Shown here: one piece after another, positions 1 through 64,000 of the stretch
How the letters are laid out: each line of letters starts with the position of its first letter
Numbering within the stretch: the stretch's first letter is position 1
IMG/VR virus record: IMGVR_UViG_3300009709_000002
Location: 96,001 to 160,000 of that record
Source: a virus
Lineage: Duplodnaviria; Heunggongvirae; Uroviricota; Caudoviricetes
Reading direction: 5' to 3' (one strand)
Length of the DNA: 64,000 nt
Notes under the pieces: generated by a model
What the model was told of the DNA's origin: nothing
The model's input: only the letters and a program-made list of their open reading frames with translations
Databases searched by the model: none
Program-made: the position numbers and the translations under genes

Positions 1-186
1 CGTGCTCGAGAAGATGAATCTCACCGTGCGACGTCGGATCATATCCAAGATCGCCGGTGTAGATGTACTCAAACTTACCAGCATCTGCGTAAGCTACGAT
101 CTTCTCATTCAGCACGATCAAAAATTGATCTACTGCGTTAGAAGAAAGCTTAGCTCTATTACGAGCTTCACAGGCAGTGATCATAT

Positions 187-591
187 TTACAGACGTCCTT
201 CACGACGAGCTTCATCCAAAGCAACTTGGATTTTCTTCTGCAACTCCGGGTGCTGAACAGGCATACCCGGATGCTCACGCGTAATATGCTTGATGATCAT
301 GCGTGTGCGCCAGTTCTTGCGAGCTGACAAACCGGTTTTCGACGTGTGCTCCGACTTTTGAGCTTCGGACAACATCACGCGATACTTCTTGTGCTCACGG
401 AGCTGTTCTTCCGTTAAACCGGTTTCCGACATCAGGCGACGAAGCAGCTTTGCTTCCTTACCGCCTGGTGCATGTGGCCCGGAGGGAATGCGCACGAGAC
501 CTTGTGTAACGTAATCGCCTTCTTCAGAATCCCAAACCCAGCCCAGTACACGCTTTTTCTTCATGCAGCGAATTGCGCTCTTGGAAGCCAT
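187..591 (-). CDS. hypothetical protein
   Basis: 134-aa ORF, start overlaps the upstream stop (TAATG). Confidence 0.7.
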   Translation of the reverse strand: MASKSAIRCMKKKRVLGWVWDSEEGDYVTQGLVRIPSGPHAPGGKEAKLLRRLMSETGLTEEQLREHKKYRVMLSEAQKSEHTSKTGLSARKNWRTRMIIKHITREHPGMPVQHPELQKKIQVALDEARREGRL

Positions 592-1046
592 TATGCAGCC
601 TTCTTGATCATCTTGCGAATGCGCTTTGCAACGTCAGCTGCAGTTACGTCTTCACCGTAGCTGTCAGGCATGAACAGCTTTTCAGCTTGTTTTTCAGTCA
701 GGTCGAAGAATGATTCAACAGCTTCCCATTCAGTGAGACCATCATAGTGGGGTACCAGCTTATGCTGGCTCTCACCGGTGACCAACGCAAAACCGAGCTT
801 TTGAAACTCTGGCATCATACCAGCGTGTCCGACTGCGCAAGCAGAGTAGCCGCAATTTGGCTCATTGGCTGCTTTCTTCTTCACTCGGATAGCCGAAACA
901 GCGCCAAGGAGCTTGCCAAAAGTCTTGAACTTGACGAAGTCTTCATGGATGATGCCACGATCACCCCAGTTCGAAAGATCAAAACCGATGGGAGACTTCA
1001 AAGTCTCCAGCTTAGTAGCTAGAAGCAGCAAACGTTCAATGTTCAT
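591..1046 (-). CDS. hypothetical phage protein
   Basis: 151-aa ORF, ACAVGHA motif, phage-like codon usage. Confidence 0.75.
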   Translation of the reverse strand: MNIERLLLLATKLETLKSPIGFDLSNWGDRGIIHEDFVKFKTFGKLLGAVSAIRVKKKAANEPNCGYSACAVGHAGMMPEFQKLGFALVTGESQHKLVPHYDGLTEWEAVESFFDLTEKQAEKLFMPDSYGEDVTAADVAKRIRKMIKKAA

Positions 1047-1066
1047 GTGAATCTCTGTGTTATGTT

Positions 1067-1205
1067 TGGAGAGGAAGGTAGGATTCGAACCATACCATCC
1101 ACGTCTGGCCCTAACTTAAGGCGGTGGCCACCGCTTTCAGCTAGCTGTACAAGTTCGACGTGGACTACGACTTAGCGCCGCTGACCCACCAGGGTCATCT
1201 TCCCC
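1067..1205 (-). ncRNA. 139-nt tRNA-like RNA with degenerate anticodon arm and ~70-nt branched variable arm
   Basis: Acceptor GGGGAAG/CTTCCTC + T-CCA; D hairpin TGACCC-TGGT-GGGTCA; T loop GGTTCGAATCC; inserted helix GTCCACGTC/GACGTGGAT. Confidence 0.75.
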
Positions 1206-1215
1206 ATAGAGGAAA

Positions 1216-1419
1216 CTAAACATCTACTTCTACTGCAACAAACTTGACGAGCCTGAACGTTCGATCAGGGTGCTTCTCACGAAGATCCTTGACCTTAGTC
1301 TTTGCAACTTCTTCGTCGCTAATCTGGAGCAACCCGTCGGGCTTCTCGAGATAGCGACGTTCCCAGCCGCGCTGGTACAAAATCTGGTAAAACGTTTCCG
1401 GCTCGTGCGCTTCAGTCAT
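1216..1419 (-). CDS. hypothetical protein (67 aa, start moved to MTEAHEP)
   Basis: ATG at 1419 overlaps end of the upstream gene; the N-terminal extension in the ORF track overlaps 1412..1609. Confidence 0.6.
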   Translation of the reverse strand: MTEAHEPETFYQILYQRGWERRYLEKPDGLLQISDEEVAKTKVKDLREKHPDRTFRLVKFVAVEVDV

Positions 1420-1609
1420 ATGCGAACATCGATGCTTCGACATCACGCAGGTTGATCTTGTTGCGACGAGCCTGGCGATTCGAGTGCTTCTTGTCAACAG
1501 CGGAAACGTGGCGACGTTCGCCTTCATATGCGCGTTGATCCTTGGCCTTCGGACGACGTTCTTGCTTGCCGAAGGTGCTTTCGAAATCATTCATCGTGAT
1601 GCTTTGCAT
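1412..1609 (-). CDS. small basic protein
   Basis: 65 aa, GGAGA RBS, first gene after promoter 1681-1709. Confidence 0.7.
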   Translation of the reverse strand: MQSITMNDFESTFGKQERRPKAKDQRAYEGERRHVSAVDKKHSNRQARRNKINLRDVEASMFAYD

Positions 1610-1680
1610 TTCTAATCTCCTAGAAGATTGAAAGAAGTTTGAGGTTTTAACGTTTCAGTTGTTTCCCTGACGTTAGAATA

Positions 1681-1709
1681 ATTATAACTCAAACTTTATG
1701 CAAAGTAAA
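1681..1709 (-). promoter_or_regulatory. early sigma70-type promoter
   Basis: TTTACT-N17-TATAAT. Confidence 0.8.
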
Positions 1710-1719
1710 CACTTTTCAA

Positions 1720-2070
1720 TCAATTTGTGCGAAATTCATTTGCTTGAAGTTCGCCACGTAATCCAGCCATGATGCGATTCCGATCTTTATGATCGATAGC
1801 TTCTAGGTGAGCATCAAAGGCATCACGTAGCGGCTCCCAAAGAGGAGAGAAGCCGCGAAAATCGTAGAAGCCACGAAGCAGGCTCAGCGATGCGTACAGA
1901 CCGATCTTCGCCGGTGTTTGTTCAATCGCCCAGTGGAATAGCTCATCAACCGTGCGAAAATCAATGCTGTCATTTGTGACTAGCTCATTGCGGTAGAAAG
2001 CTAGCAGGAAAGAGATTTCCTTGCTATCAGGATTGTTCAGGATGGCTTGTTGAACTTCTTTCAGCTTCAT
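1720..2070 (-). CDS. hypothetical protein
   Basis: ORF with AGGAG RBS right after tRNA-Ile2. Confidence 0.7.
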   Translation of the reverse strand: MKLKEVQQAILNNPDSKEISFLLAFYRNELVTNDSIDFRTVDELFHWAIEQTPAKIGLYASLSLLRGFYDFRGFSPLWEPLRDAFDAHLEAIDHKDRNRIMAGLRGELQANEFRTN

Positions 2071-2083
2071 GATCAACTCCTAG

Positions 2084-2158
2084 TGGTGGGCCGGGAGGGA
2101 GTCGAACCCTCATCAATCGGTTATGAGCCGAACGCTTTTACCGGTAAGCTAACGGCCC
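2084..2158 (-). tRNA. tRNA-Ile2 (anticodon CAT, presumably lysidine-modified, reads AUA); Met not excluded
   Basis: Loop CTCATAA, GGGCC acceptor with C4:G69 and C5:G68 (TilS-type), encoded CCA. Confidence 0.8.
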
Positions 2159-2170
2159 AGCGTTTCAAAA

Positions 2171-2260
2171 TGGCGGAAGGTGTGAGGATCGAACTCACGC
2201 GCCAGTTTCCCAGCGGCTTCGGCTTAGCAGGCCGACCAATTGCCACTCTTGCAACCTTCC
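2171..2260 (-). tRNA. tRNA-Ser(GCT)
   Basis: Loop CTGCTAA, long variable arm, G73, CCA. Confidence 0.92.
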
Positions 2261-2275
2261 ATGTTAAAAATGTTC

Positions 2276-2364
2276 CGGCGGAAGTATACAGAATCGAACT
2301 GTCACCGTATCTCTACAGTGGGCCGGGGTTCAAAGCCGGTTACCGCCCAGCGGTCCATACTTCC
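2276..2364 (-). tRNA. tRNA-Ser(TGA)
   Basis: Loop TTTGAAC, long variable arm, G73; ends CCG rather than CCA; C31.C39 mismatch. Confidence 0.85.
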
Positions 2365-2372
2365 ATTATATA

Positions 2373-2471
2373 CTAAAACGTGAAGTTTGTAATGATGCCC
2401 AGAAAGAAAAGTAAGAAGGCAGCAACTAACACGCCAATCATCCAGTTACTAGCCGGTTTATTCGCAATCAT
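2373..2471 (-). CDS. 32-aa single-TM peptide
   Basis: AGGAG RBS, MIANKPASNWMIGVLVAAFLLFFLGIITNFTF. Confidence 0.5.
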   Translation of the reverse strand: MIANKPASNWMIGVLVAAFLLFFLGIITNFTF

Positions 2472-2481
2472 CAAAATCTCC

Positions 2482-2564
2482 TGGTAGGCGCTACGGGATT
2501 CGAACCCGTAAAAGCACGGGGTTTAAGCCCGTCAGCTGTACCGATTTACATTAGCCAAGCGCCC
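2482..2564 (-). tRNA. tRNA-Leu(TAA), short variable loop, enlarged D arm
   Basis: Loop CTTAAAC, A73, CCA. Confidence 0.85.
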
Positions 2565-2569
2565 AAATA

Positions 2570-2797
2570 CTACTTGTGAATGCTCGGCAGCGTACGAGCA
2601 TAATGCGGCAGATCTTCCTCATACTGGTGATCATTCAACCAGCTAAGGATCATCTCACCAGCTTTTACATCATCTCGTTCATAAAACAGTTCAGGCCAAG
2701 GACCTCTGATGAACATATTGACGAATCGTTGTCCTAGCCGCTGTTGATCACCAGCCGCCTGCTTATGAAGATATACAAACTTTTCGAAAGCTGCCAT
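2570..2797 (-). CDS. hypothetical protein
   Basis: 75 aa from MAAFEKF, start coupled to upstream TAA; contains RLGQRF motif. Confidence 0.65.
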   Translation of the reverse strand: MAAFEKFVYLHKQAAGDQQRLGQRFVNMFIRGPWPELFYERDDVKAGEMILSWLNDHQYEEDLPHYARTLPSIHK

Positions 2798-2967
2798 TAT
2801 TTCGGCTTTCCGCAGCAAGGGCAGAACGGTAGCTCCGGAGTTTCTACTTCAACCGGCAAACCGATCTTGATCGCTTTGTGATGAATCCCTTGATCTGCAG
2901 CAGCGGCGAAGATTTTATCACCACCCCAAGGGAGCTTGTAAAACTGGACCATCACTTTAACTTTCAT
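2797..2967 (-). CDS. 56-aa protein with C-terminal CPCCG
   Basis: Read by hand: MKVKVMVQFYKLPWGG...PFCPCCGKPK. Confidence 0.55.
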   Translation of the reverse strand: MKVKVMVQFYKLPWGGDKIFAAAADQGIHHKAIKIGLPVEVETPELPFCPCCGKPK

Positions 2968-2971
2968 ATGC

Positions 2972-3046
2972 TCACATGAAAATGAGGAAACCGAGAATCA
3001 GCAAGACTACTATGACTACGCCAGCCTGCGTCCACTTATCATCCAT
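2972..3046 (-). CDS. 24-aa single-TM peptide
   Basis: AAGGA RBS, MDDKWTQAGVVIVVLLILGFLIFM. Confidence 0.5.
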   Translation of the reverse strand: MDDKWTQAGVVIVVLLILGFLIFM

Positions 3047-3068
3047 GATGATTCCTTGTAGTTAATCT

Positions 3069-3153
3069 TGGTACCCCCCAATCGGACTCGAACCGATAAA
3101 GGCACTCTTTTTGAGAGAGCTAGCTGTGCCAAATTTGCATTAGCCATGGGGGC
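3069..3153 (-). tRNA. tRNA-Leu(CAA), short variable loop, enlarged D arm
   Basis: Loop CTCAAAA, A73, CCA. Confidence 0.85.
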
Positions 3154-3158
3154 AATGA

Positions 3159-3431
3159 TTACTGCTTGTTTTCGCTGTTCTTACCGATGTGGTAACCGTC
3201 ACAGCGCATGCACTTGTAATTGCTGAAGTACACGCCACGTTTCTTTGCCATCGCTTGTGCTGCTTTCACAGCAGAAGCTTTGGTATTGTACATCACCTTT
3301 GGTTTCCCATTATAGTTCTCATGAGAGCGCTTGTGAACGAGTCCAAAGAGGTGTCCTTTGAAGAGGTTCTTGATCAGCCGTGTAGCTGGTAGCTGATCTT
3401 TAAGCGCGAGAAGAATATTTCGTAACTTCAT
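3159..3431 (-). CDS. small basic protein with YxCxxCxxxH motif
   Basis: Start MKLRNI overlaps upstream stop (ATGA). Confidence 0.65.
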   Translation of the reverse strand: MKLRNILLALKDQLPATRLIKNLFKGHLFGLVHKRSHENYNGKPKVMYNTKASAVKAAQAMAKKRGVYFSNYKCMRCDGYHIGKNSENKQ

Positions 3432-3658
3432 TTCAGAGCATTTAGCATATTGATGCCAACACCAAACGCTGTGCCCATGCACCAATTGTATGAAACCCAC
3501 TCATCAGAATATGGCACGAGCTTCTTGCTTTGAAAGTGTTCCTTCAACGCATACTTGAAATTTTCATCAGCGAGAACTTCACGGATCGAAGCTTTATTCC
3601 ACTTCGTATTCTGAAGACATGCTTGATACGCTTCTTCAATCTTTTCGAGAGTACTCAT
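3428..3658 (-). CDS. hypothetical protein
   Basis: 76 aa, ATGA-coupled. Confidence 0.65.
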   Translation of the reverse strand: MSTLEKIEEAYQACLQNTKWNKASIREVLADENFKYALKEHFQSKKLVPYSDEWVSYNWCMGTAFGVGINMLNALK

Positions 3659-4128
3659 TTGGTTCCTTTCAACTCAGCCAGCTTTTCTTCCAGCTTCTTG
3701 ATCTCATCAGCTACTCGAGCAGCTTCTAATTCAGCCAGCTTCTTCTTAGCTAGCCTTATCAGAGTTGATTCCAAATCTCTTTGGTCAATTAGCCAAGCAG
3801 TTGGAATGCGAATTTCAATTCCCTTCCACTCTTCATAATGATCATACACTGTATAGCTTTCAATGACATCACCGAGATCTATGTCATCATTATGATCCCA
3901 CACTTCACGAGCGTGAGCGACATATTCCGAATTGATCAACGTCACCTTTAGCGTATCTTCCGATTCATGAAATCCAGTGACCTGAATGAGAAATCGGTGA
4001 TTCGGAATAGTGACATCATTGATGCCGTTGCAGTATTTCTTCCAAAGCGTACAGAATATTCTAATGCGCTTTGCAAGAGTTGATGCAGTTCCAAAAGCTA
4101 AAACTATGTCTGATTTAGAGTAGATCAT
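3655..4128 (-). CDS. hypothetical protein
   Basis: 157 aa, C-terminal coiled coil, ATGA-coupled. Confidence 0.7.
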   Translation of the reverse strand: MIYSKSDIVLAFGTASTLAKRIRIFCTLWKKYCNGINDVTIPNHRFLIQVTGFHESEDTLKVTLINSEYVAHAREVWDHNDDIDLGDVIESYTVYDHYEEWKGIEIRIPTAWLIDQRDLESTLIRLAKKKLAELEAARVADEIKKLEEKLAELKGTK

Positions 4129-4766
4129 ATTTGAAAATCAACTTCAAGAAAACTTGGTAAATCATGAATTGAAATTTCATCAATTAAGAACTTGTCCTTT
4201 TCAGATCCAAACATCATCCTAAATTTACTTCCATCATATTCTTTTATGACTTGACCATATTTTCGCTTATTATTATCGCTAAGCCAACCTTTTACTTCAA
4301 TGAATAGATCAAATTCTGGCAAATAAAAATCTGGTGTATAGTGCCGTGTTCTACTATATGGAAGTACTTTTCGTTCAAATTTGATTTGATTTTCAACAAA
4401 TTTGATAGCTACATCTCGCTCCCAAGTGCCTTGAACTTTTACACCATTTACTTCAAACCATTTAACATGAGACTCATTTGCTTCATTGCGCTTAATCGTT
4501 CGTAAAGAATGTTTACGTTTAGCCTCATCAGACCAAAGTTTCGGTGCAGCATTTTTGCTAGCTTCACTAATATCTCTGCGCTTTTTAGCTGCAACTTCGG
4601 CACTAAAAATCTCTTCATATTTCTTCCCTCTAGTGCTCAACGTCTTACCGAGATTGTTATGCACTGGAGGCTTGCCATTACGATGAATGATACACCATCT
4701 ATAATGTGCATTTAACGATTGGGGGTGATCAAATTCACGACCACATTCACAAACGTTATTCTTCAT
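4125..4766 (-). CDS. PD-(D/E)xK endonuclease with N-terminal C2H2-like finger; probable free-standing homing endonuclease
   Basis: YTPDFYLP..FIEVKG motif; CECG..F..SLNAH; markedly AT-rich; inserted in tRNA array. Confidence 0.75.
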   Translation of the reverse strand: MKNNVCECGREFDHPQSLNAHYRWCIIHRNGKPPVHNNLGKTLSTRGKKYEEIFSAEVAAKKRRDISEASKNAAPKLWSDEAKRKHSLRTIKRNEANESHVKWFEVNGVKVQGTWERDVAIKFVENQIKFERKVLPYSRTRHYTPDFYLPEFDLFIEVKGWLSDNNKRKYGQVIKEYDGSKFRMMFGSEKDKFLIDEISIHDLPSFLEVDFQI

Positions 4767-4855
4767 GGTACCCTTAGTCGGATTCGAACCGACAATACAC
4801 TTTCGTGGCTCTCGCTACTCAGGCGAGCGACTTTGCCTAATTTGTCCATAAGGGC
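4766..4855 (-). tRNA. tRNA-Leu(GAG)
   Basis: Loop CTGAGTA (unusual T37), long variable arm, CCA. Confidence 0.88.
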
Positions 4856-4859
4856 AATA

Positions 4860-5066
4860 TCATACTCGTTCTACGTAAAATTCGCCTTTACACACAGCAC
4901 GAGCAGGGTTGGTATCTAAACCGTAAGGATAGTCACGACCGGTGATTTCCTTTCGGAGAGCAATGACGCTTTCATGTACGCAGTATGGCTCGAGGTCCAT
5001 ATCCATGCCGCATGAAACACAACCATTACCACGAAGTCCATGACAGCTTTTATCTTCGTTTGCCAT
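4860..5066 (-). CDS. Cys-rich hypothetical protein
   Basis: 68 aa between two tRNAs, GAGA RBS. Confidence 0.6.
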   Translation of the reverse strand: MANEDKSCHGLRGNGCVSCGMDMDLEPYCVHESVIALRKEITGRDYPYGLDTNPARAVCKGEFYVERV

Positions 5067-5086
5067 GATATTCTCAAAAGTTTAGT

Positions 5087-5172
<86 letters not shown>

Positions 5173-5183
5173 ATTATACTACT

Positions 5184-5268
5184 TGGTGCGGAGAAGGGGA
5201 CTCGAACCCCTACGTCTCTAGGACACAGCGTTCTTAGCGCTGCAAGGCTACCATTACATCACCTCCGC
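5184..5268 (-). tRNA. tRNA-Leu(AAG)
   Basis: Stem CAGCG/CGCTG, loop CTAAGAA, long variable arm, CCA. Confidence 0.88.
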
Positions 5269-5279
5269 AATACAACTTC

Positions 5280-5363
5280 TGGTGGGGAGAGTAGGATTCG
5301 AACCTACGAAGTCGAAACAACGGATTTACAGTCCGCCCCCTTTGGCCGCTCAGGAACCTCCCC
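5280..5363 (-). tRNA. tRNA-Tyr(GTA), canonical
   Basis: Loop CTGTAAA, Tyr-type D loop and variable arm, CCA. Confidence 0.95.
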
Positions 5364-5375
5364 AGGGATTTACTA

Positions 5376-5457
5376 CGGTGGATGCACTAGGAATCGAACC
5401 TAGCTGCCAGAGGCCACGGGTTTACAGTCCGCTAAGTACACCAGTACAATTACATCC
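5376..5457 (-). tRNA. tRNA-Tyr(GTA), atypical
   Basis: Loop CTGTAAA; D arm GTAC-TGGT-GTAC; A31.C39 mismatch; ends CCG. Confidence 0.8.
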
Positions 5458-5486
5458 AAATATTTGCAACGATTACGATAAAAGTA

Positions 5487-5515
5487 ATTCTATCACTAAC
5501 AGTCCATCATGTAAA
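5487..5515 (-). promoter_or_regulatory. early sigma70-type promoter inside the tRNA array
   Basis: TTTACA-N17-TAGAAT. Confidence 0.75.
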
Positions 5516-5528
5516 CTTATTTGCAACT

Positions 5529-5619
5529 TGGTGGAGCACGGACGGAATCGAACCTCATGCCCAGAGGGAAGAGCTTTACAGGCTCCCGATAGCACCAGCC
5601 ATCCTTACTTACGCGCTCC
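5529..5619 (-). tRNA. tRNA-Tyr(GTA), atypical 8/4 fold
   Basis: 8-bp acceptor GGAGCGCG/CGTGCTCC, 6-bp D stem with TGGT loop, loop CTGTAAA, CCA. Confidence 0.72.
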
Positions 5620-5629
5620 ATTTACTTCT

Positions 5630-5708
5630 TGGTCCCCTCAGTGGGAGTCGAACCCACAAAATCTCTCGGTTCTGAGCCGAGCGGCTTTACCAAATTGCCC
5701 ATGAGGGG
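5630..5708 (-). tRNA. tRNA-Leu(CAG), short variable loop
   Basis: Loop CTCAGAA, 7-nt variable region, A73, CCA. Confidence 0.88.
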
Positions 5709-5722
5709 AGAAACAAGTCTTG

Positions 5723-5756
5723 AAAATCAACAGAGGCCTCTAAATAGAGGCCTCTG
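5723..5756 (-). terminator. intrinsic terminator (attenuator 3:4 hairpin) upstream of the first tRNA
   Basis: CAGAGGCCTCT-ATTT-AGAGGCCTCTG followed by TTGATTTT. Confidence 0.8.
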
Positions 5757-5811
5757 CTTTGAAAATCTTGTGTGAACTATATCACATATCGACCTTCAAA
5801 CCGACGCCTCT
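5746..5811 (-). promoter_or_regulatory. antiterminator (2:3) hairpin
   Basis: AGAGGC/GCCTCT, TTTGAAGGTC/GATTTTCAAA and TGTGA/TCACA helices; sequesters the 5' arm of the terminator. Confidence 0.72.
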
Positions 5812-5877
5812 CAATTCGCTATAGAGCGAATAAGATAGCAACGAGCTTGACAGTAAGGATATGTTGAAAGTGTTCAT
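5782..5877 (-). CDS. attenuator leader peptide MNTFNISLLSSSLLSYSLYSELRGVGLKVDM (31 aa)
   Basis: Codons 6-20 are all ATA/Ser/Leu/Tyr; ATG 5 nt after TATAAATA; stop lies inside the antiterminator. Confidence 0.78.
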   Translation of the reverse strand: MNTFNISLLSSSLLSYSLYSELRGVGLKVDM

Positions 5878-5882
5878 GATGT

Positions 5883-5890
5883 TATTTATA
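5883..5890 (-). promoter_or_regulatory. T4-type late promoter
   Basis: TATAAATA; predicted +1 is the A of the leader ATG. Confidence 0.7.
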
Positions 5891-5941
5891 AGAGTGGTGG
5901 AAAACTCATCCAAAATGGTTGGTGTCCAACCGATAGATGAA

Positions 5942-6613
5942 TTATATTCCAACTAGCTCTGAAAGTAAATTACTTTGTGGCATAGTTTTCAACATGCTCT
6001 TTGGGTACATGAAGTGGTAGTACTCTTGCTTGTGTCGCGTGCCATCATCAGCATGGTTAGCGCAATAACCACATCGAATCCAGTCATTGAAGGAACGGCA
6101 TGGAAAGTTTTTCACGTTCAATCCAAGGCCAGTTTTCATCGCATATCGTGCCAAATAATCTGCACGGTTCATCTCAACGAAACGATCATGACCCTTCATG
6201 TATGAGATGCGAGCGTGCTTCAAACAATTTTGAACTTGCCTGAAGATCTTCATGCCATAAAATTCCATGCAAGCTGCCTGGAATGATTGTAACACTCTAT
6301 CTCGATGGGTGAACATGGCATTATCATCATGCATCGCCATATTTGCGTAGGCGATAGGATGAAAATCGGAGTAGAAACTCATATCTTCATACCGAAAACC
6401 ATAGTCGAGACCAAGCAACATACCTTCAATGAAGGCACAATATTCATGGTATCCCATTGATTCTCTATTTGCGGTAGAAAAACCAGAGATCTCTTTTGTT
6501 GTCCCATTAAAGTGGGCCACGATTCCCCAGCCAATACCACGAAGCCGTCCAGATTTTTGACCTAAGATCTTAGCGCCGGCAGATCCATCTACGATGATTT
6601 GAATTTTGCTCAT
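5942..6613 (-). CDS. RNase H-like protein
   Basis: VDGS..GWG..E..YSD..KGH..NRAD pattern of RNase HI. Confidence 0.65.
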   Translation of the reverse strand: MSKIQIIVDGSAGAKILGQKSGRLRGIGWGIVAHFNGTTKEISGFSTANRESMGYHEYCAFIEGMLLGLDYGFRYEDMSFYSDFHPIAYANMAMHDDNAMFTHRDRVLQSFQAACMEFYGMKIFRQVQNCLKHARISYMKGHDRFVEMNRADYLARYAMKTGLGLNVKNFPCRSFNDWIRCGYCANHADDGTRHKQEYYHFMYPKSMLKTMPQSNLLSELVGI

Positions 6614-6683
6614 GATTGTATGTGACCATTTGACATGGTCATTATATCATACAATCATGAGAAAGGAATGTAACTAGAGGTCT

Positions 6684-6950
6684 TTAGAACTCAAACATGG
6701 CCGTTTTATTGGCCAGCTCTTCAAGGACGTGACCGTGACACGCTAAAGGTGCACACCAGCATCCCAGAGTTTTACCACGAAGTGATGCTAATTGAGCTAA
6801 AAGTTCAGGTTGGCCAAGCAACCAGTCACGATATTTGTCAATTACCTCACCTCTTGTACCGTCTTTGTCAATCTCAAATGGGTTACCCCAAATGCTTGGG
6901 CGTCCAATGTAGACGTCATATCTTGCTTTCTTGCAATGAACTACTGCCAT
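6684..6950 (-). CDS. DUF4326 family protein
   Basis: YIGRPS.WGNPF ... LGCWCAP..CHG. Confidence 0.85.
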   Translation of the reverse strand: MAVVHCKKARYDVYIGRPSIWGNPFEIDKDGTRGEVIDKYRDWLLGQPELLAQLASLRGKTLGCWCAPLACHGHVLEELANKTAMFEF

Positions 6951-7034
6951 GTAAACCTCGAAAATAGAGCCCGTTCTATCTGAACGGCATGAAGGGCACT
7001 ACAGCCTCTTTTCTTAGTTTCATCTTTGCTATAC

Positions 7035-7057
7035 AAAAAGCCCCGCTCGAGCGGGGT
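7035..7057 (-). terminator. intrinsic terminator
   Basis: CCCCGC-TCGA-GCGGGG + CTTTTT. Confidence 0.75.
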
Positions 7058-7079
7058 CTTATTGGTCTTACTTCAGCAA

Positions 7080-7307
7080 TTAAGCTGCAGTTGTGGTCGT
7101 CGTTGTTGCTGGTGCTACGACTGGAGCAACTACCGGTGCTACAACTGGAGCTGGCGTAACAACTGCGTCAGCAGCGTTCACAACATCAGTTACTGCCGTC
7201 GTGACAGAAACTTTCTTCGTGAAGAGGCCCTTAGCTGCATTCCAGATAGCAACCCACAGTGGCGAAAATGCTGCGCCAATTGCGATGCCGATGAGAACGT
7301 CTACCAT
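7080..7307 (-). CDS. small membrane protein with APVV repeats and Thr tail, late-expressed
   Basis: N-terminal TM, AAGGAG RBS, CATAAATA at 7357-7364, own terminator. Confidence 0.7.
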   Translation of the reverse strand: MVDVLIGIAIGAAFSPLWVAIWNAAKGLFTKKVSVTTAVTDVVNAADAVVTPAPVVAPVVAPVVAPATTTTTTAA

Positions 7308-7371
7308 GATAACTCCTTAGAACATGAAGCATACAGGATCGTATACCCCATGCATCTATTTATGACTTCTA

Positions 7372-7641
7372 TCACGGTTGAGGCCAAAATGCATCAAGAA
7401 GTGCCCAATCACTAGGACGTTTCCAGTTCAAGATCATCCCGGTGTTGAGATCGATCTCTAGCTCTACATCATCACTACCACCAATACCTAGATCAGATGG
7501 AACGTAGCCTTCAGTTTCCGCGATGATATTTCCATCAGCATCTTTTGCAAACGCGACGAAACGATCATCACAGTGCGCCTGAAACTTCAAGCGCACTATC
7601 TTCTTCATATCAGCTGATTCCTGAGTAGTCAAAGCTTCCAT
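7372..7641 (-). CDS. hypothetical protein
   Basis: 89 aa, GYVP..D..ELEID..TG.I.NW motif. Confidence 0.7.
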   Translation of the reverse strand: MEALTTQESADMKKIVRLKFQAHCDDRFVAFAKDADGNIIAETEGYVPSDLGIGGSDDVELEIDLNTGMILNWKRPSDWALLDAFWPQP

Positions 7642-7643
7642 TC

Positions 7644-8267
7644 TTACTCCGTGTAGTAACGACCTTCGCGCCAGTCTTTGAGGACTCGGCTGTGTTGGTT
7701 GACGATCTTTGAAGCAAGAAATTCCATCTGGTCCGTCTTGATGTTACGGCTCTTCAAGATCATCGCTTCTGCCTTACATGGAACGTATGGAACGTAGAGC
7801 GGATCCATCGTCTTGGTGCCGAACGGGCTGAATAGATTTCCGCTCAACTTTTCGCCAGGCATCAAGTCATCTTTCAAGTTGTTACAGCCCTTGCAAGCCG
7901 TGACAACGTTCGTCCACTTGTCCTTACCACCCTTTGACTGTGGGTGAATGTGGTCACGCGTCAGTTCCGTAGAACGGAACATTCTTCCGCAGTAAGCACA
8001 GACGTTACGGTCACGAGCAAAGAGAGCCTGGTTCGTTAGCGCAGGTTCACGGTAACGACGTGGGTTCGGAGCTCCATCAACCAAAATGATGCTGCTCGTC
8101 TTAAGAGTTGACTGTTCACCATGGTTGTTGTGGCCACCACGGTAGATGAACATGTCTTCGCCAAAATGCTGCGTGACGAGGTTCTTTGCTTCCAAAATCA
8201 TAGCATCCTGGATGCTAATCCACATGTGTGGTTGGAAGTTTGCGTCTAATGTAAGGATCGCGGTCAT
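7644..8267 (-). CDS. HNH endonuclease (McrA-like)
   Basis: RD..CAYCG..T.DHIHP.SKGG...W.N.VTAC..CN..K. Confidence 0.9.
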   Translation of the reverse strand: MTAILTLDANFQPHMWISIQDAMILEAKNLVTQHFGEDMFIYRGGHNNHGEQSTLKTSSIILVDGAPNPRRYREPALTNQALFARDRNVCAYCGRMFRSTELTRDHIHPQSKGGKDKWTNVVTACKGCNNLKDDLMPGEKLSGNLFSPFGTKTMDPLYVPYVPCKAEAMILKSRNIKTDQMEFLASKIVNQHSRVLKDWREGRYYTE

Positions 8268-8335
8268 GCGGGCCTCTCTTTCTCATTATAGTTTTGACCA
8301 CTTTTAGTCAAAATATGGTTGCTGCGACCATATTT

Positions 8336-8364
8336 ATTTTACTACACAACCGCACGCATGTAAA
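8336..8364 (-). promoter_or_regulatory. early promoter
   Basis: TTTACA-N17-TAAAAT. Confidence 0.7.
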
Positions 8365-8366
8365 AT

Positions 8367-8391
8367 AAAAGGCCGCTAATTAGCGGCCTTT
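8367..8391. terminator. terminator hairpin
   Basis: AAAGGCCGCTA-AT-TAGCGGCCTTT. Confidence 0.7.
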
Positions 8392-8411
8392 GCACTGTGA
8401 CGAAGTTTTCG

Positions 8412-9221
8412 TCAGTGTGTTATCTTTGGCCGCACGGCATCGATAATTTCCTGCACCGATGCATCTGTTCCGAGCTTTTCAGCATCCTCATCAGGAATCT
8501 CAAAGCCAAACTCGTCTTCAAGAGCCATGGTGAGCTCGACAGCGTCGAGAGAATCACCGTCATAATCAGAGCACAGTCGATCCGTTAGGTTGACCGCTGC
8601 TCGGCTTACTCCGTACTGCTCGGAGATTACCTGGATGATGCGATTTGCAACCGCATCGGTCGTACACGCCGGTGTAGCCTTCAAAACCTGAACCTTTGCA
8701 ACTTCAGGAATGAAAAATTCACGGCGTTGTTGCTTCGACATTCGCTTCAGCATCGAAAACACCGTCGCTGTGCGAGCTGCCTTGATGCGAACGCTCGAGT
8801 TATTCACTTCCGCGATGTACGTTCCATTGCGGTCATACAGTGAATTCGGGTGCTCGCCAGGCTTGCTGCCAGTACGAACGATCGCGGCGAAGTTGCCGTT
8901 ATCGAAGACGTACACTTTTGGATTGCGAGGAATTCTCACCTTCTTCGACTTTGTCGTAGTCGGATAAGGCGCAGGCTTCACGTTGGTCGGTCCTGTACCA
9001 GTCGGAAACGGCCATGTCGCTCCAACGACTGTCTTTGCAGACAGCGTAACAGTTGCCGGCTTTTTGCCGGCGATCAAGTCTTCAATCTTGTCGAAGGCTT
9101 TAGCGCGCAGTGCTTTCAAGATTTCATCGAAGAGAGCGTGGGTTTTAGCCACGGTCTTCTGCACACCGTTGATGAAAATCTGAAGACCTGCGGAGTCTTC
9201 CATGAAGTAAATAGGCTTCAA
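8412..9221 (-). CDS. protein with C-terminal acyl carrier protein domain
   Basis: DSLDAVELTMALEDEFGFEIPDEDAEKL is an AcpP signature with the phosphopantetheine Ser. Confidence 0.8.
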   Translation of the reverse strand: MKPIYFMEDSAGLQIFINGVQKTVAKTHALFDEILKALRAKAFDKIEDLIAGKKPATVTLSAKTVVGATWPFPTGTGPTNVKPAPYPTTTKSKKVRIPRNPKVYVFDNGNFAAIVRTGSKPGEHPNSLYDRNGTYIAEVNNSSVRIKAARTATVFSMLKRMSKQQRREFFIPEVAKVQVLKATPACTTDAVANRIIQVISEQYGVSRAAVNLTDRLCSDYDGDSLDAVELTMALEDEFGFEIPDEDAEKLGTDASVQEIIDAVRPKITH

Positions 9222-9256
9222 GATAGCTCCAAGTGGGAGGTTAGTTTACTTGAGAT

Positions 9257-9285
9257 ATTCTAATACAACCAGAGATGATTGTAAA
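9257..9285 (-). promoter_or_regulatory. early promoter
   Basis: TTTACA-N17-TAGAAT. Confidence 0.75.
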
Positions 9286-9290
9286 CTAAT

Positions 9291-9764
9291 TTATGCTTGA
9301 ATTGCGTTAGTCTGCTTTGCGACAGGTTTTTGCTGGTCAGCGTGATGGTCGAGATCGAAGCCACAAACAGCGGTGAGTTCTTTCTGAGTGAGAGTGTCTT
9401 TCAAAGGCGTGGCCAGAGCGGTGGAGTTGATCTCGCCGATCGTGTTCAAGTCATCATCCAACAGTTCGCCGGTGACGATTCGAGATTTCTTCAGCTTGCA
9501 ATCAAACTGCATTGACCGCAAAACTTGCTTGACTTCTTTGCCGCTTGCCGCGGTGGTGCTTTCAAACTCCTTCGCAGGAGCCTTGAGCACGTTTACCAGC
9601 ACAGCTATTCGATTGTTCTTGTCATCTTCTGCTGCATAGCTGATGGTGTCGTTATCCAAGATCAGAATGGTCTGGTCGGTCTCGCCAACCAAGAGCCAAT
9701 CTGCTTGGCACGGCACCGCGCTAAGAAATCCCAACAACAGCGCGGTGAAGTGAATGAATCTCAT
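9291..9764 (-). CDS. exported protein (surface-adhesin E-like)
   Basis: Signal peptide then ADW..., FDC..., AVC pattern. Confidence 0.55.
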   Translation of the reverse strand: MRFIHFTALLLGFLSAVPCQADWLLVGETDQTILILDNDTISYAAEDDKNNRIAVLVNVLKAPAKEFESTTAASGKEVKQVLRSMQFDCKLKKSRIVTGELLDDDLNTIGEINSTALATPLKDTLTQKELTAVCGFDLDHHADQQKPVAKQTNAIQA

Positions 9765-9976
9765 GCACCACATCCATACTTGACTACGAGCTCAGTGAGC
9801 GCAGCCTGTGCATTGACGATTTCAATCTCGTTCGTTTGAGCAAACGTGAGCACTCGGCTCATTGCGTCAACGATTAGGATCTCAGTGAGATCCTCTTCAG
9901 CGACGAGCTTACAGTGAACTACGTTGCGGCCAAACAGATACTTGACGTGTACTTGTACAATCTTTGCTTTTTTCAT
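9761..9976 (-). CDS. hypothetical protein
   Basis: 71 aa, coupled to neighbours. Confidence 0.6.
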   Translation of the reverse strand: MKKAKIVQVHVKYLFGRNVVHCKLVAEEDLTEILIVDAMSRVLTFAQTNEIEIVNAQAALTELVVKYGCGA

Positions 9977-9979
9977 TTG

Positions 9980-10744
9980 CTATATGCTTTTCAAGACTTG
10001 AACCAGGCGATCTTTATGTGCTTCCCAGTCCAATTTTATTGCTTTTTGCTTAGCCCAGTCTGTGTGCCAAACCACGCCATTAAGAAACTGGCGATTTCCT
10101 TCTGCCCACTCCGTCATCGTGTACGTTGCGTTCCGCTGCAGCTCTACCTCTGTCTTCAAGCCGAGATACGACTTGATCAGCTTGCTTTCAGAGCCTTCAT
10201 AGGCCTGCATCAGGTCAGCGTCACGAATGATCTTTTCAACGTGATCAACAGGGCCGCGAACGTATGGATATTGCGTTACATCAACCACGCGCTCTGTAAC
10301 CTTGTATTCCCAGTCACTGATAGCTTCATCAGTGTACTTGCACATATTTATGACAGCCGCGAGAAATTCCTTCGCTCGACGTACGTTCTCCGCATCGTCG
10401 AAATTACCGCCGGTGTGCTTGGCATCATGGCAGATACCGCCGAGAACGAGCGGGCGCCAGTACTCAGACGGAATGTCTTCGAACACCGCACCTTCGAAGA
10501 CGTTAGCGACGAGGCACTCGGTGTGGTAGAGGTTGTGGTACGGTAGGTTGGCCGATGGGTTGAACTGTTTGAACAGCGCCCATGGGATTTCCAACTTCAG
10601 CTTGTGAACGATCAAATCCGCCGCGAGGTTGAAGTTCATAAGCGTCAACTCGTCCAGATGATCATTGAACATGTCAGCTGACGCTTCACGAGCCGAGCTG
10701 TTTGGAAAATGCATCCGGAATTTTTCATTACCCATGATATTCAC
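9980..10744 (-). CDS. HD-domain phosphohydrolase (PDEase-like)
   Basis: PYHNLYH ... CHD ... IRDAD. Confidence 0.8.
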   Translation of the reverse strand: MNIMGNEKFRMHFPNSSAREASADMFNDHLDELTLMNFNLAADLIVHKLKLEIPWALFKQFNPSANLPYHNLYHTECLVANVFEGAVFEDIPSEYWRPLVLGGICHDAKHTGGNFDDAENVRRAKEFLAAVINMCKYTDEAISDWEYKVTERVVDVTQYPYVRGPVDHVEKIIRDADLMQAYEGSESKLIKSYLGLKTEVELQRNATYTMTEWAEGNRQFLNGVVWHTDWAKQKAIKLDWEAHKDRLVQVLKSI

Positions 10745-11183
10745 CTCTCTTCAGTTTGTCGTGTAGGATTCGTTCCTCTTCACCCTTCTTCCAATTACAA
10801 GGACCGCACATCGTCGTGGTGTTCGACAGATTGTCCAGCCCACCCAAGCAACGCGCAATGACGTGATCATGCGTGAACAGCAAGTCATTGCCTTCTTTGT
10901 CATAACCCCACATGTTCAGGTGGTAATGGCCATCTTTTGAAGCCGTGTACATGTCTCGCTCGATAGCAAAGTATGACGCCGAACAACCACACGTCTTGCA
11001 AGTGATGCCATGGCGGGCGAACGTGCGGAGCCGCAGTGACGTCACATGCACAGCTTTGCCACTGACATAACGACGTTCTGCTTTTCGCGGGGCGTCCATG
11101 TCAGCATGAATGAGCGGCATAACCACGTCGAGGCTCACCGTACCAAAGCGGTCATAACGAGGAGTCTTGTTCAGGTCAGTCAT
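10728..11183 (-). CDS. HNH endonuclease-like protein
   Basis: C..CG, THDHVIAR..GG...N...C..CN..K. Confidence 0.75.
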   Translation of the reverse strand: MTDLNKTPRYDRFGTVSLDVVMPLIHADMDAPRKAERRYVSGKAVHVTSLRLRTFARHGITCKTCGCSASYFAIERDMYTASKDGHYHLNMWGYDKEGNDLLFTHDHVIARCLGGLDNLSNTTTMCGPCNWKKGEEERILHDKLKRGEYHG

Positions 11184-11833
11184 ATCATTTCCATCGAGAA
11201 CTTGTTGTTGAGCTGTGCTGCTAGGTCCGTCCTTTGCAGCTCCATGATCATGTCGATGTTTCCTCTAGCATCGGAAAAACCAGCTTCAACTAAGAGCTCA
11301 AAATAGCCGCGAAAGATCTCTAGCATCGCCAGGAATGCCCACTCGAAGATACCTGGAGCGGACGTTTCAGAGTTTCCTGCAATGTTCAAGATCAGCGGAC
11401 GATCAAGCTCTTTAGCTGCTGAGAAAATCCAACCAGAAACATCCGATGCAACATAATCCCAGATTGGAACGGCAGGATTATGTTGCATCGGATGCTTGTG
11501 AGCACGCGGGTCAATCGTGTAAGATGACTTATTGTGCTTTTGAATCGCGTTGAGGGTAAGCTTCGTACCGCTCGAGTTGATCTTTTGCGCGATGATCAAT
11601 GTCTGATCAGCAGCTACTACGTTCTCGATAGTTCGGCCGTAGTAGGAAGAGTTCGACTCAACTAGATCGAAGAAACTTCCCAGCTCCGGCCGAGCGCCGA
11701 TCATGGTGCGCCAAAATTTCGGCGCTTTTCCACCGGTCGGAATGCCAGCGACCTTGGCAGCCCATAGCCCTGCGAGGTCGACACCAGTCTGACCGCCGGA
11801 GATAACTTTGAGTTGATTGAGGCCGATGGACAT
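11180..11833 (-). CDS. SLOG superfamily (YpsA / putative Mo-carrier-like) protein
   Basis: ISGGQTGVD...GG.AP...RT..NV..D...LNIAG. Confidence 0.8.
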   Translation of the reverse strand: MSIGLNQLKVISGGQTGVDLAGLWAAKVAGIPTGGKAPKFWRTMIGARPELGSFFDLVESNSSYYGRTIENVVAADQTLIIAQKINSSGTKLTLNAIQKHNKSSYTIDPRAHKHPMQHNPAVPIWDYVASDVSGWIFSAAKELDRPLILNIAGNSETSAPGIFEWAFLAMLEIFRGYFELLVEAGFSDARGNIDMIMELQRTDLAAQLNNKFSMEMI

Positions 11834-11835
11834 GA

Positions 11836-12327
11836 TTACGCAGCTACTTCTTCAGTTTTGGTGAACACCGTGCCGGCCGGATAACCGGACGCAAGCTGGT
11901 CTACTACCGGCTCGTCGACGACGGACGGATCTTCATACTTCTTCATGTGGCCGTGAATCGTGCCGCCGCTTTCCAGTGCAATGTCGGTGTATTCGACATC
12001 ACCGATGATCGAGCCGCCCGTCTTCACGATCAGCTGTTTCTTCGCGACGACGTGGCCGCGAACGTAGCCTGCCACTATGACGAAATCTGCATCGAGGATG
12101 TCGCCGTTGATGATGCCACCCGCGCCGACAATAACCGCATGCGGCTTCTTGTCTTGGCGCAGCGGCACCATGTCACCATCGCAGACCCCATCAACGCGGA
12201 TGGTATTTGCGTAGACGACGCCATGAATTCGTGTGAGTTTACCGATGAGCGTGTCGAAGCGGTCCGGATTGAAGCCGTTGAACATACCAGCCAAGGCGCG
12301 CGGTTTCAGGGTTGCACGAAATTTCAT
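11836..12327 (-). CDS. bactofilin (polymer-forming cytoskeletal) protein
   Basis: TLIG..T.I.G...IRVDG...G.I.G.I.A..V.V.G.V.G.V.A...GDV.Y..I.LE.G..I.G beta-helix repeats. Confidence 0.85.
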   Translation of the reverse strand: MKFRATLKPRALAGMFNGFNPDRFDTLIGKLTRIHGVVYANTIRVDGVCDGDMVPLRQDKKPHAVIVGAGGIINGDILDADFVIVAGYVRGHVVAKKQLIVKTGGSIIGDVEYTDIALESGGTIHGHMKKYEDPSVVDEPVVDQLASGYPAGTVFTKTEEVAA

Positions 12328-12357
12328 GTTGAACCTCTTATTTGTTAAGATATGTAA

Positions 12358-12386
12358 ATTTTAACATACAAAAGATCAAAAGTAAA
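12358..12386 (-). promoter_or_regulatory. early promoter
   Basis: TTTACT-N17-TAAAAT. Confidence 0.75.
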
Positions 12387-12414
12387 TAGAATAGCACCGG
12401 AGAGTAGGCTAAAC

Positions 12415-12422
12415 CATAAATA
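12415..12422 (+). promoter_or_regulatory. late promoter
   Basis: CATAAATA upstream of the plus-strand two-gene operon. Confidence 0.6.
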
Positions 12423-12485
12423 TTCTTCAATAAAGAATAAAACTAGCACGCACTATGCACTAAATGTATTACAATTCGCGAGGTT

Positions 12486-12785
12486 ATGGGACACATGATG
12501 GACCAGCTCACACTCTTACTAAAACCAATCCTTGCAGGATCAAGTCCAGCAATCACGGCAATACTTATCATATTGCTAGGTGTTGTTGGGTGGATTGCAT
12601 ATCAGCGCGACAAGCACTATCGTGAGACATTTGCAACGCTCACAGACAAGTTTCAAAAGCAAATCGAAGGTGACCGTAGAGATTTGTTGGGGGTTATTGA
12701 GAAGTACCAACAAGGTCAAATTAGCATCATTCAAGCGATTAACGAGATCCGGGTGTTGATCGCCACGATTAGCGGAAAGCTCTAA
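12486..12785 (+). CDS. membrane protein (N-terminal TM plus coiled coil)
   Basis: AITAILIILLGVVGWIAY TM segment. Confidence 0.75.
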   Translation: MGHMMDQLTLLLKPILAGSSPAITAILIILLGVVGWIAYQRDKHYRETFATLTDKFQKQIEGDRRDLLGVIEKYQQGQISIIQAINEIRVLIATISGKL

Positions 12786-12812
12786 TCAACCGTCCAACCG
12801 AAGGAGTTAGAT

Positions 12813-13469
12813 GTGCTAACAAATCTTTTAAAGCGTTCGAAGTTCAAGTTTGGCAAGAACGCAAAAGCAACTGAGGAAAAGCTGGTTGAAACTGCAAAGA
12901 ATTTGCTGGGTCAACGTGATGAGATTGAAAAACAACTCATCGAAGCCGACAAGCTCAATGATGAACTGTCTTGTGTCGTTAAAGAGACACAAGACATTTC
13001 TAATGAGCTAATTTACAAACTTGATCACGAGCTTAGCTTAGCCAAGCGACAGCTCGACTCCGTCTCTAAATCACTAGCCGATGGGTTGATCTTCTTAGAC
13101 CACCTCGGTAGAATCCTACACTTCAACCAAGCTGCTGAAGCTATGCTAGGCGTGCTCGCCGGAGATGTGCTAGGGGAGAACGTTATCAATCTTTTCAGTC
13201 CGTTGAACGCTTCACTTGACAATAAAACTCTTCCTGAAGCTGCAATCGCTCGCTGCTCAAGACGCATTTTCAGCAAGCTCAAAGCCGGTGAATCAATTGA
13301 TGGAGAAAATGTAGGCAATGTCACTCGTCTTGGAAAGAGTTCAATCATCGAGACCCAAACACCAAACGGTCCACACAAGTTCAACTTGACGTTGAACATA
13401 CTTGAACCAAATCCAAGAAAGTCGACTGACGTAAGTTACGTCTGCATCTTCAAGCCTCTGTTCGCTTAA
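12813..13469 (+). CDS. coiled-coil plus PAS domain protein
   Basis: DGLIFLD..GRI..FNQAAE.MLG....DVLG PAS signature; AAGGAG RBS. Confidence 0.8.
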   Translation: MLTNLLKRSKFKFGKNAKATEEKLVETAKNLLGQRDEIEKQLIEADKLNDELSCVVKETQDISNELIYKLDHELSLAKRQLDSVSKSLADGLIFLDHLGRILHFNQAAEAMLGVLAGDVLGENVINLFSPLNASLDNKTLPEAAIARCSRRIFSKLKAGESIDGENVGNVTRLGKSSIIETQTPNGPHKFNLTLNILEPNPRKSTDVSYVCIFKPLFA

Positions 13470-13523
13470 AGATGGCCAAAAGAAAGGGAGACTAGGCTCC
13501 CTTGTTCTTATCTCTGACGAGAT

Positions 13524-15146
13524 TTATTCTGCGTCAGCGTCTTGTGTCACCGGTTTTACCTGCAAAGACGGAATGGTTCCCGCCATCAGCTCGTGAATGA
13601 TAGAATCACCACGACGAGTAAAGTCAACGTAGTCAAAGATTTTCGGTGAGAAGCCTGCCAATTGCATCCAGCCATCACGTGAATCGAGCGGCGTTGACTT
13701 GCCAGAGTCGATATTCACCGCGATCAGCACGGTGCCTTTCTCAAATTGCTTCGTGAAGCTTGGCGAGACGTCCAACTTCTGGTGGTAATAACCACTAACA
13801 CGATTCACTTCCATGTCAGACAGAATAACCACAGTGTCTGGTTCAAATCCAAGATGACCTTTCAGGTTCAACGCCGCAGCGATGTTGGTACCACCGCCCT
13901 TGACCTTTTCCATGATCTGTTTGTACAGTGACATGATCGAGTCATTCGGATTGAGACCTTTCAGGTGCTCTGCCATGTTCGAGAACTGCGTCAGCATGAA
14001 TGTTTCAGCGTTCTTTGCTGACTTGACCAACGCAGCTGCAAAGATCGCAGCGATCTTTGCTGGCGAGTTGTTTTCATGCGAACGATCCAGCTTACCAACT
14101 CCTGGTACACGATGATAGGCAAAATTCAACATTGAGCCAGACGTGTCCATGATGATCCACGGGCGTTGACCGATAGCTTGCAAATTGCCGATTGACGAAT
14201 CAGCTGCTAGCGAGATCGCCGTCAAGAAGTATTGCGGCAAGCCAGCTGTTTGAGCAGCTTCATACGCGGCAATGAATGCCCACGGAAGTTGCTTTGACTT
14301 AGCTACTTGAGCTGGATCTGAAATTCGTGCAAGAACACCATCCACGATAGCCTTATCAACACCAGCTTGGTGAATGTTACGCAGGTTACGAAGCAAAGCC
14401 ATGTAACCAACTTCACCGCTACCACGACGAGAAAGCAGCTGTTCCCAAAGCGCCTTATCAGAAAGACGTTCTTCCGCAGGCTTCTGGCCGTTTGCTGACA
14501 GCTCCACTTCCCACGTGTACGGCGCTTCGAGAGTTTCTGTCATGATCTTCTGGAAGATCGCTGCACGAGCTTCATCACGAGGCGTCGGGTGAGTAACACG
14601 GAGCAAATCCTTGAACTTCAAGGCGCCGTCGCGGTTGTACTTTCCGAACTGATAAGCGTCAAATTTGCTGAATGAGTCAGCTACGCCCTTCTTGATCGCC
14701 ATTGGAATGGCTTTCTTGTCACCAAACACCGTCAGTGCATAAGCATACAAATCGGTGAGCTGGTCTGCGCGTTGAATTACATCCGAAACGAGATTACGCA
14801 TTCCAGACACGTGTAGCTTAGCTTCACGAAGCACCGCCGCGAGCTCAACAACCATGATGATCGGCATCGTGCGGATGTTCATGTTGCTGCGAGCGAATAG
14901 TGCTACTCGGCCAGCGAATTCAGCGCCGATCTCACCATTTTGGGCTACGAGCTGCTTCAAAGCCAGCTTCATGCGGTCTACACGCTCATCAGAGCCTTCA
15001 TAGAATCCATCTCTGCCGTACATCGTTGCGACAACCGTTTCGAACAGGACATGCGTAGGCCCCTTCACGAATTGAAGGTTGCCATTGTGTGACAATGCTA
15101 CTTCACGAACTTGCACTTCTTGATTCTTTGGATTCAATTTCGACAT
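13524..15146 (-). CDS. TROVE/Ro60 (Rsr-like) RNA-binding protein with VWA domain
   Basis: FYE, KY.R, H.P, TWE, YMALLRNLRNI, SKQLP, DTSGSM MIDAS, GGT, SD. Confidence 0.9.
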   Translation of the reverse strand: MSKLNPKNQEVQVREVALSHNGNLQFVKGPTHVLFETVVATMYGRDGFYEGSDERVDRMKLALKQLVAQNGEIGAEFAGRVALFARSNMNIRTMPIIMVVELAAVLREAKLHVSGMRNLVSDVIQRADQLTDLYAYALTVFGDKKAIPMAIKKGVADSFSKFDAYQFGKYNRDGALKFKDLLRVTHPTPRDEARAAIFQKIMTETLEAPYTWEVELSANGQKPAEERLSDKALWEQLLSRRGSGEVGYMALLRNLRNIHQAGVDKAIVDGVLARISDPAQVAKSKQLPWAFIAAYEAAQTAGLPQYFLTAISLAADSSIGNLQAIGQRPWIIMDTSGSMLNFAYHRVPGVGKLDRSHENNSPAKIAAIFAAALVKSAKNAETFMLTQFSNMAEHLKGLNPNDSIMSLYKQIMEKVKGGGTNIAAALNLKGHLGFEPDTVVILSDMEVNRVSGYYHQKLDVSPSFTKQFEKGTVLIAVNIDSGKSTPLDSRDGWMQLAGFSPKIFDYVDFTRRGDSIIHELMAGTIPSLQVKPVTQDADAE

Positions 15147-15198
15147 TCTGTTGCAGCTCCTCGTTGTTAATGATGTGGAGAGTTTTATTTGATAAGAA

Positions 15199-15227
15199 AT
15201 TGTATCACTTTTGAATCAAGAAGTAAA
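15199..15227 (-). promoter_or_regulatory. early promoter for the Ro60 gene
   Basis: TTTACT-N17-TACAAT. Confidence 0.75.
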
Positions 15228-15235
15228 ATTCTTTT

Positions 15236-15275
15236 CTAAAAGAACAATGGTGATAGACCTTTCGATCTATCACCA
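15236..15275 (-). terminator. terminator
   Basis: TGGTGATAGATC-GAAA-GGTCTATCACCA + TTGTTCTTTT. Confidence 0.65.
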
Positions 15276-15319
15276 CTGGATGCAGGTTAGATTTGCTAAC
15301 CTACCCGGCAAGCTGCAGG

Positions 15320-15874
15320 TTAGTGCAGATTTGCCTTGCTTTCGTCGGCGGCGCCAGCTTCGGCTTCCTTCGCGACCTCGGCTTCCTTCGGCAGATCGCC
15401 GGCGGCGTGCACGATGGCCTTGATGATGCGATCGAAGGATTGCGCGACTTTGGCCGGCGGCGCATCTCGGAACAGCGGCATCAGCGTCTTCAGTGCATTC
15501 TCGACGCGCTTGTTGTGCGGCTGGCCGGCCGAAGCGAACGATTCGTCGAGCAGAGCCTGACGAGCGTTTTGCTGGCCTTGACGGCGGCTCATGCGGAAGT
15601 TGTTTCGCGCTTCGTTCCACTTGTCGGCTTGGAACACCCGGGTGACCGTCATCTTTTCCTTCTTCAGGGCCTTGTTCAGGTCTCGGCCGGTCTTGTCTCC
15701 GCCGACCTGCTTCCAGGTGGCTTCGTCAACGACGGAACCGTTAGGCCCGAGGACCACGGTCATGTAGAAGTCACGGCGAACAGGACGTTCTGCTGCCACC
15801 GAGGGATGGTTGCCGTTGCTGCCTGCGGTCGTTTGATCGTTCGATTCTGCAGTCGTTTGCGTGTTGGCGGTCAT
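15320..15874 (-). CDS. hypothetical protein, probably highly expressed early
   Basis: 184 aa, strong GC3 bias, AAGGAG RBS, own promoter 15981-16009 and terminator. Confidence 0.8.
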   Translation of the reverse strand: MTANTQTTAESNDQTTAGSNGNHPSVAAERPVRRDFYMTVVLGPNGSVVDEATWKQVGGDKTGRDLNKALKKEKMTVTRVFQADKWNEARNNFRMSRRQGQQNARQALLDESFASAGQPHNKRVENALKTLMPLFRDAPPAKVAQSFDRIIKAIVHAAGDLPKEAEVAKEAEAGAADESKANLH

Positions 15875-15980
15875 GGTGATGCTCCTTTCAGGGTTGTTTT
15901 GGGTGCACGAGCCCGGATTGTTGTGCAGTTGAATTATCTTCCAACTTTATTCGGTTTCCTTGTTTGGTTACCGTAAGTAT

Positions 15981-16009
15981 ATAGTATCACACAGCTCTTC
16001 AAAAGTAAA
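15981..16009 (-). promoter_or_regulatory. early promoter
   Basis: TTTACT-N17-TACTAT. Confidence 0.75.
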
Positions 16010-16110
16010 CAACAAAATCCACAAAAATGTGGTAATTTTTTGTTAATGATTGATTATACTTTTTGGAAACTCTTGGCTACGGAAGATGTAGCCAAGAGTG
16101 AAGAATTACA

Positions 16111-16557
16111 CTACTTCTCGTTATTTGATGAAATTCCAGATGTCATTGCTGGGTTATATGAGACGAGACCTGGTATGCTCATCTCTAATGCGGCGAGACG
16201 CTCGCGAATGTTTTCGCGAAACCCATACACTTCTGGGTGCTGCATTTCATGAAGGATTTCATGAAGAACACCCTTATCGGAGAGAACGTCATCCGCCGGG
16301 TCAATTACTCCCGCTTTGCTTGCAATCCAGGAGTAGTACGTGAGAGTGTGAACGCACTGAATCAACTCTCGAAGTACGTACTGTGCCGACGGCAGAGGGT
16401 GTGGTGTGAAATCTTTATCCTCAACGTGTTCACCGAGGATTTGCTCCCCGATGTTGCGTTGCTTGACCATTTTAACTGCAGCTTCTTTATCTTGAGCATA
16501 AATGAACGAACTGTAGCGCGTCGCGCCCTGTTCGTAAATTGCAGAAAAATACTTCAT
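16111..16557 (-). CDS. hypothetical protein
   Basis: 148-aa ORF. Confidence 0.65.
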   Translation of the reverse strand: MKYFSAIYEQGATRYSSFIYAQDKEAAVKMVKQRNIGEQILGEHVEDKDFTPHPLPSAQYVLRELIQCVHTLTYYSWIASKAGVIDPADDVLSDKGVLHEILHEMQHPEVYGFRENIRERLAALEMSIPGLVSYNPAMTSGISSNNEK

Positions 16558-16797
16558 GGCTTACAAACCTTGAGACCCGTAGGACTCTGTGCGTTTTTTA
16601 TTTGGTACATCATCCGGTCCAACCTACCTTGCCTGTTGATCAGAGGCAACCTCCATATAGAAGCCCAGTCCTGGACGATGGATACATTATATTACAATTG
16701 CCAATGTAAAAGAAATATAAAAAGATAAGTTTTTACATACGAGCGTTCATCACTAGCGCAATAGGTAAAACTTTCCTATTGCGCCTGAGAAGAAAGC

Positions 16798-17277
16798 TTA
16801 TTCACTTTTATCGGCTGGTGGCGCACCGTTTGAGCCAAGCGAGCGGCCGAATGGTCTGTAGATGTAGAGGTAGGTGGAGGATCGAATTTGCTCCTCACAG
16901 CGAACGTCATACACCTGGCACACATCTTCAAAGTACATTCTAGCGTCGTCAGAGTTTGTGAATAGACGACGAAGCGTGACGTGCTTGTCAGGATCAATAG
17001 GTGAGACGCCAAAATCTGAAGCGTTGATTTCCATCTCTTGATCACGATCTGCTCTGATGAGGTGCAGAATGATGGACGAGTCTGGATCATCTTCATCCAT
17101 TCGATGAGAAACGTAGTTGAATTCGAACAAAGTAGGGCGATACGAATAGGTACCGTCAAGAATCAAACTAATGGTCTGGCCTGGCACCAAATCGAGTAAT
17201 TCTTCCCTAGATATGCCACGGTCGGCGGTTACTTTCTTCAAAAAGTCATAAAATTGTGGATATTCTGATGTGCTCAT
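16798..17277 (-). CDS. hypothetical protein
   Basis: 159-aa ORF followed by hairpin GCGCAATAGG/CCTATTGCGC. Confidence 0.65.
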   Translation of the reverse strand: MSTSEYPQFYDFLKKVTADRGISREELLDLVPGQTISLILDGTYSYRPTLFEFNYVSHRMDEDDPDSSIILHLIRADRDQEMEINASDFGVSPIDPDKHVTLRRLFTNSDDARMYFEDVCQVYDVRCEEQIRSSTYLYIYRPFGRSLGSNGAPPADKSE

Positions 17278-17333
17278 AGTGTCTCATTTAGAGCTGGGAG
17301 TCAGTTCTCCCAGCGTACATCTCTTATGAGTAT

Positions 17334-19049
17334 TTAATCAAAGAACAAGCGATCAGTAAACCACTTGGGCAGATTATGCTTCCACTGACTGTAGAAGTAT
17401 GGGAACGACGCGTCGAGCAGGTAGGTCACCGACTCATCAGACTCATGGCGTGTAGAGCGGCCAGAAGCTTGCATGATGTGCACCCACGTCTTATTGACAT
17501 ACCACTCACGATCAATCTCTGACTTTTTCTTGACGAGAGGATCCATCAAGCTAGCCCATGGAAATTTCAGAATGATCTGAAAGACAGAAAGATCGTCATA
17601 CAAGTCGACACCTTCCATCATTGACGGAGAAAGCAGCACAGAGCCTTTGATATTTCCAGACTCATGAAGCTTCAACATGTCATCATTTTTCATCTTCTTG
17701 GCGTAACCAGCCTTACCAGACACCGCATGGTCAATGGCGTACATGTCACGACAAATGAGACGTGACTTCACCTCATGAGGAACTCTGCGATAGATTTCAT
17801 CCTGAAGCTTGTACGTTGCACAGTGAATGATACCTCGTTCACCCTTGTGGCTAGACAAAATGTCAGTGATTACACCAGGAATCTTCTGAAGAGTTTGAGG
17901 CTGGTCATTGTACCCCATCTTCAACTTCGGAAGCACCAGAATCGGTGACTTCTGAGGTTCAAATGGCGAATCTGTCTCAATGTAGAGGCATTTTTCTTGT
18001 GGAATGCCTAGTTCATGACAGAAAGCGCTCTTCGTGCCAGGCGTTGCTGACATGAAGACGAACTTATCGGCCATCTTATGCAGATACTCGTAGAACAAGA
18101 AGTTGCCGTAGAGCGGAGACAGCGTGACGGTGTTCTTCTCTACATCTGAGTGGATGAACCAACGAGCTTCCAGCTGTTCCAACGTCTCGTGAGTGTTGAA
18201 AAATATCTTGATCGGTTGAAGCGCTTTGTCGAGATTGTAGATCTTCGCGTTGAGCTTCTGCACCTTGTCAGCCACCTTGTCAGAGAATGACTTGGCCCAC
18301 TCACCTAGATTGCCTGAGATCTGAGGAAATTCTGTCTCAAGCTTCTTAGCGTAGTATTCTTGACGTTCGAGCAAAGCATCACGAAGTTCGACAATTCGCT
18401 GGTAGTCCTCGATAAAAATACCTGTGAAGACAATATGGCTGGTCGCGCAACCAAATTCTTCATGCAAGTATTTTGGATCGATGGTCGACTCAGCGAATTG
18501 TCGAAGATGCCCCTCGAGATTGTGCGCTTCGTCGATGATCATGACGGTGCGCTTTTTCCACTCATTTTCAGCTTCGTCTACATCCTTACCAAACCCGCAG
18601 TGCGTGGAATAGAGGAAGTACATCGGGTTGGTAATCATCGACTGTGATTCCAACGCCTTCTTCTTTTGGTTGTAGTACGAACAGATGCTATTCCGCTTAC
18701 ACTGAATTGCAAGCTCTGGCGCAGCCGTACACGGAGCAGCGTCAACCGTGAACGCCGGATTGATGTTACACTGGTAGTTGCCTCGACCTTTGAGGTTTAC
18801 CAATGCGGTCCAGCTCTTCTCATATTGTTCTTGGAGCTGGATTGTAGAGGTGAGGAAGTATGCGTTGAAGGAGACGCCACCGATAGATTCACCGATGAGC
18901 GTCTTACCAACACCAGTGGGACAGTTGAGAATGAAATAATCAAACTTGTCCCAGTTCGCTTCGACCGTGTTTAGTACTTGTTGTTGTTGAGGGCGCGGTT
19001 CCTTGTCAGGAGCGAGATCCTTGAAGAACTTTAGCGGGTGTTGATCCAT
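17334..19049 (-). CDS. DinG/YoaA-type SF2 helicase with Cys cluster
   Basis: PTGVGKT, KGR.NY.C, DEAH, SAT, EGVD, QASGR..R. Confidence 0.9.
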   Translation of the reverse strand: MDQHPLKFFKDLAPDKEPRPQQQQVLNTVEANWDKFDYFILNCPTGVGKTLIGESIGGVSFNAYFLTSTIQLQEQYEKSWTALVNLKGRGNYQCNINPAFTVDAAPCTAAPELAIQCKRNSICSYYNQKKKALESQSMITNPMYFLYSTHCGFGKDVDEAENEWKKRTVMIIDEAHNLEGHLRQFAESTIDPKYLHEEFGCATSHIVFTGIFIEDYQRIVELRDALLERQEYYAKKLETEFPQISGNLGEWAKSFSDKVADKVQKLNAKIYNLDKALQPIKIFFNTHETLEQLEARWFIHSDVEKNTVTLSPLYGNFLFYEYLHKMADKFVFMSATPGTKSAFCHELGIPQEKCLYIETDSPFEPQKSPILVLPKLKMGYNDQPQTLQKIPGVITDILSSHKGERGIIHCATYKLQDEIYRRVPHEVKSRLICRDMYAIDHAVSGKAGYAKKMKNDDMLKLHESGNIKGSVLLSPSMMEGVDLYDDLSVFQIILKFPWASLMDPLVKKKSEIDREWYVNKTWVHIMQASGRSTRHESDESVTYLLDASFPYFYSQWKHNLPKWFTDRLFFD

Positions 19050-19737
19050 CCAAACTCCGAGTTAATTGGTAGTAGGATGCATTATATTCGTTTTTCTCAT
19101 ACTTGGATATTTTACCAATCAACTCACGCTTGAACGGTGAGTTCATGCTAAACAGCTCTTTCTTGATCGACGGTGTGAGCTCAACAAGCTTGCTGTTTGA
19201 GAGATCATAATTGAAAGCGCCTTTCGGCTGCTTTTTCATGAACGTCTCAACGACAGTTACTTCCACCGTGTCGACAGCTGGCATGAAATCTTGATAGATT
19301 GATGCCCCACCAGCGATGTAGACGATTTGATCAGCTTTTGGCTTCACATAGTCATCGATGAAATCAAGCAGCCGGTCACGCATCGACCGATCCATGTCTT
19401 CAGGAGCGATTGCTTTATACTGGAAGCTATTAGCGACGGTGACGTTGCTCAAATCAACGCCGCCTTGTCTCGCCAGATCTTCCATCTTCAAAAGCAAACC
19501 AACTTTCCCGTCACGCGTGTAGTCAGCAACAACTACAACCTTTCTACCTGGAAAGATTGTTGGACGTGGGTAATGCTTCAGAATGCCGGCGAATGTACGG
19601 TAACCCATCAAGAGCACGTGACCTGTAGTCAGTTCTTTGAACCGCTTCATGTCCGTGCTCATTTTCCATGGAATGTAGTCTTCTTTACCAACTACATGGT
19701 CATCCGTACACGCCAAAATAGCGTGTACTTTTGTCAT
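19006..19737 (-). CDS. frd: dihydrofolate reductase (with insertion)
   Basis: IPW...DMKRFKELT.G...LMGYRT, PGR, IAGG..IY. Confidence 0.85.
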   Translation of the reverse strand: MTKVHAILACTDDHVVGKEDYIPWKMSTDMKRFKELTTGHVLLMGYRTFAGILKHYPRPTIFPGRKVVVVADYTRDGKVGLLLKMEDLARQGGVDLSNVTVANSFQYKAIAPEDMDRSMRDRLLDFIDDYVKPKADQIVYIAGGASIYQDFMPAVDTVEVTVVETFMKKQPKGAFNYDLSNSKLVELTPSIKKELFSMNSPFKRELIGKISKYEKNEYNASYYQLTRSLDGSTPAKVLQGSRS

Positions 19738-20210
19738 TTCTTCTCTACTCTCTTTTCTTGCCTGGTAAGTTGATCTTCCAGATTGTTAAACACACCAGCT
19801 AAAGCGATCAACGTGTGACGGTTATCGACTTCATTGATCCATGCACCCTTAGCGGAGTGATTAGCTTCAACGCGATACTTCTCGACGTTGATAACAAATG
19901 ACTCTAGCTGCTGACGAAGGGACTTTACTTCAAACCCCAGCGCGTTATACCGCTTGAACAAAGCGATCGCAGCAACATCAACCCCACTAAGTATTTGCTC
20001 AGCATCGCTGGATAGCTTGGTGCACTGCTCATACTTCTCATGCAACTCTCGTGGCAGAACTGTCATTTCTTGACCGAGAGAAGTAGCAATGATCCAACTC
20101 ATTACACACTTCCCTGGGTTTTGCCAGTCTTGCTTTTCACCTGTCAGGATTCCCCAGAATGCAATGGAAATCCGACAGGCCGAGATGATTTCATTCGTCT
20201 CGATGTACAT
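19734..20210 (-). CDS. hypothetical protein
   Basis: 158 aa, coupled. Confidence 0.65.
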   Translation of the reverse strand: MYIETNEIISACRISIAFWGILTGEKQDWQNPGKCVMSWIIATSLGQEMTVLPRELHEKYEQCTKLSSDAEQILSGVDVAAIALFKRYNALGFEVKSLRQQLESFVINVEKYRVEANHSAKGAWINEVDNRHTLIALAGVFNNLEDQLTRQEKRVEKK

Positions 20211-20213
20211 ACT

Positions 20214-22562
20214 TTACAGTTTGTCTTGAACCATCAGTTGGGCTTGTTCATCTTCAGCCGTGAAGGTACCTACTCCTTCACTTGCCATTTTCGCCTTCAC
20301 CTCGAGACGGAGCTGCGAAATCCAGCCTTTCGCGTCGAGGTTCATGTCCATCAGCACCGACTGCTTCTTCACGACGGCGAAATCACCAGGCGTGAGGTAG
20401 CGAATCATCGCCAGATCGGTTTCGATGTCGTCGGCTTCAGCCTGCGAAAGATTCGCGAGAATGATGCCAGATTCGTTTTCGAACATCTTGACACGTTGCT
20501 TGATCGTCAGCTCCTGGAAGTTCAGCTTGAACGTGAAGCGGCGGAGAGCAGCAGCGTCGAGCTTATCCATCAAGTTGGTTGCGCAGATGAAAATACCGTT
20601 GTGGTTTTCCATTTGCTGCAGCAGCTCATTGACCTGAGTCACTTCCCAGCTGTGACGCGAGAGGCGACGATCACGAAGGAATGAATCACCTTCGTCAAAG
20701 AACAGAATGCCGCCTTCATCGCGAGCTTCACGGAAAGCAGCAGCGATATTTTGCTCTGCTTCGCCAACGTACTTGCTCAGAAGGTCGGAGGCCCGCTTCT
20801 TGATCAGCGGCAGGTCCAGCTGCACGGCGAGATACTCGGCGAAGGCCGTCTTACCGGTGCCAGGAGGACCGTACATGCACAGCGAGAGATACGGACGCTT
20901 CTTGAGAGCCTCGATAATGTCCTTCAGCGGGAAGCGCGATTCCAGGTTGATCATGTCCAGATCATACGTGGTAGCTGATTCACGCAGCTCTTCGACCTTC
21001 GTGCGACCGAGAGCCTTCTGGCTGTGTTCGATGGCATGCTTCAGCAGCTCATCATTGGCATTCGGCGAACTTGAATCCGCGGCGATCAGCTTGGCCAAGC
21101 GAGCGGCCGAGACGATCTGCTCCTTGCCAAGCTCAGCGTGCTTCGACAGATTCGAGATCATCGATTCGCTGATGCCGAGATCGGACGCGTGGGTTTGCAC
21201 CTCACGCTTACGATCGGCACGAGAGCCGCCCTTCAGCTCGACGTGGTACAGGAAGCGGCCGACGTTTTCGACGGCGATCGACGACGGAGACGAGGTAAGC
21301 CAGAGAGTAGCCACCGGATTTTCCAGCATCAAGCGCTCGTCGGAGTCGAGCTCGTCGGAGTCGATCTCCTTGCCACCACGATCCTCGCCAAAGAGGCTCA
21401 TCATCCACGACGGAGTTGACGATGACTTGCTCAGCGCCGCGGCTGTGTTGGTGATGATGAGAACGTCTTCCTTGTGGTGGAGATGCAGCCAGCGCTGTGC
21501 GATGAAGCAGATCGCCGGGACGTCGGAATTGCGAGTCCCTTGCGTCTTGATCGACCAGCCCTTCAGCTTGCTTTCTTCAAGGAAGTCAGCGAGGAAACCG
21601 ATCTTGTCCAGCTTGGACGAACCATGAACGAGGACGTTCAGGCCAGGTTCACGCGGCAAGAAAACGATCGACGTGAGGATGTCTTTTTCCTTGTCGCCGA
21701 GACGAGCCAGGCTACCTGCAGCACGTTTCTTCTTGATCGGTTCGACGAAACGGCCGAAGAAATCGTCGGCGGTCTTGGCAGTTTGCCCGATCGCCATCGT
21801 CCAGAACTCGCCGAGCGGCGCCAGGCGTTTCGTGCGTTGGTCGAAGTGGACCAGGCCGGAAGTGATGAGGAGAGATTTTTCAGACAGAGCATCGCGAGCT
21901 TCCTTCTCGGCAATGGAGTCTGATTGAATCATGACGACGTAAGCGTGCTCGATCTGAGCCGGACGCTTGATCATCTGGAAAAAGCTTTGCAGGAAAATCT
22001 GCGCCTCGATGTCTTGCGCGAAGAACGAAATCCGCAACACGGCTTCATCAGCCGGCGTGAGATCGAGCAGCGCCGAGAGTCGGCCCATGTTCTGCATGTA
22101 CGTGAAGCGTTGGCCGGAGAGAATTTCACCTGCCAGCTCAGCCACCTTAGCGACCAGCTTCTCGAAGTAATTTTCCTTCTGGTTTTCTTCCAGCTTCTTC
22201 ATGATCACGCGGTGAGCGATGATCCCAGTGAAGTATGAGCGAGCGTAGTTGGCAGAAACTTCAGCGCCGTATTGACGTTGCAGGTCGGCGACGAGCAGAC
22301 GCAGCTTCTCATGATCTTCCGTCATCTGCGAGTTTGCAGCTTGCATCGCGTCGGCCAGATCACGGCGCAGACCTTCGATGATCGTATCACCATCAGCTGC
22401 GCCAGAAAAGATCACGGGCTCCATGGCAGCAATGAAGAACGTGCCGAACAAATACTCGTCGAGCAGAATGGTCTGCGCGAAGTTTGGTTCATTCAGCGGG
22501 AGCTTCAGCAGCGTCGACGGCATTTCGAGCGAACGCGTGGTGAAGATTTCTGACTTTTCCAT
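20214..22562 (-). CDS. AAA+ ATPase (degenerate D1, intact C-terminal classical AAA domain)
   Basis: GPPGTGKT, LLSKYVGE.E, FFDEGD, ATN..D.A.LRRF. Confidence 0.88.
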   Translation of the reverse strand: MEKSEIFTTRSLEMPSTLLKLPLNEPNFAQTILLDEYLFGTFFIAAMEPVIFSGAADGDTIIEGLRRDLADAMQAANSQMTEDHEKLRLLVADLQRQYGAEVSANYARSYFTGIIAHRVIMKKLEENQKENYFEKLVAKVAELAGEILSGQRFTYMQNMGRLSALLDLTPADEAVLRISFFAQDIEAQIFLQSFFQMIKRPAQIEHAYVVMIQSDSIAEKEARDALSEKSLLITSGLVHFDQRTKRLAPLGEFWTMAIGQTAKTADDFFGRFVEPIKKKRAAGSLARLGDKEKDILTSIVFLPREPGLNVLVHGSSKLDKIGFLADFLEESKLKGWSIKTQGTRNSDVPAICFIAQRWLHLHHKEDVLIITNTAAALSKSSSTPSWMMSLFGEDRGGKEIDSDELDSDERLMLENPVATLWLTSSPSSIAVENVGRFLYHVELKGGSRADRKREVQTHASDLGISESMISNLSKHAELGKEQIVSAARLAKLIAADSSSPNANDELLKHAIEHSQKALGRTKVEELRESATTYDLDMINLESRFPLKDIIEALKKRPYLSLCMYGPPGTGKTAFAEYLAVQLDLPLIKKRASDLLSKYVGEAEQNIAAAFREARDEGGILFFDEGDSFLRDRRLSRHSWEVTQVNELLQQMENHNGIFICATNLMDKLDAAALRRFTFKLNFQELTIKQRVKMFENESGIILANLSQAEADDIETDLAMIRYLTPGDFAVVKKQSVLMDMNLDAKGWISQLRLEVKAKMASEGVGTFTAEDEQAQLMVQDKL

Positions 22563-22590
22563 GGAGGTCCTTTAGTTGCGTTTATGAATG

Positions 22591-23091
22591 TTAATCACCG
22601 GAATCTATTGACCAGCTGTGTCCACAATCTTTACAACGATAATGCACGTAGCACCGACCACCGCTGGTTGATGACACGTTGTTGTGTTGACAGCCAAATC
22701 GAAAGTACCGAAACTTACCTGGCCAGAAATCACGAGCGATAGCATAACCACCGCTGCGATTTGTCCAGAACATCTCAATCTCAATGCTTTCAACTCGATC
22801 AGCTACTTCTACACCAGGCCGTTTTCCATAGTAGCAAAACGGTGGTGTTTGTGCCGCTAGGGATTCAGGCGTTAGCACATCTCCCAAGCGAACACGAATA
22901 CTACGCTTTTCTGAGTAAAGATAAGCGCCAGGAGAGCCCATGCCCTCACTTTGACGAACCATCCACTGCTCAGATACTTCCATTAACCCTTCTGGGGCTT
23001 CATGCTGCAGGCGTTCATTTGCCCGGTTTGCGTCAAATCTTGCTACTGATTCGGCCTCCAATTTGGCACGCCGATACAGCACGTTAGGCAT
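22591..23091 (-). CDS. hypothetical protein with C-terminal Zn ribbon
   Basis: C.H...GRC....C..CG...DSGD. Confidence 0.7.
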   Translation of the reverse strand: MPNVLYRRAKLEAESVARFDANRANERLQHEAPEGLMEVSEQWMVRQSEGMGSPGAYLYSEKRSIRVRLGDVLTPESLAAQTPPFCYYGKRPGVEVADRVESIEIEMFWTNRSGGYAIARDFWPGKFRYFRFGCQHNNVSSTSGGRCYVHYRCKDCGHSWSIDSGD

Positions 23092-23602
23092 TTATGTATG
23101 CTCCACGCAATTCTTCAACTTTGCGGATAGTCTCGAATACATCACCATCATGCAAGATGCCGTGACCACCCTTGTTAATCCACTGCTCAATGTTCGAGTA
23201 GGTGTCGTCAATCAACACCTTGTTCGGACCAGAGTAGTTCTGCTTTTCACGCTTGGGCACGACAACGGTCTTGTATTCCGGACCAAATTTATCGCGAACC
23301 CAGTGAATCTTTTGCTCACGGGAGCCTTGACGAACCGGCAATCCAGTGAGGAAGTAGGGGTTGAACTGCTTACAGTAAGCCCACAAGATTTCGGCGTCAG
23401 CCATCAACTTGAGGGAATAGAAATAATCAGGCACTGAGTTAACGTGCTTCCACAATTCTTTCGTGCTTACTTCATGCGGCCATTTACCGGTGTCCTCAAA
23501 GAACTTGCCGGAAAAATCAGCGAATACTCCATCCAGATCGAGAGCAAACTCTTCGAACGGATTGTAATCGATGATTATGGGTGTGTAGGAGTGTTTGTTC
23601 AT
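23084..23602 (-). CDS. HAD-family 5'(3')-deoxyribonucleotidase-like
   Basis: DLDGVFADF, K..W, LIDD..NI..W; start moved to MNKHSY downstream of the promoter. Confidence 0.8.
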   Translation of the reverse strand: MNKHSYTPIIIDYNPFEEFALDLDGVFADFSGKFFEDTGKWPHEVSTKELWKHVNSVPDYFYSLKLMADAEILWAYCKQFNPYFLTGLPVRQGSREQKIHWVRDKFGPEYKTVVVPKREKQNYSGPNKVLIDDTYSNIEQWINKGGHGILHDGDVFETIRKVEELRGAYINA

Positions 23603-23608
23603 ATGAGA

Positions 23609-23637
23609 ATTATATCTCATATCATGCAGCAAGTAAA
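23609..23637 (-). promoter_or_regulatory. early promoter, leaderless transcript
   Basis: TTTACT-N17-TATAAT-N6-ATG. Confidence 0.75.
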
Positions 23638-23682
23638 TTGTTTTGCAAAAGAAAATGGAGAGCTCAGCGGCTCTCCATTTCT

Positions 23683-24138
23683 TCACATATTCACAAGCTG
23701 CAATTCGCCGGCAAGAATAATCGGCTTTTCGAACATCATTTGCGGAACACCTTCAAGCTTAATAAGCTCGAGGTTTGAGTGATATGCCTTGCGGGTTTCA
23801 CCGTGTGACAAAGTGATGTGGTAGTAGCTGTCAGTGAAGTGACGCGTAGACTGCCCATTCACCGTCACAGAAACAACTTCAAGGTCATCAAACACGGAGT
23901 AACCAACAGCGCGAACATCGAGTGATTTCTCTAATTTCAACGCGCTGATCATACGCTCATAGTGCAACTCTGAGAAACCATGGCAAAACGTGACGTGATG
24001 GCACACAGTCTTTTCAAAAGCTGGTGGAATCGACGTCAAAAGCTTTGCGCGAGTTACCGCATCGAGCACATATGCGAAATAAGTGCCCTTGCGGTAAGCT
24101 TCAGCTCTGATCGGGAGATGCAAGGTTGGCCGGAACAT
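23683..24138 (-). CDS. 2H phosphoesterase (2',3'-cyclic phosphodiesterase-like)
   Basis: Two HxT motifs (HVT, HIT) plus SN. Confidence 0.7.
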   Translation of the reverse strand: MFRPTLHLPIRAEAYRKGTYFAYVLDAVTRAKLLTSIPPAFEKTVCHHVTFCHGFSELHYERMISALKLEKSLDVRAVGYSVFDDLEVVSVTVNGQSTRHFTDSYYHITLSHGETRKAYHSNLELIKLEGVPQMMFEKPIILAGELQLVNM

Positions 24139-24571
24139 TTTGTTTCACCGTGAGGTACTTGAGGATGAGCGTATCACGCTGCTCATTGCTCATGTTCACC
24201 TTCTTAACTTTTTTCAGGTTGCGGAATAACACGCGAGCGACGGCTTCGATCTCACGCGAATCTTCGATGATGTTGGTCATCAGCTCGTTGCGAGTTTCCT
24301 TGCTGAAACCTTGGAACAGGTTTTCACCAAGAGCCATCTCAACTCTCTCAACCGACGCACGCAGGTTCGAAAGCAGATCCATCAAGTCGCTAGCCGAAGC
24401 GATCGCTTTTTGGCGAAATTCTTCGGTTTGCGAATTGTCGCCAGGAGCACTTTCATCCTCATCAGACTCCGTGTCCAACGCTTCATCAGATGGCTGATTT
24501 GCTGCTTCATCGGATGTTGCGGGTTTGTGAAGCTCATCATTTTGTTCTACTGCCACGTCAGTCATGATCAA
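24101..24571 (-). CDS. acidic coiled-coil hypothetical protein
   Basis: AAGGAG RBS; promoter TTTACT-N17-TAAAAT at 24598-24626. Confidence 0.75.
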   Translation of the reverse strand: MIMTDVAVEQNDELHKPATSDEAANQPSDEALDTESDEDESAPGDNSQTEEFRQKAIASASDLMDLLSNLRASVERVEMALGENLFQGFSKETRNELMTNIIEDSREIEAVARVLFRNLKKVKKVNMSNEQRDTLILKYLTVKQNVPANLASPDQS

Positions 24572-24656
24572 CTACTCCTTTGGTTATCCTAGTGACGATT
24601 TTATCATACATGAGGCCAAAAGTAAATACTAGTGACCTCATGAATGCAAAATTTAC

Positions 24657-24986
24657 TTAGACTTCCTTGATGTGATGCACAACTCCGCGCTCATCTGGCT
24701 TACCCCACTTTCTAGCCTTGACGATCACAAATTTTTGCATAGCTGCATCAAAGAGATTATAGCCGTGCACGTGTGCCTGGTGTGTCATCAGCAGAATGAC
24801 ATCAGCATTTTCCAGAGGATCACCTGGCGCTTCTTCAAGCTCATCCAGCTCATCACGTGTATGTGCAATGCGGCTTGCGTCAGTTGAAGATGGGAATGTC
24901 GTGTCAGACCACGTGCCAGCCATGTGTTGAAACTTAGCCCATAATTCAGAAAGTTGCTTCAATTCTACTTCAGTCAAAACTATCAC
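24657..24986 (-). CDS. MazG-like dATP/dGTP pyrophosphohydrolase (DUF550-like)
   Basis: WS..TF..H..E.E..E.AD...K....R.W...G...H. Confidence 0.75.
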   Translation of the reverse strand: MIVLTEVELKQLSELWAKFQHMAGTWSDTTFPSSTDASRIAHTRDELDELEEAPGDPLENADVILLMTHQAHVHGYNLFDAAMQKFVIVKARKWGKPDERGVVHHIKEV

Positions 24987-25332
24987 CTATGCCATTTTTG
25001 ACGATGTCTTCTATGTCTGAGACCTCGTCGATTATGTCTACTACACCAGAAGCAGTGTCCATCAAGAATTCAGAGACAGCCGAAGCTGCCTCAAACAACG
25101 GCACTGCTCCTGTCAAGATTGCGTCTGTCAACGTCTCATCATGCCGAGGAGGTTCATGGAACGTGATGTCTTTAGCGTAAAACAGCTCATACTGCATTGG
25201 TTCATCACGCTTTGCGCTCTTTGGGCACTTTTTAAAGTTGCACGTGGACGTCTCATATTTGTTAAACCAAAACTTCTCAGTGCATCGTTGGCACTGGTGA
25301 TACTTAAAAAGCTTCTTAATCCAATTGCGCAT
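24970..25332 (-). CDS. hypothetical protein
   Basis: 120 aa, N-terminal Cys cluster. Confidence 0.55.
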   Translation of the reverse strand: MRNWIKKLFKYHQCQRCTEKFWFNKYETSTCNFKKCPKSAKRDEPMQYELFYAKDITFHEPPRHDETLTDAILTGAVPLFEAASAVSEFLMDTASGVVDIIDEVSDIEDIVKNGIGDSFD

Positions 25333-25816
25333 TGACGTCTCCTAATCCGTGATACCCAGGCAGCTGACCTGGTTCAAGGACTGGCGCGTCATCGTGGTAG
25401 AGCGCTTGCCCATATGCTCTTTTCAACATGGTGTAAACGTAGCGGTTGTAGCGGTTGTACGTTCTATCGAAGGCAAGATTGTAAATGTCTGCGATGAACA
25501 TTGACACTGCTGCTGAGCGAGAAACCCCCATCTCGCAGTGCACGATTACTTCATCAGCGTCATGCTGATTCTTGGTCAGAAATTGAAGTATTTCAGTGGC
25601 TTGAGCTTTGGTGATGACTTTATGCACACCATCATCCCAGTCAAAGTCATGGAACTTCATGCGTAGCACATCCGTCCATGCACCTGGATGTAACGTAGCT
25701 TCTTTTTGTCCTGGTGAAACGAGCGAGATGAGAGCACGTTTGATGCCATCATCCGTCTTTGGCATCATCTCAGCTTGTCGCTTGGAGATAAAGGTGGTGA
25801 ACTTGATGCTAAACAT
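25316..25816 (-). CDS. Cys-dependent (tyrosine/dual-specificity) phosphatase
   Basis: VHCEMGVSRS = CX5R. Confidence 0.85.
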   Translation of the reverse strand: MFSIKFTTFISKRQAEMMPKTDDGIKRALISLVSPGQKEATLHPGAWTDVLRMKFHDFDWDDGVHKVITKAQATEILQFLTKNQHDADEVIVHCEMGVSRSAAVSMFIADIYNLAFDRTYNRYNRYVYTMLKRAYGQALYHDDAPVLEPGQLPGYHGLGDVNAQLD

Positions 25817-26409
25817 AGCTCTTCTACTATTCTTCTACGGTACTCATCATACCATTCTGGTTTTGGTCTTACTTTCCACTTCGCAAATTCATGCTTTGCG
25901 CCAACGTAGAATCTCTTGTAAGATTCAACTATATCGCCGTTGATCTTATACTTATCAGGCATCGCCGCTGGCGGATCAACAAAAACGAGACGTGGAATAT
26001 TCTTTGGTGGTGAGGCGAGAAAATCTATCAACTTTGAACATGCATGAACTCGACCGTAGCGATAGGTGTATTCTTTCAACAACTCAAGAAACAACTGATA
26101 GAGCCAGTTATAGTTTGAGCTTGATTGACGCACCCAAAGATTTAGAGGAACGTTAGGATGAGTTGCTCTATAACAAAGCAACCCTGAAAGATCACTATCG
26201 TCAACCGGAGTAGGTTCACCCGGAAGCTGCCAGTGCTTCTTAAAACGTCCCTCTCGCTTAGTGCTAGGAATGAGAATGAGCTTTCCATCTAAGATACGAT
26301 GTGCGGTGGACAATAGCTGAGCGGTCTCCGTCACCATCTTGACGACATGCTTATCCAAGTGCCATTGAGCTGCTTGGCGAGGATCATAACTCAGAAAGAA
26401 TATGTTCAC
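25765..26409 (-). CDS. pyrimidine-dimer DNA glycosylase / DenV-like
   Basis: MNIFFL..DKHVVKM..E.AQLLSTAH..TH.N.P..W...EYTYRYG..H; GTG start; promoter 26439-26467. Confidence 0.8.
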   Translation of the reverse strand: MNIFFLSYDPRQAAQWHLDKHVVKMVTETAQLLSTAHRILDGKLILIPSTKREGRFKKHWQLPGEPTPVDDSDLSGLLCYRATHPNVPLNLWVRQSSSNYNWLYQLFLELLKEYTYRYGRVHACSKLIDFLASPPKNIPRLVFVDPPAAMPDKYKINGDIVESYKRFYVGAKHEFAKWKVRPKPEWYDEYRRRIVEELCLASSSPPLSPSDKLR

Positions 26410-26476
26410 GACACATCTCAACACCATTCAATAGTTGGATTATATTACACTTGTTATTGAATGTAAATTGAAATGC

Positions 26477-27100
26477 TTATCTATTTGAGAAAATTTGCTC
26501 GATTTGATTCCTGATTGCTGGCCACTGGTGAGAATATTTTGTGTCAAAGTAAAAATCAACAAGCTCACGATAACGCCAAGACACCATAGTGGCATCTTCA
26601 TGATTGAAATTTAGCTTATTGATTCGTAGCTCATGGACGATTTCCGCAGCGAACGCTTCTAGCTCAAATGGATCGGTCATGTATTCTTCAATAGTTGACT
26701 CGGTATCTGAGCCATAGAATAAAGCACGAGTGGTGCTGAACTGCTCACGGTGAGTTAGCTCATGCGCGATAATTCCTTGCAGCCCTAGGTAGACATCTTC
26801 TTTGTCTTGACCATAGAATTTCTTCAGAAATGTGCGATACAGATAGATGGTGATCATTCCGGTGACGGAACATTCAGCTTGATAGATACCAAACTCGCCA
26901 TAGCATGTTGACGATGATGGTTCTTTGGTGATGACGAATTCAATGTCTTCATCGAGAAAAACACTGTTGAGATCCGCTGCTAAGTTCTTGAGGGTCTTAT
27001 GATCATGAACTAATCTGCAACGTTTTACTACAAATCCGTCTGAAAGGTCTTTTCTTCTACATTTAAGAAGCTTAGTCAGAGAAACTTGGCTCACATGCAA
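26477..27100 (-). CDS. zincin-like metalloprotease-motif protein
   Basis: AHELTH..Q and Y...P.E..A. Confidence 0.6.
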   Translation of the reverse strand: MHVSQVSLTKLLKCRRKDLSDGFVVKRCRLVHDHKTLKNLAADLNSVFLDEDIEFVITKEPSSSTCYGEFGIYQAECSVTGMITIYLYRTFLKKFYGQDKEDVYLGLQGIIAHELTHREQFSTTRALFYGSDTESTIEEYMTDPFELEAFAAEIVHELRINKLNFNHEDATMVSWRYRELVDFYFDTKYSHQWPAIRNQIEQIFSNR

Positions 27101-27563
27101 CCTTACTACATTGATAGTTGTGCCAAGCGTGGTTTAGCATGACCGCTATCGGGCCGCTCTCATTCACCTTGACTTGCATCTGTGCTGCTATTTGAGGTGC
27201 GCATCTTGTGAGCGATGAAAACGCTTCAAACATACAGCTTATTGGTTGATTATGTCTTTTGAGTGAATTTATGAATGTGAATATGTCATGAGTGCTGGTC
27301 GCTGTTAGCGCTAACTCATCTAGGTGATCAAGAAGTTGGAGGCTAGTTAGAACGTTTACCAACATCTCTTTGGCTGGAGCGTCGAACGGCTGGCGGCGTC
27401 TCATTTTGGATTCAGTGCGAAAAAGATAATCCACCAACGATTCATTCAATGTTCTGTCTTCCCGCAACTGTCGTTTAAAATCCAAGACTGTTGCTTCAAA
27501 CAAAAATTGTCTAAGCTTCATTTGAACACCATGTAAGGTCATGAACTCATATTTATTGAGCAA
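27072..27563 (-). CDS. hypothetical protein
   Basis: ORF; true start probably downstream of the ATAAATA near 27551-27558. Confidence 0.55.
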   Translation of the reverse strand: MLNKYEFMTLHGVQMKLRQFLFEATVLDFKRQLREDRTLNESLVDYLFRTESKMRRRQPFDAPAKEMLVNVLTSLQLLDHLDELALTATSTHDIFTFINSLKRHNQPISCMFEAFSSLTRCAPQIAAQMQVKVNESGPIAVMLNHAWHNYQCSKVACEPSFSD

Positions 27564-27580
27564 TGAAGCTTACCTAAAGG

Positions 27581-28510
27581 TTAAGAGGTGATGACTGTAT
27601 TTCCGTCGACTACGTCACCGTTACTAATCACTGCAGTTCCGCTTACACTAGCATTACCTTGAATGATAGCAGTTCCGCTTACAGTGGCGCTACCAAATAC
27701 CGAAGCTCCACCCTGAACGATAGCCGGTCCAGCTACAGTTGCATTTCCGTAGACTAAACAAGCACCTTGAATCGTAGCGTCACCAGTGATGATTGCAGAC
27801 TCAAGCACTGAAGCATCACCAAGAATAGAAGCATCGGTGACCTGTGCAGCACCAAATACCGAAGCTCCATTATCAACGACTGCAGCGCCTTGAACAATAC
27901 CACCACCGTAGACTTTAGCAGAACCTTGAACTGTCGCAGTTCCAGTCACTGTACCAGTGCCGTAGATCTTGCATGAGCCTTGGATAATCGCAGCGCCCGT
28001 GATCTTTGAATTTTCACCGACTGTTGCGTTAGCTAAAACTTGCGCTGTTCCTGATACTGAAGCATATCCACCAACAGAAGCACTACCGAAGATTTGCGCT
28101 GACCCATAAACCTGCGGGCTAGCTGGAATATTCGACGCGCCGATTACAATGTTGTTGTAGTACTGTGGGTAAGGTTGGTTTGGCGCTACACCAAGTTGAG
28201 CTGCACCGTAAACTTGGGCATTCTCATAAACTTGAGTAGAACCAGCAACTGTAGCAGAGCCGTAGATCTTAGCGTTGCCGTAAACCTGAGCATTACCGAT
28301 GACAATCGCTTGGTCGCAGACTTGTGCAGTGTCATAAATTTGAGCTGTTCCACCAACAGATGCGCCACCATAAACCGATGCGGTTGGTGCAACATACGCG
28401 GTGAGAGCAACGGAGGCAGAATTGGCAACCCAACCACCACCGTTTGCGTGCTGCGCGGCTGGTACTAGACCATTACCGTCTAAGAAATCGTGTGTAAGAT
28501 AAGTCGTCAT
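27581..28510 (-). CDS. left-handed beta-helix (hexapeptide repeat) protein, late
   Basis: (A.V.G.)n hexapeptides, AGGAG RBS, CATAAATA at 28547-28554. Confidence 0.85.
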   Translation of the reverse strand: MTTYLTHDFLDGNGLVPAAQHANGGGWVANSASVALTAYVAPTASVYGGASVGGTAQIYDTAQVCDQAIVIGNAQVYGNAKIYGSATVAGSTQVYENAQVYGAAQLGVAPNQPYPQYYNNIVIGASNIPASPQVYGSAQIFGSASVGGYASVSGTAQVLANATVGENSKITGAAIIQGSCKIYGTGTVTGTATVQGSAKVYGGGIVQGAAVVDNGASVFGAAQVTDASILGDASVLESAIITGDATIQGACLVYGNATVAGPAIVQGGASVFGSATVSGTAIIQGNASVSGTAVISNGDVVDGNTVITS

Positions 28511-28562
28511 TACGTCTCCTGAAATGAAGCTAAATAGCAATGCAGCTATTTATGCTTCTATC

Positions 28563-29219
28563 TCAGGAACCGCAATTTGGTGCGAGCTTGTTGAGTATAA
28601 GCTCAGAATGCATCCAGTGCTGGTCAGTTTGCACGTGATTCTTACGCACCCACTTAACTACAAGCTTATCATAGTCATCGTAAGGAATCTCGCCAGCGTA
28701 TCGGAAGACAACGCCTTCTTCCCTGGCCGTATTGATCGAGTTAATGATCTCCTGAGCACGATCAATGTTGAAGATGAAAGGTTCACCGATCGTTTCGACA
28801 GGTGTTATGCCTAGCTCATTGAACCACAAGTCGACGGTCTCATCCCATGGACGAGCTACGTTATCATCGTCCCACACTGAAAAGCCGTAGAAGTAGCTCT
28901 TCAAGTTGTTATAGTAGATGGAGTGCATTGCATACAAGTTCTCGCCGCAGACTCGATAGCCAGGCGGAATGATATGCTTGATTTGACCGTGAAATTGCTT
29001 GACCCAGTTGCGAGATGGATGATGCTTTGAATCTAAGCTGCGAGCATGACATACTTCTGACGTGAACGTCGTGTTTTCACCGTCTTTCTTGATCGTAGCG
29101 ACAGCAAGTCGCCCGTTGAGATAATCAAGCGTTTTGATTACTTTGTCATCACTGCTTTTGCCAGGACTGGTGCTTAGGTGCATCGTCCTTGGAAACTTCT
29201 TGCTCATTTTGAACACCAC
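28563..29219 (-). CDS. RNA ligase family protein
   Basis: K.PRT.HL..SPG..DD, KKDGEN, GEN, EG.V.R, K.VR. Confidence 0.85.
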   Translation of the reverse strand: MVFKMSKKFPRTMHLSTSPGKSSDDKVIKTLDYLNGRLAVATIKKDGENTTFTSEVCHARSLDSKHHPSRNWVKQFHGQIKHIIPPGYRVCGENLYAMHSIYYNNLKSYFYGFSVWDDDNVARPWDETVDLWFNELGITPVETIGEPFIFNIDRAQEIINSINTAREEGVVFRYAGEIPYDDYDKLVVKWVRKNHVQTDQHWMHSELILNKLAPNCGS

Positions 29220-29268
29220 TCATGATTTGCTTTGATTCATTATATCATGAAGGTGCAACAACGAACAT

Positions 29269-29583
29269 TTAATTCAAACCGACCTTTGTCACATCGATAA
29301 TGCTCTTTTCTCCTGCCAACGCCTTCACAGTTTCTGAAACGTAGAGGCATACATCATCGATTGGCTTCTTCGACAACTCAATGATGTTGCCATCTGGTAC
29401 TTGAGAAACAGAAGCATAGATTACTGCACCCAAGGCCTTTGCGGCTTCTTCTATGGCGACGTTAGCAGCTTGCTCAATCCCAGCGGCGCTGAGATCTTGC
29501 ATGAACTTCACAATCGAGTGCTGCATTGCGAATTGAAATTCGTCGAATAGTTGCGCCTTCTCAAACTCCGGTATTGTCGTCAT
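29269..29583 (-). CDS. hypothetical protein
   Basis: Start moved to MTTIPEF; the upstream extension overlaps the next gene. Confidence 0.6.
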   Translation of the reverse strand: MTTIPEFEKAQLFDEFQFAMQHSIVKFMQDLSAAGIEQAANVAIEEAAKALGAVIYASVSQVPDGNIIELSKKPIDDVCLYVSETVKALAGEKSIIDVTKVGLN

Positions 29584-30466
29584 GACCCACCCCAAATCTA
29601 AAGCACGGATCCCAGTTCGTGCTTTGCCCATAACCCACATATCCCCGAGGGTTACATAACACACGCGTGCTACCGATTGTGTAGTCGATAACATGGTGCG
29701 TGTGGCCATGGAGCCAGTAGTCGATCTCGCTATATGCGATTTCGTTTCCCAACTCACTGAAATACATGTAGTTATTCTGCCTTGATTTTTCAGTGCGGAA
29801 GCGTTCAGCGACGGAACCATAGCTTGGCGCCATGTGAGTCACGACGATCAGCTTTTGGTCAGGATGGTCTTTTACAGCATTTTCAAAGATGAAGGATTTT
29901 GCTTGAATGTGCTGCCCGATCAGGTGATTCGTGCGGAGCCTACGATAGTCAGGTCCCACCTTGATCTTCTTGAAATCTTTGAAACCATTACCAGATCGGT
30001 CGATACCAACGCTTAAAGCAGTCACAGGGTCACCCCTGTTAATGTCGGTCCAGAGAGTAGCACCGACAAACTTTACCTGGTCAAGAACAACTACGTCTTT
30101 TTCCAGGAAGAAAACATTAGGGAGATTTAGCTCTTTGAGATGTGCACGAACAAGAGCTGGAGTATTGTCGAGACGACCACCCCAGTAGTCGTGATTACCA
30201 AGCAGGATGATGATGTACTTAAAACGAGCGGCTTGACGTTCTAGCCACGTTCTACCGTCTTTATATTTGTACTTGAAGAGACGACGCTTCTCCCAAAGAT
30301 CACCAGCCAAGACGAGCGTCGAGTCATGATCTTCAGGAGTTTCTTCTGGTTCCCAGATGAATTCCATGGCAGCTGCAAGCGCATCAGGTTGATGTCGCAC
30401 ACGAGGATACGCATGCTGAAAATCAACATCAAGGTGAATGTCGCTGATAAGCCTGATGAACTCCAT
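29561..30466 (-). CDS. calcineurin-like metallophosphoesterase
   Basis: SDIH, AGD, GNHD, TH..P, HGHTH, NPRGY. Confidence 0.9.
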   Translation of the reverse strand: MEFIRLISDIHLDVDFQHAYPRVRHQPDALAAAMEFIWEPEETPEDHDSTLVLAGDLWEKRRLFKYKYKDGRTWLERQAARFKYIIILLGNHDYWGGRLDNTPALVRAHLKELNLPNVFFLEKDVVVLDQVKFVGATLWTDINRGDPVTALSVGIDRSGNGFKDFKKIKVGPDYRRLRTNHLIGQHIQAKSFIFENAVKDHPDQKLIVVTHMAPSYGSVAERFRTEKSRQNNYMYFSELGNEIAYSEIDYWLHGHTHHVIDYTIGSTRVLCNPRGYVGYGQSTNWDPCFRFGVGHDDNTGV

Positions 30467-30478
30467 CTAAAACCTCAT

Positions 30479-30874
30479 TTAGTGAGGCGGCTTCTGCGGT
30501 TCTTCATACCGCGCCCAGGTGCCGCCAGGATTTTGCGCTGCAGCTCGAGACGCATGGAACTGCGCCTGTGCTGCTTGAAATTGTTGTTGCATCGCTTGCA
30601 GCTTTGCTAGCTCATTGGCCACCGCTTCACGAACTTCAGCTTCACGACGGTTAATGATCCCGTTCCACGCATCTTGCATTCGCTGATTAGCTTCTTCAGG
30701 AGCAATAGCGTTTCCGTTTTCGATGTCGACGAGCATGTTGGAGATCGTAGCGGCTAGGTGATGACGTCCGAGTGACTTGGCATCCAACGTGTTGTCAAAT
30801 CGCGGCGTAACTTCATAACCTTGCAAAACATCCAGAAGCATCGCTTCAAACTGTTCTTTACTTGATATAGACAT
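30479..30874 (-). CDS. hypothetical protein
   Basis: 131 aa, coupled. Confidence 0.65.
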   Translation of the reverse strand: MSISSKEQFEAMLLDVLQGYEVTPRFDNTLDAKSLGRHHLAATISNMLVDIENGNAIAPEEANQRMQDAWNGIINRREAEVREAVANELAKLQAMQQQFQAAQAQFHASRAAAQNPGGTWARYEEPQKPPH

Positions 30875-32094
30875 TATAATACACTTTCCAACTTATTGTA
30901 ACCAAAAACATCCGATCTGGTCGGTCCGGTGCTATAAAAATGGTGCTTCAGGGCCACGTTTGAGGTCAAAATATCCAGAAAGTCCTCATGGCTGAGATTC
31001 TTGTGCAAGCGGCCAGTAACTCGAAGCTCTGCGCGGCCATCTTCGAGCTGATCGATACACGTGACGGCGAGCCGTGGTCGAACGCTGACGCCAGAACCGA
31101 ATGAATCGATGATGTCGTCCATGATACGACGTTGCAGCTCATCGACGTTCAGCGGTGCGAAGCGAAGTCCGTGCTGGAAATCATTGAAGATGTTTGTGTT
31201 GTCCACCACGTTCGCATAGTGGAGTGACTTAACTTCATCCTTGAGCGGCCCTGCGCCATGACGTGTCGTGTAGGCGCGAGTAGCGTAGGCTACGTCCAGC
31301 TTGTCTATCTCGAAATCTTTAGCGAGCTCGATGACGTTCTTCAGCCCGCAGTTCGAGCGAGTGACGAACGGAAAAGCGCCGCGTGTTTGATCGAGCCCGA
31401 GTCCTTGCGCGCCTTCAAAAACGATGTTGGGGTTACCCTTCATCAAATCTTGATCAACGACTCTGGCGAAGGCTAGCATCGTGTCGATGTTCGCCATGAA
31501 GGCATCCAGAATTTGATCATCATGAAGGTGAGGCGACATGTGATCAGCTTTCAGCTTCAGAATTTTCATGCGCTGTACAACATACTTGTCACGAATCTTC
31601 GTCACCATTTGACGGGTGTAATCACGATCTTCAAGATCGGAAGCGAGCAATGAAGCTCCATCCCAGGTCGACCGTTCGATGGTTTCACCGAAGCCAACAC
31701 CGCAGCTACCATGTCGTTTTGCGCCGCGGTGATTTTCCACGGCTTGATTCAGCATGATGTCGTACGGAGTGGTAATGATAGCATTACGGTCGATGTATAC
31801 CTTCGGCGAATGATCCAGCAATCCGCTAAGGCGCTGCAGCTCTTTGACGAACAGCATCGGATTGACCACGAAGAATCGGCTGAGGAACGTTGTAGCTCCA
31901 CGGAAGGTACCGGCGCCAAAATGCCCGAAGACATGGCGGCGACCATCCGGAGTAACTACGGTGTGACCGGCCTGCGCTCCTCCGTTGAAACGCACGACCG
32001 TGGTTTGGTCGTTGGAAAAATAGTCGGTGAGAAGACCCTTTCCTTCATCACCGTACCCAGCACCGATTACAACGTTAGCCTTAATCATGGTCAA
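30874..32094 (-). CDS. purA: adenylosuccinate synthetase-like protein (divergent PurA)
   Basis: GDEGKG, GGAQAGHT, FEGAQG, FPFVT.S, YTTRHGAGP. Confidence 0.85.
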   Translation of the reverse strand: MTMIKANVVIGAGYGDEGKGLLTDYFSNDQTTVVRFNGGAQAGHTVVTPDGRRHVFGHFGAGTFRGATTFLSRFFVVNPMLFVKELQRLSGLLDHSPKVYIDRNAIITTPYDIMLNQAVENHRGAKRHGSCGVGFGETIERSTWDGASLLASDLEDRDYTRQMVTKIRDKYVVQRMKILKLKADHMSPHLHDDQILDAFMANIDTMLAFARVVDQDLMKGNPNIVFEGAQGLGLDQTRGAFPFVTRSNCGLKNVIELAKDFEIDKLDVAYATRAYTTRHGAGPLKDEVKSLHYANVVDNTNIFNDFQHGLRFAPLNVDELQRRIMDDIIDSFGSGVSVRPRLAVTCIDQLEDGRAELRVTGRLHKNLSHEDFLDILTSNVALKHHFYSTGPTRSDVFGYNKLESVL

Positions 32095-32110
32095 TCCTCC
32101 GTCTTAGAAC

Positions 32111-33049
32111 TTACTTGAAGCGAACCACACCGCCCTTTGCACCCGTTTCCGTGGTGGTCAGGCCGCTGATGGCCTTCGAAACGACGAGCGACGTATCGCC
32201 CGACCAGCTCTTCGCGACGGTCGCAGCGTCAGCGCCTTCGACGACCTGAATCGCCGACACGATGACTTCAGCCAGCTTCTTGTAATCGTCGAGCACGATA
32301 ACGCGTTGGCCGAGAACACTTGCCCATGCCTTCTTCGTTTCTTCCAGCCCGGTGTAGCGAATCGCGTTGCCTTCAGCGATGATGATGTGGAAGATGTGGT
32401 ACGTCTTGCCGGCGGCCTCGAGCAGGTCGGCATTGGTGATGCGTTGCATTGCATCCTTGTCGACGAACTTTTGCAGCTGTTCCAGCGTCAGATCTTGCGG
32501 CGGCAGTTCATCGCCGACGGTGAAGAGGTAACCCTTCTTGCCGCGCTTTTCGAACGCATCGTGCGCCGTCTTGCGAGCAGCGAAAGCCCACGGCAGGTTG
32601 TACGACTCGAACGAGTTGCCGCCACCGCCGCCTTCCAGGAAGAGCTCGAGCAGCTGCTCGGTGATGCGCATGTCAGCTTCGAACTGCGTAACTTGCAGCG
32701 GCATGCGGTCGTAGTTTGCATCGCCGATGGCCATCGCCATGACGTGCGGATCGGAGATCGGCTTGCGCGTCAGCAGTTCGCTGAACACGATGCCGAGGCC
32801 TTCCTTCGCGATGGTTTCCGCGAGAATGCCCATCGAACCAGTAACATCGAGGCCGACGATGACCGGCGTGCTGTTCGGATTGATGTCCGAGTCACGCGAT
32901 TCACGCAGTTCGATGTTCGCCGGCTTGATTTCGTCTTTCACTTCCGCAGCGGAACGTGTGGTGAACATCGTCGAGGCACTTGCGCTTGCGACGGTCTTCG
33001 AGTACGAGCTCCAATCTGCATCACTCCAGCTACCTGCACCCATTGTCAT
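32111..33049 (-). CDS. VWA (MIDAS) domain protein
   Basis: DVTGSM, IGD, EGGGGGN..ESY, GDE. Confidence 0.85.
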   Translation of the reverse strand: MTMGAGSWSDADWSSYSKTVASASASTMFTTRSAAEVKDEIKPANIELRESRDSDINPNSTPVIVGLDVTGSMGILAETIAKEGLGIVFSELLTRKPISDPHVMAMAIGDANYDRMPLQVTQFEADMRITEQLLELFLEGGGGGNSFESYNLPWAFAARKTAHDAFEKRGKKGYLFTVGDELPPQDLTLEQLQKFVDKDAMQRITNADLLEAAGKTYHIFHIIIAEGNAIRYTGLEETKKAWASVLGQRVIVLDDYKKLAEVIVSAIQVVEGADAATVAKSWSGDTSLVVSKAISGLTTTETGAKGGVVRFK

Positions 33050-33103
33050 GCTCCTTGTATTGTCGCTATGATGAATAAACTCGATGCAGCGACGAGAACC
33101 GAG

Positions 33104-33298
33104 TTAAAGTGAGAGTACTTCTTCTTTTTTGAACAGCTTTGCAATGCGATTCCGCTGTTCCATCAAAATCATGGTGTCTGTGGCATCATGGAGCTCAGCA
33201 TTATCCTTGATCCAGTTGTCCACGGCATCCAACAATTCTTCACGAGCCCATTCACGCATCTCGCCGATAGGCATACCGCTAAGCATTTTGCCAGCCAT
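33104..33298 (-). CDS. hypothetical protein
   Basis: AAGGAG RBS, start MAGKML. Confidence 0.6.
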   Translation of the reverse strand: MAGKMLSGMPIGEMREWAREELLDAVDNWIKDNAELHDATDTMILMEQRNRIAKLFKKEEVLSL

Positions 33299-33299
33299 G

Positions 33300-34343
33300 T
33301 CAGACTCCTTTGTAAATCTCCGCTTCGGTAGCTTCCATGTGGTGGAACTTGCGCTTACCGAACGCAGCATCCAAAATTTGATCCTTCCAGACCTTGAAAT
33401 CCTTGAAAGAATCGCCAGCCGAGGGATTCCTGATCCACTCTACGAGCGGCTTAGGTAGATCTTTATTACTGCGCAGCTTGGTTCCATGCTTGTCCCCTAG
33501 GAGCTCACGACCTAACAACCTGATCATCTCCATGTCGAACTGTGTGTCACCAACCTTGTTCTTCATCAGTGACGATGGTGCAAACTGCAGCAGCGGGCCA
33601 GGCACAGCTGTCAGCTTTTCGCCGACCTTGCTGCTGAACCACCAACCGCCGAGAAGATACCCAGCATGGTTTTCTGGTTCGATGAAAATCGTGTCGAGCG
33701 CGATGTCATTGTGCGCGATGTTCGCCCACTTGAGATAGCACCCGATGTTGTACAGGCGAGACATGATCCAAGCGACATGCCGAGGATCCAACTTTCCGCC
33801 GTAGAAGGCGAGCAAGTCTTTCAGCAGCACAGTGCCAGGAGGTTTCTCGATGACGAGATAGTGCTTATCCTTCGTCTCGACTTCGGCCTTGATCTTTGGC
33901 AACAGCCGACTGATGTTCTTCTGCATGTCAGCGTTCGGGTACTTGAAGCCTTTGATGACCTTCACACCTTCTTTGTAAAGATCTTCAAACTCCTTGTCAA
34001 TTCCGTAGACGATCACCGTCTTGCCGATGAACATGTCCCCAAGCTCAATCTTATGGTGTTTCTTGAAGCTGATCTCAAATGACTTACCGTCGACCGCGGT
34101 GATGGTCAGCCTGCCAGGAGTGACCCAAACGCCATCTTTGAACTTTTGCTCCGCCAGCTCCCAGAGACCCTTCATGTGCTTGAAGATCTCTTCATTAGCA
34201 GCACCACGATCTGGGTGCCACTTCATGGCTAGCTTGCGATATTCTTTCTCGGCGACTTCCTCGACTCCCGTGAACAGCAGCTCGGGCTGATCGGCAGGAA
34301 TCGCGAGAATCTGCTTTGCGGTAAGCGAGGAAACGTCTTTCAT
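33300..34343 (-). CDS. J-domain fused to kinase-like fold
   Basis: YRKLAMKWHPD; IAHNDI; LLGGW in place of DFG. Confidence 0.7.
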   Translation of the reverse strand: MKDVSSLTAKQILAIPADQPELLFTGVEEVAEKEYRKLAMKWHPDRGAANEEIFKHMKGLWELAEQKFKDGVWVTPGRLTITAVDGKSFEISFKKHHKIELGDMFIGKTVIVYGIDKEFEDLYKEGVKVIKGFKYPNADMQKNISRLLPKIKAEVETKDKHYLVIEKPPGTVLLKDLLAFYGGKLDPRHVAWIMSRLYNIGCYLKWANIAHNDIALDTIFIEPENHAGYLLGGWWFSSKVGEKLTAVPGPLLQFAPSSLMKNKVGDTQFDMEMIRLLGRELLGDKHGTKLRSNKDLPKPLVEWIRNPSAGDSFKDFKVWKDQILDAAFGKRKFHHMEATEAEIYKGV

Positions 34344-35734
34344 TATTTGTCGTCCCGAACCATGATGAATTGCGGAAAGCGGATCGCGTAAGTATCCGAG
34401 CCTTTAGCCTTCGAAAGCATTTGACCTTCGATCATCACGGTTTTTCCAAGGAAGAGTTCCTTGTTGTTCCAGATGTAGGTGCGAAGGAATTCGTCTTCCG
34501 ACATCTTGAGAGCCTTCAGATCGAAGCCAGCCTTTGCGGCGAGGTTCTTCACGTAGCCCTGAGCTTTGTCACTCTTGACCTTGAAGCCGCCGCACTTGCA
34601 TTTGATCGGATTGCCGTTTTCATCCTCGCCTTCAACTTCCAGGGCGCCGAGGATGTGTTCGTTCTTGGTACCCTTGTTGCCAGGACGAAAGCCGGTAATC
34701 CGAACATCCACGTCCATGACAGGCTTGTACTTTGCCCAGACCATCGACTTGCGTTTCGGGTCCCAGTCATAGAGACCGTCGATTCGCTTGATTATCAGGC
34801 CTTCTTCCATCACGATGCCTGTACGTTCGCCTTCTTCTTCCAACTCTTCCAGAAAGTCCATCGCTTCCTTGATCGAGTTGACGATGCGGAATTGCGAGCG
34901 GACGAGCTTGGTGAAGTTGCCTTGCGACAAGAGATCTTTGATCGTTGCGAGACGATTGATTTGAGTGACCGGGCAGCTTTGCGCCAACCACTCTTCCTTC
35001 TTCATGATGTCGAAGACGTTGAACTTGAGGTGCGTGCGAGCTTCAGCGTTTTTGACGCCTTTAGCCTGCATCGATTCTTGGAAGGTGCGAGCGTATGCTT
35101 CGCCGTCCACGACGACCGGGTGACCAAAGAGCTTTTCCAACTCGATCAGCTCATCATCGAAGAGACCGATCGCATAATCTGCATCTTTGCCGCCGCGCGA
35201 GTAGTATTCGATCTCACCGTTCTCAACGTAAGCGATGAGACGGAGACCGTCATACTTGGCATCAGCGATGCAAGGGAATGTCCATTTGTACTTTGCTTTC
35301 GGACCAGCTTCGATCTTCGCCGCGAGACCTTGCAGGAACTCGGGGATGTTCAGATTCGGGTAGAGCTCTTCGAAGGTGTTCCGATCGGCGCCGCACTTCA
35401 GGTCTTTCTTGATGACGCGAGTGAGGTACTTTGCGGTGTTCTCGGTGAATTGCGCGAGAACCGACGAAATTTGAAAGCGAGCGATGTTGCCGGAGATATC
35501 GCCATTGTGCAGCGAATCCAGCAGGTCGAGGAAAACTTTGTAGGAGTGCGGATCGATGTCGGCATACTTCACCGGCTCGGCCCACTTCTTCGTGTGGAAG
35601 ACGCGGAAGGGATTCAGAGCTTCATACACGAGCATCTGACCTTCATGGCTAAGGCCAGAAAGAGCAGCATGCTTCTCTTTCTTTGTGGAGATTTGTTCCG
35701 CCTCGGCGATCGCGACTTCGAAACGTTTGAGCAT
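34343..35734 (-). CDS. ATP-dependent DNA ligase
   Basis: KYDGLR, SR.GK, DGE, FD, EGLIIK, W.K.K, RFP.F...R.DK; start moved to MLKRF after promoter 35771-35799. Confidence 0.92.
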   Translation of the reverse strand: MLKRFEVAIAEAEQISTKKEKHAALSGLSHEGQMLVYEALNPFRVFHTKKWAEPVKYADIDPHSYKVFLDLLDSLHNGDISGNIARFQISSVLAQFTENTAKYLTRVIKKDLKCGADRNTFEELYPNLNIPEFLQGLAAKIEAGPKAKYKWTFPCIADAKYDGLRLIAYVENGEIEYYSRGGKDADYAIGLFDDELIELEKLFGHPVVVDGEAYARTFQESMQAKGVKNAEARTHLKFNVFDIMKKEEWLAQSCPVTQINRLATIKDLLSQGNFTKLVRSQFRIVNSIKEAMDFLEELEEEGERTGIVMEEGLIIKRIDGLYDWDPKRKSMVWAKYKPVMDVDVRITGFRPGNKGTKNEHILGALEVEGEDENGNPIKCKCGGFKVKSDKAQGYVKNLAAKAGFDLKALKMSEDEFLRTYIWNNKELFLGKTVMIEGQMLSKAKGSDTYAIRFPQFIMVRDDK

Positions 35735-35899
35735 TTGGTAGGTCCGTTTGAATTTATTTCCGATATGATTATTATAACATGACACTTTCTTGTTGTAAAC
35801 AACTTGTTGCACATTCCGCAAAAGCTAGTACACGATGTGAAAAAGCCAAAGAAAAAGGCGACCCGAAGGCCGCCTACACTTTACTTCAAAACTACTATT

Positions 35900-36649
35900 T
35901 TACTTCTTTGGGTGGATTGTCCACATGTCATCTACCAAGCCAAGTGGCGAAGTGAACCATGACTGGTCCATCTTGAAGTAACCGTCGATGCCCCAGTTTG
36001 GACCCCATGAGTTACGAACCCAGATGAACTTGTAGTTAGGATCACGGTCATCGTAGCCAACAGCCAGAACAGCGTGGCCACCCAACCATTGAGTTCTCAT
36101 GTTTGGTGCGTACAGCTTGCCGTCGATCGACATTTGTTCCGACTCAAATTCAGCTGGAACTTGGAAACCGAAGATAACTGGCAAACCCTTCGCCAGCGCG
36201 GCCTTCATACCATTCAGATCAGCAATTCTTTCGTAGCTTTCGATCAGAGGAATGAGCTTCAGCCCATCAGTATAAGCTTCTGCCGTTGGCTTTTGCGCAA
36301 ACTTGGAAACGTCGTATGGCCACACAGCTTCTGAAGCGCAACCATATTGCTGGAAGCCCTTGATGATGTCACGGATTTGCGCACCTGCATCGTCTTGCAC
36401 ATCACCTTCGATGAGACGAGCGTCATAGTACGCCATCAGGCGTGAAAGTGCTGGTTGACCAGTTACGATCGAAACACCAGCTGTCGATGAATTACCAGTG
36501 CAAGAACCCAGCTCACCCTGGTCGTCGATTGGAAACTCTGTACCAATGCGATCTACGTAGGACGGCAGATCCTTTACAGGAGCCGTCACTTTAAAATATC
36601 TATCTCTTTGGTCCGGTCTAGACGGACGCCAATTATAAGTGCGTTTCAT
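35900..36649 (-). CDS. papain-like cysteine peptidase (C1), late
   Basis: DQG.LGSC, GGHAVLAVGY, RNSWG..WG..GYF; CATAAATA at 36679-36686. Confidence 0.9.
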   Translation of the reverse strand: MKRTYNWRPSRPDQRDRYFKVTAPVKDLPSYVDRIGTEFPIDDQGELGSCTGNSSTAGVSIVTGQPALSRLMAYYDARLIEGDVQDDAGAQIRDIIKGFQQYGCASEAVWPYDVSKFAQKPTAEAYTDGLKLIPLIESYERIADLNGMKAALAKGLPVIFGFQVPAEFESEQMSIDGKLYAPNMRTQWLGGHAVLAVGYDDRDPNYKFIWVRNSWGPNWGIDGYFKMDQSWFTSPLGLVDDMWTIHPKK

Positions 36650-36700
36650 AGCTATGCACCTCCAAAAAATAGCATAGCTATTTATGGAAAATGACGCTAT

Positions 36701-37141
36701 TTATCGACTCTTCATCGCGGCATCGATTTCACGCTTTACATCGCGCTCTTTTTCGGCATCTCGTTTATCGTGTTGCTTCTTTCCTTTCGCGAGAGCAACC
36801 TTGACCTTCACCTTCTTGCTGTCACTCCAATGCAGATCGACCGGCACGATCGTGTAACCAGCCTGAACTTTCTTACCATGCCAACGTTTTAGCTGCTTTT
36901 TCGTCATCAGCAGCTTGCGAGTCCTTGTTGGATCAGCAATAGTGTGCGTGTTGGTTTGCGTAAGAGGAGTAATCACCGCGCCAAATAGGAAGGCTTCTTC
37001 GTCTATGAAGATTACGTAAGCGCTTGTCAATTGTGCCTTCCCGGCTTTTATTGACTTTACTTCCCAGCCCTCCAGAATGATCCCAGCGTCCTCGACTTCT
37101 TCAAAGAAGTAGTCATATTTGGCACGGCGATTCTCAATCAT
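36701..37141 (-). CDS. smpB: SsrA-binding protein SmpB
   Basis: NRRA.YDY, AGI.L.GWEVKSI, R.RKLL, ALAKGKKQHDKR. Confidence 0.95.
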   Translation of the reverse strand: MIENRRAKYDYFFEEVEDAGIILEGWEVKSIKAGKAQLTSAYVIFIDEEAFLFGAVITPLTQTNTHTIADPTRTRKLLMTKKQLKRWHGKKVQAGYTIVPVDLHWSDSKKVKVKVALAKGKKQHDKRDAEKERDVKREIDAAMKSR

Positions 37142-37142
37142 C

Positions 37143-38039
37143 TTATACCTTCAACTTTTTGCGCGACCACTCAACCATACGAGCTGTTTTGTATCCAAAA
37201 GACCGCTTGATGATATCTGGCACTTTCATGATAGCTGCCAGATTTTCTTCAACGGTTGCAGGACCAGCTGTGCTTTTTCTAATCAAAGATGCAATCTTCG
37301 GAGTGGAAACCAAATCATACTGGAAGACAGAATCTTTGCGGCAAAAGACATAACGCTCTTTGACAGAAGTTGCCCATACGTAATTATACCGCGGTTCACC
37401 ACGTGTCCAACTATTGTACTTAGGATTCTTAACCGCTTCTTCAATTTCAACCTTGATGAAGATCTTTCCGAAGTAAACAGCTTCAATACCTTCTTCCAGC
37501 ATGACGACATCACCAGGTGAAACGTCACGGAGAGAGAACTTGGCGGCGGCGGTCTTCAAATCCGTCGTCTTCTTGACAGCAGCATATTCTTCACTACCAG
37601 CAAGAATCAAAGCGTTCTTCGTACCGCTGCGAGCATACAAGCACTCACCTTGAATTTCACCCTTGATGAGGTCAGTCGCTTGAATGATCTCCATCAAGTT
37701 ACCAGTTGTAATCTCGAACTCAAAACCTCGAGGATCTTCAACACGGAAAAGACTACGGCCAGATCCAAAGTGATCACGAACGCGCTTAATATCATCGACA
37801 ATCTTAAAGCCTTTCGTCGGAACATTTGTGATCTTTATCTCTTTGCCGTAAACTTTGACATTTTTCTTCTTGGTTTCATCATACGTCCACACCTGCGCCC
37901 ATTCACGAGCACTATCAACACGCTTCCTACCGCCAACATCATCCGTAAACGGAACGGGCCAGCCAAGCGGTGAATTGCCGCCACAGCTGTGATCCATATC
38001 AGTTCGCAGCGTTACAAAGTAAGTTTCAGGAAAATGCAT
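37143..38039 (-). CDS. conserved phage protein
   Basis: N.P..GF, DPRGFEFEIT..NL motif. Confidence 0.75.
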   Translation of the reverse strand: MHFPETYFVTLRTDMDHSCGGNSPLGWPVPFTDDVGGRKRVDSAREWAQVWTYDETKKKNVKVYGKEIKITNVPTKGFKIVDDIKRVRDHFGSGRSLFRVEDPRGFEFEITTGNLMEIIQATDLIKGEIQGECLYARSGTKNALILAGSEEYAAVKKTTDLKTAAAKFSLRDVSPGDVVMLEEGIEAVYFGKIFIKVEIEEAVKNPKYNSWTRGEPRYNYVWATSVKERYVFCRKDSVFQYDLVSTPKIASLIRKSTAGPATVEENLAAIMKVPDIIKRSFGYKTARMVEWSRKKLKV

Positions 38040-39046
38040 TAAGCAGCCTCTTTGATCTCATAGAATTCACGCAACCACCAAGCCATGTAGCCTTCAAACG
38101 CAGCTTGCATCTCTGGTGTCAGGCTTGGAAGAGTCGATGACTTTTCAAGATCCTTGAGCCGATCTAGCTTAGCCGACAGCTCTTCCGTCACTTCCTTCAA
38201 ATCAACTTCGCCACGTTTGATCGACAGCAAACGATCTACGTAAGCTTGCTCAAATGGAAACTGCAGCTTGTGGTGTTCAAGCAGCATCAGACCTTCATCA
38301 ACGATGCGTAGAGCATGCATCGTAGCTTTCCAGTCAACGTTGCTTTCAGACGCAGCATCTGCACGTGAGCCATACTTCTTCAGCAGCGAGTTTACGACAA
38401 CCTTCGAGTGACCAACCGTGTTGGTGAAGGGGATCGTCTTCTCAAGCAGCTTTAGGCTCGGACGTAATACTCCACCACCGATGTCGTAGTCTTCAAGCTT
38501 GATGTACTTTGGAAACTTCTCTTGAAGCTTTACAGCCTCGGCCGTGAACTCAACTTCTACATCAACGATTTGATCTTCGTTCGAAAAGCCAGCTAGAAGC
38601 TCCTCTACAGCACGAGTCGCATTGAGCCGTTCACCCTTGAATGAATACAAGCTAGCTTGGTTCACTACGTAGCCCATCATCGCCTTGATGTCGGATGTCA
38701 AGAAACGAGTACGAAGCACGTTACAGAAGTCGATGAATCGTTCATCATAGACATGCTGTTCGGCATGAGTACCAGTCACCGAGAAGGCTAGCTCCAACGC
38801 GTAAGTCTGCCCACGCATGAAATCACGAGCAAACACTTGGAGAGGGATGAATTCCTCATCCACGTCTTCGGCTGTATTGCGAACGTTGGTCGCTGTGTTA
38901 GTCTTCTTAAACGTGTTCTTGACCTGTTTACCAAGAAGCAGCTCATCCAGGTCAAGAAGCGTTACGTGTTTGATGTCCCGATCAGAGGTCGGGGTGGATG
39001 TGCCGTACAGCTTAGAGCCGAACAAGCACGTAAACAGCTTTTTCAT
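38039..39046 (-). CDS. Pol-beta superfamily nucleotidyltransferase (RlaP/NrdC.11-like)
   Basis: FGS.LYGT.T..SD.D; DWKA..HA.R. Confidence 0.8.
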   Translation of the reverse strand: MKKLFTCLFGSKLYGTSTPTSDRDIKHVTLLDLDELLLGKQVKNTFKKTNTATNVRNTAEDVDEEFIPLQVFARDFMRGQTYALELAFSVTGTHAEQHVYDERFIDFCNVLRTRFLTSDIKAMMGYVVNQASLYSFKGERLNATRAVEELLAGFSNEDQIVDVEVEFTAEAVKLQEKFPKYIKLEDYDIGGGVLRPSLKLLEKTIPFTNTVGHSKVVVNSLLKKYGSRADAASESNVDWKATMHALRIVDEGLMLLEHHKLQFPFEQAYVDRLLSIKRGEVDLKEVTEELSAKLDRLKDLEKSSTLPSLTPEMQAAFEGYMAWWLREFYEIKEAA

Positions 39047-39402
39047 TATTGCTTCTTCTTATCTCCGAAGCGAAGTTCATACTTCGACTGCGTCGCACGA
39101 ACGCAGTTCCATACGAGCTCCACGACATCATCGTGGAAAGTCTTCGTCTTCTTGTTTGTTAGGTTTGATACATCCGAGGAGAGCACCGCGAGGTTGCTGA
39201 AGAACCAATTTTCGCGAATGTCTGCTGCGCCTGCGGTGTGAGCAATACGATTGAATCGAGCAAAAGCCTTCGAAATGATCGTCTCATACTGCTTTTTGGC
39301 AGGAACTGCCGTCGACGCTGCAATGAACATTTCTTGTGCCAACTGCACAAAGAGGTCTTCACAAGACTGAACGTTTGAGAACTCTGAAGTTTGCATTTTC
39401 AT
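39046..39402 (-). CDS. hypothetical protein
   Basis: Start moved downstream of promoter TTTACA-N17-TATAAT at 39430-39458. Confidence 0.6.
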   Translation of the reverse strand: MKMQTSEFSNVQSCEDLFVQLAQEMFIAASTAVPAKKQYETIISKAFARFNRIAHTAGAADIRENWFFSNLAVLSSDVSNLTNKKTKTFHDDVVELVWNCVRATQSKYELRFGDKKKQ

Positions 39403-39516
39403 CCACTGGGTTGTATTGCCGATAGAGAAATTATATCTCATGCCACAATGGATGTAAAATTTAGTGTGTTTTTGACTCCATAAATAATCGCACAAACAAC
39501 CATACGAGACTTATCC

Positions 39517-39942
39517 ATGGCTAAAGCACCACCACTCGTCGTAGAAGAACTGCAAGACGAGTCAAATTACATCTTTTTGACGTTGATCGAGTATAAGAAA
39601 CAACGATATCTCACGGTCATTGAGAATGTCGTGGATGACGAAATTCAAGCTTACATGCTTGACCAGCTGTCAGCTGAAGGGATAGATCAGAGTTGGTTTA
39701 TGTCTGTGGCTGTGCGTTGGTTTTATTCATCGTCGCACAAATATCCACTTTCATTTGAATTTGCCAAGCTTGGGCAAGGCGAGATTGTTAAGCGAGTGCT
39801 GAAGACCTTCAACATCAACTCAACGTCGAGAATCATCGGGAAGCTTTTCACCTACAAGGTGAATGCTAAGCCGAAGGTAAAGCGTAGAAAGCTAGTTCCG
39901 ATTCCTGAGTACTTCGAAGTCAAGCTAAAGAAGCACGATTAA
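39517..39942 (+). CDS. conserved hypothetical protein, late
   Basis: 141 aa, CATAAATA at 39479-39486. Confidence 0.75.
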   Translation: MAKAPPLVVEELQDESNYIFLTLIEYKKQRYLTVIENVVDDEIQAYMLDQLSAEGIDQSWFMSVAVRWFYSSSHKYPLSFEFAKLGQGEIVKRVLKTFNINSTSRIIGKLFTYKVNAKPKVKRRKLVPIPEYFEVKLKKHD

Positions 39943-40235
39943 GGTACTCCCATATTCACATCCCAAGCTTGCGGAAGGAATCCAAACATCCAAGCGAAGG
40001 TGTAGGGAAGGAACCAGAGATAGTGGATAGCGACGCCGATGACGATCCACTTCGCAATCCAAATGAAGAACTCGGCACGCTGAGTAGCTCGTTCAGGGTG
40101 ATCAGGATCATTCTGAGCAAACATGAAGAACACGAACATGCCGTAACGAATTCGTGCCTGAATGTACAAGATCAATCCGGACAGAATCAAAACGCTCAGC
40201 GGAATATCAAGGAAGTAGCGGAAGAAACCAATCAT
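39939..40235 (-). CDS. membrane protein
   Basis: Multiple hydrophobic segments, GGAG RBS. Confidence 0.7.
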   Translation of the reverse strand: MIGFFRYFLDIPLSVLILSGLILYIQARIRYGMFVFFMFAQNDPDHPERATQRAEFFIWIAKWIVIGVAIHYLWFLPYTFAWMFGFLPQAWDVNMGVP

Positions 40236-40303
40236 TTTCTTCTCCGTGGATGTATAAGTTCATTATAACACATCTACGGAGAAAGTAAATGATTTTGTGG
40301 CCT

Positions 40304-40885
40304 TTAATTGAAGTTTACCCCGGCTTTGATGAGATGTAGCTGCAAAACAGCTGCTAAAGCATATGCAATCGCGTGTGCTTTCTTAAACGCATATCCATTC
40401 GTATCTTGGCGATAAAGCTCAACACGATATCTGAGCGGATCTTGCACGTAGTTCTTCAGCATGAATCGTTTTTGCGGACGAATCAACGCCATGCAATCTG
40501 CTAGCTCAAGAATACTTCTCGGCTTTACTTGCTCGATTACTTCAAAATGTTTTGATAGCTGGAACAGCTGTTGAACGACAGATGGGATTTTGAGCAAGTC
40601 CCAATCCGGTTCTGTCTTTACCAGAATCCGAATTTCTTCTTTTGACTCAAAATAGTCGTAGATGTACAGGTGGAGAAAGTCCACCTTGAAGCAGTCTAGC
40701 TGCTCGGCGATATCATACGGGACCGCCGCAAGACCAGTGATAGGATCAACCGCTATGTCTTGAAAGTACACTCCACATGGATGGGGTAGCAGCTTACCAT
40801 CTTTGTACATGGAAGCTTTTACCACATTCTTCGGAAAGACCTTCAAGGGGTCGAAGCTATTCGGTGTATCTATGTCGATGTCCAT
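40304..40885 (-). CDS. DNA polymerase III alpha (DnaE)-like catalytic fragment
   Basis: DIDID, HPCG, KVDFL, LFQL, ALIRP, YAFKKAHA.AY. Confidence 0.85.
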   Translation of the reverse strand: MDIDIDTPNSFDPLKVFPKNVVKASMYKDGKLLPHPCGVYFQDIAVDPITGLAAVPYDIAEQLDCFKVDFLHLYIYDYFESKEEIRILVKTEPDWDLLKIPSVVQQLFQLSKHFEVIEQVKPRSILELADCMALIRPQKRFMLKNYVQDPLRYRVELYRQDTNGYAFKKAHAIAYALAAVLQLHLIKAGVNFN

Positions 40886-40891
40886 GGAAAT

Positions 40892-40920
40892 ATTCTATCA
40901 TAGAGATCAACAAAAGTAAA
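40892..40920 (-). promoter_or_regulatory. early promoter, leaderless transcript
   Basis: TTTACT-N17-TAGAAT-N6-ATG. Confidence 0.75.
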
Positions 40921-41020
40921 TTATGACAGGGAGCCCATAATCCTCAGATTACAGGCGCCCAGGTACTCCCTCTACACTTGGTAGATGAGCTTTCAAATTT
41001 ACCACCCGCGTGGGCGAACA

Positions 41021-41194
41021 TCACCCGTGGCTTGTTTGCTCGTATAGCTCTGCATTTGACACATTATGTGATCCTCTAATTGCTGATGTAAGTTGTGTCT
41101 TCAGCTCATAATTCTCTCTCACGAGATCATTGATAACTTGTTGTGCTGTCGACAATTGCTTTTCAAGAGTTTTTACTACGTGGCCTGTTGACAT
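41021..41194 (-). CDS. 57-aa coiled-coil peptide, late
   Basis: Not in ORF track; TAAGGAGG RBS; CATAAATA at 41223-41230; MSTGHVVKTLEKQL... Confidence 0.6.
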   Translation of the reverse strand: MSTGHVVKTLEKQLSTAQQVINDLVRENYELKTQLTSAIRGSHNVSNAELYEQTSHG

Positions 41195-41242
41195 TGCAGA
41201 ACCCTCCTTACGATCATGAACCTATTTATGGCCCACTTTCAA

Positions 41243-41911
41243 CTAGATACCTAAAGCCTCCGCAATTTGCTTGAGATCACGAACTTCTTGCGGGTGCTTT
41301 TCAAGCTTGTACGACCAATAATCTACACCAATTTGCTTCATCAAAAGCTGTCGTTCAGAGACAGAGTGACCAGACAGCCACTCCTTGAATTTCTTCGAAC
41401 AGAACAAAAGCCATGGTGAAAGCTTTCTTTGCTGAATGAGCTCCAACATTTCACCGAAGGCTAACTTTGGAAAGACGTCAGAAGTTGGAACTTCAAAGAT
41501 CTCGGACAGTGTCAACATAGTTTCAACCGAGATATTTGCCTGCTCCATCGGAGATGACTTTTTGTCATGCCACTCCAAATACCGCTTGTAAGCCTCCGGG
41601 TGATGCCAAAGATTAGGTTGAAGCTTCTCAGACACCATCAACTTCACATACGCCTTTGAATCAGCGATCTGTAGATCACGACAGTATTGTGCGAACTTCA
41701 TGAACGCCGTGTAGTAGCTTGACGTCATGAAGGTTTCGATTGGTGGTGCTTTACGGCGCTGAGATTCTAACCAGTGGCTATACAATCCATAAGCGGCTCG
41801 ACCGACAGGAGTTTGAATCTCCTTCGTTCGAACCATCTCCTTACATTCATGCCTCAGGTACGCTTTTTCCGTTGCGATTTTCCTGCTGCAGTATTTGCAC
41901 TCGAAGCTCAC
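41243..41911 (-). CDS. conserved Zn-finger protein of large phage replication clusters
   Basis: C.YC...H.C; SPW motif. Confidence 0.75.
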   Translation of the reverse strand: MSFECKYCSRKIATEKAYLRHECKEMVRTKEIQTPVGRAAYGLYSHWLESQRRKAPPIETFMTSSYYTAFMKFAQYCRDLQIADSKAYVKLMVSEKLQPNLWHHPEAYKRYLEWHDKKSSPMEQANISVETMLTLSEIFEVPTSDVFPKLAFGEMLELIQQRKLSPWLLFCSKKFKEWLSGHSVSERQLLMKQIGVDYWSYKLEKHPQEVRDLKQIAEALGI

Positions 41912-42393
41912 TTGATTTCCGATCGTTTGTCTAAATTCATTTTAATCCAATCAGAAACGGATGTGAATTTATGCAAAGACCAAATGTTGATTGCTACCTT
42001 TGGTGGGTGAATGCCATGGTCAGAAAGCATTCTAGCTGCGACTTTTCCGCTCAAACCGAGCTTGTGCATGCCAGAAATCGCCTCATTGTACCCATCTTGT
42101 GGTTGACATGCGAGCATTGCGTCTTGATAGATATCTGAGGGCGCGAGGTGCAAGTCATATACGTAGTCTGGAAGTCGACGTTCTTCTTCACGCACGGTCT
42201 TGTAGAAAATGGCGACCATAGTGATGATGCCACGTTCATTGAAGTGGAACGTACGCCCGTCCTGAGTGTAGACTGCTCGAGGCAGTAGATTCTTCATGTA
42301 CGGCTTTTCAATCGCCGTAGCGTACATCAGCGCAAAATCTTCATCTGTAAATTTCATAGTCCTTTTAGCCTCAAATGACACTGGATGTTTCAC
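41908..42393 (-). CDS. hypothetical protein
   Basis: 161 aa, coupled. Confidence 0.65.
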   Translation of the reverse strand: MKHPVSFEAKRTMKFTDEDFALMYATAIEKPYMKNLLPRAVYTQDGRTFHFNERGIITMVAIFYKTVREEERRLPDYVYDLHLAPSDIYQDAMLACQPQDGYNEAISGMHKLGLSGKVAARMLSDHGIHPPKVAINIWSLHKFTSVSDWIKMNLDKRSEIK

Positions 42394-42863
42394 TTGAGAC
42401 CAAGCTCCTTCTTCAGTGCTTTGATTTCATCAGGTTGCCAACCAAGATCTTCACCCATCTCGAGAATGTCTTGCGGAGAATACAGTCTCATCGCTTCGAT
42501 GGCGTGACGCTCACTTTCCTTCGTGTATTCCTTCACAGCCTGAAGTGAAAGTTTGGTGCCTGCTTTCTTGAGCGTTTTGTGATTCTGCCACTTGTACCGC
42601 TTCACTCCACCTTGTGAGCTGACGGTGAGAAGCTTCAACATCAGCTCCTTGTGATCATTACCTACGCTGAACAGCAGAGTGTTGACGATGCGGTTCAAGA
42701 AGATCAGCTGCTTGTCATTGTTCGTGCCGGTCATCCAGCGAAGAAGCATATAAGGAGAAACCTCCTTGATTTGATCTTCACTGAGAGTGTCCCAGATCGA
42801 GTAGTCTTTCTGATCGATCCGAGCCAACACTTCGAACATGTCTAAGGCTCGTTCTTTTGCCAT
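42390..42863 (-). CDS. clamp loader small subunit (gp62-like)
   Basis: PYMLLRW..N motif, directly downstream of the gp44-like gene. Confidence 0.65.
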   Translation of the reverse strand: MAKERALDMFEVLARIDQKDYSIWDTLSEDQIKEVSPYMLLRWMTGTNNDKQLIFLNRIVNTLLFSVGNDHKELMLKLLTVSSQGGVKRYKWQNHKTLKKAGTKLSLQAVKEYTKESERHAIEAMRLYSPQDILEMGEDLGWQPDEIKALKKELGLK

Positions 42864-43810
42864 TACTTAGTCAATGCCTTCTTAAGGTGAATGCACATTT
42901 CTTCAAAGTTCAGCTGCGGAATAGCAACGAACGCATGACGATACATCGCCTGCGAGATTTGTAGAAGTGCTGCATCGAGAGCTTCAATGGAATTGCACTG
43001 AGGAAACTCGTGGACGTGTTGGTACATGATCTCATATACGTCATTGAATTGCTCGCCAGAGACTTCAGTCTTCACGAATTCACGGAGGCCTTGGATGTTA
43101 CCAGCTACGATCAGCTCTTGAATCTTGAACTGATAGTCAGCGATCGAATTGGCCGAACCAGGAGGTTGGAGCCTGCCGTCCTTCGTATTTTCCTCGAGAC
43201 GGTCAATGATCTTGCGAATGTCTGGGTGCGATTCTTCGATGTAGGTGTTGAGGTTGATCAACGCATCGTCATCGATCTCTACGCCTTCAGCCAAGAGAAT
43301 TTCAACGCAACGCATCAGAATCGCTTCCTTGTCCGGCGCCTTGAAGAAATATTGACGCATGCGAGACTTGATCGCCGGCATGATCTTGTTGGCGTAGTTA
43401 CAAGTTCCAATGAATCGGCAGGTATCGGAGTTCTTTTCAAGAACTTCACGAAGTACGCCCTGTGCGTTCAGCGATAGATAATCCATCTCCTGAAGGCTGA
43501 TGATCTTGAAGGGGCTTGAGAAAGCGAATGATTCGGCGAACGGAAGAATCGTGTTTCGAACGAACTCAACGCTGTTGTCATCAGACGCATTGACGTGGAG
43601 AACGTCAGAGTCTTCGACACCAAGCGAACGGATGAGAATTTCTGTGATGGAAGTTTTACCAGCGCCTTGACTACCAGACAACAGCAAGTGTGGCAGATTG
43701 CCCGACTCGATGATCTCGCTTAGCTTTGCTTTATGCTCTGCATTCTCGAAGATGTATTCATCGATGGTATTCGGACGATACTTTTCTGTCCACAGTTTTT
43801 TGATTGCCAT
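42863..43810 (-). CDS. clamp loader ATPase (gp44/RFC-like)
   Basis: LWTEKYRP, G..GAGKT, NASD, E.D.LS..AQ..LR, SR, DIR. Confidence 0.92.
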   Translation of the reverse strand: MAIKKLWTEKYRPNTIDEYIFENAEHKAKLSEIIESGNLPHLLLSGSQGAGKTSITEILIRSLGVEDSDVLHVNASDDNSVEFVRNTILPFAESFAFSSPFKIISLQEMDYLSLNAQGVLREVLEKNSDTCRFIGTCNYANKIMPAIKSRMRQYFFKAPDKEAILMRCVEILLAEGVEIDDDALINLNTYIEESHPDIRKIIDRLEENTKDGRLQPPGSANSIADYQFKIQELIVAGNIQGLREFVKTEVSGEQFNDVYEIMYQHVHEFPQCNSIEALDAALLQISQAMYRHAFVAIPQLNFEEMCIHLKKALTK

Positions 43811-43884
43811 ATGATATGCCTTTAAAGGGTGAGTTCAGGTTCATTCATTATAACCATCCTCATTATGCCTGTATATTTTACAAC

Positions 43885-43904
43885 AAAGGCGCCGAAGCGC
43901 CTTT
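43885..43904 (-). terminator. terminator
   Basis: AAAGGCGC-TTCG-GCGCCTTT. Confidence 0.7.
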
Positions 43905-43922
43905 GCATGGATTTGCTACTAC

Positions 43923-45248
43923 TTATTCGTAGATCGCTCTTTGCATCGAAATGTCACTAGTTGGCTGAATATCAAGCAAAGGGTCATCAGTTAAGACGAT
44001 TTTGCTCAAAATTGCTGGGTCTACAATGAATTCGCCAGAGTCAATTGCCTCATGGATAATATCCTCAGCAGGTGGAATTTCTTCTACTGCATCTGGAATT
44101 GGCTCTGGATCAAGAGTTACTACAGGAAGAGGCTCAGTGACTTGAATTGGAGCTTCAACGTTTTCTACAACTTCCCCTACGAGCCTTGGATTTTCCAGGC
44201 TCGATCGTCTTACTTCTTCAACCTGAAGTGCTGGCGTATGGTATTGCGGCGACAATGGAGAGTAGGTTGGGAATGAAACTCCCTTCATTCCCTCTGGGTC
44301 AGGATATTTGAATGGATACGTCTGAACCGGAGTTGGTGAAACAACCACCACATTATCAGGTTGAGCCGTCGTAGTTATCTCTACGACTGGTTGAACTGTC
44401 GGTGGTTCAACCGGCTCTGCGATGACCATTTCATCATGCACTGCCGTTGATGTCAACTCCATTTCTACTAGCGGCCGATCTTCAATCACTTGAGCTAAAG
44501 CTGCAACTGGCGGTGTAGTCACCTTCAGCTTTCGATGTTTCTCGAGTGTGAAGTTACCAGCCAAGATAAGCATGATAGCAAGTGGATCAAACACCGAGAT
44601 AATGACGGAGATGATGTACTTACTCGCTTGCTCCATCGTGACGCTAAATGCTTGCGCAATGTAGGCGATAGGGCCAATTTCAACCTGATTGCTAATATCA
44701 GATGTTTGAAGTCCTAGCTGAGCTGTTTTTAGTTGATCAAGCTTCGCCTGATCATCTTTCGATCTTGCGTCGATTCGATCATAGTCTGGCTTAAATGAAG
44801 CCAATAACCGCTGTCGGTCTCGAACTCGATTCGCTGGCAATTGTGCAACCTGGGCGTCAAGCTTCGAGCGCTGGTCAGCCAATTGCGTTAGTTCTGTTTG
44901 GAGTGAGTCTACTTGCGACTTAGAAGCATCAAGCTTTAAGTTCAGCTCTTTGTTCGGCTGCACAGCCTTTTGGAAAGCATTCGATAGATAACCGAAAGCG
45001 CCAGAGGAAGTAATCGTCATCAGAACAATGACGGCAGCTAGGAAGTAAAGCTTCATCGCTAGCTTGATCTCGCCCCAGTTTTTATACAGGAATGAGACGG
45101 ACGTCACTTTAGCGACGTCCAGAATGACAGCCATCACCATAATGACCATGTTCCCAGCGAACAACGAAGACAGTCCGACAACCGAGATGTACGAACCGAT
45201 CGCTTCCATGAGTAGCGCGGTGAGAAAAATGATGGATGTGAAGATCAT
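43923..45248 (-). CDS. multi-TM coiled-coil membrane protein with acidic Pro-rich tail
   Basis: ITS.G.FGYLS, VFDPLA motifs. Confidence 0.8.
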   Translation of the reverse strand: MIFTSIIFLTALLMEAIGSYISVVGLSSLFAGNMVIMVMAVILDVAKVTSVSFLYKNWGEIKLAMKLYFLAAVIVLMTITSSGAFGYLSNAFQKAVQPNKELNLKLDASKSQVDSLQTELTQLADQRSKLDAQVAQLPANRVRDRQRLLASFKPDYDRIDARSKDDQAKLDQLKTAQLGLQTSDISNQVEIGPIAYIAQAFSVTMEQASKYIISVIISVFDPLAIMLILAGNFTLEKHRKLKVTTPPVAALAQVIEDRPLVEMELTSTAVHDEMVIAEPVEPPTVQPVVEITTTAQPDNVVVVSPTPVQTYPFKYPDPEGMKGVSFPTYSPLSPQYHTPALQVEEVRRSSLENPRLVGEVVENVEAPIQVTEPLPVVTLDPEPIPDAVEEIPPAEDIIHEAIDSGEFIVDPAILSKIVLTDDPLLDIQPTSDISMQRAIYE

Positions 45249-45257
45249 GTAGGTCTC

Positions 45258-45569
45258 TTAGAAGTAGCTCTTATACGGCTTGTCAGAAACTACAATGGCC
45301 TTCTCGTCATCGGTCTTCCAAAAACGTTCATCTTTGATCTTAAACGCTTGGGTCCACATACCAGGCTCGATGAGAATGTACTCACCGACCGAAATGTCTT
45401 TGACATTAGGGCCGATGTGAGTTACTTTCCCCCAACGAGGAATGTTAGCTTGCGCGTTCGATGAGTGCGCGATTAGAATGCCAGCGGTGGTGCTGTTGGC
45501 AAACTTGCTGTTCGTAGTGTCATCCACGAACTGGAAGAATACATTATTCTCGAACGGTTGAACGTTCAT
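45258..45569 (-). CDS. GroES-like co-chaperonin
   Basis: T.AGILI mobile loop, GKV...GP...I.VG..I. Confidence 0.75.
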   Translation of the reverse strand: MNVQPFENNVFFQFVDDTTNSKFANSTTAGILIAHSSNAQANIPRWGKVTHIGPNVKDISVGEYILIEPGMWTQAFKIKDERFWKTDDEKAIVVSDKPYKSYF

Positions 45570-45600
45570 ATTTCCTATCTCCTATGAGTTTGGTGGAAGC

Positions 45601-46239
45601 TTAAGCCAGCTTAGCCGAGGCTTTGATACGTTTGAGCTTGGAGTCGTAACCTCGAGCCCAGGTAGTGAAGGACTTCTTGAGAGCCTTAAACTTATCCGTG
45701 AAGATCTTTAACAGATTCTTCACAGCAGCTTCATCGAGAATTTCAACCGATTCTGCTACGTCTTTCTTCACATCTTTAATCGTCAGCGCAGATGACTTCG
45801 GATTGCCAAGGGCACCAGGAATGGTGAATTCCTTGATCAACTCATTGCCCTTTTCTACGAGCTCTGGCATCAGTTCAAGAAGCTTCTTGAAAGCCGCTTC
45901 ATAGTCGACTTTGTCTTCACCGCGTTTTGCAACAGACGCTTTGGAAAGCTGAAGCGTAGCTGAAGCAGTTTCAATGACGCGGGTGACGTAGATTTCTTCA
46001 GCGTCGAAGAGATCTTCAGCCTTTTCCTTCATGTCGGTGTTAAGCTTGCTACGTTGCTCACCGAGCGTTTCAATCTGCTCTTCAATCTTCACATACTCTT
46101 TGATGAGCTTGGTGAAGGTGCCAGATTCCGTACCAGACAGGGCAACAGTTACCTTGTCCAGCTTGTCCTTGACTTTCTTCTCTTGATACACCAGGTCTTG
46201 GCGACGAGCTTCAGCAAGGTAATGTTCCAGTTCTTTCAT
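45601..46239 (-). CDS. hypothetical coiled-coil protein
   Basis: Start moved to MKELEHY. Confidence 0.7.
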   Translation of the reverse strand: MKELEHYLAEARRQDLVYQEKKVKDKLDKVTVALSGTESGTFTKLIKEYVKIEEQIETLGEQRSKLNTDMKEKAEDLFDAEEIYVTRVIETASATLQLSKASVAKRGEDKVDYEAAFKKLLELMPELVEKGNELIKEFTIPGALGNPKSSALTIKDVKKDVAESVEILDEAAVKNLLKIFTDKFKALKKSFTTWARGYDSKLKRIKASAKLA

Positions 46240-46255
46240 GAGGTTCTCTACGTGG

Positions 46256-46585
46256 TTATTTCTTGCTCTTCTTAGCTGCAGCTTGCTGTTCAGCGTCAAT
46301 CAACGTGGATTCGAGCTGTTTTTCAATCTGCTCAGACGAAGTTTGTTCGCCTGCGTGAAGGTTAGCAATTCGTTGTGCTTCCGCTGCTGCGTAAGCTGCT
46401 ACCGCTGCATCCGCTTCTGCCTGCGCAGATTCACGGACTGACTTAGCTTTCGATTCTTTCGAATCGATGAACTGTTTGCGACGGGCTACTTCGATGTTCA
46501 TTGGAGCTTGAGCGAGCTGCTGCTTGATCAGAATCGTATCAAAGTCAACAACTTTGCCGCGCGCTGTGCGAACTAGTCTTGGCAT
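46256..46585 (-). CDS. conserved hypothetical protein
   Basis: RTARGKVVDFD N-terminus, AGGAG RBS. Confidence 0.75.
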   Translation of the reverse strand: MPRLVRTARGKVVDFDTILIKQQLAQAPMNIEVARRKQFIDSKESKAKSVRESAQAEADAAVAAYAAAEAQRIANLHAGEQTSSEQIEKQLESTLIDAEQQAAAKKSKK

Positions 46586-46612
46586 TTCTATTATCTCCTA
46601 GGAGGATGTGTG

Positions 46613-47176
46613 TTAATCTGGTCGTATGAAGTCTGTAATTTCGATTTCGTACAAGACCGGGTCTACATCATGCAAACCTAGAAGGTAAAGAAGATAGCTT
46701 GAGCACGAACTACCACGACCGACACCCCAAACGATGTTCTGCTTTTCAAACTCAGCGAGAACGTAGATCAGTGTGCGGAGAACTGGATAAAGATTGAGGT
46801 CCCTGAAGAGGGTTATCTCCAGCTCAAACCTAGCCAACCGCGCGTCATACAAAGCGTCTTTCTCAACCTTCTCGATCAACCCGATCAGGTATTCATCAAC
46901 GTCTAAGTATTTATAGTGGTCTGGCAGGGTCCAGCTAGGTGGGAAAATGTTTGGAGTGAGCTCGGTCTTGACACCGATCTTCACATCAGAGAATTGATTG
47001 AACTGCCGGAGCTCCGGCGTCATTGAGGTAACTGCTAACTTATTTATCGGCAGTCCCTTGACGATCATGCTTTGAAGCTTGTCTGGTTCGACAACGCTTA
47101 CGCCATCGAACCAGAGCACACGGTCAGACAGTTGCGAGTTCACCAGCCTTGGCCTCGTACTCTGCAGTTTCGACAC
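46613..47176 (-). CDS. DnaE-like N-terminal palm fragment
   Basis: R...E, WGVGRGSS.SS..LYLLG...VDP..Y. Confidence 0.85.
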   Translation of the reverse strand: MSKLQSTRPRLVNSQLSDRVLWFDGVSVVEPDKLQSMIVKGLPINKLAVTSMTPELRQFNQFSDVKIGVKTELTPNIFPPSWTLPDHYKYLDVDEYLIGLIEKVEKDALYDARLARFELEITLFRDLNLYPVLRTLIYVLAEFEKQNIVWGVGRGSSCSSYLLYLLGLHDVDPVLYEIEITDFIRPD

Positions 47177-47384
47177 GCGTTGCCCATTCGGCGAGCTTGC
47201 CTTCGATGGTGCGCGGGATCGAATCGTACTTCGGATCAGCGAAGAAGAAAATGTCCCAGCGGCCTGTCGCCTTGAACTTCACGTAGGCAGCACGGTGCTC
47301 CTTATTCGTCGGATCGAAGTTCACGCGGGTTTGGCGTTGCAGGTTGCCTGCGAAAACGAAAGATGCGTGATCTACGCTGCTCAT
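47124..47384 (-). CDS. hypothetical protein
   Basis: FDP.NK.HR..Y..F...W motif. Confidence 0.7.
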   Translation of the reverse strand: MSSVDHASFVFAGNLQRQTRVNFDPTNKEHRAAYVKFKATGRWDIFFFADPKYDSIPRTIEGKLAEWATRVETAEYEAKAGELATV

Positions 47385-47824
47385 GGTGTTTCTCCTTTTA
47401 AGTGATCGACTACAATGCCAGCCCGTCTTAGAAGATCTACCCCAGATGTATCACGATATTGCCTACGATAGACCACCCTGACAATCTTCGCCTGGATGAT
47501 TAGTTTCGCACAATTCTCACACGGTGAGTCAGTGCAATACATCGTAGAGCCTTCGCTATTACCGCTTCCACAAGCCAACTTCATTAAGGCATTGCTTTCA
47601 GCGTGGAGACCGATTGGGTTTGTCTTAACTCCACCAGCTCCGTCATCCAGTTCTAGCTCCTCATGCGGAAACCCAGACGGCATACCATTGTAGCCGTCAG
47701 AAATGATGCACTTGTCTTTGACGACGAGAGCACCAACCTTGAGACGAGTAGCGTATGAACGTTTGGCCCAAACCTCAGCCATTTGCATGTACGCTTCGTC
47801 AAGTTCAATTCGATTATATTCCAT
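47381..47824 (-). CDS. dCMP deaminase
   Basis: GYNG.P, HAE.NA, SPC..CAK.I.Q; leaderless promoter 47831-47859. Confidence 0.92.
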   Translation of the reverse strand: MEYNRIELDEAYMQMAEVWAKRSYATRLKVGALVVKDKCIISDGYNGMPSGFPHEELELDDGAGGVKTNPIGLHAESNALMKLACGSGNSEGSTMYCTDSPCENCAKLIIQAKIVRVVYRRQYRDTSGVDLLRRAGIVVDHLKGETP

Positions 47825-47861
47825 TCCATAATTCTAAACCATCATGGAACGGAGGTAAATT

Positions 47862-48164
47862 TTAGAGCTTATCGGCAAACAGCTTGGCGATCACCATCGG
47901 CTCGGCGTTGTCGAACAGCAGCTTGTGCGGCGTGTCGATGACGACCTTCTCATCTTCGCTTTCATAGCGCCACGTTTCAGCCGGCCAGTTCATGTGAAAT
48001 CGACCGAGCGGTTTGCCATCAGCGTCGGTGCAGTTGCCCGAAGAATCAATCTGCATCAGCAGGTTGCCGCGGCCATCGCGGTAGTACGCGGTGTCGGTGT
48101 CAAGGTCCATTTCTTGCTTGAAACGCTTACCATCGATGATCACCAGCTTTTCATATTGCGACAT
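47862..48164 (-). CDS. hypothetical protein
   Basis: 100 aa, AAGGAG RBS. Confidence 0.7.
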   Translation of the reverse strand: MSQYEKLVIIDGKRFKQEMDLDTDTAYYRDGRGNLLMQIDSSGNCTDADGKPLGRFHMNWPAETWRYESEDEKVVIDTPHKLLFDNAEPMVIAKLFADKL

Positions 48165-48167
48165 TGA

Positions 48168-48743
48168 TTACACTCCTTGTACGTATCCACGGAAAGTCAA
48201 GCTGATTCGTTCACCGCACATGAAGCTAGCCTTCGGAATGCGGTGCATGTGGGTGTCTTGCATCCCGGCGTGCATGATGGCGAAGCTGCCATGCGCCAAG
48301 TTCAGCACGGTTTTCTCACTCAGGTTGCCGATCTCAGCGAACCAGATGTCACGAGCTACCCCGAAGGAGATGATGACAATCGGTCGTCCATCGTCCATCT
48401 CAGGGGAGTCGTCAGAATGCCAGCCTAGATGGTCGGACTGGTCCTTGTAGTAGTTGAGGAAGCAGACTTCAAAGTTCACGCCTGCTATCAGCTCGGCCAT
48501 GCCACGGAGCCGAAGCAGAGTGTCAGTCCACGGCTGCGCGTTGTAGGTGCGGGCGAAATCTTTCGAGCCGTAAGTGTACGGGACGCCGAAGTCATTGCAG
48601 TAGTACTCCGAGCGAGGCGTCTTATCAATGCGCACCCAATCGAGCTCTTCCTTCAATGTCTTGAAGTAGTGGTCCGAGCGCGGAATGCAGCCCGGAATGT
48701 AGGTGACTGGAACGCAGTCCAGCTCTTTTCTGATTATTGCCAT
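48168..48743 (-). CDS. alkB: AlkB-family 2OG-Fe(II) dioxygenase
   Basis: LN.Y, WHSDD, SFG..R, H.IPK, RISLTFR; start moved to MAIIRK. Confidence 0.9.
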   Translation of the reverse strand: MAIIRKELDCVPVTYIPGCIPRSDHYFKTLKEELDWVRIDKTPRSEYYCNDFGVPYTYGSKDFARTYNAQPWTDTLLRLRGMAELIAGVNFEVCFLNYYKDQSDHLGWHSDDSPEMDDGRPIVIISFGVARDIWFAEIGNLSEKTVLNLAHGSFAIMHAGMQDTHMHRIPKASFMCGERISLTFRGYVQGV

Positions 48744-48783
48744 TTTCTTCTCCGAGAAGGGAGGCTCCGGCCTCCCACCTTGC

Positions 48784-49884
48784 TTAGTGGCTGTCCAACA
48801 GCGAGAACAGTGCGAGGCGCTTCCAATCCGAGACCGACGGGTCCTTGCGGATCGAGATGACATCCATCAACGAACGGAAGTTGATGTTGGAAGTCAGATC
48901 CTTGTACTCGTCGAGCAGGTTGAGAGCGTCGTGCTTGAGTTCGAGCGCTACATCAGACATAACTTCGCCGATGACGTGGCGCATACGTTCGATCCGCTGC
49001 TCGTTGGTCATCGAAACATCGACCTTGTGGCAGCGAGTGCGAACTGCTTCATCGACCTTGCGAACGTTCATGTTCGAAATGAAGATGATCGACCCAGTGA
49101 AGAGGAATGCGGTCGGCGCCGACGAACGATTCATCGCAGCCGAGGACGTATTCCAAGTTACCCAGCGTTCATCATACGTATCGAGCGCTGCCTTCAGCAG
49201 GTTGACTGCCGTGCCATCCTTGAGCACCGAATCGCAATCATCGAAGATGATGATTTTGTCGCGGTAGGTGTACAAGAACTCGTAAAGCCCGGCGGCAGAG
49301 GAGTAACCCTTCATGATGACGAAATCACCAGGTTCGAAGTGCTCCTTGACGGTTTCTTCGACGCGGTTGTCTTGAACTTCACGAGTTTCGTCTTCGGTTT
49401 CGACTTCCTCTTCTTCCTCTTCAGCGATCTCAGTCGTTTCACGAACCGGCTTGATTTTCTCCGGCTTCGGAGCCTTCTTTACGTCGATCTTGCCGGCCGC
49501 TGCCAATTCACCGAGAACCGTGTGGGTCTTACCGACACCACCTTCGCCGGTCAGCAGCACCGAGCGAGCGTTCTTGTTGATGACCATCTTGATCAGATCG
49601 GCCAACATTTCGAAGCGTTCGTTGATGGTGAAGGTCGGGCGGAGAGCTCGAATGATAGGACGGAAGGAATCATTTGCAGCCATCTCGATGACCGGGCCAT
49701 CCGCCGGCTTCCTGGAGATGATTTCCACCTTGGTGATTCCGTGCATGCGGACTTTCTGGTTCGCTTGGTCACGAACGAGATATTCCAGGTAGTCCAACTT
49801 CTTAGACTTAACGAGTGTATTCCCGTTGTAGTTCAAGTGGTACTTGTCGGATTCCTCATGCCAGAGAATTTGTGCAACTGACAT
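48784..49884 (-). CDS. P-loop AAA-type ATPase
   Basis: GEGGVGKT, FDDCD, NLLKAALD, IFISN; promoter 49922-49950. Confidence 0.85.
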   Translation of the reverse strand: MSVAQILWHEESDKYHLNYNGNTLVKSKKLDYLEYLVRDQANQKVRMHGITKVEIISRKPADGPVIEMAANDSFRPIIRALRPTFTINERFEMLADLIKMVINKNARSVLLTGEGGVGKTHTVLGELAAAGKIDVKKAPKPEKIKPVRETTEIAEEEEEEVETEDETREVQDNRVEETVKEHFEPGDFVIMKGYSSAAGLYEFLYTYRDKIIIFDDCDSVLKDGTAVNLLKAALDTYDERWVTWNTSSAAMNRSSAPTAFLFTGSIIFISNMNVRKVDEAVRTRCHKVDVSMTNEQRIERMRHVIGEVMSDVALELKHDALNLLDEYKDLTSNINFRSLMDVISIRKDPSVSDWKRLALFSLLDSH

Positions 49885-49975
49885 TTTAACTCCAAGGTGG
49901 TTGTTGATTTACGATAGAATAATTATAACATCAACCAATCTCGGAGTAAACAGGTTTGTGGAGATTTTGAGCTTT

Positions 49976-50299
49976 TCAGCTTAGATATGCTTCAATGTAA
50001 CTTTCTAGCGTAGATTTTGTAACCACGCCAGACTTACGTCCGAGTTCTTCACCATTGCTCAGAAGAACTAGAGTAGGAATTCCGCGAACGCCATACTTCT
50101 GAGCGGAACCTTCAAGAGCGTCAGTGTCGACCTTGATGATCTGCACGCGGTCACCCATCGACTTATCGACTTGATCAAGCACAGGAGCGATCGCCTTGCA
50201 AGGGCCGCACCAGTTTGCGTAGAAGTCAAGGAGAACTGGAATTTCAGAGGTTTCTACCAGCGTTGAAAGTTCATCACCGGTTGTTGGAGAAATAATCAT
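49976..50299 (-). CDS. trxA: thioredoxin
   Basis: WCGPC, VRGIPTL. Confidence 0.95.
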   Translation of the reverse strand: MIISPTTGDELSTLVETSEIPVLLDFYANWCGPCKAIAPVLDQVDKSMGDRVQIIKVDTDALEGSAQKYGVRGIPTLVLLSNGEELGRKSGVVTKSTLESYIEAYLS

Positions 50300-50355
50300 G
50301 ATGTGAAATTGCGAAAAGAGGTTGCTTTACTACTGGGCGAGTATTTATGGTGATG

Positions 50356-50580
50356 TTAGGAAAACAGCGTCCTGCCTGTCTGATCAACCATCGTTACGTG
50401 GTTGATCAGCTGCCCATTGTACTCTCCACCAGCAAGTGCTATCTCGCTAAGCTGATGTAGAAAATCTGCGGCCTCGGTGAAGGTGCTAAAAGCTTGCGAT
50501 GTTCCTTGCAGGAACTTTCCTGCGCCATGCGCGTCTGGATAGAGCCATAGCACATAGTAGTCGATGATAGTGTCAGTCAT
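50356..50580 (-). CDS. hypothetical protein
   Basis: 74 aa, coupled. Confidence 0.6.
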   Translation of the reverse strand: MTDTIIDYYVLWLYPDAHGAGKFLQGTSQAFSTFTEAADFLHQLSEIALAGGEYNGQLINHVTMVDQTGRTLFS

Positions 50581-51142
50581 CTGTGTGGTGATCCAAGAAT
50601 TCTGGGGTGATGTCTTTCATGTGCTTCTTGATGTAGTCATAGGTGATCGGCTCATACTTGTGAACGTCTACACCTGCATCAAGAATTCGTCCGGTAAATG
50701 GATACTTGAGATTTCCATGACAATGACCATGTATCATAAATGAACCGTGGCCCATCTTGTTCCATGAGATCATTGGGAAGTGGCAGAGCACGAGCTTTTG
50801 ATTCTCACGAGTAGCGTCAACATCGGGGATGTTTAGCTCATAGTACTCCTTGATCCACTCAAAGCGGTCCTGGAGTAGCTTGTTCTTCTTGATGACCTGA
50901 TCGTGATTGCCCAAGATCAGGTAGATTCGACCGTTGAGTCGGTCTAGCACTTCTCTTGCTTCTGTGACACCCATGAAGAAAAAGTCACCGAGGTGGTAGA
51001 CTTCATCGGTCGGCTTGACCTTGGCGTTCCATCTTTTGATTAGTTCCTCGTTCATATGATGCTTGTCATTGAACGGTCGCTTCGAGTACTTAATTACATT
51101 CTGGTGTCCAAAATGTGAATCGGAGGTGAACAATTTCGTCAT
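50573..51142 (-). CDS. metallophosphoesterase
   Basis: SD.HFGH, LGD, GNHD, H.P, HGH.H. Confidence 0.9.
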   Translation of the reverse strand: MTKLFTSDSHFGHQNVIKYSKRPFNDKHHMNEELIKRWNAKVKPTDEVYHLGDFFFMGVTEAREVLDRLNGRIYLILGNHDQVIKKNKLLQDRFEWIKEYYELNIPDVDATRENQKLVLCHFPMISWNKMGHGSFMIHGHCHGNLKYPFTGRILDAGVDVHKYEPITYDYIKKHMKDITPEFLDHHTDD

Positions 51143-51146
51143 TCTT

Positions 51147-52475
51147 CTATTTTGTAAAGATGACGTTCCTCACTCTTAAAATTTTCGATGAAATGTGAAT
51201 GAACGTCTTAACATTTTGGTCAGTGAGAAGCCACACCCAACGGTTAGGGTGCTGTGGTTCCACCTTATTGCCATCGCCATCCGAGATCACGATGACCGCG
51301 TCTGGATAACAGCCGTACTTTGCTTTGAAATTTGTCTGCAGCTCGGTCTCTATGATGTCAAACCGAGTTCCGCCGCCTACCGTGTATGCTTTCTTTGGGT
51401 CCGTGATGTTTTGAACGTCAGTGTCAAACAGGTAGAACTCACAGTCAAATAAGTCCTTCTCCTCGCGGAATGCCTCGATGATGCTATAAAACTTGGGCAG
51501 CTGGCTGAGGCAAGAACCAGACACGTCCATGAAAACTGCTACGAAAAGCTTTTGTCGAAGAGGCTTGTCTATCTCCATTCTTCCAGGTAGTACCAAGCCA
51601 TTGGTGGGAGTAGCTATAGTCTGGAAGCGACGATGTTCTTTGCGGAAGGTCTCTACCACCTTCGTATGCTTCTTGAGACGAGTCCGCTTCAAATTCTCGA
51701 TGATAGTCTTGAAGTTAACGACAGGTGGCTTGTGTTTTTCCAGTACAAAATCGAAGCAGCCTGTACCAACTCCTGCACCGTTCAGCTCTGGCTCATCATT
51801 TCCACCAGCCCCGAGCACAGAAACGAGATCAGCTTCATCCATCTCAGCTGCTAGCTTACCAGCGGCACGTTCACGTTCCTCATTATCTTCTTCATCACCA
51901 GGTTCACCATCTCCACCGCTTCCACCTTCACCGCCTTCCTCACTACCGTGCTCATCCATCAAGCCTTGGCCATCTGACTTGCTAGAACCATCTGGCTCAG
52001 TTTCAGCGATCAACAGCGCGAGATAGTACAAGAACGATTGATTGCGCTTGACGAGGTGCGGTTGCTTGAAGCAGGTTTCAATCCAGCAGAATTTCTTCCA
52101 ATTGTCGATGTCTTCACGGTCAAAACCGAAAAGATCGACAGCCATCTCATTGATGGTGATGTCTTGCGCTACGTTCGCCAAGCGTGGAGTAGCGCCTTTG
52201 ATGTGCTTTCCGTTCCGCTTAAAGTGATCAAGAATGACGTGAAGGCACTCATGAACGATCACGAACTGCTTGGTGATTGGAGACAGCGCACCCCAAAAAG
52301 CTTCATTCAAGAGCAAGATAGGAGGTGCGTTCTTCACAAATTGAACTGCAGCTGTCGGAAGCTCGTCTGTGAACATCACGCTCGTCATGTTCCAAAACGT
52401 GTAGAAGACCTTGTGGTAGTCTTCGAGCGTTCCGGCGATCTTTACCAGATCTTCATTTGGGACGAGCTTTCTCAC
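51147..52475 (-). CDS. metallopeptidase-like plus VWA protein (DUF2201-type)
   Basis: HECLH, N.AQD..IN, DVSGS, FDT, GGGT, SDG. Confidence 0.85.
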   Translation of the reverse strand: MRKLVPNEDLVKIAGTLEDYHKVFYTFWNMTSVMFTDELPTAAVQFVKNAPPILLLNEAFWGALSPITKQFVIVHECLHVILDHFKRNGKHIKGATPRLANVAQDITINEMAVDLFGFDREDIDNWKKFCWIETCFKQPHLVKRNQSFLYYLALLIAETEPDGSSKSDGQGLMDEHGSEEGGEGGSGGDGEPGDEEDNEERERAAGKLAAEMDEADLVSVLGAGGNDEPELNGAGVGTGCFDFVLEKHKPPVVNFKTIIENLKRTRLKKHTKVVETFRKEHRRFQTIATPTNGLVLPGRMEIDKPLRQKLFVAVFMDVSGSCLSQLPKFYSIIEAFREEKDLFDCEFYLFDTDVQNITDPKKAYTVGGGTRFDIIETELQTNFKAKYGCYPDAVIVISDGDGNKVEPQHPNRWVWLLTDQNVKTFIHISSKILRVRNVIFTK

Positions 52476-53833
52476 TCCGACACCTCAACCAGTTCAGTGG
52501 TTTTCATCTCAGCTTGTCCATCAACTGGCTGTAGCGCAGCTTCAATCTTCGGCTTGATGTACTTCCACTGATTGTTTGTCCAGATAGAACCAGCTGCGGC
52601 TATCGACTTCTTCGACACTGCCATAGTGATCTGCTGGAAGTTTGTCGGTTGATTACCGATCCGACCAGCAATTCCCCACATTAGACGATCAATCGTCGGC
52701 TGCCTGCACGAGATCAAAATGTCTGCGAATCGGTTGCTCAGCTTCCTGATCAAATGAGGTTTCGTTGTGTAGATGCGGTTGAGCTCCGACTCGATAGTAA
52801 CTCCATTAGACAACATCACCCTGAAGTCCATGTCATTGATCATAGTACCAACACCAGCATCAGCGCTTTCGTTCGGCACCAGATCAATCACATCATCGAG
52901 CGTCTTGATCGTAAAGACCTTCGCATTTTTCTTCTTGGAAGCTGCAACCGCGTCGATGAATGGTTGCACGATTTCCTGCGGCAGTTCACCTTTGAACTTG
53001 GTGAAGAACTCCGTAGCTGCCGGATCTTTCTTCTTTACCAGATCGAGTAGTTTCGTGACGTTGTTGCCTTGCGACAAGATTGCTTTCGCAGCGTCAAGCT
53101 CGGTTGTTTGGGCAAGTAGGTCTTTGAACGGAATCGCTTTGATCGAGTCGCGAAGCTCTTTGATATTAATTTTGCCTGGTTCAGGCGCAACGATGTCCTC
53201 GAGGCGCGATCCGTCAAGGTAGCCTTCGACGAGATATTCCAGCCGACGAGGAGATACTTTAGCCTGTGCATCAGCCGGAAGAGCATTCCACCAATCAATG
53301 AAGTAACTCGCGATGCTCGGATACTTGCCGCGGAAGTAATCTTCATCGATCTTGTACGGGAACTTGATGTAGCAGTGGAAGCGGTCAATGAGGGCTGGGT
53401 CGAGCTCTTCAACGTTGTAAGTCCCTGTGTCGTCATACGGATTGATAGCACCCCAAACACACTTGAGGTTGTTAAGCTTGTGACCGTTGATGCTCTTAAA
53501 CTGGATGAGCTCCAGCACTGCATCTAACGTCTTCGAGCTAGCTCGATTCAGCTCGTCGAAGAAAATAGCGTCATACACATCATCTTCAATGTACCAAGGG
53601 CGGATCAGCTCAGTCACTGAGCGGCGGCCTTCACGTTCGATTACTTTCGGAACACCAACCAAGTCTACCCAAGGGTCCATGGTCGGAGCACTAAAGTACT
53701 TCCACCTGAGACCGCACATTGTGAACACGCCGTCGATCGTTGCGGTTTTACCAACTCCACGATGGCCCTCGAACAGAACATTTCTGCCAGTCTTGACATA
53801 ATGCTCCAACATCGACATGTTCATCAGTGACAT
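52472..53833 (-). CDS. MoxR-like AAA+ ATPase
   Basis: G..GVGKT, DL.G.P, FFDELNRA, A.NP, LDPA..DRF. Confidence 0.88.
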   Translation of the reverse strand: MSLMNMSMLEHYVKTGRNVLFEGHRGVGKTATIDGVFTMCGLRWKYFSAPTMDPWVDLVGVPKVIEREGRRSVTELIRPWYIEDDVYDAIFFDELNRASSKTLDAVLELIQFKSINGHKLNNLKCVWGAINPYDDTGTYNVEELDPALIDRFHCYIKFPYKIDEDYFRGKYPSIASYFIDWWNALPADAQAKVSPRRLEYLVEGYLDGSRLEDIVAPEPGKINIKELRDSIKAIPFKDLLAQTTELDAAKAILSQGNNVTKLLDLVKKKDPAATEFFTKFKGELPQEIVQPFIDAVAASKKKNAKVFTIKTLDDVIDLVPNESADAGVGTMINDMDFRVMLSNGVTIESELNRIYTTKPHLIRKLSNRFADILISCRQPTIDRLMWGIAGRIGNQPTNFQQITMAVSKKSIAAAGSIWTNNQWKYIKPKIEAALQPVDGQAEMKTTELVEVSE

Positions 53834-54283
53834 TTAGCTTCTCCGTCTGTTAGCGCCGGTCTTAACGCTTGTTTTCATATCCTCTTCCGACATCAAAATC
53901 ATCGGACCCTTATTGTACGCTGGTGCAAGTCGGTTCAACTTCTCTTTAGCTTCTTCAGCCGCCGCTGCATCACGTTGTCTTAACGCTTCAATCTGATCTC
54001 GGTCCAGGTCCAAGTGCTCTGGTACCATTTTTTTCTGCTTCAGCGCTACGGCTCCAGTTACGCCAGTGTCTACGCTATGAGCATTTTCATGTCCACCGCG
54101 GCACATCTCAATTCTTCCACGGATTTGTTTTGCCTGATTTGCCCAGAAATCATTCGCCTGGGTGATCGGACCTTTCTTGGTTAGCTTTCGGGTGTTATTA
54201 GAACCTTCATTCTTATGCCGTGCTAGCCACTCTTCATACTCCTTCTGCTCCTTGGCAGTCAGAGTCTTTCGGACGTGTAGCAT
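53834..54283 (-). CDS. conserved phage protein
   Basis: APAYNKG motif; promoter 54326-54354. Confidence 0.7.
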   Translation of the reverse strand: MLHVRKTLTAKEQKEYEEWLARHKNEGSNNTRKLTKKGPITQANDFWANQAKQIRGRIEMCRGGHENAHSVDTGVTGAVALKQKKMVPEHLDLDRDQIEALRQRDAAAAEEAKEKLNRLAPAYNKGPMILMSEEDMKTSVKTGANRRRS

Positions 54284-54377
54284 TTGTTACTCCAAGGTTA
54301 CAACAAAAATCATACTTACAAGACAATTATAAACCATCGATGATGCAAAGTAAACAAAACTTGCACCTCTCCGGAAA

Positions 54378-54409
54378 GAGATAAAGCCGGCGTTAGCCGG
54401 CTTTATCTC
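54378..54409 (-). terminator. terminator-like hairpin after the nrd operon
   Basis: 14-bp inverted repeat GAGATAAAGCCGGC. Confidence 0.65.
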
Positions 54410-54740
54410 ACTTGTCGTGCTTTGCTGATGGAATGCTGAAAGGATGGTCAATAAACAACTGCTTTTCTGCATTCTCTAGAACGAACTGTTCTAGAGCTTT
54501 TGCAGCAGGAAGCATGATCATATTCAAAATGCCCCGCATCTCATCTGTCATGTCTTCGTAGTACAGCATCACTGTCCAAATTACACTGCCGTTTAGTGGT
54601 GACGTGTCTTTGAAAACCTGCGTCTTTGGCGATGATTCAGTCGTATTGACCTTCACAGTATCAAGCCCGAGGAGCCGGGTTTCATGCTTGTCGCCAACTT
54701 GTTTTTGCTCAATCTTGTAGATGTATGCGGTCTTGTTCAT
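54408..54740 (-). CDS. hypothetical protein
   Basis: 110 aa, coupled to nrdB. Confidence 0.65.
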   Translation of the reverse strand: MNKTAYIYKIEQKQVGDKHETRLLGLDTVKVNTTESSPKTQVFKDTSPLNGSVIWTVMLYYEDMTDEMRGILNMIMLPAAKALEQFVLENAEKQLFIDHPFSIPSAKHDK

Positions 54741-55891
54741 TAGAAATCCAAAAGGTTGTCATCATTGACGTTGGTATCAAGAGCATTGATCACGTAGTCC
54801 GTGATTTCCTTCTCTTGCGGTGCAGTTTGATTGCTTTCTGCATCCAACCAGCTTGACAGCCACGTGAATGGATTGTCATTGTGCTGGTAACGCTGCTTGA
54901 GTCCGAGAGATTTCAAACGTTTGTTTGCGATGTGCTCGAGGTATTGGGACAGCAGTGTTTCATTGAGGCCGATAATCGATCCGTCTTTGAACAGATACGC
55001 AGCCCATTCTTTTTCCTGGCTTACAACTTCATCGAAGATCGCGTACACATCAGCTTCACATTCCTTCATGATCTGCAAGAAGTCAGCGTCATTTTCTTTA
55101 CGCTGAAGATTGCGAATGATGTTAAGCGGAATGCCAACGTGCTGCGATTCATCCTTAGCGATCAGACGGATGATGTCGGCATTGCCAACCATCTTGCCTT
55201 GCTGACCAAAAGCGAAGCTACATGCGAACGAGACGTAGAAACGAATCGACTCAAGAGCGTAAATTGAGATGAGCGCCAGGTAAAGCTTCTTCTTCAGCTC
55301 ATAAAGCGTGAGTTCATACGTCTTCTCATCTGGTGAACAACCATCTTGTGCAGTGGTGACTTCATGGTAGCCGGGGCCAAGAGCCTTGTACAAGTTGGCG
55401 TAGTTGATGAAGTCGTCATAGTATCGGACGATTGCAGCAGCGCGACCGACAATGTTCGAGTCTTTGAGAATAGAGTCAAAGACTTCAGATGGATCGGTGT
55501 AGAGGTTTTGGAGAATCCATTGGTATGATTGTGCGTGGATGTTCTCAAAAGCGGCCCACCAAATGACGCATCCTTCAAGCTCAGGCAGAGAAATCCATGG
55601 AATGAGCGCCACGAGAGGTGCACGTTCTTGGACAGAATCCAGCAAAACTTGGTATGCGATGTTCTTGGTGAAGATGTGACGTTCATGATCTGCGAGCAGC
55701 TTGAAGTCAGAATAATCTTTCGTGAGGTTGATTTCTTCTGGATTCCAGAAGAAACTCTTTTGAGTTCGTTTGATCTTGTCAAAGATCGGATACTTCATGC
55801 GGTCGAAACGAGCAATACCGGCTTCTTCGCCGAAAAACATTGGTTGCTCATTAGGATCAACAAAATTTAGGTTGAGAACTGTTGCGGTCAT
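54740..55891 (-). CDS. nrdB: ribonucleotide reductase class Ia beta subunit
   Basis: FW.PEE, LDSVQ, E.IH..SY, LE.IRFYVSFAC, DE..H, APQE.E...Y. Confidence 0.96.
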   Translation of the reverse strand: MTATVLNLNFVDPNEQPMFFGEEAGIARFDRMKYPIFDKIKRTQKSFFWNPEEINLTKDYSDFKLLADHERHIFTKNIAYQVLLDSVQERAPLVALIPWISLPELEGCVIWWAAFENIHAQSYQWILQNLYTDPSEVFDSILKDSNIVGRAAAIVRYYDDFINYANLYKALGPGYHEVTTAQDGCSPDEKTYELTLYELKKKLYLALISIYALESIRFYVSFACSFAFGQQGKMVGNADIIRLIAKDESQHVGIPLNIIRNLQRKENDADFLQIMKECEADVYAIFDEVVSQEKEWAAYLFKDGSIIGLNETLLSQYLEHIANKRLKSLGLKQRYQHNDNPFTWLSSWLDAESNQTAPQEKEITDYVINALDTNVNDDNLLDF

Positions 55892-55951
55892 TGATTCACT
55901 AATGTTAGACTACTGAGATGCGATTATAATTGGCATCCCAGCAGCTTGATA

Positions 55952-56143
55952 TTATTTCGTGTAGATTGTGCGACGACCAGTGATCTCGCCAGTTTTGCTG
56001 TTTTTCACAACAACAGTCTTAGCTTCGATCTCTTTCTTGTCGCCAATGAACAGATTTTCCTTGGCATTCACGTCCAAGAGCTTAAGCTCGCCTTTGGCTT
56101 TCTTGTCGAAATTGTTTGGTTTGATAAGCTCTTTGACTTTCAT
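55952..56143 (-). CDS. small basic protein
   Basis: 63 aa, AAGGA RBS. Confidence 0.65.
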   Translation of the reverse strand: MKVKELIKPNNFDKKAKGELKLLDVNAKENLFIGDKKEIEAKTVVVKNSKTGEITGRRTIYTK

Positions 56144-56152
56144 GCTAGTTCC

Positions 56153-58543
56153 TTATATTTTGCAGGCGCCACCAGCGCAACCATCTTCGCCGTCGTCTTC
56201 GTCTGCCATTAGTGCTTCTTCAGCTTCCTCACCATGAGTTGGCTGCTTTTCATCTTCGGTGTTATCTTTCTCACCCTTCGTATTTACATAATAGCGAGTC
56301 TTAACTCCCAATTTTGCGCATAAGAAGGTGTGATTCAGCAGCACTTCCAACGGAATCTTGCGGTCTAGCTCAGGAACATCGCTGCGGTAATGATCTGGGT
56401 TGTACGAGAAGTTTGCAGAGATCGACTGGCAGGTGAACTTCTGGAAAACGGCGACGTTCTTGATGTAACCATCATAGTCCTTCGCGGTCATGTTCCAGAG
56501 GTAGTCATACTTGTTCTTCAGCTTGATAGCGTCCGGCGCAACCTGAACCATCGTCACCTTCTTGTTACCCTTGCGAGTTACAAGCTGACGTAGCGGTTCA
56601 ATACCGTTCGTGGCATTCGAAACAACCGACGAACTTTCCGACGGCATCAGAGCCATCAAGGTTGAGTTGTAGACGCCATATTGACGAACTTCACCGCGAA
56701 TCCATTCCCAATCACACTCATAACCTTGCTTGGTGACCGAGTCAACTCCCTTGCAATATGAATCGATAAGCAGCCCACCGTTTGCGTAGATCGTGTCTTC
56801 CAGACCAGAAATTGCACCACGTTCTTTCGCCAGCTCAACAGAAGCCTTCAAGGCGTAGAAGTGCATTTGTTCGGCCAGACGGTGAGTCATGTCGAACGTT
56901 TCTTGCTGGTTGTACTTCAAACCGTTCTTCGCGATCAGGTATGCATAGTTGATCACGCCGATACCGAGAGGACGATACTTCATAGTGGCAGTCTTGGCTT
57001 GCGGAACCATATAGTCTTGGTAGTCCAAGATTTCATTCAGCAAGTTGACCAGAATCCACATGCGACGTTCCATGTCTTTGTGGTCATCCAGGTTCACGTT
57101 ACCAACGTTGATTGCAGCGAGCGTGCAAAGCTGGACGAGACCTTCAAACTTCACGGTGCCAGTACCATCACCGTTGTCGGTCATCACGTTGCGAACTGGC
57201 TCTGTCGGCAAGCAGATTTCAACGCAAAGGTTCGACATCGTCACCGGCTTCAGGAACGGTGAGTGCGTGTTGACGTGATCAGCGTTAAAACCGTAGATGC
57301 GGCCAGTTTCTTGTGACTGCTTCAAGAATGAATTCAACACATCACGAGCATTGACCTGCACTCGGAACTTCAGCGATTCATCTTTCTCATACTTTTCATA
57401 GAGCGCTTCGAACTTTGAACGATCACGACCAAAGTAAGCTTCATAGAGATCAGGTACTTCTGCAGGCGAGAACAGAGTCATCATCTCTTTGTTACGAGCC
57501 TTACGAAGCAAGAATGAATCCCACTGCGCCGCGTAATCCAGACGACGAACCGTCTTTTCATGCGTCTTGCGGTTGTCCTTCAGCGTCATGATTTCTTCAA
57601 TTTCCGCGTGCCAAACCGGAGCATAAAGAGTGACCGACGCGTCACGAATACCACCTTGCGAACGAGATTTCACCGTGCTTTCAAACTGACGATAGAACGG
57701 AGTCACACCAGTGTGAACGATCTCACCCTTACCAACCTTCGAGCCAAGCGGGCGAATCTTACCACCGTTGATGCCAAGACCTGCACGCTTCGCAGCATAC
57801 TTACCCATCACCTTCGAAGCATCGTCGATCGAATCAAGATCATCACCAACGTCAATGAGAACACATGATGAGAACTGTTTGATTGAAGTACGAAGACCAG
57901 CCAGGATCGGTGTTGGAAGCGAGATCTTGAACGATGACAGCATGTCATACGTTTCACGAATCAACTGCAGACGTTGTTTCTTTGGACGATTGCGGAAAGC
58001 TACCACCGGGATCAGCATGAACATGATCTGTGGAGTTTCAAAGTACGTCTTTGTCGAACGGTCTTGCACCAAGTACTTGTCGCGAATCTGCTTAACAGCT
58101 GCGCCAGACAAAGTGAAGTCGCGATCATGCTTGATGAAAGCGCCAAGCTTCAGCCATTCGTCATCAGAGTACCACTCAAGCAGCTTAGCGTCATAGACAC
58201 CACGCTCAACGTTGTTCTTTACTACCTCGATCAGACGTGCAGGCTCGAACGTACCAAAAACGCGCTTGCGAAGATCTGTAATTAGCAGCTTCGCGAGAAC
58301 TTTTGAGTAGTTTGGATTGTGTTCTGAGATAAGATCTTCGGCCGAGGATGCCGTCATGTCTTCTAGCGTTTGCGTAGGAATTCCATCAAACACTTGCGGA
58401 TCAGTCTTCATAGCAATGTCGCTAACCGACACTCCGATGATACCTTCGCAAGCATTTTGAAGTGATGCGTGAATCTTCTCTACGTCATACTCTTCGAGAG
58501 TACCATTACGCTTAGTGACTCTCTTTACTTCTTTGATGCTCAT
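56153..58543 (-). CDS. nrdA: ribonucleotide reductase class Ia alpha subunit with ATP cone
   Basis: VTKRNG, ETPQ, PTP, QFSSC, SQGGIR, SNLCVEI, MPSESSS, C-terminal C..GAC. Confidence 0.97.
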   Translation of the reverse strand: MSIKEVKRVTKRNGTLEEYDVEKIHASLQNACEGIIGVSVSDIAMKTDPQVFDGIPTQTLEDMTASSAEDLISEHNPNYSKVLAKLLITDLRKRVFGTFEPARLIEVVKNNVERGVYDAKLLEWYSDDEWLKLGAFIKHDRDFTLSGAAVKQIRDKYLVQDRSTKTYFETPQIMFMLIPVVAFRNRPKKQRLQLIRETYDMLSSFKISLPTPILAGLRTSIKQFSSCVLIDVGDDLDSIDDASKVMGKYAAKRAGLGINGGKIRPLGSKVGKGEIVHTGVTPFYRQFESTVKSRSQGGIRDASVTLYAPVWHAEIEEIMTLKDNRKTHEKTVRRLDYAAQWDSFLLRKARNKEMMTLFSPAEVPDLYEAYFGRDRSKFEALYEKYEKDESLKFRVQVNARDVLNSFLKQSQETGRIYGFNADHVNTHSPFLKPVTMSNLCVEICLPTEPVRNVMTDNGDGTGTVKFEGLVQLCTLAAINVGNVNLDDHKDMERRMWILVNLLNEILDYQDYMVPQAKTATMKYRPLGIGVINYAYLIAKNGLKYNQQETFDMTHRLAEQMHFYALKASVELAKERGAISGLEDTIYANGGLLIDSYCKGVDSVTKQGYECDWEWIRGEVRQYGVYNSTLMALMPSESSSVVSNATNGIEPLRQLVTRKGNKKVTMVQVAPDAIKLKNKYDYLWNMTAKDYDGYIKNVAVFQKFTCQSISANFSYNPDHYRSDVPELDRKIPLEVLLNHTFLCAKLGVKTRYYVNTKGEKDNTEDEKQPTHGEEAEEALMADEDDGEDGCAGGACKI

Positions 58544-58580
58544 TTATATTTTTCTCTCATTGACTATGTGTGCGGAAGTT

Positions 58581-58619
58581 GAAAATGAAAGCCGCTCACT
58601 ATTATAGCTGAGCGGCTTT
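58581..58619 (-). terminator. terminator ~40 nt upstream of nrdA
   Basis: AAAGCCGCTCA...TGAGCGGCTTT + CATTTT. Confidence 0.7.
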
Positions 58620-58806
58620 GATTGATTTTTGTGAGCTTAAAGCTCTGGAAAATGCAAAGTCACCTGAAGATACTTACTTGACTTGTTACTGCTTTGCGAG
58701 CTCATCTTACGATGGTGCGTATACAGTGTGTAATTGGATTTTAATCCTCAGGTGACCATGTGTATATTTATTGAGCACTTCCAGCTAGGCCCAATTTGCT
58801 ACACTT

Positions 58807-60024
58807 TTAGAAGTTGAAAAGCTTCGACTCCTTGCTGTCGGTGCGTTCCTTGATATTGCTTTGCATCAGGAATTTTGCATCTGTGATGGTGCGCTCACCG
58901 TTCAGGTAGCCCATGACTTCACGAACCATGTCACCGCCTGTGCAAACCGGGACGTTCTGGCACACGTGGTTCAAGCTTTGCGTAACTAGTTCGAAATCAT
59001 GCGGCAGAGCCATCAGGTGCATACACTCACGTGGAGTCAGGATGCGATTATCACGAGGATGAATAGAATCCAACTTACGTCCAATCATCGCTGAGAAATC
59101 ACCATCAGGACGATAAAGTGACATGCTACCGTCCCAGATACCGCCGCCAGTCTCAATTTTTGCCTTGATGCGATCAATTTCACGAATCTGACGATCCATG
59201 CCCTGAGTCACGAAATAGGCACGAGCTTCATTCCACTGGTCTGTTACGAACATGTAACGAATGAGCGTCATAGTGTGCAGGCCACGTTCATACAGCACTT
59301 GGCGCATGTGAGCCAGACCTTCACCCTTAAACTTGTGTTGCAGGAATTGCATGTACGGGTTGTCGTACAGAGTTTCCTTCGCAAGCTTCAAGTCTGCGTC
59401 AGTGTGGCCAGTTACGCCGTGTGGAATTTCATCCAGATATTCGATCAGCGTCTTGCGAGGGCGCTTGTAATAGTGCATTTCTGGAGCAGCGGAATCGCGC
59501 CAGAAGAAGTAGAAAGTACGCTTACGATTTTGTGGAATGCCGTGGTAAATCGAGTCGGTGTGATAAAGCGACAGCGAGTAGCCGTTTCGATCAGCGACAT
59601 CCTGGAAGAATTCTTTGATCTCTTGTCCACGGTTTGTGTACAGCGTTGGTGCATTTTCTCCCCAGAAAACCTTTGGCTTGAGCGTGCCTAGAACATACTC
59701 GGCTGATTTTAGCATCCACTGATTTTGTGTAGCACGCTGTTCGGCGCTACCGGTGGAGAGCATAGACAGACCAGCGCAAGGACAGACAGCCGAGATGAAA
59801 TCCATGTCTTTGTACTTGGCTTCATCATAACCTTGTTCGGCATGATCAGCATCGATCTGGAAGTAGGGGGTGTTTGGAAAGCGGTGAGTTACGTTCTTCT
59901 CATTTTCCGCAAATGGAGTGTACGTGAAGAGTGCTTCTGGAGGAACACCAGTTACTTGGTGGCCAGCTTCAGTCAAACCACCAATAAGAGGGACAATTGT
60001 GCCCCAGCGAAGATTCTTTGTCAT
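58807..60024 (-). CDS. DNA cytosine-5 methyltransferase-like protein
   Basis: CPCAGLS (motif IV), GENAP (VI), PQNRKR (VIII), R.LTPRE (IX); atypical motif I. Confidence 0.8.
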   Translation of the reverse strand: MTKNLRWGTIVPLIGGLTEAGHQVTGVPPEALFTYTPFAENEKNVTHRFPNTPYFQIDADHAEQGYDEAKYKDMDFISAVCPCAGLSMLSTGSAEQRATQNQWMLKSAEYVLGTLKPKVFWGENAPTLYTNRGQEIKEFFQDVADRNGYSLSLYHTDSIYHGIPQNRKRTFYFFWRDSAAPEMHYYKRPRKTLIEYLDEIPHGVTGHTDADLKLAKETLYDNPYMQFLQHKFKGEGLAHMRQVLYERGLHTMTLIRYMFVTDQWNEARAYFVTQGMDRQIREIDRIKAKIETGGGIWDGSMSLYRPDGDFSAMIGRKLDSIHPRDNRILTPRECMHLMALPHDFELVTQSLNHVCQNVPVCTGGDMVREVMGYLNGERTITDAKFLMQSNIKERTDSKESKLFNF

Positions 60025-60047
60025 ATGCGTATAGTCTAGAAAGTAAT

Positions 60048-60077
60048 AAAGCCTAGGATGAAATATCCTAGGCTTTT
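60048..60077. terminator. terminator hairpin
   Basis: AAAGCCTAGGAT-GAAAT-ATCCTAGGCTTT. Confidence 0.7.
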
Positions 60078-60135
60078 AAGCGACAGATAATTCCGTTGAG
60101 GATATTTATCTGTCTTCTAGACTAACGCGCTGGTG

Positions 60136-60375
60136 TCAGTCGAAGCGTTGCCGCAACCAGGCTCTGAGTTCGTCTTCATTCGAGACGTCGACGAACGGAC
60201 GATCATTGCGGTGGCGAACTCGGCATTCCCAATCGCTAGAACCGTCTGAGTAATTCGTGTCGATCATGCTGCACGTTTCATCGAGAAGATGCACAGTGTA
60301 GTCAGGGTTGTTGCCATCCTTGTGCCACTTGATACCTTCTTCATCCAACACACGAGTAACGTCATCGATCTTCAT
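60136..60375 (-). CDS. hypothetical protein
   Basis: 79 aa, GAGG RBS. Confidence 0.7.
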   Translation of the reverse strand: MKIDDVTRVLDEEGIKWHKDGNNPDYTVHLLDETCSMIDTNYSDGSSDWECRVRHRNDRPFVDVSNEDELRAWLRQRFD

Positions 60376-60392
60376 GATTACCTCTCCTATCG

Positions 60393-60659
60393 TTAGATGG
60401 TCAGCGTCTTGATGGCTTCATAGAAACCACCGTCAAATTTGTCTTGGTCGAAGCCGGCGTTGACGAAAGCATTAACCAGCTTCGTGAATTCTTTCTTGTT
60501 GACGTTGGTGCTGCTCAGCTGCATGTACACGAAAGCTCGTGTGCTATGAGCACGAAACTGAACGCTTTTCGTCCCATCTTCGGAGGTGTACGTGTAAGCT
60601 TCCTCTTGACGGCCTTCACCAGGAACGTTGGTGCGATCGACGAGGTTGAACTTAATCAT
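60393..60659 (-). CDS. hypothetical early protein
   Basis: 88 aa, promoter TTTACT-N17-TATAAT at 60690-60718. Confidence 0.7.
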   Translation of the reverse strand: MIKFNLVDRTNVPGEGRQEEAYTYTSEDGTKSVQFRAHSTRAFVYMQLSSTNVNKKEFTKLVNAFVNAGFDQDKFDGGFYEAIKTLTI

Positions 60660-60729
60660 GTTGTTTCTCGGTTGGTTGACGTTAGAGTTATTATATCCTC
60701 AACCGATGAACAAGTAAACCCTTTTGTGC

Positions 60730-61116
60730 TCAGACGTCGGTGTGACGTTGATTTTCTTTGTTCGTCAGATCGTGAACGAGCATGATAACGTTGACTTCAG
60801 GATGCTCAGCCTTGATGATCTTTGCCTGAACCTCGTCATCCTCGAAGTGGCAAGCGATCTGATAGCCATAGCTCTTCAACTTCTGAATCTGAGCTGCTTT
60901 ATGGAAACCAGACGATTCACGGGTCTTAGCTTCGTACGGCAGCGGATTGAAGTGAACCAGGTTGTGGATGCCGCGTTTCTGTAGCATCTTGATCGTCTCA
61001 TCCGTTTCTTCGAATGAGCGGCCGGTGATGATGTGATCTGCTGGGCCTGGATGGACGCCACCGAACTCTTTGCCGATGTAGATGACGCCGTCGATGTCAA
61101 ATGTGTTGATTTTCAT
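60730..61116 (-). CDS. minimal HAD phosphatase
   Basis: FDIDG, ITGR, K, FEDD. Confidence 0.8.
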   Translation of the reverse strand: MKINTFDIDGVIYIGKEFGGVHPGPADHIITGRSFEETDETIKMLQKRGIHNLVHFNPLPYEAKTRESSGFHKAAQIQKLKSYGYQIACHFEDDEVQAKIIKAEHPEVNVIMLVHDLTNKENQRHTDV

Positions 61117-62408
61117 TAGAAGCTCAGTAAACTATTGATTGAAACTTTTTCAACTTCAGCATAGCGTTCCATCGTGTCCCAAAGCGTCTTGTTGAGCTCT
61201 GAGATGCGAACAGAGCGTGCATGACGAGTCATGACTTCTCGTTGAATCTTCCCTCGTTCTTCGAGATCATTGAGACGAGGATCAGCAACGGCCGCAGTGA
61301 GCGCATCGCCAAATTCTTGCTTACGAGACAGAAGTACAGGAATGAAGTAGTCTTTGCCTAGAGTATCAAAGCAGGCATGATGAACAGTCCCGTCACGAAG
61401 CGTCTTACAGAAGACGAGAGACGGTACACCGTAAGTTCCTGCCTCGAGAGGTGCTACTGGCGACGACTCCACGGGGCACGTAACAAATAGCCCGCGCGCT
61501 TTCGAAAGGTCTTGAAGAAGCTCTTTACGAGGGGAATTACAGCAAAAATTAACAAGGCCAGGATGACGATTATCCAGGGTATCTCGGTGCGGTTTGATTT
61601 GCTCATTGTAGTACTCGTAGTCTTCGAGATTGCCGCCGAAAGCAATATAGACCTTAACCTTCGGAGGATTGGCCATGAAAGTCATCCCTTCGAGTAGCTT
61701 TCCGATGTTTTTGTCCTTCTCAGGACGCCCAATGACCATGAAATAGTCATCAGGAGCTTCAGCTTTTGGTGCAAGCGAGTTGATCGCCGTAGAATAGCAG
61801 ACCTTGTCAAAGATGCGATCGATCTCTTCATCTGACTTGATGAAGGCAAAGTGCTCACTGCCAGACTGATAGCGGCGGTGAATCAGCTTCCGCCACATGT
61901 CTCGTTGATGTTTTGAAACGCAGACAAGCGTACTGCCGTTCAACGTCATGTCACGATAGCCTTGAAGCTTCGCGAACATGCTCATATCACCAGCAGTCTC
62001 TGGCGTATTGTGGATGACACAGAGAACTGGAATGGTCTTTGACAGCTCAGCGCAGAGCTTGACGTGTGAGCTCGAGAAGCTATGGTTGATGATAGCCTCA
62101 GGTTCGAGCTGCTTGATCGTAGCTCGAATTTCAGCGGTCTTCAGCTTATTGAGACGACCTTTTTCTTGCTTGGTCACCTCGCCAGCAACTTCATAGCTTT
62201 CTTCCGAACCAGCCGAGAGCTTCACGATCTTGATTTCTGGACGATCCGGAAACACCGCATCATCCGAGTCAGACGTCGTCAAGAACAGAACTTCATGACC
62301 AAGATCAGCAAGAAGCTCGGCATGGAGTCGCTCGACAGTTTGAATGCCGCCACCAAGCTTTCCAGCGATGTGGCGCTTTTCCATCTGACACAGAACCAAA
62401 ACTCTCAT
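61116..62408 (-). CDS. GT-B glycosyltransferase (family 4-like)
   Basis: GG..T, GH.V, VS, IGR...KN, ES....LEA...GVP. Confidence 0.8.
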   Translation of the reverse strand: MRVLVLCQMEKRHIAGKLGGGIQTVERLHAELLADLGHEVLFLTTSDSDDAVFPDRPEIKIVKLSAGSEESYEVAGEVTKQEKGRLNKLKTAEIRATIKQLEPEAIINHSFSSSHVKLCAELSKTIPVLCVIHNTPETAGDMSMFAKLQGYRDMTLNGSTLVCVSKHQRDMWRKLIHRRYQSGSEHFAFIKSDEEIDRIFDKVCYSTAINSLAPKAEAPDDYFMVIGRPEKDKNIGKLLEGMTFMANPPKVKVYIAFGGNLEDYEYYNEQIKPHRDTLDNRHPGLVNFCCNSPRKELLQDLSKARGLFVTCPVESSPVAPLEAGTYGVPSLVFCKTLRDGTVHHACFDTLGKDYFIPVLLSRKQEFGDALTAAVADPRLNDLEERGKIQREVMTRHARSVRISELNKTLWDTMERYAEVEKVSINSLLSF

Positions 62409-63455
62409 TTAGAACTCCAGTAGGCTGGCAGCTCGTTCGGAATCTGCCTTCTTCTTTTCGGCTTCGGCCGTCTTCTTCTTTTCCTTGTTCACCTCAAGCT
62501 TTCTCGCATTGATAAGCTCTGGCTTCTCCAAGAATCGTTGATAGACGCCAAACTGACAGCAAGTAATCTCACACCCGAACGATGTTAGGAAATCTACGTG
62601 CTGCGTAGGCTTCAAATTTTGCGAGAGTGCCTTACGATCGACATCCTCATGTTCGAATATTATATCTTGATTGTCGCGAATGTAAAGGAGTATTTGCTGG
62701 TCGGTGACTTTATCCTTCTTTTGATTCGGATAGAGCTTCTCGATGGTCTTGTGAGCACCAGGACCGGCAATCACAAAGTCCTCATTCTCATTCATCGAGA
62801 TATCATAGCATCGAGCCAGGTTGGAATTTGCGTGATAGCCGTAGTAGTTGCCGATGCCTCGGTAGCTCGTCAGCTTTTTGAATGCTTCTTCCATCGTCGG
62901 GCGACATGCATAGAAGTCGATGAGACCACCCTTCTTGAATGAGGCGATCCACTCGATCATGTTGGCCCAATCGGTGTTACCAACCGCTCCACCACAATAC
63001 TCACGAGCAGCAGTTTGTAGTGACGTGCGAAGCTCTGTCGTTCCCCACTGTTCTTTCTTCTCAGTGCGAGCTCGAAGCAGATTAGCCCGAATCCACTCTT
63101 GATAATCTTCATCTTCAGGCAAACGCTCAAAGTCAATGAGATTCTTCGTTGAGAATTCTGTCTCATTGATCGCGTTCAAGATAGCCTGAGCCGGCCCGTA
63201 GAACTTGACTGCAAAAGCGTTCAAGATCTTGTTGGTGAAGGATACTTCTTCATTGAAGATGTATTTCATCAACCAATCGACCTCACCGTGGCGAGTACGA
63301 TTAGGGTGCCAGTACATTACGTCAATTTGTAGTGCCGGGTGCGGCGGCACATACTCATCTTTTCTTCCTTCAGAGATCAACACTTCACGCTTGTTGATCT
63401 CCTTCAGGAAGTACTTCAGTTCTGCTAGAACCGTTTTGTCAAATTTGTCAATCAT
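62409..63455 (-). CDS. alpha-glutamyl/putrescinyl-thymine pyrophosphorylase-like (DNA base hypermodification) protein
   Basis: HhH-like L...RGIG.YYGY, GPGA, E..CC.F motifs. Confidence 0.6.
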   Translation of the reverse strand: MIDKFDKTVLAELKYFLKEINKREVLISEGRKDEYVPPHPALQIDVMYWHPNRTRHGEVDWLMKYIFNEEVSFTNKILNAFAVKFYGPAQAILNAINETEFSTKNLIDFERLPEDEDYQEWIRANLLRARTEKKEQWGTTELRTSLQTAAREYCGGAVGNTDWANMIEWIASFKKGGLIDFYACRPTMEEAFKKLTSYRGIGNYYGYHANSNLARCYDISMNENEDFVIAGPGAHKTIEKLYPNQKKDKVTDQQILLYIRDNQDIIFEHEDVDRKALSQNLKPTQHVDFLTSFGCEITCCQFGVYQRFLEKPELINARKLEVNKEKKKTAEAEKKKADSERAASLLEF

Positions 63456-64000
63456 CAGAAGAATCCAATTCGTTTGCTCTTAAATTCTCGATCAACGTGG
63501 TGCTCAGGCTCGAAGATTTCAGCGAGCGTATATTCCTCGCGAGGATGCAACGTATGCTTGATTCCTGCCTGATCGGCCAGGTTTTGCGCTTCCTCAGGAG
63601 TCAGCTTGCGGAAATCAAGTACATCATGGCAACGGCCTGGACGAATGAGTGCGTGATCGATGCTATCATATTTAGTGAGGTTAGCACTGAACACGATTTT
63701 CTTAGACGCAACTTTGATCAGACCATCAGAGATGTTCAGAATACGAGACATCAGCTTGTTGCCGTGATCTTCTCGGCTCGTGATCATCAGATCAGCGTCT
63801 TCGATGACGAGAAGATCTTGCTCATCATTCATCAAGAAGTTGATGAAGAAGTCATCCATCGCGAGAATTGCTTCATCAAACGTCAGAACAGCCGTGAGCT
63901 TATTGTTGTAGATCATGCTACGGGTGAATGAGGTCTTGCCAGTTCCAGGAGGCCCGAGCAGCAACAGAATGCTGGCGTCGCTTTCAAGGTAGCGCTTTTG
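63455..64000 (-). CDS. AAA ATPase (5' part outside window)
   Basis: GPPGTGKT, IEDAD, LN.SDG, D.AL.RPGR. Confidence 0.88.
   Translation of the reverse strand, partial: QKRYLESDASILLLLGPPGTGKTSFTRSMIYNNKLTAVLTFDEAILAMDDFFINFLMNDEQDLLVIEDADLMITSREDHGNKLMSRILNISDGLIKVASKKIVFSANLTKYDSIDHALIRPGRCHDVLDFRKLTPEEAQNLADQAGIKHTLHPREEYTLAEIFEPEHHVDREFKSKRIGFF

Follow-up and report, generated by a model that had tools for sequence, protein, structure and literature searches.

Leader-peptide attenuators precede amino-acid biosynthesis operons, as trpL, hisL, leuL and pheL do, and in the multivalent leaders thrL and ilvL two or more amino-acid families are sampled. Ribosome-mediated attenuation also acts at pheST, the operon for phenylalanyl-tRNA synthetase, through its leader pheM. 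All the leader-peptide attenuators known to us regulate either amino-acid biosynthesis or aminoacyl-tRNA synthetase genes. Codon compensation has for decades been the frame in which the tRNA genes of phages are discussed, and the control of their expression is, to our knowledge, essentially undescribed. More recent accounts include the view that phage tRNAs are replacements for tRNAs destroyed by host defences (PMC10264068, PMC11464382). Attenuators of amino-acid biosynthesis operons are treated further elsewhere (PMC1183508, PMC3082878), and one preprint describes leaderless poly-Cys short ORFs that act as attenuators in mycobacteria (bioRxiv 10.1101/834739). Our search of the literature found no description of an attenuator or leader peptide ahead of tRNA genes, and the paper on the phage Tunturi_5 (PMC11924767), which we discuss below, makes no mention of one. 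E. coli K-12 pheV, considered as a possible attenuator-like leader, was rejected: its sequence has a promoter directly 5' of the tRNA-Phe gene, with no leader ORF or attenuator.

The window analysed here is a stretch of 64,000 nucleotides from the 360,227 bp genome of a giant soil phage. Judged from its sequence, an element on the minus strand of this window is probably a ribosome-mediated (leader-peptide) transcription attenuator that governs a tRNA array in place of protein-coding genes. The first-pass annotation had proposed this reading, which gains support from a second unit in the same genome, from three units in Tunturi_5, from leader content that tracks array content, from compensatory changes in relatives and from the dependence of the first tRNAs on read-through. 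Like the trpL-type attenuators, the element combines a short leader ORF carrying regulatory codons with a mutually exclusive 1:2 hairpin, 2:3 antiterminator and 3:4 terminator; in both, the terminator conformation is more stable than the antiterminator, and control would therefore be kinetic. It differs from them in that its output is a tRNA array where theirs are enzymes, in that the phage control regions sample 4 to 12 families at once where theirs hold runs of one codon, in that the stop codon lies inside the antiterminator hairpin, and in being phage-encoded. Since the tRNA output would act directly on the sensed step, decoding, the feedback loop would close on the tRNA and not on the amino acid. 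The attenuator of pheST resembles the phage element in governing a component of the translation apparatus that sets charged-tRNA supply, but it senses Phe only, has a protein enzyme as its output and is not carried by a phage. T-box riboswitches share the competing terminator and antiterminator, with read-through that responds to tRNA status; unlike the phage element, they bind one uncharged tRNA directly, ribosome-free, and control synthetase, biosynthesis and transporter genes. The mycobacterial poly-Cys ORFs, as that preprint presents them, are alike in placing a short regulatory ORF without a Shine–Dalgarno sequence at or near the transcript 5' end, but they concern Cys only, control protein-coding operons and are host-borne (10.1101/834739). 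The point of novelty is that the genes regulated here are tRNAs, which is not part of how the attenuation mechanism is defined.

The leader ORF of the window, which we call leader 1, occupies 5782..5877 on the minus strand and consists of 31 codons followed by TGA (ATG at 5877, stop at 5784-5782). Two putative promoters lie upstream of it on the same strand. An early-type, sigma-70-like promoter (TTTACT, 17 nt, TATAAT; 5941..5969) sits within the 3' end of the upstream RNase H-like gene and is conserved in three relatives (L004, L005 and L008); the early transcript would carry a small 5' hairpin, GGTTGG-ACA-CCAACC (5917..5931), and the same promoter-plus-hairpin module recurs elsewhere in the genome. 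The second, a phage-type motif, reads TTTTCCACC, 5 nt, TATAAATA (5883..5904), the first part being TTTTCCAYC in degenerate form. The arrangement first claimed, with TATAAATA at 5890-5883 followed after 5 nt by the 31-codon ORF, is borne out on this strand. A gap of 5 nt between TATAAATA and the ATG would leave the leader mRNA with almost no 5' untranslated region, and thus places the predicted start at or near the transcript 5' end, as the preprint describes for the mycobacterial poly-Cys ORFs. A Shine–Dalgarno 4-mer is present in about 36% of the long ORFs of this phage and is absent before leader 1, so that ribosomes translating it would have to initiate on an mRNA with a near-zero 5' untranslated region, or else rely on an AU-rich leader. 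The frame is open further upstream, to a TTG at 5952, and this extension is not conserved in relatives. We consider that the leaders, as "test" reading frames, are probably translated.

RNAfold recovers the terminator, the alternative hairpin at 5811-5746 and the upstream hairpin that had been described from inspection. A long imperfect hairpin spans the whole ORF (segments 1:2; 5773..5876, minus strand, about -38 kcal/mol) and pairs the start-codon region with the region just past the stop codon. In the alternative antiterminator hairpin (segments 2:3; 5746..5811, minus strand, -32 kcal/mol), the 3' end of the ORF pairs with the terminator 5' arm, and the stop codon lies in the apical helix. 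The intrinsic terminator-like hairpin (segments 3:4; 5723..5758, minus strand) has a GC-rich stem of 13 bp at -23.7 kcal/mol and is followed by TTGATTTTC. Topologically, these alternatives correspond to the trp attenuator. The full fold, 1:2 plus 3:4, reaches -61.6 kcal/mol (z = -7.65 against dinucleotide shuffles, none of 200 of which folds as well). Folding with blocked segments, proposed earlier as a check, gave a divided outcome: the 2:3 hairpin does form, at -32.0 kcal/mol, with segment 1 blocked and segment 4 left out, but ribosome positions are not discriminated at equilibrium. Before segment 4 is synthesized, 2:3 pairing already gives the lowest-energy fold with no ribosome present, and a modelled ribosome at the stop codon leaves the antiterminator base uncovered; since equilibrium folding does not separate the states and a ribosome at the stop codon misses the antiterminator base, the switch must be kinetic or steric. 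An Rfam scan of window positions 1-9000 (E <= 1) returned only tRNA-like matches, with no T-box or other family at 5720-5900.

Two other accounts of the locus draw on these folds. It is unlikely, in our assessment, that the leader ORFs are translated and sense array-cognate decoding but act elsewhere, through Rho-dependent termination, tRNA-precursor stability or processing by RNase E, RNase III or RNase P, with the hairpin and T-tract serving as a processing or stability element. Consistent with such a role, the U-tract after the terminator of leader 1 is interrupted (TTGATTTTC), the terminator tail TTGATTT is common to both units of this genome and could mark a processing site, and the equilibrium model does not tell ribosome positions apart; we return below to the features shared by five units and to the covariation, both of which argue against it. 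It is improbable that the locus yields a structured non-coding RNA, whether a 5' leader or a small RNA with its own terminator, or that it is a mere terminator of the upstream gene, with the ORF and its codon content as by-products. The very low z of the fold, the absence of a Shine–Dalgarno sequence and the fact that chance alone not uncommonly leaves 31 codons open would all suit a non-coding RNA, and the constraints on reading frame and composition given below speak against it.

Under the attenuator reading, the two upstream promoters would yield a transcript opening with the 31-codon ORF, in which the control codons are those of the Leu, Ser, Tyr and Ile-ATA families of the downstream tRNAs. 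With fast decoding, the ribosome would enter and melt segment 2, the 3' half of the ORF, and halt at the stop codon inside the antiterminator; with segment 2 melted, the terminator would form ahead of the first tRNA and transcription would end. A ribosome stalled at any control codon would instead leave segment 2 free to pair with the terminator 5' arm, and RNA polymerase would read into the tRNA genes, so that stalling would raise read-through. If the ORF were untranslated, the long 1:2 hairpin would form first, and the terminator would also form. Because the test frame is written in codons read by the downstream tRNAs, more tRNA would probably be made only under slow decoding, and because the tRNA products would relieve the stall, a negative feedback loop would match phage tRNA supply to decoding demand.

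The array on which this reading depends lies entirely on the minus strand. Its first gene, tRNA-Leu(CAG), occupies 5630..5708 and starts 14 nt past the T-tract, in agreement with the gap of about 14 nt given earlier. Three tRNA-Tyr(GTA) genes follow in the region 5280..5619 (about 5614-5534, 5458-5379 and 5363-5280), where the internal promoter proposed at 5487-5515 is indeed represented by a promoter-like site at 5515-5487. The region 4766..5268 holds tRNA-Leu(AAG) (5268-5184), tRNA-Leu(TAG) (5172-5087) and tRNA-Leu(GAG) (4855-4766), with a 68-codon ORF between the latter two. The distal part of the array (2084..2564) comprises tRNA-Leu(TAA) (2564-2485), tRNA-Ser(TGA) (2364-2277), tRNA-Ser(GCT) (2260-2171) and a CAT-anticodon tRNA (2158-2084) that could be Met or Ile2, with Ile2 being a plausible assignment. 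Eleven of the 12 downstream tRNAs that had been claimed are thus present in the window (Leu CAG/AAG/TAG/GAG/TAA, Tyr GTA in three copies, Ser TGA/GCT and CAT); the twelfth, tRNA-Leu(CAA), was not found among them. A tRNA-Ser(GGA) gene lies on the same strand about 7 kb further downstream, outside the window. Neither tRNA-Leu(CAG) nor the first tRNA-Tyr has a promoter-like site between itself and the terminator, so that expression of these two tRNAs would need read-through. This tells against a plain terminator of the upstream gene, which would cut off the first tRNAs.

The control region of leader 1, codons 6-20 (5818..5862, minus strand), makes up segment 1, folding into the apex and 5' arm of the long hairpin. 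Its 15 consecutive codons comprise 12 distinct triplets drawn only from Ile-ATA, Ser, Leu and Tyr, exactly as the first-pass annotation had listed them, and they constitute the longest run of this set in six frames of the 360,227 bp genome; the runner-up is a poly-Ser run of 12 codons, and the set has a frequency per codon of 0.24 over all frames and 0.19 in long ORFs. The annotation had gone further and seen in this diversity a sampling of individual isoacceptors. Here it was not upheld: given the peptide, the number of distinct codons is not above the expectation from phage codon usage (P = 0.10; a further value for codon diversity is 0.43), and we have dropped codon-level sampling of single isoacceptors in favour of a family-level match.

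Outside the window, the genome carries a second unit, which precedes the phage's other large tRNA array. The layout around its leader ORF (leader 2; 44 codons, P0153, G000:C1 354635-354501, minus strand) repeats that of leader 1: the promoter motif is the same, the stop codon of the ORF falls within the antiterminator, and a terminator stands between the ORF and the tRNA array. The ORF covers all 12 amino-acid families of its own array. Its first 31 post-start residues contain all 12 families, with 28 of the 31 being members, and are the most extreme of the 232,169 stop-free windows of 31 residues in the genome. The Ile codon, ATA in leader 1, is ATT in leader 2, whose array carries tRNA-Ile(GAT). 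The 1:2 hairpin of leader 2 does not overlap segment 2, and the 1:2 competition is therefore a feature that leader 2 shares only partly.

The cultured Tunturiibacter jumbo phage Tunturi_5 (PP885688) carries three leader–terminator–array units, one per array (L021:3481-3579, L022:872-1036 and L022:13274-13423), with antiterminator alternatives of -25 to -32 kcal/mol across the three. Over the five units of the two genomes, the array families present in the unit's own leader number 3/3, 12/12, 4/4, 8/8 and 9/9, and enrichment for own-array families gives P = 2e-5, 4e-3, 8e-5, 0.04 and 1e-5, in windows picked after inspection of the data. In both genomes the true assignment of leaders to arrays scores above all permutations. 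Complementarity between the ORF 3' end and the terminator 5' arm, compared with dinucleotide shuffles, gives P = 0.01, 0.006, 0.18, 0.03 and 0.09, and the distance from the stop codon to the terminator arm is 20-29 nt in all five. Each of the five also has a GC-rich hairpin and T-run, with an antiterminator competing for the terminator 5' arm, which counts against action at a step other than transcription termination. A purely structural RNA gives no explanation for the match of every leader to its own array, with full coverage throughout, and the constant spacing and the fact that both leaders of the window's genome are genome-wide extremes of their matching statistic speak against it too. 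Comparison between the phages supports, at the level of sequence, the view that leader content follows array content, a check that had been called for when the locus was first described: the class-II leader of Tunturi_5 has two Cys codons and its array holds tRNA-Cys, neither of which occurs in the window's unit, and the window leader has ATA and its array the CAT-anticodon tRNA, neither of which occurs in the Tunturi_5 counterpart. No such leaders were found in the jumbo Xanthomonas phage XacN1, which has 60 tRNA matches and arrays duplicated in its terminal repeats.

A further possibility, which we consider very improbable, is that the ORFs are genes for small, independently functioning proteins (31-54 residues), lying upstream of tRNA arrays by chance and each followed by an ordinary terminator. 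The 44-residue ORF is indeed called by gene callers in several assemblies, and one Tunturi_5 ORF is annotated as gp308. However, these ORFs have no family matches or relatives outside the close set, their substitutions move freely from one array family to another (Pro to Asn, Pro to Gln, Gln to Asn, Ser to Thr) with no conservation of the peptide, and their composition is wholly different between units, each still matching its own array. A tblastn search with the leader 2 peptide against cultured phages returned noise only.

Relatives of the two leaders bear on the same alternatives. In L004, the frame of leader 1 is kept through an in-frame insertion of 3 nt, and every control-region change is either synonymous or exchanges one member of the Leu/Ser set for another; more generally, control-region replacements in relatives remain inside the array families. 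All three indels within leader ORFs are multiples of 3, with those outside the ORFs being of 1, 3 and 4 nt, and such maintenance of the frame is not what a non-coding RNA would predict. Together with the family-preserving replacements, it lends indirect support to the idea that leader translation and stalling would set read-through. Leader 1 of L004 is 83% identical to that of the window, with 71-79% in the flanks, and leader 2 is 91-94% identical to its relatives, with 75-80% in the flanking genes. Among relatives, the core of leader 2 shows no nucleotide change, as a constraint on RNA structure would also predict. Hyper-conservation of leader 1 was entertained and dropped: L005 is merely a close relative, and since its flanks are about 95% identical, L004 is the only informative diverged relative for this leader. 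The available sequence of L008 stops short of the leader.

The covariation check suggested earlier also came out in favour of the switch, with compensatory changes in all three pairings. Along the chain of alignment columns 39:78:128:150, the window has G-C-G-C where L004 has A-T-A-T, so that complementarity is kept in 1:2, 2:3 and 3:4 together; within it, columns 39:78 (1:2) show a compensatory change and the pair 78:128 (2:3) goes from C-G to T-A. One pair of the terminator stem varies among G-C, G-U and A-U across relatives. The 2:3 hairpin has -32.0 kcal/mol in the window and -27.2 in L004 despite at least 12 changes, and in L015 the stop-codon hairpin is retained through compensatory changes. 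A chain that ties 2:3 to 3:4 is the hallmark of a terminator/antiterminator switch, and it weighs against a hairpin that serves only processing or stability. Related loci beyond this set did not emerge: exact-pattern scans of IMG/VR for the terminator, tRNA, leader 1 and leader 2 motifs gave nothing, with the sole metagenome match (L007) rejected as a chance 21-mer; neither the upstream protein nor an alignment of it retrieved any loci; and the distant homologues of this RNase H-like protein (L009, L010, L017 and L018) lie in unrelated contexts without tRNA arrays.

If the codon-matched attenuator is real, the tRNA supply of the phage would be regulated by demand, with decoding speed feeding back on it directly; the clustering of tRNA genes in arrays would be functional, with one sensor per array; and classical attenuation could be multiplexed, up to 12 amino-acid families. 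The leaders would then be natural, compact reporters of family-specific decoding capacity. A wider claim, possible but in our view doubtful, is that a clade of soil jumbo phages has equipped every major tRNA array with its own multiplexed codon-sensing attenuator, so that the phage would gauge for each family whether the infected cell still decodes and would switch on just the array required, and that the leaders are inducible counter-measures against tRNA loss, whether from host shut-off and turnover or from the anticodon nucleases and tRNA-targeting toxins of defence systems. To name host anticodon nucleases as the trigger is speculation. Since Tunturi_5 is cultured together with a cultured host (PMC11924767), the idea is directly testable.

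The phage-type promoter motif shows a wider association with tRNA genes in this genome. TATAAATA occurs 21 times, and 7 of these copies lie directly 5' of a tRNA gene, of either leader ORF or, at 10106, of hairpins before a tRNA array. This last locus (G000:C1 ~10106-9850) was examined as a candidate third unit with the same promoter motif and was rejected, its 51-codon Gly/Ala/Val/Ile-rich ORF being a mismatch to the Ala/Pro/Arg/Gly array, with no clear terminator. The extended motif, TTTTCCACC, 5 nt and TATAAATA, has three copies in the genome, every one of them ahead of a tRNA array.

Replication across five units in two phage genomes, together with comparative data, makes the first-pass annotation's reading of the leader at 5877-5782 as a codon-matched attenuator well supported at the level of sequence. 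The window covers positions 96,001-160,000 of a virus record that is 360,227 bp long with direct terminal repeats, and most genes of this jumbo phage lie on the minus strand. ARAGORN finds 51 tRNA genes; a few more come from Rfam and a relaxed scan. A class-II group (Leu, Ser, Tyr and one CAT-anticodon tRNA) occupies genome positions 91-102 kb, with its head inside the window, while a large group (Glu, Phe, His, Gln, Lys, Asn, Ile, Asp, Trp, Pro, Thr, Val) lies at 348-354 kb and a smaller one (Ala, Pro, Arg, Gly) at 7-10 kb. Ahead of the class-II group, the elements originally described are all present in the sequence: TATAAATA at 5890-5883, a 5-nt gap, the 31-codon minus-strand ORF (5877-5782), whose codons 6-20 are exclusively Ile-ATA, Ser, Leu and Tyr, and a GC-rich hairpin with a T-run (5758-5723) that ends 14 nt short of tRNA-Leu(CAG) at 5708. 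Codons of this set account for 24% of triplets overall; across the six reading frames of the genome no run of them is longer than these 15 codons, and the runner-up is a 12-codon poly-Ser run. The count of 12 distinct triplets in the run, which had been emphasized, is correct, but given the peptide such codon diversity is unremarkable (P = 0.10). RNAfold predicts a long hairpin spanning the ORF (segments 1:2) together with the terminator (3:4), at -62.8 kcal/mol (z = -7.65), and, once the terminator 3' arm is omitted, the proposed alternative hairpin at 5811-5746 (the antiterminator, 2:3), whose apical helix holds the stop codon. The leader matches no Rfam family.

A second leader-terminator unit lies outside the window on the minus strand, ahead of the Glu-to-Val tRNA array (G000:C1 354678-354417 of the whole record, equivalent to L011:7418-7679). 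It opens with the same extended promoter motif as leader 1, and its 44-codon ORF (P0153, leader 2) has, unlike leader 1, a Shine-Dalgarno sequence (AAAGGA). A GC-rich terminator follows, and its 5' arm pairs with the base of a hairpin that carries the stop codon in its apical loop; the terminator tail is TTGATTT, as in leader 1, and the next gene is tRNA-Glu. The two leader terminators are the two strongest hairpins preceding TTGATTT in the genome. The 31 codons after the start of leader 2 come nearly all from the 12 amino-acid families of the array, with every family represented, and this stretch is the most extreme of 232,169 stop-free 31-residue genome windows for coverage plus membership.

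In the collection of cultured phages, the sole match was to a tRNA from Tunturi_5 (PP885688), a 309-kb jumbo phage of Tunturiibacter psychrotolerans from Arctic soil (PMC11924767). In this genome, a short ORF and a hairpin plus T-run stand in front of each of the three tRNA arrays (L021:3481-3640, L022:872-1100 and L022:13274-13490). Its class-II array includes tRNA-Cys, and the corresponding 32-codon leader (L021:3481-3579) has a 15-codon Leu/Ser/Tyr/Cys run with two Cys and no ATA. The remaining amino acids are divided between two arrays otherwise than in the window phage, and the two leaders (L022:872-1036 and L022:13274-13423) are partitioned in the same way as their arrays. All three units have an antiterminator alternative involving the terminator 5' arm. 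GenBank annotates only one of the three leader ORFs, as gp308, a hypothetical protein; the Tunturi_5 paper lists the tRNAs and not the leaders. Across the five units, the array families present in their own leader number 3/3, 12/12, 4/4, 8/8 and 9/9, and whole ORFs are enriched for own-array families (P = 2e-5, 4e-3, 8e-5, 0.04 and 1e-5). In both genomes, the true leader-to-array pairing has the top score of all permutations. Complementarity between the ORF 3' end and the terminator arm exceeds that of shuffles (P = 0.006 to 0.18 per unit), and the stop codon lies 20-29 nt ahead of the terminator arm in every unit. Array-matched leaders are not universal, as Xanthomonas phage XacN1 (AP018399, 29000-50000) has no such leaders or attenuators. 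The XacN1 tRNA genes have a conserved motif resembling CACACTAAATA upstream, which is probably a promoter; small ORFs are interleaved, and the annotation includes two suppressor tRNAs.

Relatives of leader 1 were reached via the upstream RNase H-like protein (P0001) on syntenic metagenomic contigs (L004, L005/L006); for leader 2, several assemblies (L013-L016, L019) carry the peptide itself as a called gene. L005 is a close and little informative relative, with flanks about 95% identical to the window; in L004 the flanks are about 77% and leader 1 83% identical. Leader 2 is 91-94% identical among relatives, against 75-80% for flanking genes, and its structural core is unchanged. All three ORF-internal indels are of 3 nt, and those outside ORFs are of 1, 3 and 4 nt. 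Changes in the control regions are either synonymous or swap one array family for another (Pro to Asn, Pro to Gln, Gln to Asn, Ser to Thr, added Pro, Leu to Ser, added Leu), the pattern expected if codon-set membership rather than peptide sequence is selected. For the chain of paired alignment columns 39:78:128:150 in leader 1, the window has G-C-G-C, L005 G-C-G-T and L004 A-T-A-T, so that complementarity is kept in 1:2, 2:3 and 3:4. Despite a 4-nt deletion and several substitutions, L004 retains an antiterminator of -27 kcal/mol via a shifted pairing register, and in L015 compensatory changes preserve the hairpin around the leader 2 stop codon.

TATAAATA occurs 21 times in the genome, with about 3 copies expected from shuffles; 18 are on the gene-rich strand, and seven lie just 5' of a tRNA gene, a leader ORF or, at 10106, hairpins preceding a tRNA array. 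This excess, strand bias and positioning are those of a phage promoter element. In its extended form, the motif (TTTTCCAYC, 5 nt, TATAAATA) is found three times, each with a tRNA array downstream. Since the motif stands 5 nt before the ATG of leader 1 and about 12 nt before mature tRNA 5' ends elsewhere, the leader 1 mRNA would have a 5' untranslated region of nearly nil, in agreement with its missing Shine-Dalgarno sequence, a signal present in about a third of the long ORFs of this phage. A second, sigma-70-like promoter is matched at 5969-5941. If the hairpin were a plain terminator, the first genes behind it would need a start site of their own; no promoter-like site is present from the terminator to tRNA-Leu(CAG) or the first tRNA-Tyr, so both need read-through, which argues against that possibility.

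Ribosome-mediated attenuation is a classical mechanism class, with trp, his, leu, thr, ilv, pheA and pheST as examples, and the layout described here is that of this class. With fast decoding, the ribosome would enter segment 2 and reach the stop codon inside the antiterminator, and the terminator would form. A stall in the control region would leave segment 2 free to capture the terminator 5' arm, and transcription would enter the tRNA genes. As the tRNA products would relieve the stall, this would amount to negative feedback on tRNA supply. Equilibrium calculations alone do not separate the two states: even before segment 4 has been made, the antiterminator is the fold of lowest energy, and a ribosome footprint at the stop codon leaves the antiterminator base uncovered. 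Control would thus need a kinetic and steric basis; the trp leader, in which the terminator likewise exceeds the antiterminator in stability, works this way. An anticodon nuclease as the trigger is speculation. The units differ from classical attenuators in that their output is tRNA genes, that they are multiplexed across 4-12 families matched to the array, that the stop codon lies inside the antiterminator, and that the setting is a phage. The earlier statement that no attenuator with a tRNA-array output was known agrees with our literature searches, which returned nothing linking leader peptides or attenuators to tRNA genes or to arrays of them in phages; no leader precedes E. coli pheV.

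The tRNA content of the window differs slightly from the initial description. Eleven of the 12 tRNAs listed downstream of leader 1 were found, the exception being Leu(CAA); Ser(GGA) is indeed absent from the window, its gene lying further downstream. The CAT-anticodon tRNA is present in the class-II array and may be the Ile2 species that was named. Default ARAGORN overlooked three minus-strand tRNAs in the window (5379-5458, 5534-5614 and 2485-2564), two of them tRNA-Tyr(GTA) with unusual arms, for which the Rfam Sec model scores higher, and the third tRNA-Leu(TAA). A CTA-anticodon tRNA (amber-suppressor type, labeled Pyl by ARAGORN) and an ATT-anticodon tRNA lie outside the window (G000:C1 277432-277506 and 351574-351647).

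Downstream of the third copy of the extended motif (G000:C1 about 10126-9652, minus strand, outside the window) come two strong hairpins and a hydrophobic ORF of 51 codons in which Gly, Ala, Val and Ile abound. The end of this ORF directly abuts a tRNA-like sequence that seems to carry an insertion, and tRNAs for Ala, Pro, Arg and Gly come next. Having neither a clear terminator nor a family match, the ORF may encode a small membrane peptide. A recurring early-promoter module, in which TATAAT is followed by ATCTATCGGTT..AACC as a short hairpin at the transcript 5' end, is found at 5941-5917 (minus strand) and at G000:C1 about 5417-5390 and about 332780-332750, and is kept in the relatives L004, L005 and L008. 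A small additional gene sits between this early promoter and the leader in L005/L006 (96 codons) and in L008 (61 codons). The region is mosaic: comparison of window 5942-6613 (minus strand) with L005:10001-10962 and L008:263-1127 shows that the window and L005 share just 42% identity in the RNase H-like gene, with flanks at about 95% at the nucleotide level. A few kb upstream of the leader, relatives encode TROVE (Ro60-like), bactofilin and cpYpsA-domain proteins (L004:1083-2699, L005:1491-3113), and in L015 a gene of the poly(A)-polymerase/CCA-adding family lies close to leader 2, which suggests a neighborhood of RNA repair and tRNA maintenance genes.
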